This document shows, piece by piece, positions 1 through 42,816 of a DNA stretch of 42,816 nt (the first letter of the stretch is position 1; each line of letters starts with the position of its first letter). The DNA comes from a virus. Below the pieces are notes generated by a model that worked only from the letters and a program-made list of their open reading frames with translations, did no database searches and was not told the DNA's origin. The DNA lies in the IMG/VR virus record IMGVR_UViG_3300045988_147588, positions 1-42,816 of that record; one strand, written 5' to 3'. Both the position numbers and the translations under genes were made by a program.

Positions 1-75
1 CTTGTGCGCTGCTTGTGCTGCTGCTTGTGCGCTGCTTGTGCTGCTGCTTGTGCTGCTGCTTGTGTTGCTGCTTAT
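1..75. repeat. Tandem repeat array (alternating CTTGTGCGCTG / CTTGTGCTGCTG units, 23-bp compound period), cut by the left window edge
   Basis: Units read at 1-11, 12-23, 24-34, 35-46, 47-58, 59-70 (last degenerate). Same array at 42744-42816. Confidence 0.9.
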
Positions 76-113
76 CCAGAAAAAAACATTTTTAAAATAT
101 TTTTATTTTAGTA

Positions 114-170
114 TTGACAAGTCGTCTTGTATATATATACTTATGGTTGTAAAGACAAGTAGTCTTGTAT
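114..170 (+). promoter_or_regulatory. Sigma70-like promoter with paired palindromic operator boxes
   Basis: TTGACA 114-119, 17-nt spacer, TATACT 137-142. 17-bp box GACAAGT(C/A)GTCTTGTAT at 116-132 and 154-170 (ACAAG...CTTGT inverted arms). Confidence 0.6.
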
Positions 171-190
171 AGAAAGTGAGAAATAAAAAC

Positions 191-499
191 ATGAAAAAAC
201 TTAAAGCATTATTACTTGCAACATTAGCAGCTGCTAACATTTACACGCTTATTAATAGCGATAAGCAGCAAGAACAACCAACAAACGAAAAGCATTTATT
301 ATCAATTGAACATTTCGAATATGATTATTATCAATCATATTTGCATGGATCAGTACCAGTTGATCATGACACATTTATAGCTATAAAAGTAGCTTACACA
401 ATAACAGAAGATGAAAGCTATATCTATTTATTAGATAGTTTAAATAATCAAGAATATGTAATAGCTCAAATGATTATTGATATAAATAACGGGCAGTGA
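191..499 (+). CDS. Small secreted or membrane-anchored protein (102 aa)
   Basis: ORF track 176..499. ATG at 191 gives MKKLKALLLATLAAANIY, a hydrophobic N-terminal signal/anchor. Lies downstream of the promoter at 114-142. Confidence 0.6.
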   Translation: MKKLKALLLATLAAANIYTLINSDKQQEQPTNEKHLLSIEHFEYDYYQSYLHGSVPVDHDTFIAIKVAYTITEDESYIYLLDSLNNQEYVIAQMIIDINNGQ

Positions 500-529
500 G
501 TGAAAAAATTAAAAAATATAAAAAAAGCA

Positions 530-581
530 TTGACATGTCACCACGTGGTGATAATATATAAGTGTAATCACCAAGTGGTGA
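530..581 (+). promoter_or_regulatory. Sigma70-like promoter with a second, different palindromic operator pair
   Basis: TTGACA 530-535, TAATAT 552-557. Perfect palindrome TCACCACGTGGTGA at 538-551 and near-copy TCACCAAGTGGTGA at 568-581. Confidence 0.6.
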
Positions 582-601
582 CAACTAGAAAGGAGGAAAA
601 A

Positions 602-754
602 ATGACCAACAAAGAAATAGAAATGTTGAAGCGCTGCATTTTAGCAAATTTAAAAGTATTAAAAATACTTTTAGAAAATGAAAAGCTCAATAATCAGGCA
701 ATCATAGCATTAATTAACTCAATGATTAAAGAGCTTGAATTAAGTAGCTTATAG
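602..754 (+). CDS. Hypothetical 50-aa helical protein
   Basis: ATG at 602 preceded by AGGAGG (591-596). The 500..601 part of the track ORF contains the promoter/operators, so it is not coding. Terminator follows. Confidence 0.6.
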   Translation: MTNKEIEMLKRCILANLKVLKILLENEKLNNQAIIALINSMIKELELSSL

Positions 755-761
755 CAGCTAC

Positions 762-790
762 AGGGCGGAACGCCTCCGCCCTTCAATTTT
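762..790 (+). terminator. Rho-independent terminator
   Basis: Stem AGGGCGGA (762-769) / TCCGCCCT (775-782) followed by TCAATTTT. Confidence 0.7.
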
Positions 791-833
791 AGCATAAAAA
801 TAACATGATAAAAAAATAAAAGGAGAAAAAAAC

Positions 834-1208
834 ATGACTTACAATTACAGATTAGAAGAAAAAAACGACATTTACAATTATATTACAGAAAATTATGAAG
901 ATATTAAAAGTGAACTAGAAGATCGTGATTCATTTTATGAAACATTATATGACAATTTATTTAATGAAGATTCAGTAACAGGAAATGCTAGCGGCTCATA
1001 TACTTTTAACCGTTACAAATCACGCGAGTATGTTTTAGGAAATGAAGATCTATTAAGAGAAGCATATACAGAATTTTGCTGTATGGATTCACTCGGCAAT
1101 GATTTTATAGAAGAAAATTACGAAAAAATGGATGTGACTATTCGCTGTTATTTATTGGGTGAATGTTTAAGCGATGTTTTAGACGACCTAGAAAGCGAAA
1201 TTGAATAA
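834..1208 (+). CDS. Strongly acidic 124-aa protein (anti-restriction / DNA-mimic candidate)
   Basis: ATG preceded by AAAGGAG. About 32 D/E versus about 11 K/R counted by eye. Early-arm position. Confidence 0.7.
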   Translation: MTYNYRLEEKNDIYNYITENYEDIKSELEDRDSFYETLYDNLFNEDSVTGNASGSYTFNRYKSREYVLGNEDLLREAYTEFCCMDSLGNDFIEENYEKMDVTIRCYLLGECLSDVLDDLESEIE

Positions 1209-1209
1209 T

Positions 1210-1389
1210 ATGATGAAAAGATATATTTCAGTTAGTAAAAATACGCAATGTTATGTATTTTCAACAGTAATAAATAATCGCTGTTATGAACAATGTTATT
1301 TCGGCTACACCATGCAAGAAATGCGGCGGATGTTCCGCGAACATTGCGGACTTATTGGCGATAAAAATGTTAGATTCATTTCACGATAA
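1210..1389 (+). CDS. Hypothetical 59-aa protein
   Basis: In-frame ATG ATG at 1210/1213 within track ORF 1201..1389. Abuts the stop of the upstream gene. Confidence 0.5.
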   Translation: MMKRYISVSKNTQCYVFSTVINNRCYEQCYFGYTMQEMRRMFREHCGLIGDKNVRFISR

Positions 1390-1479
1390 TATAAAAAGAC
1401 GCCCTGAAAGAGTCGTTGAAAATTACGACGAAACCGTCGCAGCTGCGGCGGTCGGCGTTATGCCATGGAGGTTTTTGTT

Positions 1480-1809
1480 ATGCTTGTACCTGAATTGATT
1501 AAAATAAAACCTATTGAAGCATTTAAAAATAGATCTTTAAGGACAGAATATAACAGCCAATGCGATAATGCTTTAAAATTCTGGACAGATTACATTTTTA
1601 ATAATGTCGAAAACGGAATAGAAATTGAAGATAAAAATATAATGATTATTTCTAAGGGAATAAATAACCCTGGTTATATTAGAATCTCAATTTTCAATCA
1701 TGAAAGAGATTATTTTTTGTATGCAGTAATGCATAAAGAATATAAGCCAACTGAAATGAAACGGCTTTTCAATGACTATTTATTAAAAATAAGCATTTCG
1801 AAATCCTAG
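1480..1809 (+). CDS. Hypothetical 109-aa protein
   Basis: GGAGG at 1467-1471, then ATG at 1480 (MLVPELIKIK...). The stop lies inside two-block element copy A. Confidence 0.7.
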   Translation: MLVPELIKIKPIEAFKNRSLRTEYNSQCDNALKFWTDYIFNNVENGIEIEDKNIMIISKGINNPGYIRISIFNHERDYFLYAVMHKEYKPTEMKRLFNDYLLKISISKS

Positions 1810-1831
1810 AAAACAATTTGCGGAGGTATAG
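1800..1831 (+). repeat. Two-block element copy A (GAAATCCTAG-N14-AGGTATAG)
   Basis: Block 1 at 1800-1809 overlaps the stop codon of 1480..1809. Block 2 at 1824-1831 overlaps the SD of the next ORF. Confidence 0.85.
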
Positions 1832-1833
1832 AT

Positions 1834-2010
1834 ATGTATAAATATGGAATGCGATTAAGAGGTTTCGGTTGTGGATCACAGCCAAACGGCTTTGTTAAGT
1901 GGGAGGATTGTGACAAAAACATAACTGGATATTGGAGTTATGTTTGGTACGATTTCAAGCTTGATAACAACGATTTATTCACTTATAGCATGGATTTACT
2001 AAGCGATTAG
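1834..2010 (+). CDS. Hypothetical 58-aa protein (below the ORF-track cutoff)
   Basis: Hand translation: MYKYGMRLRGFGCGSQPNGFVKWEDCDKNITGYWSYVWYDFKLDNNDLFTYSMDLLSD. GGAGG at 1822-1826 upstream of the ATG at 1834. Confidence 0.6.
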   Translation: MYKYGMRLRGFGCGSQPNGFVKWEDCDKNITGYWSYVWYDFKLDNNDLFTYSMDLLSD

Positions 2011-2041
2011 AAATCCTACGTTTAAAAATTTGGAGGTATAT
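2010..2041 (+). repeat. Two-block element copy B (GAAATCCTAC-N14-AGGTATAT)
   Basis: Block 1 at 2010-2019 starts on the last base of the preceding stop codon. Block 2 at 2034-2041 overlaps the SD. Confidence 0.9.
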
Positions 2042-2563
2042 ATGAAAATCAGCAAAACATTTAGTGGAAGTAACGAATTATATTTGCAGAAATTAACTAG
2101 ACAACAACGCTCTAGCTTGATTGAGAGCGCTGTATCTGACAACATTTACATGCGCGAAATGATACAAAAGCAAATTGAAAACGAAAATGCATACCTTAAA
2201 AGTGTTCATCAACCATCTATGTGGTATGCAATTAGATCTCAGTTGCATGATATGGTGAAAACTTATAGCGATATAGGAAGCGTATTGATAGGGAATGAGC
2301 ATTTTTCTACAACTTTTCATAACGGATATGGTGATGGCACAACTAGAACAGGATACATTGATGCCAACAATTCTGTATTGAGATTCATGAAGTTCGAAAC
2401 AACGTTCCAGGTGAACGGTGATAGCTGCTTTATTTACAGCTACGACTGTTTAAACGGTGAAGATTTAAAAGATAAATCCTACATTGCTGGAACTATTCCA
2501 TGTGGTAAATACGATGTATACCACTATGAAGGTATCATTGCATTAGTTAAACAAGCAAAATGA
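2042..2563 (+). CDS. Hypothetical 173-aa protein
   Basis: ATG at 2042 (MKISKTF...), 5 nt after GGAGG at 2032-2036. Track ORF 2030..2563. Confidence 0.75.
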   Translation: MKISKTFSGSNELYLQKLTRQQRSSLIESAVSDNIYMREMIQKQIENENAYLKSVHQPSMWYAIRSQLHDMVKTYSDIGSVLIGNEHFSTTFHNGYGDGTTRTGYIDANNSVLRFMKFETTFQVNGDSCFIYSYDCLNGEDLKDKSYIAGTIPCGKYDVYHYEGIIALVKQAK

Positions 2564-2593
2564 AATCCTACAAACAAGTCTATGGCCGTATAG
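2562..2593 (+). repeat. Two-block element copy C (GAAATCCTAC-N14-CCGTATAG, weaker block 2)
   Basis: Block 1 at 2562-2571 overlaps the TGA of 2042..2563. Same 14-nt spacing. Confidence 0.7.
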
Positions 2594-2619
2594 CTGTGGA
2601 CTTGTTGTTTAAGCATTTT

Positions 2620-2651
2620 GAAATCCTGCAAAGTAAATTATAATGGTATTG
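2620..2651 (+). repeat. Two-block element copy D (GAAATCCTGC-N14-TGGTATTG)
   Basis: Intergenic. Followed by AAGGAG and the ATG at 2670. Confidence 0.75.
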
Positions 2652-2669
2652 TTTAAAGGAGAAATTACC

Positions 2670-2882
2670 ATGCCAGAAAAGAAATTTGATAAACTAGAAT
2701 ATAACAAAGTGTACAATAAACAGCACACAAAAATGATATGTATTTACCTTAGAATAGAACAAGACTCTGATATAATTGAAGAAATTAGCTCTGCACCAAA
2801 TAAAACAGATTACATCCGTAATTTAGTTCGTGCTGATATTGAACGCAAAAAGCAAGCATCCAAAAATTCTGAAGTTGAATAA
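2670..2882 (+). CDS. Small DNA-binding-like protein (70 aa), paralog of 2958..3167
   Basis: ATG at 2670 after AAGGAG. Shared C-terminal motif PNK(T/V)(D/E)YIR(N/Q)LVRAD(I/M) with the next gene. Confidence 0.7.
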   Translation: MPEKKFDKLEYNKVYNKQHTKMICIYLRIEQDSDIIEEISSAPNKTDYIRNLVRADIERKKQASKNSEVE

Positions 2883-2913
2883 TCAATCGTATGTTTGCTA
2901 ATAGAAGCAAATT

Positions 2914-2945
2914 GAAATCCTACAATAAATATAAATAAGGTATGA
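2914..2945 (+). repeat. Two-block element copy E (GAAATCCTAC-N14-AGGTATGA)
   Basis: Intergenic. Followed by AGAGGTG and the ATG at 2958. Confidence 0.85.
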
Positions 2946-2957
2946 AAGAGGTGTAAT

Positions 2958-3167
2958 ATGGCATTATCAGAAGAAGCAAAAAAGAGAAAGAGCAAATATA
3001 ACGCAGAGAGAAATCAATTAGTTAGTGTTCGCATGGAATTCAGATTTCAAAAAGCAACCGATATGGATGTAGTGGAATACATTAAAGCACAACCAAATAA
3101 AGTGGAATACATCCGTCAATTAGTCAGAGCGGATATGCAAGCAAATCGAAATCCTAAGCAAAAATAA
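2958..3167 (+). CDS. Small DNA-binding-like protein (69 aa), paralog of 2670..2882
   Basis: ORF track. Shares the PNKVEYIRQLVRADM motif with 2670..2882. Confidence 0.7.
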   Translation: MALSEEAKKRKSKYNAERNQLVSVRMEFRFQKATDMDVVEYIKAQPNKVEYIRQLVRADMQANRNPKQK

Positions 3168-3179
3168 ATAGAGGTATAT
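3148..3179 (+). repeat. Two-block element copy F (GAAATCCTAA-N14-AGGTATAT)
   Basis: Block 1 lies inside the last codons of 2958..3167. Block 2 is 23 nt upstream of the ATG at 3202. Confidence 0.85.
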
Positions 3180-3201
3180 GTGAAAACAGGAGGTATTGCA
3201 A

Positions 3202-3423
3202 ATGTGTCTAACAATAAACTTTACAGAAGAAGAGAAGCGTTTGCTTAACAGCTATGCTAAAGTTCATTCAACGTCAGTTAGTGATGCCATCAAAAAAATA
3301 GTTTTAGAAAAAATTGAAGATGAATATGATGCTGCTTATGCTGAAAATGCATATAAAGCTTATATTGAAAGTAGCAAAAAAACATACTCTTTTTCTGAAG
3401 CTATGGAAGAACTGGGATTATGA
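3202..3423 (+). CDS. RelB/DinJ-type (DUF6290-like) type II antitoxin, orphan
   Basis: MCLTINFTEEEKRLLNSYAKVHSTSVSDAIKKIVLEKIEDEYD...YSFSEAMEELGL matches the RHH-antitoxin pattern as I recall it. ATG at 3202 after AGGAGG. Confidence 0.6.
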   Translation: MCLTINFTEEEKRLLNSYAKVHSTSVSDAIKKIVLEKIEDEYDAAYAENAYKAYIESSKKTYSFSEAMEELGL

Positions 3424-3453
3424 AGTATCTAGATAGTTATATATAAGCAAAGC

Positions 3454-3485
3454 AAAATCCTACAAAGGAATAAAATAAGGTATAT
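3454..3485 (+). repeat. Two-block element copy G (AAAATCCTAC-N14-AGGTATAT)
   Basis: Follows the last + strand gene. Points directly into the bidirectional terminator. Confidence 0.85.
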
Positions 3486-3487
3486 AA

Positions 3488-3516
3488 AAAGCGGTCAATT
3501 CAATCTTGATCGCTTT
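3488..3516. terminator. Bidirectional rho-independent terminator between the convergent + arm and the - early operon
   Basis: 10-bp stem AAAGCGGTCA / TGATCGCTTT with one G-U pair. T-runs on both strands. Confidence 0.7.
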
Positions 3517-3673
3517 CTTCTTTTAGATGTTTAATTACTTCTGATGTATCTTTTGATAAAAGTATTTCTACTTTTGCGTGTAATCCATAATTCAAGCCTT
3601 TATTGAATCCTACATGATATCCAATAAACAGAAGCATTGTCATCACTCCAATTTGCGTTATTATACTAAGCAT
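3500..3673 (-). CDS. 57-aa peptide with hydrophobic N-terminus and charged C-terminus (type I toxin-like or holin-like)
   Basis: Hand translation: MLSIITQIGVMTMLLFIGYHVGFNKGLNYGLHAKVEILLSKDTSEVIKHLKEESDQD. Weak AGGA SD. Stop lies in the terminator loop. Confidence 0.45.
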   Translation of the reverse strand: MLSIITQIGVMTMLLFIGYHVGFNKGLNYGLHAKVEILLSKDTSEVIKHLKEESDQD

Positions 3674-3675
3674 TT

Positions 3676-4002
3676 TCAAATCCTACAACATAACATTTCA
3701 CGGCTTGTCTTAATCCAAGCCAAATTTTGATACATGTATTCAATACCTTTTATCGTAATAGAATAAGTTACCATTTTCATATATTCTATCCTATCTGCAA
3801 AAAACTTTGTTTCACCCTCGAAGATATAACCGTTTGATATTAGATTATCAATAATAGTATTCCAATAGTTATCATTTATAATTGGAAACAATGAGCCATC
3901 ATTCTGTATTTCATTACAATATCCAGGTCTTCCGTCTCTCAACATTTCATATAAGTAATTCAATATTTTATATACGACCACACAATAATCATTTTTCGCC
4001 AT
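3676..4002 (-). CDS. YjcQ-like winged-helix protein (108 aa)
   Basis: AGGAGG 8 nt upstream of the ATG at 4002 (MAKNDYCVVVYKILNYLYE...). Resemblance to the YjcQ family by eye. Confidence 0.55.
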   Translation of the reverse strand: MAKNDYCVVVYKILNYLYEMLRDGRPGYCNEIQNDGSLFPIINDNYWNTIIDNLISNGYIFEGETKFFADRIEYMKMVTYSITIKGIEYMYQNLAWIKTSREMLCCRI

Positions 4003-4015
4003 AATCAAGTCCTCC

Positions 4016-4047
4016 TAAATCCTACGCTTCAATTTTTAAAGGTATAT
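4016..4047 (+). repeat. Two-block element copy J (TAAATCCTAC-N14-AGGTATAT)
   Basis: Same orientation and spacing as copies A-G, but lies between two minus-strand genes. A degenerate relative sits at 4828-4859. Confidence 0.8.
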
Positions 4048-4697
4048 CATTTATATTTGCTCATTACATGTTCAATATTTCTTTTAGCATCAATTAAATC
4101 GACTATAGAATTTATAAATGATTTCAAATCAATTAAACCTGGATCTTCTATATTATTTACATAATGTGTTTGACTGTTGCCTATAGTCTTTGAGCCTTTT
4201 GCCAGGATTTTAATATTTTCATCATCAATGTAATCATCTATGCATCGGCCTAAAGGCACTTTTTCTATTTCATCTTTTTTATCGCTGTGAAGATATATTG
4301 CATAATCTTTAATCAACACTTCAAGAGATTTTCTAAAACCAATTCCAGCTATTTCATCAAGTTTATTTTCCTGTGCAAACAATGATTGATTATATATCTT
4401 TTGAAATCTAGGCGATAATTCATTAATCCATTCTGAAAAAATCTTTTCTTCTGGAATCTTTGGTGTTGTTCCTATTAGAATTGGAGTAATAATTCTAAAT
4501 TCATATGTTGCAATAAATGTATTATGGCACGCTGGGCATAAACATGTTCTAAACACTTTACATCTGCAGTTATTGTAATCAAACAATGGTTCAGGACAAA
4601 TATAAGAGTGACATATTGGGCAACGATTAGGTAATTTACCTTTAAATTCTCCTCGTTCTTTAATCAATTTATTACTTACTTTTTTTAAAATACGCAT
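4047..4697 (-). CDS. Zn-ribbon + DUF4145-like protein (216 aa), defence/exclusion candidate
   Basis: CPICH...CLCPACH cysteine pairs at the N-terminus. C-terminal GFRKSLEVLIKDY...IGNSQTHY resembles DUF4145. Confidence 0.55.
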   Translation of the reverse strand: MRILKKVSNKLIKERGEFKGKLPNRCPICHSYICPEPLFDYNNCRCKVFRTCLCPACHNTFIATYEFRIITPILIGTTPKIPEEKIFSEWINELSPRFQKIYNQSLFAQENKLDEIAGIGFRKSLEVLIKDYAIYLHSDKKDEIEKVPLGRCIDDYIDDENIKILAKGSKTIGNSQTHYVNNIEDPGLIDLKSFINSIVDLIDAKRNIEHVMSKYK

Positions 4698-4699
4698 GG

Positions 4700-4816
4700 C
4701 TATATTTTACCATTATCTTTATTTTTTAAAACACGTTCTATTTCTTCAAGTCTTTTTTCAATATCATTCAGTCTTTTTAGAATTTCATTTAAAACAATAC
4801 TTTGTAATTCATCCAT
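4700..4816 (-). CDS. 38-aa coiled-coil peptide
   Basis: Hand translation: MDELQSIVLNEILKRLNDIEKRLEEIERVLKNKDNGKI. AGGAGG upstream. Tightly packed before the next ATG. Confidence 0.45.
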   Translation of the reverse strand: MDELQSIVLNEILKRLNDIEKRLEEIERVLKNKDNGKI

Positions 4817-4840
4817 ACAAGTCCTCCTAAATCATAAGTG

Positions 4841-5266
4841 CTAACATATAATGGCATATATTTTTTCATATATATTTGTTATCTTTCTATATACTTGGGA
4901 TTTGCTGCAATGCATATTTTTTCCTATTTCTTCATAAGATAATCTTCTTATATATACATCATCAAGAAGTTCTTTTTCTTCTTCCAGAAGATTTGCTTTG
5001 TTGAAAGAAATAAATAAATATTTACTTTTCTTTTTCTCAATCTTTTTAGCTACTTCTAAATCATCAATTTTAGAAATCATATCAATCAATCTTTGATCGT
5101 GTGTTATTCCACTTGGCGAACCAGGTTCTTTATCATATCTAATTCCTTTAGTTCCTAGTTTGCTTCTGCATTGCTTGATGTTTCTTTCTATTTCATTAAT
5201 TTTTTCAATGCTCAAATACATTGAAGCTAGAAATCCTTTAATTTTTTGTACTTCTAAATCAGTCAT
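4841..5266 (-). CDS. Sigma-70 region-4-like / phage transcriptional regulator (141 aa)
   Basis: C-terminal HTH LSYEEIGKNMHCSKSQVYRKITNIYEKI. Size and layout resemble ArpU/RinA/DUF1492-type phage regulators. Confidence 0.55.
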   Translation of the reverse strand: MTDLEVQKIKGFLASMYLSIEKINEIERNIKQCRSKLGTKGIRYDKEPGSPSGITHDQRLIDMISKIDDLEVAKKIEKKKSKYLFISFNKANLLEEEKELLDDVYIRRLSYEEIGKNMHCSKSQVYRKITNIYEKIYAIIC

Positions 5267-5293
5267 TATCCTCTCAGAAATAAGTTACAGTTC

Positions 5294-6163
5294 TTATTTC
5301 TCAAAATCAGTAAATATACTAGTTTGTCCAAACCTATCAATACCATTAATTCTATTTGTTGCTATTTTCTGGTATTCTTCATTGATTTCAAATCCTATAA
5401 AATTTCTTCCTGTTTCTTTGCAAGCAACACAAGTTGTTCCACTTCCGCAAAATGCATCCAATACAATATCGTTTGGTTGCGTAGCATGAAGTATATGCTT
5501 TTCAACGAAATCCAACGGCTTAATTGTCGGATGTATGTATTTCTTTTTATCTTCAGTATTGGTAGAAGAAATATAATATGAGCGTTTTAAATCCATACCA
5601 TCATTCAATCTTCTTGCTCCTTTTTCTCTGAAGAAAAGACAATATTCTGTATCACTCAACCACGTATTGTTTGTTTTTGGAATCGGATTTGTTTTATGCC
5701 ACGTTAATATATTGAAGTTGCAGTCTTTCTTATTGCAGAAATAATCAATTGTATATGGAATCTGCGCTTTAGATAACCATATATATATGTATATTTCTTT
5801 TTCTACTCTGCAAAATTCATCATATATAGAATAATCAATTCCTGTATCAATACCCACAAGATTCTTTTTTTGCACAAGTCTGTTGCATTCTTGTTTATGC
5901 TTTTCCTTTTCGTATTCGCCAGTTGTTTCTTCATACAATTGTTTTTCTTTTTTAAATGCTATTTCTAAATTGTATTTTCTATTTCTAATTCCAAACGCAC
6001 CACCGTCACCAGCAGAAGCAAATTGATATGGAAGATCAACATAAATTAAATCAATGCTCTTGTCAGGTATATTCTTTATCAGTTCATAAGCATTTCCGCA
6101 TATAACTGTATTTAAATTTTCCTCAATAAAACTGCCCATTTTCTCCTTGAACATAAGAAGCAT
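5294..6163 (-). CDS. Beta-class N6A/N4C DNA methyltransferase (N6_N4_Mtase type)
   Basis: Motif IV-like VDLPY near the N-terminus. HPTIKP...VLDAFCGSGTT (motif I) near the C-terminus. Start may be an internal ATG. Confidence 0.8.
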   Translation of the reverse strand: MLLMFKEKMGSFIEENLNTVICGNAYELIKNIPDKSIDLIYVDLPYQFASAGDGGAFGIRNRKYNLEIAFKKEKQLYEETTGEYEKEKHKQECNRLVQKKNLVGIDTGIDYSIYDEFCRVEKEIYIYIWLSKAQIPYTIDYFCNKKDCNFNILTWHKTNPIPKTNNTWLSDTEYCLFFREKGARRLNDGMDLKRSYYISSTNTEDKKKYIHPTIKPLDFVEKHILHATQPNDIVLDAFCGSGTTCVACKETGRNFIGFEINEEYQKIATNRINGIDRFGQTSIFTDFEK

Positions 6164-6181
6164 ATCTTGTGTTCCATCTTG

Positions 6182-6864
6182 TTAAATCAGATAAGTTTTT
6201 ATAAATCTTCTTGCATAGTCTTTTGAAATCATACTTCTTTGAACTTTTCTTGTTTTTCCATCTTCATCTTTGGCATATGAAATTCTTTTTTTTGGATGAA
6301 TAATCATTGGTTCATCCATAATAATATTTTCTTTAGGTTCAAAGTTAACAAAGAAGTATTGTGTAGATTTTTCATAGTAATCACCATTTTCATGCCTGTT
6401 TTTATCAATAACTTTAGGCTTTATGGCCCAGTACTTAATCAAGTAATGAGTTGATGAATATGGATTTTCTATGACTAAACGAAGCCCCCCCGTAAAGCTA
6501 CAATCGTGAGCATTGTTACAAATTCATACATATCATGCAGTTCCTTATGCATTTTCATATCTAACTGGAGCTTTTCTATATCATCATAATTTTTCATCTG
6601 GAAGGCAGTTCCTCTGAAATGCAGCTGAATTTGTTCTTCAAATCTAATGCAGGGAAAGAAAGCTAAAATCAAATCATCCTTTTTAATACTGTCGAATATT
6701 GAATCACGATAACAGTACGCCTTTTCTATTTCATCAAACAAATCAATCACATAATCTGTTTCACTGAAATCATTAGCAATATCATAATCGTATGCTTCAT
6801 ATCCAAGTTTTCTGAATTCATTTTTGAATGTTCCCGACTGTTCAAACATGCAATGAACTTTCAT
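6182..6864 (-). pseudogene. C5-cytosine-methyltransferase-like gene split by a G7 tract (ORFs 6475..6864 and 6182..6442)
   Basis: CMFEQSGTF (motif I-like) and FFPC (motif IV-like) in the upstream ORF. One extra G joins the ORFs and creates LVIENP (motif VI-like). The downstream ORF has a TTG start and no SD. Confidence 0.6.
6485..6491 (-). repeat. G7 homopolymer (C7 on the + strand) at the frameshift point
   Basis: Read directly. Unusual in this AT-rich genome. Confidence 0.95.
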
Positions 6865-7007
6865 ATTCTCTCCTTTAATCCATGCAACCGATGTATAGTT
6901 ATGTTGCATGGTTCTAATTTCGTAAAATCCAAGATAACCGTTTATTTATGCGGTTATCCTAGATTGTGCTTTTTTCTTGTGCAACATAATTTGATTTGTT
7001 GCAACGC
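6865..7007 (-). promoter_or_regulatory. Leader/regulatory module copy A (TGCAACA palindromes + terminator hairpin)
   Basis: Hairpins at 6980-7003 (TGCAACA/TGTTGCA), 6933-6958 (GATAACCG/CGGTTATC + T-run on the minus strand) and 6880-6911 (CATGCAAC/GTTGCATG). Homologous module at 11320-11465. Confidence 0.6.
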
Positions 7008-7178
7008 TTATATTCTCCAGTCAAGTGGACGTCCACAATATGGACATTCTGGCGAATAATAATCTGTTCCTCTTATCCACTTATGACAATGAGGACAGCC
7101 AAATCTTTCAAGCTTTACTTCCTCTTCATCTTCTTCAAAAACAAAGATGTCATATTCAACTTTATTATTCTGCTGCAT
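7008..7178 (-). CDS. Zn-ribbon protein (56 aa)
   Basis: CPHC...CPYC motif pairs. ATG at 7178 after GGTGA, just downstream of the MazG stop. Confidence 0.6.
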   Translation of the reverse strand: MQQNNKVEYDIFVFEEDEEEVKLERFGCPHCHKWIRGTDYYSPECPYCGRPLDWRI

Positions 7179-7179
7179 T

Positions 7180-7515
7180 TTAAATATCACCTTCAGCACG
7201 ATGTAATGAGCGTTCTGATTCAAATCCTTCTGGATATCTTGCTTTCAATTTATTGATGTTTGTCTGCATTACATCATCCATATCAAGGCCAAGTGCTTCA
7301 CATGCTTCAGTAATCATCCAGAGACAATCACCAAGTTCTTTCTTGATATGCTCTTTGTCAAATTCATGTCCCTGATATACCTTCTGAAGAATTCCTGCAA
7401 CTTCACCAGCTTCTGAAGTAAGTCCAAATACTGCATGATGTAATCTTCCTTTCTTGTCATCGTATGGAATGCTGCATGTTCTCATTGCGTATGTTTGATA
7501 TTCGTTTCCTGTCAT
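7180..7515 (-). CDS. MazG-like nucleotide pyrophosphohydrolase (111 aa)
   Basis: LTSEAGEVAGILQK...ELGDCLWMI...INKLKARY, typical of phage MazG. GGAGG upstream of the ATG at 7515. Confidence 0.8.
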   Translation of the reverse strand: MTGNEYQTYAMRTCSIPYDDKKGRLHHAVFGLTSEAGEVAGILQKVYQGHEFDKEHIKKELGDCLWMITEACEALGLDMDDVMQTNINKLKARYPEGFESERSLHRAEGDI

Positions 7516-7910
7516 ATTCCTAATTCCTCCAAAGTATATTTTTCCCATGCTTTCATATTTTTATACATAGTGTCTTTTTTGAAGCATGGCAAATTAATAG
7601 TGTTATCATTTTTGATTCCAATTCGAATATTATCAGTGCCAATAGAAGCTTTTTGAATATATAAAACTTTGTCTCTAAACGGTCCAATCACTGAACTTAA
7701 ATATTTTCTTTCAACTTTATCAAGTATCTGTTCTTTATATTCTGACTTAAGCCATTTTCGCTTTTCATCCTGGCAATTTTTGCTTTTATTAAATATACAT
7801 TCATCGCAATCTATAAAACCGCATTCACATATATATCCTCTTTCAGATATAGCAACCCATTTAACCAGTATATTTTCAATTCCGTCTTTATATTTCTCTA
7901 TATTAAGCAT
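7512..7910 (-). CDS. Paralog family 'EKYKD...Cys-cluster...WL.SEYKE...YTLEELG' member 1
   Basis: Clear similarity to 9845..10267 and 10270..10689 along the full length. Confidence 0.75.
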   Translation of the reverse strand: MLNIEKYKDGIENILVKWVAISERGYICECGFIDCDECIFNKSKNCQDEKRKWLKSEYKEQILDKVERKYLSSVIGPFRDKVLYIQKASIGTDNIRIGIKNDNTINLPCFKKDTMYKNMKAWEKYTLEELGI

Positions 7911-8170
7911 TAAATAGTCCCTTCCGCTTTTGCTTCTTCTAGTTCTTTTTTTAATTTTTTATTTTCGATTTCTCTATTCAAATACCAGACAGCCTTTTCT
8001 AAATCTTCTATTTCGTTGCCTTTGTATTCACTTCTGGCAATGTATTTAATAGCATTACCTTTATTAAATCCTAGATTCCAATCTTCGATGGCATCTATCA
8101 CTTCGATTGTTCCTTGATTGTAATGTGAAGGATGATCTACATTTTTATTCAATGTCAAATCCTCCTTCAA
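7910..8170 (-). CDS. DUF3310-family protein
   Basis: HPSHY...GNAIKYIARSEYKG...DLEKAVWYL signature. The true start may be the TTG at 8152, after AGGAGG. Confidence 0.7.
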   Translation of the reverse strand: MKEDLTLNKNVDHPSHYNQGTIEVIDAIEDWNLGFNKGNAIKYIARSEYKGNEIEDLEKAVWYLNREIENKKLKKELEEAKAEGTI

Positions 8171-8310
8171 TTACAATTGCCCCATCCTCAACATAATCAA
8201 AATCAAGTATTTCAACCGGGTCGTAAACTGGGAACCGTGTATCGCATATTTTAACGTCAGTTGCATCGTCGTATGCTTGTAAAAAGTTAATCAATTCCTT
8301 AACTGTCATT
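8146..8310 (-). CDS. Hypothetical 54-aa acidic protein
   Basis: Hand translation: MTVKELINFLQAYDDATDVKICDTRFPVYDPVEILDFDYVEDGAIVIEGGFDIE. AAGAGGA upstream. Confidence 0.45.
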
Positions 8311-8326
8311 GTCTTTTATTCCTCTT

Positions 8327-8470
8327 TAAATATCCGCTTTTTTCAAGTCTTCTTATAAATTCTTCGAATATGGCATTTGCAACTGTTCTGTTTACTACAA
8401 TTCCAAAATCACATAGTACCTGTTGCATAATTGCCCATTCCGTTAATACATATTCTTCTTTTTCTTCCAT
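8327..8470 (-). CDS. Hypothetical 47-aa protein
   Basis: Hand translation: MEEKEEEYVLTEWAIMQQVLCDFGIVVNRTVANAIFEEFIRRLEKADI. Fills a gap in the operon. Confidence 0.35.
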
Positions 8471-8486
8471 ATATTTACCTCAAATT

Positions 8487-8720
8487 TTATTCTGTCTCTT
8501 CCATTGGAATTCCAGCGTCTATCCAAGAATCCAATTTTGTGTGCAGAAGAATCAATTCTGTTTGTAAAGAAACAAGAAATATCATTCTAATTTTTTCGCT
8601 CTCACATGCTTCGTAACAGTATTTTTTGCTTCGAAGTACTCTTTTAACGCTATTGATAGATTTGAGTACATCATTCAACTGATCGCTTGCGTTTTTCATG
8701 ATTCTTCGTTCTCCTTCCAT
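8487..8720 (-). CDS. Hypothetical protein (77 aa)
   Basis: ORF track. Same strand and tight packing in the early operon. Confidence 0.5.
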   Translation of the reverse strand: MEGERRIMKNASDQLNDVLKSINSVKRVLRSKKYCYEACESEKIRMIFLVSLQTELILLHTKLDSWIDAGIPMEETE

Positions 8721-8722
8721 TT

Positions 8723-8953
8723 CTAAATCCTTTCTGCGATATATCCGTTCATTGTTTTTCTTATTGCTACTTCTTCATTAACTATTACCGTTAAAAGTCT
8801 GCTTATTGTGTTCTCACTCATTAATTCAAGCAAATCTTCTGGCAGCACTGAATTTCTGTATTCATTTAATCTATCAATCATCCATCCAGTAGCTATTGAT
8901 TGAATATCACATGGAAACTTTAACGGTTTTGGTATTTCACCTTTTAATTGCAT
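8723..8953 (-). CDS. Hypothetical protein (76 aa)
   Basis: ORF track. Packed in the operon. Confidence 0.5.
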   Translation of the reverse strand: MQLKGEIPKPLKFPCDIQSIATGWMIDRLNEYRNSVLPEDLLELMSENTISRLLTVIVNEEVAIRKTMNGYIAERI

Positions 8954-9150
8954 GGCGTAAATACTCTTGCATTTTTTGCTTTAACAATTTCTGTGTATTC
9001 TTCTGACAAGTCTTTTTCTAATTTACATTCACTTGTAAGCCAATCTAAATTAGTTTCATTTTTGTCTTTGTATTGTTTAATAAAATCGTTTACTTCTGCC
9101 ATGTTTTTACAATTTTCTAAATGTTTTTTATATTTCAGAATGTTTATCAT
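8944..9150 (-). CDS. Hypothetical protein (68 aa), N-terminus related to the EKYKD paralog family
   Basis: MINILKYKKHLE...DWLTSECK resembles the N-terminal half of the family. Confidence 0.5.
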   Translation of the reverse strand: MINILKYKKHLENCKNMAEVNDFIKQYKDKNETNLDWLTSECKLEKDLSEEYTEIVKAKNARVFTPCN

Positions 9151-9355
9151 TTTCTTTCTCCTTTTTGTCTATTTCTAATTCCAAGTAATCAATTAGCTTA
9201 ATAATGTTTTTTATTGCACAATCTAGAAGATATATTATCTTTGCTCTTTGTGCTTTAGTAAGCCAATCGTTGCCATAAACATTATTTGTTAGAAAAATTA
9301 TTTCATCTCTCAGTCTATAAGCTGTGTAATGTACTTCTTCTAATTTCTCTTTCAT
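9128..9355 (-). CDS. Hypothetical protein (75 aa)
   Basis: ORF track. Packed in the operon. Confidence 0.5.
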   Translation of the reverse strand: MKEKLEEVHYTAYRLRDEIIFLTNNVYGNDWLTKAQRAKIIYLLDCAIKNIIKLIDYLELEIDKKEKENDKHSEI

Positions 9356-9373
9356 AATCTAAACCCTCGTAAA

Positions 9374-9493
9374 TCATCTGTGTCGCCAATCATCTTTGAT
9401 TTCTTCCTCGCTTTTTTCTCTTGTCGTGTCATAGATATAAAACAGAAACAAGCAAATCAGAAGTATCAGTAGTATTATTCTTATAGTTGTCAT
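9374..9493 (-). CDS. 39-aa single-TM peptide
   Basis: Hand translation: MTTIRIILLILLICLFLFYIYDTTREKSEEEIKDDWRHR. Confidence 0.3.
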   Translation of the reverse strand: MTTIRIILLILLICLFLFYIYDTTREKSEEEIKDDWRHR

Positions 9494-9500
9494 TTTTTTA

Positions 9501-9848
9501 TCACTCGTTTATCTTTTCAAAGATATAGTCAACAGAGTTCTTGATTACATCTTCTGCTTTCTGAATGTTATTATCTGTAATCTGTGAAGCAATCATCATT
9601 TTGTAACATGTTTCTTTGCTCGGAATGAATGGAATAACGATAAAAAGCAAAATAGAAAAGAAAATCACTATCTTTCTTGTTCTTCTGGCAGATTTCAGTT
9701 CTTTTTCCTTATATTCCAAATCATTGATTCTAAAAGTAAGAAAAATAATAACAGTTACAAGTGCAGACACCACAAGAATACACATTATTTGTAATTTCGC
9801 AAGGCAGTCAGCAAGATAGAACAGCCACGGATTGATTATTGGTGTCAT
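9501..9848 (-). CDS. Membrane protein (115 aa, two hydrophobic segments)
   Basis: ORF track. Hydrophobic stretches WLFYLADCLAKLQIMCILVVSALVTVIIFL and IVIFFSILLFIVIPFI. Confidence 0.6.
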   Translation of the reverse strand: MTPIINPWLFYLADCLAKLQIMCILVVSALVTVIIFLTFRINDLEYKEKELKSARRTRKIVIFFSILLFIVIPFIPSKETCYKMMIASQITDNNIQKAEDVIKNSVDYIFEKINE

Positions 9849-10267
9849 AGTCCTAACTCCTCAAGAGTGTATTCTCTGCCAAGTTCCATATTTTGAAACA
9901 TTCCAGTTGATTTTTTAAATGGTGGTAAAATTGTCGTGCATCCCCATGATTGAGAATCCTGTGAGTATAATGATATTTTTTCCATGCCATTTGCTACAGC
10001 TTCTAATTTTTTTATACACCTAACAAACCTTCTAAAAGGTTTAATCACTGCACTAAGATATTCTCTTTCTTCATCTGTCAAAACAGATTCTTTACATTCT
10101 GAATTTAGCCAATCCCTTGCATTATCAACACAATTACCACCGTGAAATATACATTTATAACAGCCTCCCATATCTTTACATCGGCACATCTCTCCGCTTT
10201 TAGATACCCCAATTGTGTAAGAAAATATTTCTTCAATTTTATCTTTGTATTTTTCTTTGTTTAACAT
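9845..10267 (-). CDS. EKYKD paralog family member 2
   Basis: MLNKEKYKDKIEEI...WLNSECKES...YLSAVIKPFR...EYTLEELGL. Confidence 0.75.
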   Translation of the reverse strand: MLNKEKYKDKIEEIFSYTIGVSKSGEMCRCKDMGGCYKCIFHGGNCVDNARDWLNSECKESVLTDEEREYLSAVIKPFRRFVRCIKKLEAVANGMEKISLYSQDSQSWGCTTILPPFKKSTGMFQNMELGREYTLEELGL

Positions 10268-10269
10268 AT

Positions 10270-10689
10270 CTATATTCCTAATTCCTCAAGTGTATATTCT
10301 TTTCCAAGCTCCATACCTTTATACATGGTATTTCCATCAAATCTTGGCAAGCATGCATCAGCTGGTCCTTCAATAACCATATAGATATATTCTTCTGTGC
10401 AACGAGTATCTGCAAACTTTGTTATGCTTTTAACTTTGTCTCTAAAAGGTTTAACAACTGAACTAAGATATTCTTTTTCTTGTTTTGTTAAAATCGACTC
10501 TTTATATTCGGAGTTAAGCCATTCTTTAGCGGCTTCAAAACTCCCACATTTATTATTTATAAAAAATATGCATTTATCACAAGGGCGATCGCCGCATCGT
10601 GTAATCGCTTCCTCGTAATCTTGATAAACTGCAATTGTTTTAACTAATATATCTTCAAGTTTATCTTTGTATTTCTCTTTTTTAAGCAT
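10270..10689 (-). CDS. EKYKD paralog family member 3
   Basis: ATG at 10689 (MLKKEKYKDKLEDI...) after GGGAGAA. Ends in EYTLEELGI. Confidence 0.75.
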   Translation of the reverse strand: MLKKEKYKDKLEDILVKTIAVYQDYEEAITRCGDRPCDKCIFFINNKCGSFEAAKEWLNSEYKESILTKQEKEYLSSVVKPFRDKVKSITKFADTRCTEEYIYMVIEGPADACLPRFDGNTMYKGMELGKEYTLEELGI

Positions 10690-10885
10690 CTTTTCTCCCA
10701 CTAAAATATCCGAGTGAATTTGCCATTACAGTAAATTCACTGAATGACTGTACATCATCCCAGTCATTGTTTTTTGCAATTCTTCTGGAAGCTGCCATGA
10801 TAGGAATCAATTCATTTTCCCATTGTATTAAAACATCACGGTCCTTTTTAGCAGCATTCCATCCGCTTTTAAATTTATAATTCAT
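10682..10885 (-). CDS. Hypothetical protein (67 aa)
   Basis: ORF track. Overlaps the next start. Confidence 0.5.
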   Translation of the reverse strand: MNYKFKSGWNAAKKDRDVLIQWENELIPIMAASRRIAKNNDWDDVQSFSEFTVMANSLGYFSGRKDA

Positions 10886-10886
10886 A

Positions 10887-11054
10887 TCAATTCCACGGTC
10901 TGAATCTTTCTACTTTCATAACCTGTTCATAGTAGCTGATTGCATTGGTTGCTTCGAGAAGTCTAGCAAATGCATCTTGATTCAGCTTTTCTAATAGTAG
11001 AAGCTTGTTTTTCAGCTTCTCATTCTCTTCTACTAGTTCTTCATATGTTTTCAT
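10887..11054 (-). CDS. 55-aa coiled-coil protein
   Basis: Hand translation: MKTYEELVEENEKLKNKLLLLEKLNQDAFARLLEATNAISYYEQVMKVERFRPWN. Abuts both neighbours. Confidence 0.45.
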   Translation of the reverse strand: MKTYEELVEENEKLKNKLLLLEKLNQDAFARLLEATNAISYYEQVMKVERFRPWN

Positions 11055-11055
11055 T

Positions 11056-11319
11056 TCAGTTCCTTCTAAGCAATCGCCTTTCTTTCAGATATTCAAGACA
11101 TGCGAATACATCTAAGTTACCTATAGGGTCTCCAAACTCATCCCATGCTTCAATTAAATCGTTTGAGCTTCCATATGATCCCATATGTTCAATAAATGAA
11201 ATTCTGTATTTATTGGATTTAATAATGATTTGGAATCCATCGAACATTGGTCTGAAAATGTGTTCAATGTGCAAGTCTTTTAGCACTTCATCAAGTTCAA
11301 ATATTGAGTTATATTCCAT
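11056..11319 (-). CDS. Hypothetical protein (87 aa)
   Basis: ATG at 11319 (MEYNSIFELDE...) after AAAGGAAAAAG. Preceded by leader module copy B. Confidence 0.6.
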   Translation of the reverse strand: MEYNSIFELDEVLKDLHIEHIFRPMFDGFQIIIKSNKYRISFIEHMGSYGSSNDLIEAWDEFGDPIGNLDVFACLEYLKERRLLRRN

Positions 11320-11465
11320 ATTCTTTTTCCTTTCTTCCATGCAACCGAATCATAGTTATGTTGCATGGTTCTGTTTCTTTAAATTATTCATATCGCCTTT
11401 ATTTATGCGTATTTCTTCACTTTTATGTTTTTACCGTGCAACATATTTTGACTTGTTGCATTATC
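11320..11465 (-). promoter_or_regulatory. Leader/regulatory module copy B
   Basis: CATGCAAC/GTTGCATG hairpin at 11337-11368. TGCAACA/TGTTGCA hairpin at 11437-11460. Same 69-nt separation as copy A. Central hairpin degenerate. Confidence 0.6.
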
Positions 11466-11508
11466 CTCAATCTAACCATGTATAATTGTTTGGAAGGAGG
11501 TGATATAC

Positions 11509-11697
11509 ATGGAAAATAAAGAAAATGTAATTCGTGATGTTGCAATGATGCTTACTTTTATTGATATTCAAAAAAATCATTCTGATAATTTGCAAACTCA
11601 TAGCAATGCATCAGCTGCATTAAAAAGTTATGCAGAATATCTTAATCTTTGCGAAGAAGAATATGATTCTTTTATTCAGCAAAGAGATCAAAAATAG
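11509..11697 (+). CDS. Small + strand protein (62 aa), paralog of 14832..15092
   Basis: GGAGG 8 nt upstream of the ATG at 11509. ENKENVIRDVAMMLTF aligns with SKNEVIQQVAMIMTI. TATAAT at 11481-11486. Confidence 0.65.
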   Translation: MENKENVIRDVAMMLTFIDIQKNHSDNLQTHSNASAALKSYAEYLNLCEEEYDSFIQQRDQK

Positions 11698-11902
11698 CAG
11701 TATGTTCATTTGAATATGTTTTTGAATATCTTACATATGCACGTAACGCTTCAACAACATGTTCACTCTCGGAAATAGTAAGTTTTTCTTGGCAGAGAAA
11801 ATTTACTATTTTCTTTTGCACGGAAACCAATTTTTCTCCTCTTTCATCTTTGCTTAAGTTTGTAAAATAAGTTTCAAATTCAATTTTTCCTACATTTGCC
11901 AT
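11672..11902 (-). CDS. Small protein (76 aa), paralog of 15067..15294
   Basis: KKIVNFLCQEKLTISESEHVVEAL aligns with KKIVNLLIEGKFTIDESKTTLKLV. Its 3' end overlaps the convergent + gene by 26 nt. Confidence 0.65.
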   Translation of the reverse strand: MANVGKIEFETYFTNLSKDERGEKLVSVQKKIVNFLCQEKLTISESEHVVEALRAYVRYSKTYSNEHTAIFDLFAE

Positions 11903-11905
11903 ATG

Positions 11906-12085
11906 CTACTCCTTTTCATCTAACAATGAACCGATAGTTGATTTTTTAATTGCTTTGAATTTTAACAAATACAATTTACTGTTTAATGCTTCGACTATGG
12001 CACGAAATTCAACCACTGTTATATTTTCATTTTCGCAACGTTTTATGATCTCGCTTATAATTTCATCAATCAAATTTTTACGCAT
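11906..12085 (-). CDS. Hypothetical 59-aa protein
   Basis: Hand translation: MRKNLIDEIISEIIKRCENENITVVEFRAIVEALNSKLYLLKFKAIKKSTIGSLLDEKE. Confidence 0.45.
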   Translation of the reverse strand: MRKNLIDEIISEIIKRCENENITVVEFRAIVEALNSKLYLLKFKAIKKSTIGSLLDEKE

Positions 12086-12099
12086 TTTCTTATTTCTCC

Positions 12100-12306
12100 T
12101 TATAAAAAGAACGTTTTGATGCTCATTGTATTTCTTATAGCTTTCTTTTGAAGTTCTAACATTTCATGCCCTTCAAAAGTAAAATTGATACCATTTTTTA
12201 ATAGCAAATATCCCAATGCACCAACCATAGAAAAGTAATTTATTTTTCTTTGCCAATTAATATACAAAAGACATGAGAGAACTATGATAATAATATTTTT
12301 AATCAT
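12100..12306 (-). CDS. Small membrane protein (68 aa)
   Basis: ORF track. Hydrophobic N-terminus IIIIVLSCLLYI. Confidence 0.5.
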   Translation of the reverse strand: MIKNIIIIVLSCLLYINWQRKINYFSMVGALGYLLLKNGINFTFEGHEMLELQKKAIRNTMSIKTFFL

Positions 12307-12503
12307 TATTGCTGCTCCTTCAGGCTATGCCACCATCTGTCTATTTCATCTCTGGCGGTCATTAACCCATCAGCACATCCGTGCAAATAAGCACGTTTGC
12401 CATCATTATTGGATTCAATTTCCAATTTACTGTTAACATTCTTTGCAACAAACAAAATGTGTTGCAACATCACAATATCGTCATCCGTTACTATCTTTTT
12501 CAT
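12306..12503 (-). CDS. Hypothetical protein (65 aa)
   Basis: ORF track. Start and stop overlap the neighbours. Confidence 0.5.
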   Translation of the reverse strand: MKKIVTDDDIVMLQHILFVAKNVNSKLEIESNNDGKRAYLHGCADGLMTARDEIDRWWHSLKEQQ

Positions 12504-13345
12504 TCTTCCTCCTCAAGTAACTCTTTAAGACCGCCAAAATCATCTCTGAGCTTCTGTTTTCTGTGGTCTGCGCCTTTAACTTCAACTGGATAACACATTT
12601 CCATCAGTCTACTGTAAATGCGCTGTTTAGCCACTTCTGTGGGGTTCTTTAGCTCTTCTGATGTTAGATTGGTTGTAACTATAATTGGCTTTTTAGAACG
12701 GTATCTAGAGTCGATAACGTTCATCACCATTTCGTTCATATATTCTGTGTTTCTTTCACTTGCCAGATCGTCAATAACAAGCAGTTCATACTTGCATAGA
12801 TAATCTATGTAGTCCTGTTTGTTTACGCCTGGTGTTGATAGAACATTTACAATTCTTGCAAATGTTGTAACCATGCACGAATAGCCTTTATCCAAGAGAG
12901 CATTGGCTATACAGCTCGCATAAAATGTTTTTCCTGTTCCTACTGATCCAAAGAGCAATAACCCCTTTGACCTCTTTTGCATTTCAGGAAATATATCTGC
13001 ATATTTTCTACTGATTTTACTTAGTTTTGTATTCAGCAAATCATCGTTTGAAAATACACATTCTTTAAGACTTGGATCATTGAATGCTGCTCTACGCATT
13101 TCATAAATTTTCATCTTTCGTTGTTCTTCAGCATAGTGACGCTCACTTGCATCTCTAGCTTCTTCTTCGCACTTACAAAGACAGCGAACAACAACTGTCT
13201 TGTTGTCAAACTTTAGAACCGTTTCTTTGGGAGTTTGACATTTGCCACATATGAGCAATCCCTCTTTATTTCTGAAATCTTCTGTGTTTGTTTCTAAACT
13301 TCTTGCACTATCGCATATCACGTTTAGTAAGTTTTCGGTATTCAT
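12500..13345 (-). CDS. DnaC/IstB-like AAA+ helicase loader with N-terminal Cys cluster
   Basis: Walker A GSVGTGKTF, Walker B LLVIDDL. CGKCQ...CLCKC at the N-terminus. Confidence 0.85.
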   Translation of the reverse strand: MNTENLLNVICDSARSLETNTEDFRNKEGLLICGKCQTPKETVLKFDNKTVVVRCLCKCEEEARDASERHYAEEQRKMKIYEMRRAAFNDPSLKECVFSNDDLLNTKLSKISRKYADIFPEMQKRSKGLLLFGSVGTGKTFYASCIANALLDKGYSCMVTTFARIVNVLSTPGVNKQDYIDYLCKYELLVIDDLASERNTEYMNEMVMNVIDSRYRSKKPIIVTTNLTSEELKNPTEVAKQRIYSRLMEMCYPVEVKGADHRKQKLRDDFGGLKELLEEEE

Positions 13346-13354
13346 TTACACCTC

Positions 13355-14098
13355 TCAAAATATTTCATCGAGCGTACTATCACGCTCTTGCTCATTGACT
13401 ATCTGATGATTGTTTCGAAGCCAGTTCCTTACTGTAGCTTTCCAATCTTTCATCGGACTCTTGCCAACAAGCCATCCTTTTGCTTCGTAATAGTCATAGA
13501 ATCTCGCTACGTCTAACGATTTACCAAGACTTTTTACGTATTCAGCAATTTCTTGCTGAGTTGGTTTCACAAATTTTTTTTGTTTTTTCTTAACAACTAC
13601 GTCAGTAGTTGTTTCTTTTTTTATATCTATATCTTTCTCTAACTCTATCTCTGGTGTAGAAATCTTGTTAGAAACCTCGTTAGATATATTGTTAGAAATC
13701 ATGTTAGAAATCTTACGCTTTTCTTCTGAAATTCTTTTTTGATAATTTCTTTGTCTATCTGCTTCTGAGCTAGACTGACCTATAAAGTTTTGGATGTCTA
13801 ACATATAAATTGCTCCAGTATCAAGAACATCAATTAGTCCTAAATCTTTAAATATTTTTAATGCCTTTTCTACATCTCCAACTGAATGTCTTGTTATTGT
13901 GGCAATCATTTGTGCATTGTATGGAATGCGGTCATTGAACATCAATTTTCCGTTTCCCTGTAAACTCATTAGATATAATTTCAACAAAATATTTGAATAC
14001 TTATATCCATCTTGGATAGACTCAAGTATTTTCATTTCATTTGTATCGAAAAAATTTTCCTTAAGTCTCATATAGTAATATTTTTTATTGTCACTCAT
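13355..14098 (-). CDS. Phage replisome organizer / DnaD-domain protein
   Basis: MSDNKKYYYMRLKENFF N-terminus. C-terminal YYEAKGWLVGKSPMKDWKATVRNWLRN is a DnaD-like motif. Alternative start at 14113. Confidence 0.8.
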   Translation of the reverse strand: MSDNKKYYYMRLKENFFDTNEMKILESIQDGYKYSNILLKLYLMSLQGNGKLMFNDRIPYNAQMIATITRHSVGDVEKALKIFKDLGLIDVLDTGAIYMLDIQNFIGQSSSEADRQRNYQKRISEEKRKISNMISNNISNEVSNKISTPEIELEKDIDIKKETTTDVVVKKKQKKFVKPTQQEIAEYVKSLGKSLDVARFYDYYEAKGWLVGKSPMKDWKATVRNWLRNNHQIVNEQERDSTLDEIF

Positions 14099-14103
14099 AC
14101 AAA

Positions 14104-14778
14104 TCACTCCCATTTAGTACCATAGTTTATTTTTTCTCTCTCTTTCTGGACATCACCATATTCCAGACAGATATAAGCCATAGTCACTATAGGGCTTTCA
14201 TGCATTAGCAATCTTTGTGTTTGAAGAAGATCATGTGTCTCATCGTAATACCACCTTCCAAATGACTTTCTCATTGAGTGGCAACCGATTTGATACTTAA
14301 CACCAGCTTCTTTTGCTAATGCTTTAATCTGTCTCCATGCGGTAACACGATTTATAGGAAAGTTATTTTCCTTACTGCTTGGAAACAAGTACTGACTTTG
14401 AGTAATGCCTAGCCACTTAATGTAGTCATTAATAGGCTGCATTACCTCTTTGGACATCGAATACTGCATACGTTTACCTGTCTTATGTTCAGTAAACGTA
14501 ACTTCACCATCACTGATATCTCTAGGTGTTAGTTCTATCAGCGTTGTGATTCTTAGTCCTGTATTTACGCCTAAATGCATTAGTATCTTCAAGCGATACC
14601 ATCTGAAATATTCTTCAGATGTTTCTTCAAGTGATTCCATTCTCACTCTTAAAATTCTTTGCATTTCTTCGTAATCTTCTTTCTTGAACGGTTTAACAAC
14701 TTCTCGACCGTGCTTATCGAGTGTCTTCCGTTCGTATTTCGAACCCTTTGGATTAAATCTCTTTAATTGTCTAGGCAT
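14104..14778 (-). CDS. Short tyrosine recombinase (224 aa, catalytic domain only)
   Basis: GLRITT (Arg), HSMRKSF (HxxR), LMHES...MAYI (His/Tyr). Overlaps the DnaD-like gene start region. Confidence 0.75.
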   Translation of the reverse strand: MPRQLKRFNPKGSKYERKTLDKHGREVVKPFKKEDYEEMQRILRVRMESLEETSEEYFRWYRLKILMHLGVNTGLRITTLIELTPRDISDGEVTFTEHKTGKRMQYSMSKEVMQPINDYIKWLGITQSQYLFPSSKENNFPINRVTAWRQIKALAKEAGVKYQIGCHSMRKSFGRWYYDETHDLLQTQRLLMHESPIVTMAYICLEYGDVQKEREKINYGTKWE

Positions 14779-14831
14779 TCTCTCCTTTCTTCCTCCTATT
14801 CGTTATAATGTTCTACAGAAAGGAGGATATT

Positions 14832-15092
14832 ATGTCTAAAAATGAAGTCATTCAGCAAGTCGCAATGATTATGACTATTCCGGAATACGCAAAGCTTCTT
14901 GAAGACTATAAGAGCGAACCAAGTTATCAAAAAACTTTACCATCCGAAAGAAAAGACAATCTTGTAAAAGATGCATTGCAAGCATATGAAGAAAATTACA
15001 TTGCAGTATGTAGAAATTTTGATACATATATAAATGCATACACTGACCAAGATTTTTACGACCTAGCTATTCTTGAAAAGAATCAAGAGTAA
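14832..15092 (+). CDS. Small + strand protein (86 aa), paralog of 11509..11697
   Basis: AGGAGG upstream of the ATG at 14832. TATAAT at 14804-14809. Confidence 0.65.
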   Translation: MSKNEVIQQVAMIMTIPEYAKLLEDYKSEPSYQKTLPSERKDNLVKDALQAYEENYIAVCRNFDTYINAYTDQDFYDLAILEKNQE

Positions 15093-15294
15093 TTTCATTG
15101 CATTTTCTGTCTATGTAATCAGAAACAAGTTTTAAAGTTGTTTTTGATTCATCAATAGTGAATTTTCCCTCTATGAGAAGATTCACTATTTTTTTACGCA
15201 TTAATACTTCTCTTTTAAATTTTTCTTTTTCATCTTTCGTACCTATAAGGCTAAGTACCTTTGCTTGATCTCTTTCCGAATCTTCAAAAAACAT
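15067..15294 (-). CDS. Small protein (75 aa), paralog of 11672..11902
   Basis: ATG at 15294 after AAGGA. Same 26-nt 3' overlap with its convergent partner as in the other copy. Confidence 0.65.
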   Translation of the reverse strand: MFFEDSERDQAKVLSLIGTKDEKEKFKREVLMRKKIVNLLIEGKFTIDESKTTLKLVSDYIDRKCNEITLDSFQE

Positions 15295-15539
15295 ATTTTT
15301 TTCCTTTCTTTTCACCTAGATTAATCAAATAATTAATTCTCTCTTTTCTATATGTTTTCGAAAAGATAAGAAGTAATGTATCAGCTATAAACCATATAAG
15401 TAACAACCTTTCCATTCATATTTACCTTTCTAAGTGATTAGCAACTGCTGCATGGCGATTCAATAGTCCAAAAGGAATCCTTTCTTTAACAAGAACCACG
15501 CAGCAGCGTTATCACTTCTTTTGAGAATCAGCACGACTG

Positions 15540-15734
15540 TCAATCAAACAGCTTTAAAGTCAACGGAGGTATTTCGTGCTTTCCTCTCAATGCCAGTGGA
15601 TATATTCCAATGCAGCCACAAACAGGACATGCTGTTTCATATTCTGTTTTGTGGGATAGTTTGTTGAAAATAGGTTTCTGGCACAACTCATTTTCCGCAA
15701 ATCTACTTCTACAATTGGAGCAAATATATTTCAT
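15540..15734 (-). CDS. Zn-ribbon protein (64 aa)
   Basis: CSNC...CPVC motif pairs. ATGA overlap with the upstream small ORF. Confidence 0.6.
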   Translation of the reverse strand: MKYICSNCRSRFAENELCQKPIFNKLSHKTEYETACPVCGCIGIYPLALRGKHEIPPLTLKLFD

Positions 15735-15868
15735 CCTATGAATTTGAATATTGAATCTAGTACTATAAATGCCATAAGTGGCAATACAGCTAATAGCAAT
15801 TCAAATTCTTTCACTTCTTCGATATTCGTATCGAAATGATCCAACAGATAATTTTCTAGTGCTTTCAT
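15731..15868 (-). CDS. 45-aa protein with hydrophobic C-terminus
   Basis: Hand translation: MKALENYLLDHFDTNIEEVKEFELLLAVLPLMAFIVLDSIFKFIG. Stop overlaps the next ATG. Confidence 0.4.
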   Translation of the reverse strand: MKALENYLLDHFDTNIEEVKEFELLLAVLPLMAFIVLDSIFKFIG

Positions 15869-16057
15869 TTTTATTTCCTTTCTTCCCTCAAGCGTTCATA
15901 GGCTCTATCAACAGTTTTTTATATGCAAGATTACCATCACGTTTTTAAAGCTTTATTTTTTTATTCGAAAGGAGACGTTGATAGAGCGTATCAACACTCA
16001 AGGGATTATATGAATGAGGATATAAAAAACCTCATTGAATTTCTCAAAGAGGTTGCG

Positions 16058-16172
16058 TTGAAAATGTATACCTAAAAATAGTATAATTTTAATGCACTCT
16101 TTGAGTGTTTTATGAGGCGTTCGAGCTTAGTCGCCAAACTTACGTCGAGCGTCTCATCCTATTTTGCTTTGT
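16058..16172 (+). ncRNA. Candidate short antisense RNA unit (promoter + hairpin terminator)
   Basis: TTGAAA 16058-16063, 18-nt spacer, TATAAT 16082-16087. Imperfect hairpin at 16112-16157 followed by a T-rich run overlapping the 3' end of the minus gene 16159..16350. Confidence 0.3.
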
Positions 16173-16350
16173 TGATTAGTTGGCGGATACATTCCGCATA
16201 GCTAATCTCTTTTTTTTGGCATAGTTTATCAAGTTTACTTTTAGTTTCTTCATCAATCTTGATTTGTAGCCTGATATCTTTAGGTTGCCCTATTACAGGT
16301 CTGCCCATTTTTTTCTTTTCTGGCACACTCCTCCTTTCCCTTACGTACAC
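16159..16350 (-). CDS. Ribbon-helix-helix (CopG/Arc-like) protein
   Basis: MGRPVIGQPKDIRLQIKIDEETKSKLDKLCQKKEISYAECIRQLI pattern. Start uncertain (16350, 16326 or 16308). Confidence 0.6.
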   Translation of the reverse strand: MYVRERRSVPEKKKMGRPVIGQPKDIRLQIKIDEETKSKLDKLCQKKEISYAECIRQLINKAK

Positions 16351-16459
16351 ATAGGTGTGTAGCTTAGTGCCTATTACATAATAATATTGGTGTGTACCTA
16401 AGTCAATATCTTTTAGATATTTTTTTCACCTCATTCAGTTTTCAAAGACCATTTAATGC

Positions 16460-16714
16460 TTAACGCTTTTTCTCACGTGCGTTTCTTGCTGCCAATATAT
16501 ATGGAGCAAAGAAACGTATCTTTTCTTCATTCTCTAGATCGTATCCGCGGATATCATGAATGAGGTCGTTTATTTCTTCCTCATCATATTTCCAATACCT
16601 GCCAACTCTAGAGCCTTTTAGCAATCCCACTTCTCTAAAAAGTGAGAACAGCTCTCTATCAAAGCCTGTATCTTTTGAGGCTTCAATAGCTGAATATCTT
16701 TTGTTTATTGACAT
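16460..16714 (-). CDS. Excisionase-type / MerR-like HTH protein (84 aa)
   Basis: YSAIEASKDTGFDRELFSLFREVGLLKGSRVGRYWKYDEEEI resembles excisionase-family HTH proteins. Sits next to the Cro-like gene. Confidence 0.5.
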   Translation of the reverse strand: MSINKRYSAIEASKDTGFDRELFSLFREVGLLKGSRVGRYWKYDEEEINDLIHDIRGYDLENEEKIRFFAPYILAARNAREKKR

Positions 16715-16737
16715 TGACGTTCCTCCTTTTTTAAAAA

Positions 16738-17060
16738 GTGAATTTAATTCAGCTAATCTTGTAAAAAAATATTTTCTATATCTTTTACCGTTAATTTTAA
16801 TGTCTTTTTCAAACCGACAATTTCAGATGCAGTAAAATCGCCCATCCCATTTAGCCTGTTATAAAGCGTTTCTCGCTTAATATTTGAGCGTTTTGCAATA
16901 ACAGTCATAGGAATTCCGCTTTCTTTAATTATTGTTTTTAATTTTTCTAATTTGACCATCTTTTCCTTTCTAGTGAATTTAATTCAACTTGCATAATTAT
17001 CTTATCTAAGAAGTGAATTATTGTCAACACTATAAATAGAAATGTTGAATTATTTTACAC
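16738..17060. promoter_or_regulatory. Genetic-switch operators
   Basis: Identical 15-mer AGTGAATTTAATTCA at 16738-16752 and 16972-16986 (TGAATT-N-AATTCA symmetry). Related AGTGAATTATTGTCAAC at 17012-17028 and GTTGAATTATTTTACAC at 17044-17060. Confidence 0.6.
16753..16959 (-). CDS. Cro-like HTH regulator (68 aa)
   Basis: Divergent from the CI-like gene. HTH IPMTVIAKRSNIKRETLYNRLNG. Confidence 0.65.
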   Translation of the reverse strand: MVKLEKLKTIIKESGIPMTVIAKRSNIKRETLYNRLNGMGDFTASEIVGLKKTLKLTVKDIENIFLQD

Positions 17061-17095
17061 AAACAGTTATTCTATCAGTGAAAGGACATGTTAAT

Positions 17096-17518
17096 ATGTT
17101 AAAATTATACGAAAATATTAAAAAATATCGTTTGCAATTGAGAATGAGCCAAAAAGAATTAGCAAAAAGGACTGGCTACACCGACAGAAGTATGATCACA
17201 AAAATTGAAAAAGGTCATGTAGACCTACCATTATCTAAAATAATTTTATTTGCTGATGTGTTGCAGACAACTCCTATTGAATTGATGGAACTATCTGATG
17301 ATGACTTAATGGAAGAAAGTACAATATATCATTCCAAGAATTCATTTACTCCAGATGATGTAAGAATGTTGGAAGTATATCATAAATCTTCACCAGAAAC
17401 ACAACAAATAATTAGATTGCTCTTGGCAAAAGAACAGGGTATTCCTGCTATAGCCGAGCAAGAACGCCCTATTGCCGATAATACGGATAATGAATCATCA
17501 CGCATTAAGGATAAATAA
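17096..17518 (+). CDS. CI-like XRE-family repressor (140 aa)
   Basis: ATG at 17096 after AAAGGA. HTH MSQKELAKRTGYTDRSMITKIEKG. Divergent from the Cro-like gene. Confidence 0.8.
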   Translation: MLKLYENIKKYRLQLRMSQKELAKRTGYTDRSMITKIEKGHVDLPLSKIILFADVLQTTPIELMELSDDDLMEESTIYHSKNSFTPDDVRMLEVYHKSSPETQQIIRLLLAKEQGIPAIAEQERPIADNTDNESSRIKDK

Positions 17519-17553
17519 ATTATATACCCATCTAGCACATTTGTTTCAAAAAA

Positions 17554-17605
17554 TCAATAGGAAATAACAATTTGCGTTTTATGCAAATTGTTCTCAACCT
17601 ATTGA
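17554..17605 (+). terminator. Extended imperfect palindrome / hairpin downstream of the repressor gene
   Basis: TCAATAGG..AACAATTTGC-GTTTTAT-GCAAATTGTT..CCTATTGA. Inner stem of 10 bp. No strong T-run. Confidence 0.45.
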
Positions 17606-17800
17606 CATTTTCAGATTTATTAAAACAGGTAAATATTCTTATTCGCAATGTTTTAACTAGTGTTTTTGCAATTTTTTCGCAAAATCGAGCGTTAAAACAC
17701 TAAAATAAACGGTTTATTAACTTTTTAAGCAAATAAACCTTAGAACAAAAAAGCTACCATCTAGGTAGCAGTGAAATTTAAAGCAAGGAAATTATAACAC

Positions 17801-18961
17801 ATGATAGATAATTCAGGAATATATGAGAGAAAGTCCAAAGCAGGTATTTCATTACAAATTATCCTTAGATATGGAAAAGGAAAAGATAGAAAATCGTTTA
17901 CCAAAACGATTAAAGTATCAGATTATCCAGATAAGAAAAGCGCATATGTTGTAGCTAGAATGATTAGAGATAAAGCACGTATTGATATTAGTGCTGGTAA
18001 AGCATTAGATAATACTGTGCCTAATGTTAAATGGTTCTTTGAAAAAGAATTAGAGTTATCTGGACTTTCAATTAAAACAAAAGCCAAACATAGAGTGTTA
18101 TACAAATACTCTATTGCACAATTTGAGGATGTTCCATTAAATAAAATTAAGACATCTGACATTCAACAATCAATTGTTGAATTTGCTGAAAATCATTCAA
18201 ATGACAGCATTCAAAGATTGGTTTCTGTATGGAGAGCTATTTACCATGCTGCATTAATGTTAGAGTATGAAATTACTGATAAGACTATAGCATTAAAGAA
18301 TGTTAAGTCTAAAATTGTTTCTATTCCAAGAAGCACAGCAACTGATGTAGAAACATTCAATCTGTTTTGTGATGAATTATTAAAATATAATTCAAAAGAT
18401 GGCGTGCCATGCAAGAGATCTCAAGACATTTGGTATATGCTGCAAATAATGAGATGGACAGGTTGTCGCACAGCAGAAGTGCTGGCACTTAACTGGAATG
18501 ATTTCAACGCAGAAAACAAAACGCTATATATCAATAAAAGTGTTGGTTCAACAGGAACAGAAACAAGAAAAATAATCACTACTAAAACTGTTGAATCAAT
18601 ACGCTATGTACCATGCACAGACGAACTAATAGTCATTTTAAATAGTCTTAGAGATTATTCTAGTTCTTCACCTATGATTATTGAGCAGGATGGAAAACCG
18701 TATGAAATAAACGATGTAAGTAACCATATAATGTTAGTATCAAAGAAATGTGGGATTAAGTTTAACGCTTATATGTTGAGACATTTATTCTCTACTACAC
18801 TATACCGTGAAGGTGTTAATCAAGCTGTTATCCGTGACTTGATGGGACATACTTCTTCCAGTATGACATTAGGCTATGCTAATACATCAGAAGAAGATAG
18901 GAAGAAAGCAATCAATAAAATAAAAGCCGAGGAGAAACAAGAAAATGAAGAAAACAACTAA
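17801..18961 (+). CDS. int: Tyrosine integrase (386 aa)
   Basis: GCRTAEVLAL (Arg), MLRHLFST (HxxR-type), LMGHTSSSMTLGYA (His...Tyr). Full N-terminal arm/core-binding region present. Confidence 0.9.
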   Translation: MIDNSGIYERKSKAGISLQIILRYGKGKDRKSFTKTIKVSDYPDKKSAYVVARMIRDKARIDISAGKALDNTVPNVKWFFEKELELSGLSIKTKAKHRVLYKYSIAQFEDVPLNKIKTSDIQQSIVEFAENHSNDSIQRLVSVWRAIYHAALMLEYEITDKTIALKNVKSKIVSIPRSTATDVETFNLFCDELLKYNSKDGVPCKRSQDIWYMLQIMRWTGCRTAEVLALNWNDFNAENKTLYINKSVGSTGTETRKIITTKTVESIRYVPCTDELIVILNSLRDYSSSSPMIIEQDGKPYEINDVSNHIMLVSKKCGIKFNAYMLRHLFSTTLYREGVNQAVIRDLMGHTSSSMTLGYANTSEEDRKKAINKIKAEEKQENEENN

Positions 18962-19190
18962 AATAACAAGATGGGGAAATTCTCAGGGAATCAGATTACC
19001 TAAAGGTGCTTTAAATTTATTATCTCTAAATATTGGTGATGAATTGTCTATTAGTATTGCGGATGGCAAAATAATTTTATCGTCAGTCAAAAATGAGTTT
19101 AAGTTTTCTGATTTGTTTTCAAATTACATTGGTGAAACAAGGCAAAAAGAATATTGGAACGATTCACCAACAGGAAAAGAGAACATCTAA
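18945..19190 (+). CDS. MazE/AbrB-family antitoxin homolog (81 aa), no adjacent same-strand toxin
   Basis: ITRWGNSQGIRLPKGAL...DGKIILS...FSDLFSNYIGE...EYWNDSPTGKE parallels E. coli MazE as I recall it. Overlaps the int 3' end by 17 nt, with GAGGAG SD. Confidence 0.7.
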   Translation: MKKTTKITRWGNSQGIRLPKGALNLLSLNIGDELSISIADGKIILSSVKNEFKFSDLFSNYIGETRQKEYWNDSPTGKENI

Positions 19191-19200
19191 AGTATAAAAT

Positions 19201-19226
19201 AAAAGCCGACTAGTTGTCGGTTTTTT
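19201..19226. terminator. Bidirectional rho-independent terminator
   Basis: AAAAGCCGAC-TAGTT-GTCGGTTTTT between convergent genes. Confidence 0.8.
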
Positions 19227-19644
19227 ATTGGTTTAAGTTAATTAATTCATCTAAGCTAATATATACAATTTTATTATCTGAAATCTGATTTGTTTCTTGA
19301 TAATGTCTATATTCATCTAATAGATCATAATATAGTCCATCTGTTATAGGCTTTCCTTTTGTAAAGGTATAATCCCCACATTCAATCATAAAAATATTAT
19401 CGAGCTGGGCATAGCAATATTTTGATATACCATCTTTTTCGCTTGGTTTTATCAGCTTATTAGAACGTTTTGCAGAAATATATACTTTATTAGGTTTAAC
19501 CGTATCTAATTGAATCAGTTCAACATACTTTTCTTCAGTGTTAACATCTATAACTATATATTTGTGTTTAACTTCTGATATAGTACCAGGTTCATTATTA
19601 AAACGAATTCTCAGCCAAATTGTATCTTTAATCTTCAACATCAT
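19225..19644 (-). CDS. Putative toxin, MazF/PemK-like N-terminal pattern (139 aa)
   Basis: KDTIWLRIRFNNEPGTISEVKHKYIVIDV resembles GDLIWVDFDPTKGSEQAGHRPAVVL of MazF. Start overlaps the upstream Panacea-domain gene. Confidence 0.4.
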   Translation of the reverse strand: MMLKIKDTIWLRIRFNNEPGTISEVKHKYIVIDVNTEEKYVELIQLDTVKPNKVYISAKRSNKLIKPSEKDGISKYCYAQLDNIFMIECGDYTFTKGKPITDGLYYDLLDEYRHYQETNQISDNKIVYISLDELINLNQ

Positions 19645-20143
19645 CAAAATCACTTTCTGCCGCATCGAACATTAAATACAACAAATCAGCATATTGTTCA
19701 CGATATTCATCTTTTCTTGAAATAGAATCCATGTAATATGATATGCCAGAATTTTTTTCTTTCCACTCATTATCTTCGTGCGATATTTCAATAAGTTCAT
19801 CGACAGAAGCGTCTTTAAACGTATCATAAATCTTATCCAAAAATATTTTTGTCTCTGAATCAATATCTGTTGATAAATTTGATTTCTTCAAGGACATATA
19901 TTTTTTTTGCACATTAAAAGCTACAGCACCATTATCATAAGCTAATAATGTATCTGTAAACAATGGTGTTCCATATTTAGCAAGATGAAGATTTTGTGCT
20001 AAATGTAAATATTTATTTAATCTAGCATTGCCATCATAAAAAGTGTGATTATTTTTTTCGATTAAGTTGTTAGTGAAAACTGTTTTATCTTTATCTTTCG
20101 ATAAAAAATATTTTGCAATTTCCGTCGCAGTATAGTTAGTCAT
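19628..20143 (-). CDS. Panacea-domain (DUF4065, GepA/SocA-like) antitoxin candidate (171 aa)
   Basis: LNKYLHLAQNLHLAKYGTPLFTDTLLAYDNGAV matches the DUF4065 core pattern. ATG at 20143 after AAGGTGGTGA. Confidence 0.65.
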   Translation of the reverse strand: MTNYTATEIAKYFLSKDKDKTVFTNNLIEKNNHTFYDGNARLNKYLHLAQNLHLAKYGTPLFTDTLLAYDNGAVAFNVQKKYMSLKKSNLSTDIDSETKIFLDKIYDTFKDASVDELIEISHEDNEWKEKNSGISYYMDSISRKDEYREQYADLLYLMFDAAESDFDDVED

Positions 20144-20229
20144 ATTTATCACCACCTTTTTGTAATCTAATTATACTATAGCTTAAAAATAAAAAAAGCA
20201 AATAGAAAGTTTAAAAAATATATAAACTT

Positions 20230-20456
20230 TGTTCGCAAAATTATTCGCAAAAATTAAAAAACCGCTTATTTATGCGGTTTTGTTAACTATAATGGTGCGG
20301 ATAACGGGAATAGTTACATTATTTTTAATTTATGCACTTTTAGAGCTTTCTGTGCGATTTCATAGTATTTATGCTGTATTTCGAATAATTCACATTGCAC
20401 TTTAAGCACATTCTAGAGACTTTAATGCGAACAAGATGTTCGCATTTTGTTCGCAT
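20230..20456. other. attP candidate region
   Basis: TTCGCAAAA at 20232-20240 and 20244-20252. TTCGCA at 20439-20444 and 20450-20455, inverted copy at 20426-20431. TGGTGCGGATAACGGGAAT (20293-20311) is the reverse complement of a tRNA-like 3' end ...CCCGTTATCCGCACCA. Confidence 0.4.
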
Positions 20457-20459
20457 TAT

Positions 20460-20873
20460 TTATACTCTAGTAGCATATCTATATGTTTTAATATCTCCAC
20501 CTTCAGAATCAACATCATTTAACCAAAGTTTAGATATTTCAACATATTTTTCAGTGTCATCATTAAACAAATCATGATAATCATTAAACATCATATTCAT
20601 TGTGTAATATCTGGTGGCTAACTTGCAGTTTCCACCAAGTACTTGATCCACTTCATTCATTGTCCATTTTTGTCCATACGGTTTCATTTCATGAACTAGA
20701 TATTCAGCCTTTTCTTTTGATAGAACTTCACCATATATAGTTTCATAAATTTCATCATATAAACAATCATAATCTTCTTTACTTAGTTTCTTGAAATATT
20801 CCTCAACAATTGGAATCCATTGCTTCATAGTTTCAGAAGATTTGGCAGTTTCCATCAATTCGCAAATTAACAT
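20460..20873 (-). CDS. Hypothetical protein (137 aa), last gene of the cargo cluster
   Basis: ORF track. Start overlaps the upstream stop. GGTGA SD. Confidence 0.6.
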   Translation of the reverse strand: MLICELMETAKSSETMKQWIPIVEEYFKKLSKEDYDCLYDEIYETIYGEVLSKEKAEYLVHEMKPYGQKWTMNEVDQVLGGNCKLATRYYTMNMMFNDYHDLFNDDTEKYVEISKLWLNDVDSEGGDIKTYRYATRV

Positions 20874-21277
20874 AGTTTAGTCACCACTACATTAATTGTT
20901 GCTTGAGTTAATTCTACACCAGTATTTACAAATTGAATTGTAGTTGGTGATGAGCAACAACATGTTCCATTATTTCTTGTTGCTTGAACTAAAGTAGTAA
21001 TAGATCCATGAATTCCTTCAGTTGCAACAACTGTTGGAATAGAAATCTTAGATTGAGATTGTTGTACACCATCTTTAGTCATTACAATTTCAATATCGCC
21101 CGCTGCGCCTGGTAAACCGCCTACATTTAGAACGATTTCATAAACACCTGAACAATTTAACTCAATTGATGAAACGCCGCTCAAAATGGCTGTTTTGCCC
21201 TTTTTAAGAGATACGCTATTAAACGGTAAAATTCCATTTGTAGCTATTGTTTGATTTATCGAATAAGCTTCTAACAT
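20867..21277 (-). CDS. C1q/TNF-like (BclA C-terminal-domain-like) protein with CCC motif (136 aa)
   Basis: Beta-rich pattern resembles the exosporium BclA C-terminal domain: GILPFNSV...GVYEIVLNVGG...IEIVMTKDGV...INVVVTKLC. Contains TCCCSSP. Confidence 0.45.
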   Translation of the reverse strand: MLEAYSINQTIATNGILPFNSVSLKKGKTAILSGVSSIELNCSGVYEIVLNVGGLPGAAGDIEIVMTKDGVQQSQSKISIPTVVATEGIHGSITTLVQATRNNGTCCCSSPTTIQFVNTGVELTQATINVVVTKLC

Positions 21278-21342
21278 ATTTTTTTCCTTTCTTTAAAAGA
21301 GAGGCGTTTGCCTCTCTCCTTATCTGGCAAACTTAATTTGCT

Positions 21343-21939
21343 CTAAATATTGTTTGTTCCGCATCCACTGTAGAATGGATTTGCACCGCTACAATAACTT
21401 GTCTGTGTAGGATATCTTACAACTCCTGCCACAGCATTTTGTAATTGCAACGCGTTGATTTGGTTCTGCATATCATTCATTCTGTTTGTTGTGATAGCAT
21501 CAAGAATCTTTTGTGTTTGTGCCACTGTAGTAGCGTTAATGCTAGCAGTATTTAAGCTGGCATTATAATTTACACCATCAATTGCTCTTAGTGTTTCACA
21601 ACAACATCTCTGTTGTTCTGCAAAGCCTTGTTGAATAGTACTCTGAACATCTCTGATTTCTCCTAGATTGTTCATCGCTAAATCTTTCATTTGAGAAATG
21701 ACTTCTGAACCAACTTCCTGAGTTCTTGCCTCAATATCTCTTTGTCCATTTTGGATTGAGTTGAGGTCAATTGCTCTTTGCAAATCGCCTTGTTGCAATC
21801 CGCCACCACCTAATCCAAAGCCATTGCCACCAAATAATAGAATCAATAATGCGAATATCCACATGAATGAACTATCCCATCCATAGCCTGAATCTTTCTG
21901 CATTAAAGCCACATCACTAGCTGTTAAGCCGTTTTCCAT
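21343..21939 (-). CDS. Membrane-anchored Gly-rich / coiled-coil protein with CCC motif (198 aa)
   Basis: FMWIFALLILLFGGNGFGLGGGG transmembrane + Gly segment. Q/N-rich helical region. QQRCCCETL. C-terminal YCSGANPFYSGCG. Confidence 0.6.
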   Translation of the reverse strand: MENGLTASDVALMQKDSGYGWDSSFMWIFALLILLFGGNGFGLGGGGLQQGDLQRAIDLNSIQNGQRDIEARTQEVGSEVISQMKDLAMNNLGEIRDVQSTIQQGFAEQQRCCCETLRAIDGVNYNASLNTASINATTVAQTQKILDAITTNRMNDMQNQINALQLQNAVAGVVRYPTQTSYCSGANPFYSGCGTNNI

Positions 21940-21990
21940 AATTCATCCTTTCTGTGCATTAGCACTTTTATAAATAACTGTCATGACTAG

Positions 21991-22230
21991 TTATTTCCCT
22001 AAAAATTGTCTTATCGTATTGATAGTTGTATCTGCATCTAACCCACGTTGTCTGCACAATGAACGAAATGCATTTTCTGGTGATCCATACTGTTTAATCA
22101 TGTTTTGAACTTGTGGATTATTAATTCTTTCATTCACGAATGTTTGAGGATTTCCAATCCCCTTTAGCATGTTCATCATTGGATTCTGATTTAATGATGT
22201 TTGTGTTAGTTGCTGGAATAGCTTGTTCAT
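21991..22230 (-). CDS. Q/N-rich small protein (79 aa)
   Basis: AAGGAG 7 nt upstream of the ATG at 22230. Starts 101 nt inside the preceding ORF. Confidence 0.55.
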   Translation of the reverse strand: MNKLFQQLTQTSLNQNPMMNMLKGIGNPQTFVNERINNPQVQNMIKQYGSPENAFRSLCRQRGLDADTTINTIRQFLGK

Positions 22231-22510
22231 TCTTCATCTCCTTTAGAATTGCCATCAATTCATTTCTTGTTACATATTGGTTTGGCTGTGGCTGAGGTTC
22301 ATCAATGATTTCTTGATATCTGAATTTTCTCAACGAACACATTCCAATGTTGTCGCATATCTTGATATAAAATAATCCATCGTTTTCACTGTCCAAAAGT
22401 ACAGTGTTGGAATTAGGCGGTAATTGGAAAGCTTTAGCACCTTCGATTCCTTGTACCCAGTTGATTCCATTTTTCTGAGGTTGATATCCTAAAAATCCGT
22501 TATTATACAT
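22130..22510 (-). CDS. Hypothetical protein (126 aa), first gene of the cargo cluster
   Basis: ATG at 22510 (MYNNGFLGYQPQ...) after GAAAGGA. PQPQPNQ linker. Confidence 0.6.
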   Translation of the reverse strand: MYNNGFLGYQPQKNGINWVQGIEGAKAFQLPPNSNTVLLDSENDGLFYIKICDNIGMCSLRKFRYQEIIDEPQPQPNQYVTRNELMAILKEMKNEQAIPATNTNIIKSESNDEHAKGDWKSSNIRE

Positions 22511-22530
22511 AATCTGATATCCTTTCTTCA

Positions 22531-22601
22531 CACTATAATTATCAAAGAAAAGTCGGCTTAAAAAGTATCAATAAAAGTTCAGAAAAGTATCGGAAAAGTA
22601 T
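22531..22601 (-). promoter_or_regulatory. Cargo-cluster promoter region with five phased repeats
   Basis: Minus-strand TATAGT (22531-22536), no good -35. AAAAGT(A/T) copies on the + strand with G at 22551, 22565, 22577, 22587, 22598 (10-14 bp period). Confidence 0.5.
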
Positions 22602-22611
22602 TAAAAACCAT

Positions 22612-22643
22612 AAAAAAAGAGGGTATTGCATTACACAATACCC
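22612..22643 (-). terminator. Rho-independent terminator of the late operon
   Basis: GGGTATTG / CAATACCC stem followed on the minus strand by TCTTTTTTT. Lies 5 nt after the stop of 22648..22914. Confidence 0.8.
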
Positions 22644-22647
22644 AAGT

Positions 22648-22914
22648 TTAATTTTCATCTAAATATGTTTCTTCTACACTATTTTTTCTAGGTGGTAGAA
22701 GAACACTGTATTTTTGAACTTTATCGTACTTTTTCTTTAATCTAGCTATTATTCTTTTAACAGAACTTTCTGACATATGTAATTCGTATGCCTGTTTTGT
22801 AATAGTCCATCCGCTTACTCTTGTACGGATTATCATTTCTTCTGTTTTTGTAAGACAAGCAAGAGATATAAATTCTTCAAGTATGATTTTGTTCCAAGCT
22901 ACTTGCTTACTCAT
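22648..22914 (-). CDS. Small HTH protein, sigma-70 region 4 / LuxR-like (88 aa)
   Basis: LTKTEEMIIRTRVSGWTITKQAYELHMSESSVKRIIARLKKKY. Confidence 0.6.
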   Translation of the reverse strand: MSKQVAWNKIILEEFISLACLTKTEEMIIRTRVSGWTITKQAYELHMSESSVKRIIARLKKKYDKVQKYSVLLPPRKNSVEETYLDEN

Positions 22915-22916
22915 AA

Positions 22917-23291
22917 TTAAAAATCATTTTTACTATATGCCTTCTCGTATACCTTTTTTACATTAGCGATTGCCATCACGGCTTTACTGTTTGGATAATC
23001 AGGGTGCTGTCGGCAGTAGTCTTCATAATAGTCTATCGCGCTGAGGCATTCGTTGAACTCTTCCTCGTCGTGATGAATGCCGTGCTTGATTTCACCGTTA
23101 AATCTCAAAACACAAGCGCGCTTGTTTTCGGCTTTGTTTAAATCAATCTTACTTTCTAAGCTATCTAGCTTCTTTGAAATGTCGTCGACTGAAAACTTCT
23201 TTTCTAGCTTGTTAGCAAGTTTGCCACTACTTATTAGTGCAACTGTAATAGGCACCAACACATTAGTTAATAATACAATCCATGTCTCCAT
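22917..23291 (-). CDS. N-terminally membrane-anchored protein in the lysis cassette (124 aa)
   Basis: METWIVLLTNVLVPITVALISSG transmembrane segment, then a coiled coil. Adjacent to the holin. Confidence 0.55.
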   Translation of the reverse strand: METWIVLLTNVLVPITVALISSGKLANKLEKKFSVDDISKKLDSLESKIDLNKAENKRACVLRFNGEIKHGIHHDEEEFNECLSAIDYYEDYCRQHPDYPNSKAVMAIANVKKVYEKAYSKNDF

Positions 23292-23300
23292 GCCTTGCCG

Positions 23301-23528
23301 TTATTGCTCCTGTTCCTTCTTGTATTTTGAAGAACTATACATTAGGCACGCGCCCAATAAAGTTACGACACCCATAATTGTCGCCGGAATTTTGTCCGCA
23401 AACGGTAAACCCCATATTGCGGCCATTGCTTTGTAAAAAGTTGCAATTGCCGGCAATACGATTGTTGTTAACCATTTCAAAAAATCATAAGTTTCATTGT
23501 TCATTTTAAATGCGATAATTTTTTTCAT
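23301..23528 (-). CDS. Holin (Dp-1 / LL-H-like family, 75 aa)
   Basis: NNETYDFLKWLTTIVLPAIATFYKAMAAIWGLPFADKI...VVTLLGACLMY: two hydrophobic segments. Next to the lysin. Confidence 0.7.
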   Translation of the reverse strand: MKKIIAFKMNNETYDFLKWLTTIVLPAIATFYKAMAAIWGLPFADKIPATIMGVVTLLGACLMYSSSKYKKEQEQ

Positions 23529-23531
23529 TTT

Positions 23532-24959
23532 TCATCCCTCCATGATCTTCTTTATTTCATTTAATTTTTCGTTAGCTTTTTTTAGCTCCTCTTTTACTGC
23601 GTTCAGTTCTGCTTGAAGTTTATCGTATTCAGCTTTTGAAACGGTTTCTTCTGTTGGTTCTGTAGGTTTGCTAGGTTCTGTTGGTTCAGCAACCTTCATC
23701 TTTCCGATTGCTAATACGTTTGGAATATGACGACCTGTGTAAATGATTGATTGCCACTTGCTATCTGTAAACGCCATCATTTGAGTTGAACCACCACTGT
23801 CTACTAAGAATGCATAGTCAGCGTTACAATCTAACGCAAAGTTCTGCATTAGCTTTGGAAGTACTTTGCTAGCAGTACATACAATGCACCATGTATCTTT
23901 AATCTTCATAAACATGGTTTGACTGTTTGCGTAGTTGTCCTTATTGCCAAACGCTGATGAACGATGATTACAAGCTACATGATTAAATACAACTGTAGCG
24001 TATGGTGAACATGCGAAGTTCACATCCGCCTTAGAATACCAATAATCATTAGCGGTACATCTACCACACTCACCATTTTTCAATTCATAGAACACTTCAT
24101 AAGCACCGTTCTTAGGTGCTAGGTCATGTCCTGTAGTGTGTACATCATCACCGATACTTTGCTCAACACCGTAATGTTGACCATATTCTGATTTTGAAGC
24201 CATTTCAAAATAGTTACAATTTGCATCAGCCATGATTAATAAATTACTATGGTCGAATTTTCTAATATCTTGAGTAGCCTTTTCGTTTCCTAAAGCACTA
24301 AGCATGAATAATTTCTTGAATTTGTCATAGCCTTTATAGACTTTCAGATTTGCACCTGAATATGTCAAACTCTGGAATCCATCATTTAAATTCATAATTG
24401 CTTCATCTCCTTTGCATGTAATACCTGAGCAACTTTTCAATGTTGCTCCCTTTGTATTGAGTATTTTCGTAAAACTTGTGTCAACAAACATAACCTCAAG
24501 TGGATTTAATTCGTTGTATAAAGTCCACGTTCCATTTTTAGCCTTGTATCTTTTTCTAACATCGCCTTCAGCAATTTCTAGATGAATGTGATTGCCAGTA
24601 ACTTTACCTTCGTAAGGATATTTAGTTCCTTCTTGATACATCTTTTCATTGTGGTAAAGCCTACCAATTTTATGTTTATTCAAATCGTGTGTTAGCGATA
24701 CTGTTACCACTCTATCCACACCATCTGCACAATGTACCTTAGTAGGATTGCCTTTAGAATCGCATGACAGAAAATGATATGTATTAGTTGCACTACTCCA
24801 ACAACACGTACACTTCCAAAAAGTATCACCTCTGGCATACCAAATGTCTTTTCCTGTATCTCTACCGCCTAAATCAACCGCTTGATTTGCATGAGAATAA
24901 CTTCCACCTGGCAATTGAGTTATGTTTAAATATTCCATTCCAAAACACAAGTTATCCAT
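23532..24959 (-). CDS. Cell-wall hydrolase / lysin (475 aa), multi-domain
   Basis: GNHIHLEI (HxH, M23/LytM-like). FLVDSGGSTQM (phosphodiester-glycosidase/NAGPA-like). PTEPSKPTEPTEE linker and C-terminal coiled coil. Confidence 0.6.
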   Translation of the reverse strand: MDNLCFGMEYLNITQLPGGSYSHANQAVDLGGRDTGKDIWYARGDTFWKCTCCWSSATNTYHFLSCDSKGNPTKVHCADGVDRVVTVSLTHDLNKHKIGRLYHNEKMYQEGTKYPYEGKVTGNHIHLEIAEGDVRKRYKAKNGTWTLYNELNPLEVMFVDTSFTKILNTKGATLKSCSGITCKGDEAIMNLNDGFQSLTYSGANLKVYKGYDKFKKLFMLSALGNEKATQDIRKFDHSNLLIMADANCNYFEMASKSEYGQHYGVEQSIGDDVHTTGHDLAPKNGAYEVFYELKNGECGRCTANDYWYSKADVNFACSPYATVVFNHVACNHRSSAFGNKDNYANSQTMFMKIKDTWCIVCTASKVLPKLMQNFALDCNADYAFLVDSGGSTQMMAFTDSKWQSIIYTGRHIPNVLAIGKMKVAEPTEPSKPTEPTEETVSKAEYDKLQAELNAVKEELKKANEKLNEIKKIMEG

Positions 24960-25002
24960 GTTACCACCTCACTTTCATAATAAAAAGCCGTATTGCTACG
25001 AC

Positions 25003-25317
25003 TTATTCAAATTCAGCTTTAATAATATCTAATCCTGTTATACCAACAATAGACCACTTTACACCTTTTTTAGCTTGGTAAACTTTCATACCAGTTCCTG
25101 CTCCATAAGCTCCAGTATTATTCTTAACATCAAGAATACTTGTTAATCCGCTTGCTGTAATATTAACTTGCCATGTATTAATAGCAACTATGATGTAGCA
25201 GTCTTTTTCGGGTGTTTCAGTATAAGTTTTATTGTTGTCTCCATTAAAGGCTATCAAGGAAGTAAATTTCAATTTAGATACCCCCCCCGATTTCCGTACA
25301 ATTAAACAATTTCCCAT
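25003..25317 (-). CDS. Small tail-distal paralog 3 (104 aa) with G8 tract in codons 10-13
   Basis: MGNCLIVRKSGG N-terminus shared with the two upstream genes. AAAGGAG SD. Confidence 0.7.
   Translation of the reverse strand: MGNCLIVRKSGGVSKLKFTSLIAFNGDNNKTYTETPEKDCYIIVAINTWQVNITASGLTSILDVKNNTGAYGAGTGMKVYQAKKGVKWSIVGITGLDIIKAEFE
25281..25288 (-). repeat. G8 homopolymer inside the 5' end of 25003..25317
   Basis: Read directly: tcg ggg ggg gta. Confidence 0.95.
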
Positions 25318-25334
25318 CTTTTCTCCTTTGTTAT

Positions 25335-25676
25335 TTATAAAATTCCAATCAATATTATTGAACCTTGGTGTCCTGTTCTTCCTACATCAAATACAGTTCC
25401 TTTTGGAACATTTTCATAGTAATAATGATACCAAGAAAATATTTGCCCCCATGTATCGTTATACCCTGAGCTAATCTTTACAGCCTCGATACTAGGTGTT
25501 GTTGTAGTTTCCCATGAGCCACCATTTTGACCATTCAAAATAACATACACTCTTTTGTAATCTTTCTCTGTCGTTGCCTTTAACGTGGTTCCTTGAGAAT
25601 TACCGAATGTAACATATTTTGTAGCGATAATTTCGCTTCCACCGCCACCTTTTCTTGTTATCATGCAATTGCTCAT
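25335..25676 (-). CDS. Small tail-distal paralog 2 (113 aa)
   Basis: ATG at 25676 gives MSNCMITRKGGGG. Ends in ILIGIL. Confidence 0.7.
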   Translation of the reverse strand: MSNCMITRKGGGGSEIIATKYVTFGNSQGTTLKATTEKDYKRVYVILNGQNGGSWETTTTPSIEAVKISSGYNDTWGQIFSWYHYYYENVPKGTVFDVGRTGHQGSIILIGIL

Positions 25677-25725
25677 TCCAACACCTTCTTTCTGAAGATG
25701 TTTTTTAGGTAAGAAATACACTTAG

Positions 25726-26094
25726 TTATTCCCCCCCCGAGAGAATTCCGATGATTAGAACGTGCCCCCAACCGTTTGAAGCACCACTCCAAGAAATCGA
25801 ATGCCCTTTTTTAGCACTACCATATACATTAGTTCCTGTTACGTAATCGTTATCTTTACCAATACTGCCGTTATATCCCCAATCTCCTTTAGCTGCACTA
25901 GCTAATTCTTGCAATCCGTTTACATTGCATGAAGGTATTCCAGCTTGAGTTCTTTTCCCATCCACACTTCTTGTAACAACTATTGCCACATAGTCTTTTT
26001 GAAGAGTAATAGAACCACTGCCACCACTTTCTGCAAGCTTTTCTCCTGTCAATTTAGAAGAGCCGCCTTTTCTTGTAATTAAAGCATTTGCCAT
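25726..26094 (-). CDS. Small tail-distal paralog 1 (122 aa) with G8 tract in the last codons
   Basis: MANALITRKGGSS N-terminus. Ends in LIIGIL-SGGE, with SGGE encoded by the G8 tract. Confidence 0.7.
   Translation of the reverse strand: MANALITRKGGSSKLTGEKLAESGGSGSITLQKDYVAIVVTRSVDGKRTQAGIPSCNVNGLQELASAAKGDWGYNGSIGKDNDYVTGTNVYGSAKKGHSISWSGASNGWGHVLIIGILSGGE
25731..25738 (-). repeat. G8 homopolymer at the 3' end of 25726..26094
   Basis: Read directly: tcg ggg ggg gaa taa. Confidence 0.95.
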
Positions 26095-26100
26095 ATATAA

Positions 26101-26226
26101 CTATCCTTTTAATTCTTTTCCGTAAAGTTCTTTATATGCTTTTTTTGTTTCTTCAACATATCTTGTAGGAACATCATCTAAAGTTTTTTTGCCATTATGA
26201 ATGGCTCTTGCATATATTTTTCCCAT
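26101..26226 (-). CDS. XkdX-like 41-aa protein
   Basis: Hand translation: MGKIYARAIHNGKKTLDDVPTRYVEETKKAYKELYGKELKG. Size and position after the baseplate genes fit XkdX-type genes. Confidence 0.45.
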   Translation of the reverse strand: MGKIYARAIHNGKKTLDDVPTRYVEETKKAYKELYGKELKG

Positions 26227-26227
26227 A

Positions 26228-26545
26228 TTACACCTCTGCTAATTCCATTAATGCATCTGCATGTTCATTGAGTACTTCTGATACTTTTTCCTCAAAAGTT
26301 TTCATTCTGTTCTGAATAGTAACCTTTACAGTATCACCATCTTTTCTAGCGGAAATACCTTCTGGAATTACTTCAACATATTCAGTACCGTCTAATGTTA
26401 GTGTTTTCATATTTTCTACCGTTAGATTGTTTTTGATTGCATCCACTTCTTTAAAATTAGAAGTAGTCATTGTAATCAGCGTAATTGTAGATTCATCATC
26501 TACGTTAAATTTTGTTCCATCAGTGAATACTAATACTTTCATCAT
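26228..26545 (-). CDS. Hypothetical tail-module protein (105 aa)
   Basis: ORF track. Overlaps the upstream stop. Confidence 0.6.
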   Translation of the reverse strand: MMKVLVFTDGTKFNVDDESTITLITMTTSNFKEVDAIKNNLTVENMKTLTLDGTEYVEVIPEGISARKDGDTVKVTIQNRMKTFEEKVSEVLNEHADALMELAEV

Positions 26546-27246
26546 TTAACTCCTTTCACCAAAATAACAAAGTTTGAAGTAGGTTTATCTAAGCAGTACA
26601 AAGTCAATGTTTTTGTTTGTTCGTACAAATAAGCATATTTTAATGTTGCATATGCTTGTTCTTCTTCCTCAGTAGGAAGTGTTCCTGTAGCACCTATTTC
26701 AATAATTGGGTAACTGTCTATAATTTTGTTTACTGTTAAATCCTGGTAATAATAATCTCTTCCATCAATTGTTTTAGTACTAGAACTCCAACTTGATGCA
26801 GCCACATTAAATTTAGCTGTATTTGTACTACTTGGTATAGCTATGCTAAAAGCCATTGTAATTTTTTCTACTGCTAGATTCGTAGCGGTATATGTTGCAA
26901 TAATCATTTCGTATACTGAACCGTTAGTATTGATATCTTCTTTTGTTGGTGTATAACTACCTAAATAAGAAACAATACTGATAACATTTTCTGTAGCTAG
27001 ATCGTACTTCACTACAATATATCCGTTTGTTGTTTCAGATGATGGAAGTTTAACGGTTATGTCTTGCTCCTCGGTAACAAACTCTCTACCCATCATAATT
27101 CCATACATTGCTGGAATATGAACGAGTGCAGCACCTAATGAATTAATTGTTATTCCGTTAAACAAACCATCACTGAAAATCATGTTAAATAGCTTGCCAT
27201 CATCACTAGGAGAGACATTTTGTCCGTTTGCTCTAATTACTCTCAT
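26542..27246 (-). CDS. Baseplate / receptor-binding-module protein (234 aa)
   Basis: Position after the Dit and Gp37-like genes. N-terminus resembles BppU-type upper baseplate proteins by eye. Confidence 0.5.
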   Translation of the reverse strand: MRVIRANGQNVSPSDDGKLFNMIFSDGLFNGITINSLGAALVHIPAMYGIMMGREFVTEEQDITVKLPSSETTNGYIVVKYDLATENVISIVSYLGSYTPTKEDINTNGSVYEMIIATYTATNLAVEKITMAFSIAIPSSTNTAKFNVAASSWSSSTKTIDGRDYYYQDLTVNKIIDSYPIIEIGATGTLPTEEEEQAYATLKYAYLYEQTKTLTLYCLDKPTSNFVILVKGVK

Positions 27247-28399
27247 TGTTTGTAATCCTCCAATTTTCTCTGACGATTTGTGTTAATCGTGTTCTTGCCA
27301 TGCCAAAAGTAAGTACCATCGTTTTATCTGTTATTACTTCCTTACTAGTAAGCATTGTGTAGTATCTAGCATCATCTACTATAATTAGATATCTTGTGCC
27401 AATATCGCCAATATAAACTAACTTAGAATCCGTTTTGACTGTCAATTCTAACTCATCATCATAAGATGTTCTTTGCATTGAATCGAAAGCATCTTCTTTG
27501 CACACTTGCTCAAAAGATTTAGCTTCTTGTGTTACTACACCGTCTTTATCTTTCTTTTCTTCAACTGCCTTTTTCTTCTTAAACTTTTTAGAAACAGGCA
27601 ATAATCTTGGTGCTTTTGGTTCTTGATCTACATAACCGCTAAAACCATCTGGATGCCAATAAAATACAAGCATTGGTGTAAGGTTTGCTTTTTCCTCATC
27701 TGTTGCACCTTCTTTGTAATATTCACTATTTAAATAAACTATCTTATTAGGTTTCTTACTGTTAGATGTTTTCATCGAATAATCTAATACATCTGTTTCA
27801 CTTGTATCTATTACCCAAAATTCTTCAGTATCAACTAAGTGAATATCAATTTGAATAGTTTGTGTTTTAGGTACAAACTCCATATCAACAACTAATCCAT
27901 ATACTTTTAAAAACTCAACAGTTAAATCGTAAATGTTGTAAATATCATCATTTGCTACTTCAATATTTCCATTAGTACTTGAATGCTTTGTGATATTCAT
28001 TCCGATAATGTTTTGATAAGTATCGCCACTAGCAAAGATTGCTTTCATTTGTAACTCAAGCCAATCCTCTAACGTCATTTTGTTATCATTGACTTTAGCT
28101 ACCGAACCTAAATCACCATCAAAACAATCCATATCAAGTAATGACTGCAAAGGCAATAAAGTTACCGTTGTGTATGTTTTATCGAACGTATAATCATTTA
28201 TAACACCTTGATAAATTGCTTTTTCATCTAAAAACAAAGTGACTATATCGGTTCTTGATATATCCACTTTGCCTATTAGAGTTATTTTAGTTTTTTCTTG
28301 TGATATATAATCGTAGACAAGATTATCTACTTTTATTACTTCTTTATATTCTTTATATTCTAATGTTCTACTGAATACTGTTACACTATACCGTTTCAT
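27233..28399 (-). CDS. Tail/baseplate protein (Siphovirus Gp37-like, 388 aa)
   Basis: ATG at 28399 (MKRYSVTVF...) after GAGGAAG. Follows Dit. Confidence 0.6.
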   Translation of the reverse strand: MKRYSVTVFSRTLEYKEYKEVIKVDNLVYDYISQEKTKITLIGKVDISRTDIVTLFLDEKAIYQGVINDYTFDKTYTTVTLLPLQSLLDMDCFDGDLGSVAKVNDNKMTLEDWLELQMKAIFASGDTYQNIIGMNITKHSSTNGNIEVANDDIYNIYDLTVEFLKVYGLVVDMEFVPKTQTIQIDIHLVDTEEFWVIDTSETDVLDYSMKTSNSKKPNKIVYLNSEYYKEGATDEEKANLTPMLVFYWHPDGFSGYVDQEPKAPRLLPVSKKFKKKKAVEEKKDKDGVVTQEAKSFEQVCKEDAFDSMQRTSYDDELELTVKTDSKLVYIGDIGTRYLIIVDDARYYTMLTSKEVITDKTMVLTFGMARTRLTQIVRENWRITNNESN

Positions 28400-29216
28400 A
28401 GACTTCCTCAATTTCTAAAATTGCATTAATTTTATTTCCTGATGTTTCAGTAACTCTAAGCATTGATTCACCTGTAGGAATTACAATAAAAGCTTTATTG
28501 TCAAAATCTATTTTCTGATATAAGTTTTGATACAGCGTATCATCAAGCGTATATTCAGCGATTTCTCTTTCGTTGTCATTAGAATTAATAATCAGTTTGT
28601 GGTTCGACGGTATTTCTACATTCAAACCATTCTTGATCAGCGTTTTTCCATTTTGAGATAAAACCCAATTTGGATTAACGCAGTTTCCAAATAAAGTTAA
28701 TATGCTCGGACATTCTTCTGTACCTTCATTGATAATTCTAAATTCACCACTTGCTGTTTCAACATAAGTATAACCATATGAATAGTTATACTTCTTTATA
28801 TTAGTTGAATCTTCTGTGGCAGTCATTGCTCTTCTAGGAATATACCATTTACTTAATGCAGTAAAATCAATCGCACATGTCAGTAAGCTTGTAGAAGAAC
28901 TAATCTCGCTTTTATCAAGTCGTGTAACAGTACATTTCAGATATGCCCATTCATCTAAAGGTTTATAAGCTAGTTTCAAAGGTTTATATGAGATAAACTT
29001 TGTAAACTCTTTATATTGCTTGTACCCTTTAAAAATCATCTCTCCTGTTACAGCTTTTTGTGATGATTTTTCTTCTGTAATTTCATAGACAGTTCCAATA
29101 TTTGCATATGAATTATCCATTGAAAAACCTAAGCCATCTGGAGAGTTAAAAAAAGCATCTAGGCGCATGAGATTAAACTCTGCGCCTGTGCTATTAATTA
29201 ATTTGAACTGCCTCAT
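28386..29216 (-). CDS. Distal tail protein (Dit)
   Basis: MRQFKLINSTGAEFNLMRL...SPDGLGF N-terminus is typical of Sipho_tail proteins. Lies immediately after the tape measure gene. Confidence 0.75.
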   Translation of the reverse strand: MRQFKLINSTGAEFNLMRLDAFFNSPDGLGFSMDNSYANIGTVYEITEEKSSQKAVTGEMIFKGYKQYKEFTKFISYKPLKLAYKPLDEWAYLKCTVTRLDKSEISSSTSLLTCAIDFTALSKWYIPRRAMTATEDSTNIKKYNYSYGYTYVETASGEFRIINEGTEECPSILTLFGNCVNPNWVLSQNGKTLIKNGLNVEIPSNHKLIINSNDNEREIAEYTLDDTLYQNLYQKIDFDNKAFIVIPTGESMLRVTETSGNKINAILEIEEVYETV

Positions 29217-32200
29217 TAGATTGCACCTCCGAGCAGTCTATCCAAATCACGTGCAACGGATAATCCATCACGTTTTGAATAATTTCCATTAAATGTCAGA
29301 TTTTGTGTTATTTGATGACTTGAGCCACCGCCAAATAATCCAGATACTGCATTTGAGCCATAAATCATATTATCTATAACAGATTTAGAAACATTTTTAG
29401 CCATATCACCTACTGCATCCATTTTCGCCTTTAATCCAACGATTAATCCATCATCCCAAAACATACCTATTTCTTTAGCTAGTTTTGAAGGAGAATTAAC
29501 CTTCATTGAACCTCTTGTTGCTGAATCAATATATCTTCCAACTGAATCAGCTGCACTTTTTACTGCCGCTAATTTTTCTTGGTCTTTTAATCCAGCAATC
29601 AATCCATCTAGCCAATATGATGTAATTTGTTTACCACTATCAAAATTAATAATTTCTTTAGCAGCATTTACCGTCAAATTACTATCTTGATATGTTTCTG
29701 GAACAATATCTTCCGTGAAACCTCTGTTAATTTCTTCTGTTGCTGAATCAGTAAATGGCGTAATAATTTGTGTTCCGCTTGATTGTGCTGCACCAACTAA
29801 ATCTGGATCAATACCTATTTCAGATAATGGACTTAAAATATTTTGTTTCCAAGTATCAACTGTACTTGTTCCAGAATCAGCTATATTTTGATTCACACCA
29901 GCAAGAGATTCATCTATTTGATATCCGATTGCATGTGCTACTTCAGCTGCTTCATTAGTTGAAGTTTCTAAATCGGTATGAATTACTACTCTATTATTTG
30001 GGTCAGCTGTATATCCTTGCAGTTCTGTTATTTGATTAATAACTTCATCTTTTGCCTGTTTAAGCAAATCTGCAACACCTGCATTTTCTGGGTCTACCAT
30101 TTCTTTAAGCAACGCATCGTATGCAGTCCATAATGAGGCTATTTGTTCTTCAGTTGTTAAAGCTGAATTTTCTATTCCATTTGAGAATTCATAGAACTTT
30201 TGAATTGCACCTTCTAAATCACCACTATTAGCAAGATCAATGCTTTCTTCAATGTTTCTCATCACTGAATATGCACTTGCTAACGAATCAGTAACTTTAT
30301 TTAATTCTGTTTGAGCACTTGAGATAGATGTGCCAAACATATTATCAAATATTCCAGCATGTTCTTTGACAAATTCTTCTTTGTCTTCTTGTGCCATATT
30401 AGAGAATTCTTCAAAGCCAACACCATATGCTGCTTTTAAGCCATCCCAATAAGCACTTATCATATCTCCAGCTTTACCAGCTGTGATTTCTATAGTTGCA
30501 TCATCACCAAAATATTTTGATAATTCTTCATTTACTTCTTTTGAAGCAACAGAAATATTAGATTTAGCTTCCGCAAGTTGCTGATACACTTCAGTTAGTT
30601 GCTCATTTAAATTGCCTACAAATTTAGATTTAGTTTGTTCTTCAACTGACTTATGAATAGATGAAGTCAATTCATCATATTTATCAATAACGCCATCAAC
30701 TAAGTTATATTCAATGCCATACGCATTTGATAGTTCACTGAGAATGTACTTAACTCTATCTTCCATTCCATCTTTGACTTTACCATTTGTGTCTACCAAG
30801 CTATCTAATTCATCAATTAATAGTTGACTGCTAGTTAAACTTTCATAGCTGCTTTGAGCACTTTCTGATAGTGATTCCTTAGTAGAATCAATAGATTCAT
30901 TTAACTCATCATATGCATCTCTCAATGCCATTATTTGAGGATGTTCATCTTCCCATTTTGCTTTAGCAATCTCTACAGCTCCTTTCAAAGCTGAATAAAG
31001 TACAATAAGTCCTGAGATAGCAATTCCTGCGCCGCCAAATGCAGTAGTTAAAGTTAATGTTCCAGAATTTAATTCATCAAATACAGCTTTAAGTGCTAAA
31101 GCACCACTGGTAATTTTATCAAATGATGATTTTGCTTTGTTTGCAACCACCATTGATATCATTGTTCTACCGATTGCAGTAAATCCAGCAGACACTTCAT
31201 TTAAGTGTGGCGCTAATGCTTTTAAAGTTTTTGTTAAACCATCAAATATACTTCCAATTTGTTTTCCAAATCTCTTTACAAATAAATTAGCTTCTTTTGT
31301 CTGTAAGAATGAAGTTAACGTTTGAGCCGATTCTCTAAGTGAAGGAGAAACCGACTGATATAAAGTAATACTTAAATCTTCAAAAGTATTATTCAATTTT
31401 TGAGCATCACCATACAAGTTATCTAATCTTTCATTTGCAACTTGTTCTACTGTGCCACTTGCATTAGCTATTTTATTTCCAAGATTTTCCCAATCTTCAG
31501 CACTTGTATTAACAATTGCTGTTAATGCAGTTAATCCTCTTGTACCAGTAACTGTATAAGCAAGTTGAGCTTGTTCTTGAGTGCTCATTCCTTTCATTAC
31601 ATCACGTAATTTAGATAATGTTTCACTTAAATCATTAGCACGACCTTTTGAGTCAAAGAAATGAACGCCTAATTCTTCAAGAACATCATTAGCTTTGCTG
31701 ACATTAGCTGAAATTCGTGTAAGCATAGTTCTTAAAGCAGTACCTGCTTGAGAACCTTTAACACCTTGAGTTGCCATTGTTCCTAATGCCTGTGCTACAT
31801 CTTCTACAGAATAGCCAAATGAACCAGCAACAGATCCAGCATATTTCATTGCCTCACCTAAATCAGTGACATTAGTATTAGTACTTAACGCAGCTTTAGC
31901 AAGTACATCAGAAAAATGTGTTGCTTGACTTGATTTCATACCAAATTCAGCTAATCCATCAACGACAATATCAGACATTGTATTGAATTCTTCACCCATG
32001 CCTTCAGCTAATTGAAGAATAGGTTTAATTGCATTAGATGTTTGTTCAGCATTATAGCCTGCTAAAGCTAACGCTTTAGAAGCATTATTTATTTTTGTAG
32101 CAGAATTTTCACTATTTAATCCTAATGAACGGAATTTATCTTCTAATGAGTTAAATTCAGAACTCGAAACATCACCATACATGGCTTTTAAACTGCTTGA

Positions 32201-33874
32201 TGCATCATCAAACGCAGAGCCAGTGCTATATACTTTACTTGCTAATTTTCGTAATTCTGTAACGCCTCTTCTTATAGCCATTGCAGCTAGATTCCCAAGC
32301 GCAACAGTCCACGAATTAATTGATGTTAGAGACTTATCAAAAGATCCAGATACTTCATTAGTTGATGAACTTAAATTTAAGTTTTCATTTGCAAGAGTTC
32401 TAACTGCTTGTTGAGCTTCAGCATTTGTTCCATTCAAATTCTGTTGTAATTCATTTAATCGTTGAATACTTTGTTCTGCTTCAGCTAGTTTAAGTTTAAG
32501 TTCTGCCACTTCTTCAGCAGTATTTGCATAATTTGAATTTTGCTTTTCTTCAATTGCTTGATTCAATTCTTCGATATACAACCGTGTTTCATCAGATTCT
32601 TTTTCTAAAAGCTTTAATAATTCTGTTGTATCTTCAAATCCACGAGGATTAAGGACCATAGCTTTTGCAAGAGAATACATAGCAGTTTCTGTAGTCTTTA
32701 TTGCTGATCGTGAATTTTGTAAATTGATTGTTAGCTGTTTAGAAGTTGTCCCTAATGTCTTATATGAAGTAGAAAATGCAGAAATTGAAGTTGAATATGT
32801 TTCAGCACCTTGTGCTGTCTGCATCATTTCTTCACGCACTGGACTTAATGAATTACTATAAACAATTGCTGCTGCATTTGCTGTTTCTAAAGCTTCTTTC
32901 GCTTTTGCCAGTTCTGCTGCCAATTCAGCAACTTCAGGATTTGTATAATCAAGTCCTTGTGATAATTTAGCTTGTAATGCTTCTGATAATTGTTCTACTT
33001 TACCACGTGCTGCATCTACTGCCGCGTCCATTAAATCCATTTTTGCAGCAATCAAATCGAGATTTCTTGGATCTATTTCTAACGCAGTATCAAGATTACG
33101 TACAGTATTTTCTAATGTTGTAAATCTATTAGCAAATGCATCCGCATGTTCTCTAGCCTGTGAAAAGCCAGTAGCAACATTTGCAAGCTCCATAACGTAG
33201 TTATCTAAAGATAATTTAGAATCATCTACATTTTTTTGCATTAAGCCAATTTTAGAAGCTAATTCCGTAATAACTGGATTTGCTAAGCTTGCTCCTTCTG
33301 CAAGTCGTAGCTGCATTTCTTCGCGTAACATCTCTAAAGAATCACGTGCAGATTGAGCTGATGTTTGCAATAATTGCATTTTTACAGCAGATGTTTCTAC
33401 TGTAGATGGATCAAACTTAAAAGCAGTATTTACTTCTTCAATCTGTCTATTTGCCTGTGCAAAGTTATTAGCAAATTCCTTTGCATATTCTGAAGCCGCA
33501 GAAATTCCACTAGTTAATTCATTTAAACGTGTTGTAGCTTCTTCTGCTTGTTTCTTTGATTCAGATAGCTTTTGTGCAAGTAATGCATATGAATGAAGAT
33601 TATCATCTGATATGCCTTCATTTTCCATAGCTTTCATTGCCAAGCTTAACTGATTTACTACTTTTTCAGCTTCACTTGCTGAAGATTGCATTGCTAGTAG
33701 TTTCGTTGAATATGAAACAAGTGGAGTACCATCAATATCAAATGCTTTACTGATATTATTGATGTCTTTTTCGAATTTTTTAAATTCTTGTTTTAGACTA
33801 TTGATTTGTCTTGAAATGGTGCTGGTATTTGCTTCAATATTAATGACTAAGCCTTTAGTTTGTTTATCTGCCAT
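29216..33874 (-). CDS. Tape measure protein (1552 aa)
   Basis: Length, coiled-coil-rich sequence, hydrophobic central segment, position after the chaperone pair. Confidence 0.9.
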   Translation of the reverse strand: MADKQTKGLVINIEANTSTISRQINSLKQEFKKFEKDINNISKAFDIDGTPLVSYSTKLLAMQSSASEAEKVVNQLSLAMKAMENEGISDDNLHSYALLAQKLSESKKQAEEATTRLNELTSGISAASEYAKEFANNFAQANRQIEEVNTAFKFDPSTVETSAVKMQLLQTSAQSARDSLEMLREEMQLRLAEGASLANPVITELASKIGLMQKNVDDSKLSLDNYVMELANVATGFSQAREHADAFANRFTTLENTVRNLDTALEIDPRNLDLIAAKMDLMDAAVDAARGKVEQLSEALQAKLSQGLDYTNPEVAELAAELAKAKEALETANAAAIVYSNSLSPVREEMMQTAQGAETYSTSISAFSTSYKTLGTTSKQLTINLQNSRSAIKTTETAMYSLAKAMVLNPRGFEDTTELLKLLEKESDETRLYIEELNQAIEEKQNSNYANTAEEVAELKLKLAEAEQSIQRLNELQQNLNGTNAEAQQAVRTLANENLNLSSSTNEVSGSFDKSLTSINSWTVALGNLAAMAIRRGVTELRKLASKVYSTGSAFDDASSSLKAMYGDVSSSEFNSLEDKFRSLGLNSENSATKINNASKALALAGYNAEQTSNAIKPILQLAEGMGEEFNTMSDIVVDGLAEFGMKSSQATHFSDVLAKAALSTNTNVTDLGEAMKYAGSVAGSFGYSVEDVAQALGTMATQGVKGSQAGTALRTMLTRISANVSKANDVLEELGVHFFDSKGRANDLSETLSKLRDVMKGMSTQEQAQLAYTVTGTRGLTALTAIVNTSAEDWENLGNKIANASGTVEQVANERLDNLYGDAQKLNNTFEDLSITLYQSVSPSLRESAQTLTSFLQTKEANLFVKRFGKQIGSIFDGLTKTLKALAPHLNEVSAGFTAIGRTMISMVVANKAKSSFDKITSGALALKAVFDELNSGTLTLTTAFGGAGIAISGLIVLYSALKGAVEIAKAKWEDEHPQIMALRDAYDELNESIDSTKESLSESAQSSYESLTSSQLLIDELDSLVDTNGKVKDGMEDRVKYILSELSNAYGIEYNLVDGVIDKYDELTSSIHKSVEEQTKSKFVGNLNEQLTEVYQQLAEAKSNISVASKEVNEELSKYFGDDATIEITAGKAGDMISAYWDGLKAAYGVGFEEFSNMAQEDKEEFVKEHAGIFDNMFGTSISSAQTELNKVTDSLASAYSVMRNIEESIDLANSGDLEGAIQKFYEFSNGIENSALTTEEQIASLWTAYDALLKEMVDPENAGVADLLKQAKDEVINQITELQGYTADPNNRVVIHTDLETSTNEAAEVAHAIGYQIDESLAGVNQNIADSGTSTVDTWKQNILSPLSEIGIDPDLVGAAQSSGTQIITPFTDSATEEINRGFTEDIVPETYQDSNLTVNAAKEIINFDSGKQITSYWLDGLIAGLKDQEKLAAVKSAADSVGRYIDSATRGSMKVNSPSKLAKEIGMFWDDGLIVGLKAKMDAVGDMAKNVSKSVIDNMIYGSNAVSGLFGGGSSHQITQNLTFNGNYSKRDGLSVARDLDRLLGGAI

Positions 33875-33893
33875 TATGCACCACCTTTTCTAT

Positions 33894-34477
33894 TTACATA
33901 GCGAGAGCATCTATATCAGCCTGTGTTGCTTTACGCGTATCTTTTCCACTAGCTTTTGCTTTCGCTTTCTTTTCTGCTTTATTAGTTAATTCAACCTTTG
34001 TGTTAATCAAATTTAAAAGCGTACCTATTGTGAAATACCGCAAATCACTTACAGATATTCCAATTGATAGGCACGCTAGTAAAAATTCATCAGAAGTTAT
34101 TTTTTCTTGACTGTCGATGTTTTCTTTTTTTTACTATCATCGTCTTTTTCTTCATTATCTTTTTGTCCGATATTCATTGTTTCGTTTACTTCTGCCATAA
34201 TTGCATAAACGATTTTTTCATCATTAAGTTCAGATAATTTTAGAATAGAAGATAAGAATTCATTATATGATTTGAAAACTTCTGAATTTGCAGTTTTCGC
34301 AAAAATATAGAATAGTTTCGAAATATTCGTGAATTCAATCTTTCCTCTGCTTGAATTAGCATAGAAACGTTCAAATTCTTGAAATAAGTCTGTATGAAAT
34401 TCATTTACAAATAAACGAATTGTATCTCCTGAACAATAAATAGTAATATCTTGATTTTTCCATTTAACAGTTTGCAT
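33894..34477 (-). CDS. Tail assembly chaperone -1 frameshift product (G-T-like, about 194 aa)
   Basis: GAAAAAA at 34100-34106. The -1 frame continues ITSDEFLLACLSIGISVSDLRYFTIG...DIDALAM to the stop at 33894-33896. That frame has no own start codon. Confidence 0.65.
34097..34477 (-). CDS. Tail assembly chaperone (G-like, 126 aa)
   Basis: Lies between the major tail protein and the tape measure gene. Ends in a K-rich tail with an A6 slippery run. Confidence 0.75.
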   Translation of the reverse strand: MQTVKWKNQDITIYCSGDTIRLFVNEFHTDLFQEFERFYANSSRGKIEFTNISKLFYIFAKTANSEVFKSYNEFLSSILKLSELNDEKIVYAIMAEVNETMNIGQKDNEEKDDDSKKKKTSTVKKK

Positions 34478-34570
34478 GGTTAATTTTCTCCTTTTCTGAT
34501 TTTCTTTTTTCTTGTCCTTACTGGACTAGTATTTATTTCTTGTGAAACAGAATAATAGCTGATAGTGCTA

Positions 34571-35134
34571 TTATTCTGCTTTAAATGAGGGTACAGCCAC
34601 CGTAGTAAATGCATCTGCGTATCCTGTATCCTCTGCTTCTAGAACACGTTTAAATACTTGTCTGTCACCTACTGTTTCACCAGCGCATGTAACGCTAATA
34701 GTAGATGTTTGAGGTGTAATATCACCATCAACAGTTGCATATTCTTCTGAAGATTCAGCAAGTGTGCAGTTATAATAAATAAATTTTCTAGCTTTTCCAT
34801 CTGTTTCTACTTGGAACATAAGAGCGCAGTTAGCAAGATCTAAGCTATTCGTTTCTAAAATGCCACCTTCTTTTGCTTCTTTATAACCTAAGTAGTCAAG
34901 AAGAATCTGTCTTGGAATATCAGCTAATTCTAAGTCACCGCCTTCAGATGTTTTAGCTTTAGCATTGTAATAAAGAATGTTATCGGCATAGAAAGTAATT
35001 TCTGACTGTTCTTTATCAACAGAGAAATTAACTGCGCCTGGCAACTTTACAGGTGTGGCATATGTAACACCTGAATCTGATACTGTTCTTTTTGAAACAG
35101 CAACATTGGATAAACCGTATTTAATTTTTGACAT
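34571..35134 (-). CDS. Major tail protein (187 aa)
   Basis: MSKIKYGLSNVAVSKRT...PGAVNFSV pattern of phi13/TP901-type major tail proteins. Position fits. Confidence 0.8.
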   Translation of the reverse strand: MSKIKYGLSNVAVSKRTVSDSGVTYATPVKLPGAVNFSVDKEQSEITFYADNILYYNAKAKTSEGGDLELADIPRQILLDYLGYKEAKEGGILETNSLDLANCALMFQVETDGKARKFIYYNCTLAESSEEYATVDGDITPQTSTISVTCAGETVGDRQVFKRVLEAEDTGYADAFTTVAVPSFKAE

Positions 35135-35152
35135 CTTCTTTTTCCTTTCTGT

Positions 35153-35632
35153 CTATTTAACTCCAGCCTTTTTCAAAATTTCATCAATACCTTCTTCAAA
35201 TTCCTTTATCATGGCATCTTCTTCAAATCCCCATAGATTAAATCCATAGGTTAGATTTGTTCCTTTACCTGTTTCACCTTTACTTGAAACAGAATTTCCA
35301 TGTGTACCATGCTTGTTTTTGTAAAATTTGCCTTTGTTTTTATTGCGGATTCTGTGTCCATCCTCAAGCAAATGAGACAATGGATATTTCTTATTCCATA
35401 GTTTTGCACCATACGAACCGAGATATCCTTCAAGTGGAATTGTTGTAAAGCCGTTTATATATACTGGTTTTTTACCTTTTGTGATTTGAATTTCATCTTT
35501 AAATTCATCACGAAGTATTTTTTTATGTTTGTCACATATTTCAATTGCGAGTTTTTCAGCATCCGCACCAATTTCATCAAGAGGTGCAATGATGTCATTT
35601 ATTTGCGACATTATGTCAATCTTTCTTGCCAT
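35153..35632 (-). CDS. HK97 gp10-like tail-completion protein (159 aa)
   Basis: ATG at 35632 (MARKIDIMSQ...). PLSHLLEDGH motif. Confidence 0.6.
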   Translation of the reverse strand: MARKIDIMSQINDIIAPLDEIGADAEKLAIEICDKHKKILRDEFKDEIQITKGKKPVYINGFTTIPLEGYLGSYGAKLWNKKYPLSHLLEDGHRIRNKNKGKFYKNKHGTHGNSVSSKGETGKGTNLTYGFNLWGFEEDAMIKEFEEGIDEILKKAGVK

Positions 35633-35984
35633 AGAAAAACCTCGCTGTATATTCCGTTTGAAATAGCTGAATATCTGAATACCAGTCTGTGTCTTTGCTG
35701 AACGGTATTCCGTTTTCAACAAAAAAACGCTCAATAGCTTCTTCAACTGTTGAACGTTTTGAATTTCTTGAATCTTGCCCTTGATATACTAATAGATTTA
35801 CGCTGATATAAACGCTTTTAACGTATACTGAATCATCTGCCCAAACATTACTATCATTCACTTCAGCAACAATAATATATGGTGCTTTAATCAAACCTTT
35901 TGGTGTTCGATACTCATAAACATCTACTGATGTTGCTTCTTTTAAAGAATCCCTTATTTCATCTAAATCAATCCATAGTTTCAT
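35616..35984 (-). CDS. Neck / tail-completion protein (122 aa)
   Basis: ATG at 35984 (MKLWIDLDEI...). Position in the neck module. Confidence 0.55.
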   Translation of the reverse strand: MKLWIDLDEIRDSLKEATSVDVYEYRTPKGLIKAPYIIVAEVNDSNVWADDSVYVKSVYISVNLLVYQGQDSRNSKRSTVEEAIERFFVENGIPFSKDTDWYSDIQLFQTEYTARFFYGKKD

Positions 35985-36333
35985 AAGGAATTGTTGTCCT
36001 TTCAAGATAGACTTTGTACCATACAGGTCTTGCATAGTCTTGATATTGAGCATGTGTAACGATGTATTCATCTTCACCAATAACCGCTATATCCCCATGT
36101 TCAATGACTGTACCACCAGAAGGAATACCAATCGCACGAGTAACTGTTGCATTATTTTGCTGTGCCTTCAAAAAAGAATCTAAAGAAATTGATTCATCAG
36201 AGAAATAATATTTTTCTTTTACTTTTCCTTTAACTCTTTCATCAGCATTGTAAAAATACACAATACCAGCATTAAACGATTTTTCTCTATCTCGTAGATT
36301 TCGATTATCGAATGTATAGTTACTGTTCAGCAT
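35968..36333 (-). CDS. Head-tail adaptor / head-closure protein (121 aa)
   Basis: Position after the connector. Beta-rich small protein. Confidence 0.6.
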   Translation of the reverse strand: MLNSNYTFDNRNLRDREKSFNAGIVYFYNADERVKGKVKEKYYFSDESISLDSFLKAQQNNATVTRAIGIPSGGTVIEHGDIAVIGEDEYIVTHAQYQDYARPVWYKVYLERTTIPYETMD

Positions 36334-36655
36334 GAGATCTTACCTGTCCATATCTATATAATTTGAGTAATTCACTAGTATAGTTTGATTCGAAATCATC
36401 AAGAGCTTTTTCATTCATATAAAACACACGAGGCAATAGAAGTTCGTATGCAAGATTTTCAGCATTTGCATATTTACTATTTGGATCAATATCCACAAAA
36501 GATAAAGAGTATCCGTAGATACTCTCTAGCTTTGCAATAGATGATTTGATGAATAGTTTTAATTGAGCTTCTTTCGCTTCGTCATGCCATGTGATGTTAA
36601 GGTATGTTTTAACATCTGATAATAGCTTAATCATGTTTTCATCTGTTAATTCCAT
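36320..36655 (-). CDS. gp6-like head-tail connector (111 aa)
   Basis: LLSDVKTYLNITWHDEAKEAQLKLFIKSSIAKLE pattern. Follows the capsid gene. Confidence 0.7.
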   Translation of the reverse strand: MELTDENMIKLLSDVKTYLNITWHDEAKEAQLKLFIKSSIAKLESIYGYSLSFVDIDPNSKYANAENLAYELLLPRVFYMNEKALDDFESNYTSELLKLYRYGQVRSHAEQ

Positions 36656-36668
36656 ACCTTAATCCTCC

Positions 36669-37820
36669 TTATTTCTTTTGTGCTCTTGTAGGCATTGCTG
36701 CTTCTACTAATCCGCTAATGTCCGCATAAATAAATGACACATCATCTTTTGGTGTACCATATGCAACACATCTAGCTTTATATGTGCGAACATCACTTAG
36801 GAATTTGAAGTGGTCGGAATATTGAATCTTTCCATTCTTACCGAATCCAATTGTTGCAAAATAGTTTTCACAAACACCGAATACAGCTTTTCCTGAAGCA
36901 ACTGCACATGATTCAATTACGTTAATTGGAACGTTTGATTTAACAACTTGTCCATTTTGATTTGTATAGAATAATGCTGGATATACTTTTCCCCAATAGT
37001 CTACAGGGTTAACAATCATATCAATTACACCAACAGTTCTCTTTCCACCGTTAGTTAAAGCAGCAGCAATTTTTCCTACAGTTGTTGTTGATAAATCAGT
37101 TAATGTGTAATCAGTTGTTTCTTTGTCAACTGCTGGACGTGTCTGGCTCTTAACATTTACTGTTTTAATCATTCCTACTGGTTTATTCTGACCGTCACCA
37201 TTGATAATTGCATCTTCAAGTTTACGTGCAATAATTTCAGCTAAATATTCAACTACGAACTGGTCTAACCATGTTAAACCTAATTCAATCATTGTAATTG
37301 GAACTGGAATCCATGTGCTTAATTTAAATTGACTGAATTCAATTTTAGTGAATGCTGCTTTAGCACCTGTAACGATTTCATCATTTAAATCACCCCAAGC
37401 CCCAGCATAATCTAAATCTTCAGCTAAAATCCACTCTGTTATTCCTTTAGAATCTACAAAGTTGATTTTTTGTAATAGTGGGTGAGCTACTTTTAATTCA
37501 TCGAATACACGATTAGAAGTTGTTACTGGAAGAGCAACTGTAGTATTTGTTAATCCCGCTTCACCTTTAGCCATAGAAACTAATGTTTCATAGAATTTTG
37601 TTTCTTCAGAAGTTAAAGCATGAATCCCTCTTGATTCAAGTATTGCTGTATCAGTAATTGCTTTATATTCTTCATACTTTTCTAATACAGAGTTTGTAAC
37701 GCTTTCTTGGATTTGTGTTGACATTGTTTCAAATGCTTTATCAATGAAACCACTTGTGTCACCTTTTTGGATTGCTTCTGTCATTTGAGACTTTGCGCCG
37801 TTAATTGCATCTAAATTCAT
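36669..37820 (-). CDS. Major capsid protein, HK97 type (383 aa)
   Basis: Size, position after the protease, HK97-family-like sequence. Confidence 0.85.
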   Translation of the reverse strand: MNLDAINGAKSQMTEAIQKGDTSGFIDKAFETMSTQIQESVTNSVLEKYEEYKAITDTAILESRGIHALTSEETKFYETLVSMAKGEAGLTNTTVALPVTTSNRVFDELKVAHPLLQKINFVDSKGITEWILAEDLDYAGAWGDLNDEIVTGAKAAFTKIEFSQFKLSTWIPVPITMIELGLTWLDQFVVEYLAEIIARKLEDAIINGDGQNKPVGMIKTVNVKSQTRPAVDKETTDYTLTDLSTTTVGKIAAALTNGGKRTVGVIDMIVNPVDYWGKVYPALFYTNQNGQVVKSNVPINVIESCAVASGKAVFGVCENYFATIGFGKNGKIQYSDHFKFLSDVRTYKARCVAYGTPKDDVSFIYADISGLVEAAMPTRAQKK

Positions 37821-37844
37821 TTTTCTTTTATCCTTTCTTTTTCT

Positions 37845-38705
37845 TCAGGCCACATGAAAAAAACTCCGTAACGCGTTTTCTTTAACTTGTTCTACAGAGT
37901 TCTTAATTTCTTCTTTTGTGTATGCCTTATTTTGTGGAATATCTTCAATCTTTTTCGTTTCGTTGACATTGCCCATTTCGTTGACTGTCTCCACCTCTTT
38001 GGTTTCTTTGACTGTCTCATGTGGTTCTGTCTCCACTTCAATAGAACGAATGCATTCCTGTATAGCTCTAAGTTGTTTTAACTTAGCGTTATAAATTTTT
38101 GTTTGTTGCTCTAATGCTTCTTCAACTAATTCATCAGTTTTTTCATTATCATCAACAATTTTTGTACACAATCCTTTATCTAAACATTCTTGTGCTGTTA
38201 AATATGTTTCTTCATCTAGTAATTTACGTAATTCTTTTTCACTTCCATTAAATTTTGACATATATGCTGCAATTCCTAGTTCATTGATTTTATCTAAATC
38301 ATCAGCTTGTTTTCGTAATTCTCTAGCATTTCCGACTGCCATTGACCAACAATTATGAACCATCATCATTGATGTTTTAGGCATATAAATTGCATTACCT
38401 GCCATTGCAATTACAGAAGCAATAGAACAAGCTAAACCATCAATATATACTCGTTTATATGCTTTATTTCTCTTTAATTTGTTGTAGATTGTAATCCCTT
38501 CTGATACATCACCACCAGGTGAATTAATATAAATATCAATCAAATTTGCATCTTTGTTTTTTTCTAACAACCTATCAAGTTCAGCCACGTTGTGCATTTG
38601 GCCTTCGGTTTTTTCACCATTCTCTGAATCATAAAAAGAAGACTTTCTTACATTTGTATATAACTTTAAAGTTAGCTTCTTTTCTTCCTGTAATGCCTCA
38701 ATCAT
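37845..38705 (-). CDS. ClpP-like prohead protease with C-terminal scaffold-like region
   Basis: INSPGGDV, CSIASVIAMAG, MMVHN motifs. Probable start at 38705 (MIEALQEEKK). Track ORF extends to 38867. Confidence 0.8.
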   Translation of the reverse strand: MIEALQEEKKLTLKLYTNVRKSSFYDSENGEKTEGQMHNVAELDRLLEKNKDANLIDIYINSPGGDVSEGITIYNKLKRNKAYKRVYIDGLACSIASVIAMAGNAIYMPKTSMMMVHNCWSMAVGNARELRKQADDLDKINELGIAAYMSKFNGSEKELRKLLDEETYLTAQECLDKGLCTKIVDDNEKTDELVEEALEQQTKIYNAKLKQLRAIQECIRSIEVETEPHETVKETKEVETVNEMGNVNETKKIEDIPQNKAYTKEEIKNSVEQVKENALRSFFHVA

Positions 38706-39945
38706 CGTTTTGTTCTCCTCCACCGCTAGTTTGTACATGTTTTTCAGGGTCGTTGACATAATTACCAATAACCGCATAGTTCTGTGTAATCCAATGAATG
38801 TCACCAATTTCTGGATTAATCTTGTTTTCACCAAGTTCTTTTCTAACTTCATTAATCGTATAGACACCAGAAGAAATGATTTTATTAATTGGATTTGAAA
38901 TGGAAATCAAGTCATAGTTACGTGCCTGCTTTGTATCGAGCTTGCACTTTGTTCCTTTCATCACATCGTCTTTTCCATACCACTTTCGATTAAATGCCTG
39001 GGTAATTAGTTCAGCGATTGGATTTAAACAGAACATTAAGAATGGATCAATATCTTCTGTTTCAAATTCACCTAACATAACTGATTTAGGAATATTAAAA
39101 GCAAGTCCTACTTTAGTTATCGTTTCATCAATTTGCGTATCTACAGATTTATTGGCAACAGAAGCGTTCTGTCCTAAATCCGCACCAGCACTTGTCTGGT
39201 CCAATTTCATTCCAGAATATAAAGGTAATACTGCATTTTCACCTTTCATGAATTTTGCAAATTGAACATCTAGAATATCTTGTAAATCAGCTTCAAAGTT
39301 CGGATTATTTTCTGCTGTGCTATCCATTGATAGAACATACTTCATTCTGTATGAACCAGCTTTTTCAGCATTCACAATAAGTTGATAGTATGTATTTTGC
39401 ATAGCATTGAAGATTTGATTCAATTCATTGTTTGTATATTTTATATAAATTGCTTTTTTACCAGAATAAGTTCCTTTTAATGCATATGTACTATCACCAT
39501 AAGGATTGATTGTTACATTATTAAACGATGTTTCTAATACAACAAAGTTACCTTTTTGAAAGCTTTCCGCAATATACATAGCTTGCTTTTTGCCTTTTAC
39601 ATTGTCTAGTACCACTATTAGTGCATCATGTGTTGGACTAAGTATCAGTCTACGAATAAGTTGCTTTCTAAATTCTGCTGCACTTTGATTAGGATTAGGC
39701 TCAATATTTAATAAATAATAGTTTTCTCCTTCAACCTGTTCACCATTGATATATGTTTTAAATTCACATCTAGCTAGTGTAGAACCAATGCGTTCACACG
39801 CTATGCCCAAAGCAAGGTTATACGCCCACAACGAGCTATACATTACTTCTATATCATCTGTCCATGTATTCAGCGATACTTTGGAATTCCCATATTCGTC
39901 TTCTTCTGTAAATAAAAAGTCAACGAAATTTTTAAACATTCCCAT
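38698..39945 (-). CDS. Portal protein (HK97 family, 415 aa)
   Basis: Position between TerL and the protease. Size. Confidence 0.85.
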   Translation of the reverse strand: MGMFKNFVDFLFTEEDEYGNSKVSLNTWTDDIEVMYSSLWAYNLALGIACERIGSTLARCEFKTYINGEQVEGENYYLLNIEPNPNQSAAEFRKQLIRRLILSPTHDALIVVLDNVKGKKQAMYIAESFQKGNFVVLETSFNNVTINPYGDSTYALKGTYSGKKAIYIKYTNNELNQIFNAMQNTYYQLIVNAEKAGSYRMKYVLSMDSTAENNPNFEADLQDILDVQFAKFMKGENAVLPLYSGMKLDQTSAGADLGQNASVANKSVDTQIDETITKVGLAFNIPKSVMLGEFETEDIDPFLMFCLNPIAELITQAFNRKWYGKDDVMKGTKCKLDTKQARNYDLISISNPINKIISSGVYTINEVRKELGENKINPEIGDIHWITQNYAVIGNYVNDPEKHVQTSGGGEQNDD

Positions 39946-39957
39946 GCAAGCTCCTTC

Positions 39958-41661
39958 CTAATAACTTCTAGCAGAGAACAGTCTGCGACTATATGTTTTA
40001 GCTTCTTTTAATTCAGCATATGCAGTCATTGCATGAACGAAAGACATGAATGTATCTGTCTTTCTAGATTTAGCTTCAATCTTTGCATATCCTCTATTTC
40101 CTATATCTGGATTGCCATATCCATTTGCTCTACGGACATATACTTTTGTGTTATTACATGCCCATCTAAAAATTGGATCATCACCACATATCAAATGTTC
40201 TGTATTAAATAGTGATTCAATAATTGGTACGGTCTTAGAAATATCATTCGGTCGTACCATTTTTAAATTTCCATTCATTTTGCTAAATCCAATATCTGAT
40301 AATTCAGATGAAAATAAGCTATATCTAAAATCATCAATACATACCATTTGTATTCTGAACATCGTTTTTAAATCATTGATATAGTTCTGCACATATTTTG
40401 GTGAGATCTCTACGTCATCAACTATAGTTAATAGTCCCATATCAACCCATTTAGGAAACGCTTCAACAACTTTCATTCGTCCCCAGTCTTTGCTAGATGT
40501 ACATACCCATGTATGCGTTAAAGCATAAATAAAACCATCTCTTTTGAAGATGGCTGTTACTGCTTCCATATCTGATGTTTTACTAGTATCAATACCAACA
40601 ACACATTGACATCCTCTTAAATCATCTGGAAGCGGTCTATTTGTTTTTAATATTTGTTCATATTCAGCTACTGCCTTATCCGATGCAATATCAGGTACAT
40701 TCATTCTTTTGCTCATGAATGCTGGTAGTAGTTGATGGTCTTGTTTCCATTTAATGAATTCTTCTTTGATTTCCTGTTCCAAAGAAGGCATATATGGAAG
40801 TGATGGATTTGCTTTTACCCAATTTTTTGGATCCATAACTTCTTTTTTACTATCTAATCTACATAGAAAAGGAAGTGTTGTCATATCTTCACTTGTTCCT
40901 TTCAGTATTTCTTCAGCGTTTCTTAATTCCTCATCCAAAACACCATCTCTCACATCACCATTAGTTGTTACGTAAATGGCACGTGGGTTTTCTTTTTTAC
41001 CTAGACCAGTAGTAAATACGTTGATGTTTGCATGTGATTCATACTGGTGTATTTCATTTAAGATAATACATCCAGAACGAAGACCATCCTTTCCTTTAGG
41101 GTTATTTGTATGACCTTTAATATACCCACCATTAGCAAGTCCACGTATCATTGCTGAGGTCCAATAAAAAGAAGCCTTATTAGCTTCTTTAAATTCAGGT
41201 TTATTTAAAAAGTCAATTGCATCTTTAACAGGTCTCATTGCCTGGTCCTCGTTATTTGCACAAATATCAACATCATATTGCTCAATTGGGTTGTGTCTAC
41301 TTATCATACACAAAGCAAGCCAAGCTATAAAACCGTCTTTTCCTGCACCACGCCCAATCATAATTAAACTGTTTTTCCAGCGCGGCCGGTCATCCGATTT
41401 TTTATAAGTACATAGTAACAAACCACATAAGCATTTTTCCCATGGCATTAAACCTTTTGGGTACATTGCTTCACCTATTGCAATATACGCTTCGTATTGT
41501 TTCTTATTAAAATAACTATCATCTGCTTCATAGGCATTACGCACTAACTTAGCAAATGCATGTAAGTCTTTTCCTGCAAGTGGCTTATCATTTTCGATTG
41601 ATCGTATATATTTAGCTATATCTTTATGCCACAATTCAGGAACTTTTTTAACTTTTACCAA
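39958..41661 (-). CDS. terL: Terminase large subunit (567 aa)
   Basis: Walker A-like MIGRGAGKDG. Size. Position. Confidence 0.9.
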   Translation of the reverse strand: MVKVKKVPELWHKDIAKYIRSIENDKPLAGKDLHAFAKLVRNAYEADDSYFNKKQYEAYIAIGEAMYPKGLMPWEKCLCGLLLCTYKKSDDRPRWKNSLIMIGRGAGKDGFIAWLALCMISRHNPIEQYDVDICANNEDQAMRPVKDAIDFLNKPEFKEANKASFYWTSAMIRGLANGGYIKGHTNNPKGKDGLRSGCIILNEIHQYESHANINVFTTGLGKKENPRAIYVTTNGDVRDGVLDEELRNAEEILKGTSEDMTTLPFLCRLDSKKEVMDPKNWVKANPSLPYMPSLEQEIKEEFIKWKQDHQLLPAFMSKRMNVPDIASDKAVAEYEQILKTNRPLPDDLRGCQCVVGIDTSKTSDMEAVTAIFKRDGFIYALTHTWVCTSSKDWGRMKVVEAFPKWVDMGLLTIVDDVEISPKYVQNYINDLKTMFRIQMVCIDDFRYSLFSSELSDIGFSKMNGNLKMVRPNDISKTVPIIESLFNTEHLICGDDPIFRWACNNTKVYVRRANGYGNPDIGNRGYAKIEAKSRKTDTFMSFVHAMTAYAELKEAKTYSRRLFSARSY

Positions 41662-41990
41662 GCTTTAACGCTTCCTGACAATACGAGCGTTTTTGTCTTT
41701 TCTTCTATAACTGAAGCAGTTTTTAATAATGTAGCATGGTTCTTGTTGTAAGCAGCAATTGCTGGATTGATAATGTTATTTCCTTTAGCATCAACAAGCC
41801 AATAACCATTCTTTTCGATATCTTCCCATAGCTTATCGTTAATCACAGCCATTCTTTGGAAGTCATCTAACATTCTTGAAAGAATTGCATCTTTCGATAA
41901 TTGCTCATCGGCTGAAATGGCTTTTTTATAGTTCTCAAACTTTTCAGCAAAATCCATCTCAGGCGGTTTAACATTAACTTTTCTTGGCAT
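41655..41990 (-). CDS. terS: Terminase small subunit (P27-like, 111 aa)
   Basis: ATG at 41990 after GGAGGA (MPRKVNVKPPEMD...). The track ORF extension overlaps the HNH gene and is rejected. Confidence 0.7.
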   Translation of the reverse strand: MPRKVNVKPPEMDFAEKFENYKKAISADEQLSKDAILSRMLDDFQRMAVINDKLWEDIEKNGYWLVDAKGNNIINPAIAAYNKNHATLLKTASVIEEKTKTLVLSGSVKAW

Positions 41991-42000
41991 AGTATCCTCC

Positions 42001-42378
42001 TTAATCCCATCTTTCTGGGGTAGTGAAGCTATCATCACGGTATAGCTTCGCCTTTTTCTGTTGTTTGTTTCTATGAGTATCTTTGTGTACAAATTCATGG
42101 CATTCAGTACAAAGACTATATAAGTTTCTAACTTTTGTGCCATCACTTTTCTTTACAAACATCTGATATTTATATTCAGGATAATTTGTAACTGGAAAAT
42201 GGTGATGTACTAGTACTGCCTTTGTTCTTTTAACAGGCATGGTTGTATCTGGCATGTACTTTCCTAAGCACCTTTGGCATAATCCTTTGTCATATTTCAT
42301 AACCATTGCACGAACGGTTTTCCATGTTTTACCTTTGTACGGTTTATTTCTTCTTTCTTCCATAATATTTAATGACAC
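42001..42378 (-). CDS. HNH endonuclease (packaging-associated)
   Basis: CQRC...VHHHFPV...CTECHEFVH motifs. The start may be the ATG at 42363. Confidence 0.85.
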   Translation of the reverse strand: MSLNIMEERRNKPYKGKTWKTVRAMVMKYDKGLCQRCLGKYMPDTTMPVKRTKAVLVHHHFPVTNYPEYKYQMFVKKSDGTKVRNLYSLCTECHEFVHKDTHRNKQQKKAKLYRDDSFTTPERWD

Positions 42379-42516
42379 GGTTTAGGTATAGGACTTCCTG
42401 TATCTGTAGTTTCTTGTGGAGGTGATTTGGTCACAAGCATAAAAAAAACGAGCTACCATGCCTAGGACTCGCTTCATTCCCTTTTTGAACACATTAACAC
42501 AATAACACGAAAAAGC

Positions 42517-42650
42517 CTGGAACGCGTTCCAACTTTCAAAAATTATAATTTTTTTTATTTTTTAGGTGCTTTTCGCGCACATGTGCGACCCTGGCAGCTT
42601 TGTCGAGACCCCCACGCCGTTCCCCCCAATATACCCGGGGGTTAGTTGTG
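42517..42650. other. GC-rich island upstream of HNH/terS: cos-site candidate with palindromes
   Basis: TGGAACGCGTTCCA (42517-42530) and CGCACATGTGCG (about 42575-42587) palindromes. C5/C6/G5 runs at 42608-42640. An HNH-TerS-TerL layout is typical of cos phages. Confidence 0.45.
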
Positions 42651-42743
42651 AAAAACATGGTATGGCTCACAATATTTTAATAAGATCGTTTTATTTTTGT
42701 TTTTAGCATAAATAACAAAGAAAGAATAATTATTTTGTTGCTG

Positions 42744-42816
42744 CTTGTGCGCTGCTTGTGCTGCTGCTTGTGCGCTGCTTGTGCTGCTGCTTGTGCGCTG
42801 CTTGTGCTGCTGCTTG
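42744..42816. repeat. Tandem repeat array (same 11/12-nt units as 1-75), cut by the right window edge
   Basis: Units at 42744-42754, 42755-42766, 42767-42777, 42778-42789, 42790-42800, 42801-42812, then a partial CTTG. Confidence 0.9.

Follow-up and report, generated by a model that had tools for sequence, protein, structure and literature searches.

Two runs of eight guanines lie in neighbouring genes at the distal end of a phage tail module, which raises the question of whether they are genetic switches and what such switches would control. The window, that is, the whole stretch of DNA analysed, comprises 42,816 nt with 33% GC (IMGVR_UViG_3300045988_147588, positions 1 to 42,816). An initial annotation had described the runs as contingency loci, one turning a gene on or off and the other switching the translational coupling between two genes. 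We have compared this locus with 27 related metagenomic or MAG loci. We consider, with a probability of about 70%, that the G8 runs are contingency loci in a three-gene adhesin-like cassette, and that the run at the end of the first gene also steers the coupling of the second.

Two G8 tracts in a cassette of tandem paralogs

The cassette lies on the minus strand and comprises, in the order of translation, p3, p2 and p1. The p3 gene (25726..26094) encodes 122 aa in the G8 state with the N-terminus MANALITRKGG, and its homologs have 118-140 aa. The p2 gene (25335..25676) encodes a 113-aa protein that begins with MSNCMITRKGGGG, and p1 (25003..25317) encodes 104 aa in the G8 state, as do its homologs P0004 and P0005. 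The three ORFs have the N-terminus M-x-N-C/A-L/M-I-T/V-R-K-(G/S)-G-G in common, in agreement with the earlier view that they are tandem paralogs. Two C8 runs on the plus strand, located exactly at 25281-25288 and 25731-25738, represent G8 on the minus coding strand, again as first reported. The former, tract A, occupies codons 10-13 of p1 (aaa tcg ggg ggg gta), and the latter, tract B, occupies the last codons of p3 (tcg ggg ggg gaa taa).

These two C runs of at least 8 compare with an expectation of 0.05 under an iid model and 0.03 under a first-order Markov model. Besides them, the sole G/C run of at least 7 in the window is a C7 at 6485-6491, and the plus strand showed no G run of at least 6. 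The proposal that all runs of 7 or more G lie on the coding strand, and that this is unlikely by chance, is consistent with these counts. With lengths of G8, G8 and G7, all three runs fall in the range of slip-prone repeats (about 7 or more). In terms of codon usage, GGG makes up 26 of the 557 Gly codons (4.7%), and GGG-GGG pairs make up 2 of the 36 Gly-Gly dipeptides, both of them being the G8 tracts. The Gly-Gly motif of the paralogs p2 and p3 is written in mixed codons, and with its own mixed-codon Gly run (ggt ggc ggt gga) p2 has no slippery tract.

The third tract (6485..6491, minus strand), a G7, lies in an early-region gene of which the window carries a frameshifted allele, a 144-aa ORF at 6475-6909. 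A length of G8 at this site restores a conserved 227-aa protein, and the ORF remnant reaches to about 6182. The relatives L027 and L028 have G8 here, and P0038, which is 99% identical to the protein, is intact. More than 2500 homologs have 220-240 aa, and we found no sequence match of this protein in Pfam, NCBIfam or PDB.

Tract A and the reading frame of p1

Simulated tract variants gave full-length p1 with G8 or G11. The protein ended in ..SGGYLN* with G7 and in ..SGGGI* with G9, and translation of the G7, G9 and G10 variants stopped after 14-16 codons. The truncation of p1 at about 16 aa was thus reproduced with the same products as originally claimed, and G11 can be added as a second full-length state. 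Frame-breaking lengths (G7, G9 or G10) also occur in nature, in L001, L002, L010, L011, L015 and L022, where the downstream ORF is intact, supporting the role of tract A as an ON/OFF switch. For the p1-type tract, about half of the relatives are out of frame with an intact downstream ORF. The N-terminal tract is out of frame in L001, L002, L003, L004, L010, L011, L015, L019, L022 and L024, and in frame in the window (with the window-identical contig L014), L005-L009, L012, L013 and L016. The N-truncated gene calls P0019 and P0024 derive from out-of-frame p1 alleles.

Codon 16 of p1 is an in-frame TTG (25270..25272, minus strand), 8 nt past tract A. The stops of the OFF frames abut this codon, either as a TTGA overlap (G7 and G10) or as TAA-a-TTG (G9), and in the OFF-state contig L002 the gene callers began P0019 (MKFTSL..., 89 aa) at this position. 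We hypothesise from this arrangement that the TTG is a possible restart codon, from which an 89-aa p1 lacking the N-terminal motif would be made. At the other end of the gene, a terminator-like hairpin followed by a T-run (24985..25004, minus strand) sets the cassette apart from the putative lysin gene, beginning 1 base inside the stop codon of p1 (25003-25005).

Tract B, the C-terminus of p3 and the start of p2

The length of tract B sets the C-terminal frame of p3, which has either short ends or a long tail. In the simulated variants, p3 ends in ..SGGE* with G8 and in ..SGGNN* with G7, and with G9 or G6 it has 140 or 139 aa and ends in ..SGG(G)ITKCISYLKNIFRKKVLE*. This alternative-frame extension, (G)ITKCISYLKNIFRKKVLE (25673..25730, minus strand), is open only for G6, G9 and G12. 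The TGA of the long frame (25673-25675) overlaps the ATG of p2 (25674-25676) as ATGA. The earlier statement that G9 extends p3 to a stop overlapping the p2 start is therefore right in its end point, but the extension is 18 aa beyond the G8 product and not about 22. The ATGA architecture is present in G9 and absent in G8, as had been anticipated, and both states are found in nature. Gene calling gave the long form for several relatives (P0008, P0009, L005, L007, L008 and L015-L018), and across the relatives the C-terminal tract toggles between a short end and a tail of 18-22 aa. The extension frame is open in all lineages, and the two other frames always reach a stop within 1-3 codons. Modelling suggests with low confidence that the extension may be an amphipathic helix after the SGG linker. 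The hairpin and the Shine-Dalgarno (SD) sequence encoded there largely dictate the conservation of the extension peptide (..NIFRKEVLA), which is thus no proof of a functional tail.

The hairpin in question, AACAUCUUC-AGAAA-GAAGGUGUU, was predicted in the RNA at 25680..25702 (minus strand; dG -9.9 kcal/mol, z -4.4). Its 3' arm holds the SD of p2, a decent GAAGGUG, and its end is 3 nt from the AUG. Homologous hairpins in four other lineages showed dG of -13.5 to -16.3 and z of -3.8 to -5.8, so that occlusion of the downstream SD by structure is predicted in five lineages. Across nine lineages, pairing was retained in 93.9% of cells, compared with 40-67% in slid controls, and two compensatory pairs were observed. 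Pairing done by hand indicates that the hairpin is also kept in the more remote L025, where an A-U pair has become G-C. The other three gene junctions showed no comparable structure, and at the tract-less junctions (p2 to p1, and p3 to the next gene in L003) the SD is free and the hairpin is absent, indicating that tract and hairpin co-occur across the junctions compared. An Rfam scan of the cassette gave nothing meaningful. We also considered the hairpin as an intrinsic terminator and ruled this out, since it has no U-run after it and ends at the p2 start.

The long p3 frame reads through this conserved hairpin (dG -10 to -16 kcal/mol) and overlaps the start of the next gene as ATGA in L005, L007, L008 and L015-L018; in L021, a TAG lies 1 nt ahead of the ATG. 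Considering that the long frame passes through an SD-burying hairpin that is absent at tract-less junctions, the arrangement fits a phase-variable translational-coupling switch. The claim that tract B is a coupling switch is supported by this SD-masking hairpin together with the occurrence of both states on identical backgrounds (L005/L012 and L008/L009). From the sequence, we propose that the translation of p2 would depend on the frame set by tract B. In the window lineage, where the hairpin has 9 bp at -9.9 kcal/mol, it may reduce rather than abolish p2 initiation. The p2 protein itself is present on 2 contigs, and 15 contigs carry P0002, a near-identical homolog. The long frame of L025 has no ATGA stop and instead joins two cassette genes into one, and coupling is thus not the sole outcome selected.

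A conserved hairpin downstream of a G run could also be taken as a sign of recoding. In this case, the run would be a site of programmed ribosomal frameshifting or transcriptional slippage, and each genome would produce a fixed ratio of short to long p3 and some full-length p1, as in the tail-assembly chaperones G/GT. Eight G would allow tRNA-Gly to re-pair perfectly in any frame, and the long-frame peptide is open in all lineages. However, recoding sites are normally conserved in sequence, whereas the tract length here varies from G6 to G10 among relatives and differs between otherwise identical genomes, and there is no frameshift site of fixed length. The stimulators of known -1 frameshifts have a spacing of 5-9 nt, whereas the hairpin in the window starts 28 nt past the tract and uses the p2 SD as its 3' arm. 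Moreover, two of the three p1 frames end within 14-16 codons without an alternative product. We therefore consider recoding quite unlikely and prefer heritable changes in tract length, to which RNA-level slippage on G8-G10 could add.

Length variation among natural relatives

The tracts keep their position in the 27 related loci, and their length ranges from G6 to G10. Where contigs of separate samples match at 100% over 1-3 kb, the tracts are the only places at which they differ. L005 (G8, long, ATGA) and L012 (G9, short) showed 0 mismatches over 2333 nt and one indel, which is at tract B. Likewise, L009 and L010 showed 0 mismatches over 2976 nt and two indels, both at tracts (G9 vs G8; G8 vs G10), and L008 differs from L009, L010 and L011 only at tracts. 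As these near-identical relatives differ only in G-run length, the runs look like genetic on/off switches. The C-terminal tract is long in L001, L005, L007, L008, L015 and L016-L018, and also in L010 and L011 (G8, same flanks), and it is short in the window (with L014), L004, L006, L009, L012, L019-L023 and L025. The window lineage itself showed short states only (G8, G8 and G10), and we infer its long state from the sequences of other lineages. Close relatives have other lengths at each of the three window tracts.

Low coverage (4-9x) of several contigs and the error-prone nature of poly-G runs on some platforms mean that homopolymer miscalls in short-read assemblies have to be weighed, in which case every tract would in truth have a constant, in-frame length. 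The L003 contig breaks exactly at its G10 run, indicating that assemblers struggle there, and the compared regions contain no A/T run of at least 8 as a control. However, non-reference alleles recur across samples and assemblers (L016/L017/L018, L019/L020, L010/L011, L006/L012 and L005/L007). When an identical allele is found in independent samples, such as G8 in L016-L018, G7 in L019/L020 and G10 in L010/L011, we regard it as an allele and not as a random error. Furthermore, some differences are +2 steps, Illumina consensus sequences have a low error at G8, the protein ends given by both alleles are sensible and conserved, and the tracts are present on SPAdes, MEGAHIT and Logan contigs alike. 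Accordingly, an artefact of sequencing or assembly is highly improbable.

The tracts might also be mutational hot spots in G-rich Gly-Gly codons without adaptive switching, with the OFF alleles representing decaying accessory genes. The high proportion of out-of-frame N-terminal tracts (about half), the interrupted tract G6TG4 in L022 and L023, and the highly variable cassette content among phages would be in line with this explanation. Yet the OFF alleles are without a second lesion, and the rare GGG codons, paired only here, are kept at two positions in lineages at no more than 85% identity. The tracts also occur in non-homologous cassette bodies (the 138-aa gene of L005, L003, L024 and L025) and together with a dedicated hairpin and ATGA architecture. 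Mutation without switching thus seems very unlikely, and contingency loci are the better description. Conserved position, polymorphic length and rare GGG codons all support this character, which the initial annotation had assigned to the tracts. In addition, changes in length alter the product (p1 ON or OFF and p3 short or long in the simulated range G6-G11), and the polymorphism is found on identical or near-identical backgrounds (the 0-mismatch contig pairs, and G7 vs G8 at the third tract). Differences between samples indicate tract mutability, as distinct from rate or reversibility; that the tracts also switch within a clone is presumed.

Protein family, fold and tail-module context

The cassette proteins have the N-terminal motif MxNxLIxRKGG in common, and with 13 cluster representatives among 1.84 billion proteins in an exhaustive profile search, they form a rare family. 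No family was found for p1-p3 in Pfam, PHROGs or NCBIfam. For the p3 and p1 families, no relatives turned up in IMG/VR, GTDB genomes showed none of p3, and JGI metagenomes provided one related locus. Neither blastn of the cassette DNA in distant mode against GenBank phages nor tblastn searches with p3 and with a cassette protein of L003 type against characterised phages found anything. Two readings of the N-terminus were dropped. The motif of only about 12 residues appears to lack the consensus of a double-glycine bacteriocin leader, and neither a transporter nor a peptidase was noticed in the vicinity; a lipoprotein or signal peptide was set aside for lack of a hydrophobic segment or lipobox.

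The AF2 model of p3 is an all-beta protein with a beta-sandwich (pLDDT 79, pTM 0.74). Its best PDB match by TM is the receptor-binding head of Tuc2009 BppL, which is a weak match (TM 0.51, E 0.14), and CBMs and viral P domains are weak structural matches as well. Since Foldseek of PDB and BFVD gave no match with E < 1e-3, we do not claim a fold family. One cassette member, from L019, passes the Pfam threshold for F5_F8_type_C (30.3 bits vs 28.2), and p1-p3 do not.

The upstream tail module (26101..29216, minus strand) contains Dit (28386-29216; Pfam Dit_N, 7e-30), tail proteins of 392 aa (27233-28411) and 234 aa (26542-27246), and ORFs of 105 aa and 41 aa, with matches to the tail-protein families phrog_7064 and phrog_6779. 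The cassette is located downstream of TMP, Dit and the two tail proteins, in the distal tail module where adhesins would be expected, and the family was seen in the tail-fibre module throughout. In L005 and L016, the cassette shifts together with a virion structural (fibre-like) protein of 314-322 aa to a site past the lysis genes. Scans of ORFs and families showed no invertase or reverse transcriptase near the cassette, and no tRNA genes were found in the window. Relatives of the putative lysin with 66-73% identity occur in only three gut MAGs (Lachnospiraceae, Bulleidia and one unclassified bacterium). Circumstantially, the position, the modelled beta-sandwich and the one F5/8 type C relative make it plausible that the cassette proteins are tail adhesins involved in host range or adsorption.

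Considering that the window cassette adjoins lysin and holin, the switch could be real and act on other products than virion adhesins, namely moron-like proteins that work in the lysogen or in lysis and diversify lysogen phenotypes. The terminator-like hairpin between cassette and lysin, the location of the cassette past the lysis genes near the prophage end in L005 and L016, and the lack of matches to known families would agree with this. In contrast, inspection of the N-termini revealed neither a signal peptide nor a membrane segment. Short gaps separate the cassette from the tail genes ahead of it, and the coding strand just upstream of p3 lacks a promoter-like site (promoter-like sites overall are no commoner than in shuffled sequence). 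The cassette also travels with the virion structural, fibre-like gene, a discoidin domain is present in one member, and the modelled fold weakly resembles RBP heads or CBMs. We consider products of this moron-like kind unlikely, and adhesin-like proteins remain our preferred reading.

Proposed mechanism

The phage would be a temperate siphophage of a low-GC gut Bacillota host, with the cassette closing the tail operon at its distal end. Heritable changes in tract length would arise through slipped-strand mispairing when the DNA is replicated. At tract A, these changes would set full-length p1 to ON (G8 or G11) or OFF (G7, G9 or G10), and at tract B they would pick one of three frames at the end of p3. 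Two of these frames would stop early and release the ribosome 17-23 nt ahead of the SD-burying hairpin. The third would read about 18-20 codons through the hairpin and stop at the ATGA on the p2 start. By the same slip, p3 would gain a Gly-linked amphipathic C-terminal helix and the translation of p2 would be raised by coupling. When the two tracts are combined, the population would become a mixture of particles or infections with different paralog sets, the proteins presumably being incorporated into virions and serving in receptor binding.

A more far-reaching and rather doubtful extension is a translational switchboard, in which the tracts would direct ribosomes to stops set on restart or fusion points to give combinatorial adhesin isoforms. 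Such points would be the ATGA at p2 behind the hairpin, the TTGA or TAA-a-TTG at codon 16 of p1, where the G run itself would act as the SD for the restart, and the gene fusion of L025. The isoforms would either carry or lack the N-terminal docking motif, and likewise the C-terminal helix, and they would be single or double-headed. If true, this would exceed simple ON/OFF switching.

Metagenomes alone show that both switch states circulate in nature, and with this locus the phage contingency loci would come to include temperate phages that infect Bacillota of the human gut. Provided that the small paralogs are adhesins of the tail tip, the cassette would be a compact bet-hedging device for host range. 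Systematic searches for this type of switch could be made, and it could serve in engineering phages whose tropism can be switched.

Comparison with known systems

Translational coupling by SD-sequestering hairpins and ATGA overlap is classic in bacterial operons and RNA phages. The locus is similar in that the hairpin occludes the downstream SD, the upstream ribosome must read through it, and the stop overlaps the start. To our knowledge, coupling in the known cases is constitutive, whereas here the access to the hairpin would hinge on a hypermutable tract length, so that coupling itself is proposed to be phase-variable. The locus also resembles the bacterial contingency loci of Campylobacter, Neisseria, Haemophilus and Helicobacter, with simple-sequence repeats in ORFs, reversible frameshifts through polymerase slippage and the logic of bet-hedging.

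In terms of structure, p3 is similar to BppL of Tuc2009 and TP901-1 (PDB 5e7t and 5e7f), with a small beta-sandwich head in a distal siphophage baseplate module (TM 0.46-0.51), but Foldseek E values are 0.14-0.2 at 18-20% identity with no sequence homology, and p3 is without shoulder or neck domains. Other diversifiers of phage host range, as cited in PMC10579305, are G-segment inversion in Mu, C-segment inversion in P1 and the diversity-generating retroelement of Bordetella BPP-1. These systems likewise provide alternative tail-tip proteins within one phage lineage, but they act by site-specific inversion or reverse-transcriptase mutagenesis, whereas repeat slippage would act here.

Contingency loci in phages have been documented in very few systems, namely the receptor-binding proteins of Fletchervirus and, lately, T-even phages. 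The preprint on T2 and T4 (Gomez, Barrick and Waters 2025, PMC12633550) describes contingency loci in these phages and an under-representation of homopolymers of at least 6 bases in coliphage tail-fibre genes, unlike the concentration of homopolymers in the tail-distal cassette here. In the preprint text searched, the term 'translational coupling' has 0 occurrences and a coupling switch is not described. In the literature searched, we found no phase-variable translational coupling of the tract, hairpin and ATGA kind.

The receptor-binding protein genes of Campylobacter Fletchervirus phages carry hypermutable poly-G tracts with lengths of 7-11 G (Sorensen et al., Cell Rep 2021, according to citations in PMC12633550, PMC10579305 and PMC10877375). 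Both cases show intragenic G runs in tail or receptor-binding genes of an AT-rich phage, and according to those citations, tract length in Fletchervirus switches expression and makes subpopulations. On the one hand, Fletchervirus is a lytic Campylobacter myophage, whereas the present locus belongs to a putative temperate siphophage-like element of gut Bacillota. On the other hand, the present genes, known from sequence alone, form a tandem cassette of mini-proteins of 100-140 aa with a common N-terminal motif. With its position at the 3' end of a gene, followed by an SD-masking hairpin and an ATGA overlap, tract B would act on the next gene, unlike the tracts of Fletchervirus. Poly-G contingency loci are thus known from Campylobacter phages, and our results suggest a mechanism that the papers found do not describe, with a 3'-end tract gating the hairpin-masked RBS of the next gene.

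Layout of the cassette

The window is a phage-like genome of 42.8 kb with 33% GC, encoding TerL, an integrase, a tape-measure protein, Dit, tail proteins, a Dp-1-type holin and a putative lysin, which was called by position only, without Pfam domain support. Between the tail genes and this lysin, on the minus strand, lie three small tandem paralogs, p3 (25726..26094, 122 aa), p2 (25335..25676, 113 aa) and p1 (25003..25317, 104 aa), here called the cassette. These proteins have in common the N-terminus M-x-N-C/A-L/M-I-T/V-R-K-(G/S)-G-G. Only short gaps separate the cassette from the upstream genes, and p1 is followed by a terminator-like hairpin. A 475-aa protein (23532-24959, minus strand) without a Pfam catalytic domain occupies the place of the endolysin, upstream of the holin; its sole Pfam match is a sub-threshold one to Phage_scaffold at residues 436-471. 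By eye, it carries an HxH-type motif, GNHIHLE, and Amidase_2 is present in its positional homologs in the related loci L015 and L021.

G tracts and their natural length variation

On the coding strand, the G8 runs lie exactly where the initial annotation placed them, tract A at 25281-25288 (p1 codons 10-13) and tract B at 25731-25738 (last codons of p3); apart from these, the window has just one G or C run of at least 7, at 6485-6491. By chance, about 0.03-0.05 runs of at least 8 are expected, against the two G8 runs seen. Among the window genes, GGG is the rarest Gly codon (4.7%), and GGG-GGG pairs encode 2 of the 36 Gly-Gly dipeptides, both of them tracts A and B, while the equivalent Gly-Gly motif in p2 and p3 uses mixed codons. 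Simulated tract variants reproduced the frame outcomes that had been described. Full-length p1 is obtained only with G8 or G11, and p3 ends in SGGE with G8, in SGGNN with G7, and with an added ITKCISYLKNIFRKKVLE with G9 or G6. In this long form, the TGA overlaps the p2 ATG in the proposed ATGA arrangement.

We retrieved 28 related loci from metagenomic and MAG contigs, 27 of them with the cassette or a tract. Both tracts are conserved in position, and their length ranges from G6 to G10. The decisive control came from sets of contigs that stem from different samples and show 100% identity outside the tracts. L005 and L012 differ over 2333 nt by a single indel, at tract B (G8 versus G9), and L009 and L010 differ over 2976 nt by two indels, one per tract; L008 is likewise identical to L009, L010 and L011 except at the tracts. 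Identical alleles were found again in independent samples (L016-L018; L019/L020; L010/L011), which argues against random homopolymer miscalls. Alleles with p1 out of frame have G7 (L001), G9 (L002, L015 and L022) or G10 (L010 and L011), and the downstream ORF is intact in them; translation may restart in such alleles at the in-frame TTG codon of p1. The earlier interpretation of a phase-variable, contingency-type length switch is supported, and as far as natural alleles go, read from contig sequences, the switch is real. The L003 contig stops right inside the G10 run (4740-4749) with which a cassette gene ends, and the same gene has a 5' G10 run. Assemblies seem to break at these tracts, and such loci may be under-sampled in metagenomes.

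A predicted hairpin at the p3-p2 junction

The p3-p2 junction is predicted to fold into a hairpin whose 3' arm is the Shine-Dalgarno (SD) sequence of p2, with 0-3 nt between the end of the hairpin and the AUG. In the window it consists of AACAUCUUC-AGAAA-GAAGGUGUU (dG -9.9 kcal/mol, z -4.4), and in four other lineages it has 12-13 bp (dG -13.5 to -16.3, z -3.8 to -5.8). Across nine lineages, 93.9% of cells are paired, versus 40-67% with the partners slid; compensatory double changes are seen at two pairs, and one-sided changes to another standard pair at five. L025, a distant MAG locus, retains the hairpin with one more A-U to G-C change (hand pairing). Folding gave no SD-masking structure at the p2-p1, upstream-p3 or p1-lysin junctions, and in L003, whose p3 homolog lacks the tract, the SD downstream is free.

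In the window, translation in the short frames stops 17-23 nt ahead of the stem, so that a terminating ribosome would not reach it. The long frame passes through the hairpin to the ATGA, and the two non-long frames stop after 1-3 codons in all lineages. Considering the hairpin position, the stop placement and the course of the long frame, we read tract B as a coupling switch: its length would decide whether ribosomes read through the SD-masking hairpin, and read-through in the long frame would couple the translation of p2, making the coupling phase-variable. This idea came from the initial annotation, and the predicted RNA structure now supports it. Programmed frameshifting at the tracts is disfavoured as an alternative, because the tract length is not fixed, unlike what that reading expects, and the hairpin is 28 nt from the tract.

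Because the hairpin and the SD encode the long-tail peptide ..NIFRKEVLA, the conservation of this peptide does not count as separate support for a functional tail. In the upstream half of the tail, however, an amphipathic pattern is preserved although the nucleotides have diverged, and AF2 models this half, with low confidence, as a helix behind the SGG linker. L025 differs in that its long frame would not stop at an ATGA: there (5211-5989, GTDB MAG contig CAVCUC010000070.1) G7 is observed, and G8 would join two cassette genes in frame, giving a product of 259 aa. A G6 run serves as the SD of the second gene. In L008, a 114-aa tail-module gene has another G7 tract (657-663) at its 3' end; with G6 or G9 it would be fused to the 96-aa ORF that comes next, and the counterparts of these two parts form one 200-aa gene in L001 (272-874). 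Judged by its sequence, the L008 site is another predicted tract-controlled split-or-fuse junction.

Protein bodies, location and rarity

AF2 models p3 with confidence (pLDDT 79, pTM 0.74) as an all-beta sandwich in which the N-terminal motif is disordered. Foldseek matches were weak, with the Tuc2009 BppL receptor-binding head at the top TM-score (0.51, E 0.14); CBMs and viral P domains came next. Cassette members of other phages have differing bodies with the same N-terminal motif and tract positions, including a 138-aa protein in L005, proteins with the ..GTWIDGKPIYRK.. motif in L003 and L024, and a 158-aa protein in L019 that is above the Pfam threshold for F5/8 type C. The most economical reading would be that a shared N-terminal docking peptide carries heads that can be swapped; the proteins may be located in the virion and may affect host range. 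Some p3-body homologs (P0020-P0025) have a longer N-terminus, MAKGILIHNGSAIEGNATPNDVLSGKTF..TGTL, in place of MxNxLITRKGG, which suggests exchangeable N-terminal adaptor modules.

The cassette is located in the tail-fibre module in every case; in L005 and L016, the cassette and a 314-322 aa virion structural protein are relocated to a site after the lysis genes. This relocated set (L005 847-2078; L016 1742-2988), found after the lysin-holin genes, adds a 91-94 aa protein that looks HTH-like by eye. The set would behave as a mobile accessory host-range module.

No match to p1-p3 was found in Pfam, PHROG or NCBIfam, nor any relative of p3 in GenBank phages, IMG/VR or GTDB. An exhaustive profile search of 1.84 billion proteins gave only 13 representatives, pointing to a rare family. 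The p3-like homologs end in ..GIL, ..SGGD, ..SGGGD, ..SGGGTN, ..SGGGN or an 18-22 aa tail (..SGGVLTKLLTLIANIFRKEVLA), and some gene calls of p1-like homologs are N-terminally truncated. In P0029, a 59-aa p3 homolog on a Logan contig, an internal deletion joins ..AESGGGGS to NGWGH.., with the SGG tract and long-frame tail kept downstream; sequence between Gly-rich repeats may have been deleted, or the assembly may be at fault.

The third tract

The tract at 6485-6491 behaves like the other two: it is G7 in the window, where the gene is truncated, and G8 in L027 and L028, where the 227-aa protein, 99% identical, is intact. This protein has more than 2500 homologs of 220-240 aa and no match in Pfam, NCBIfam or PDB. 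The gene (6182-6909) is directly followed by that of an N6_N4 DNA methylase (5294-6163), and by eye the 227-aa protein has FxxxG, FPC and ENP motifs, recalling C5 DNA methyltransferases. It may be a phase-variable modification gene.

Comparison with known systems

Constitutive coupling via SD-masking hairpins and ATGA overlaps is textbook knowledge; in open-access literature text, we found no case described in which a 3'-terminal tract makes coupling phase-variable. According to a 2025 preprint, contingency loci occur in T2 and T4, and homopolymers are under-represented in coliphage tail-fibre genes (PMC12633550). In Campylobacter Fletchervirus phages, genes for receptor-binding proteins are described as containing poly-G tracts of 7-11 G (Sorensen 2021, as cited in PMC12633550 and PMC10579305). 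On these secondary accounts, the Fletchervirus receptor-binding protein tracts are the closest precedent to those of the window.
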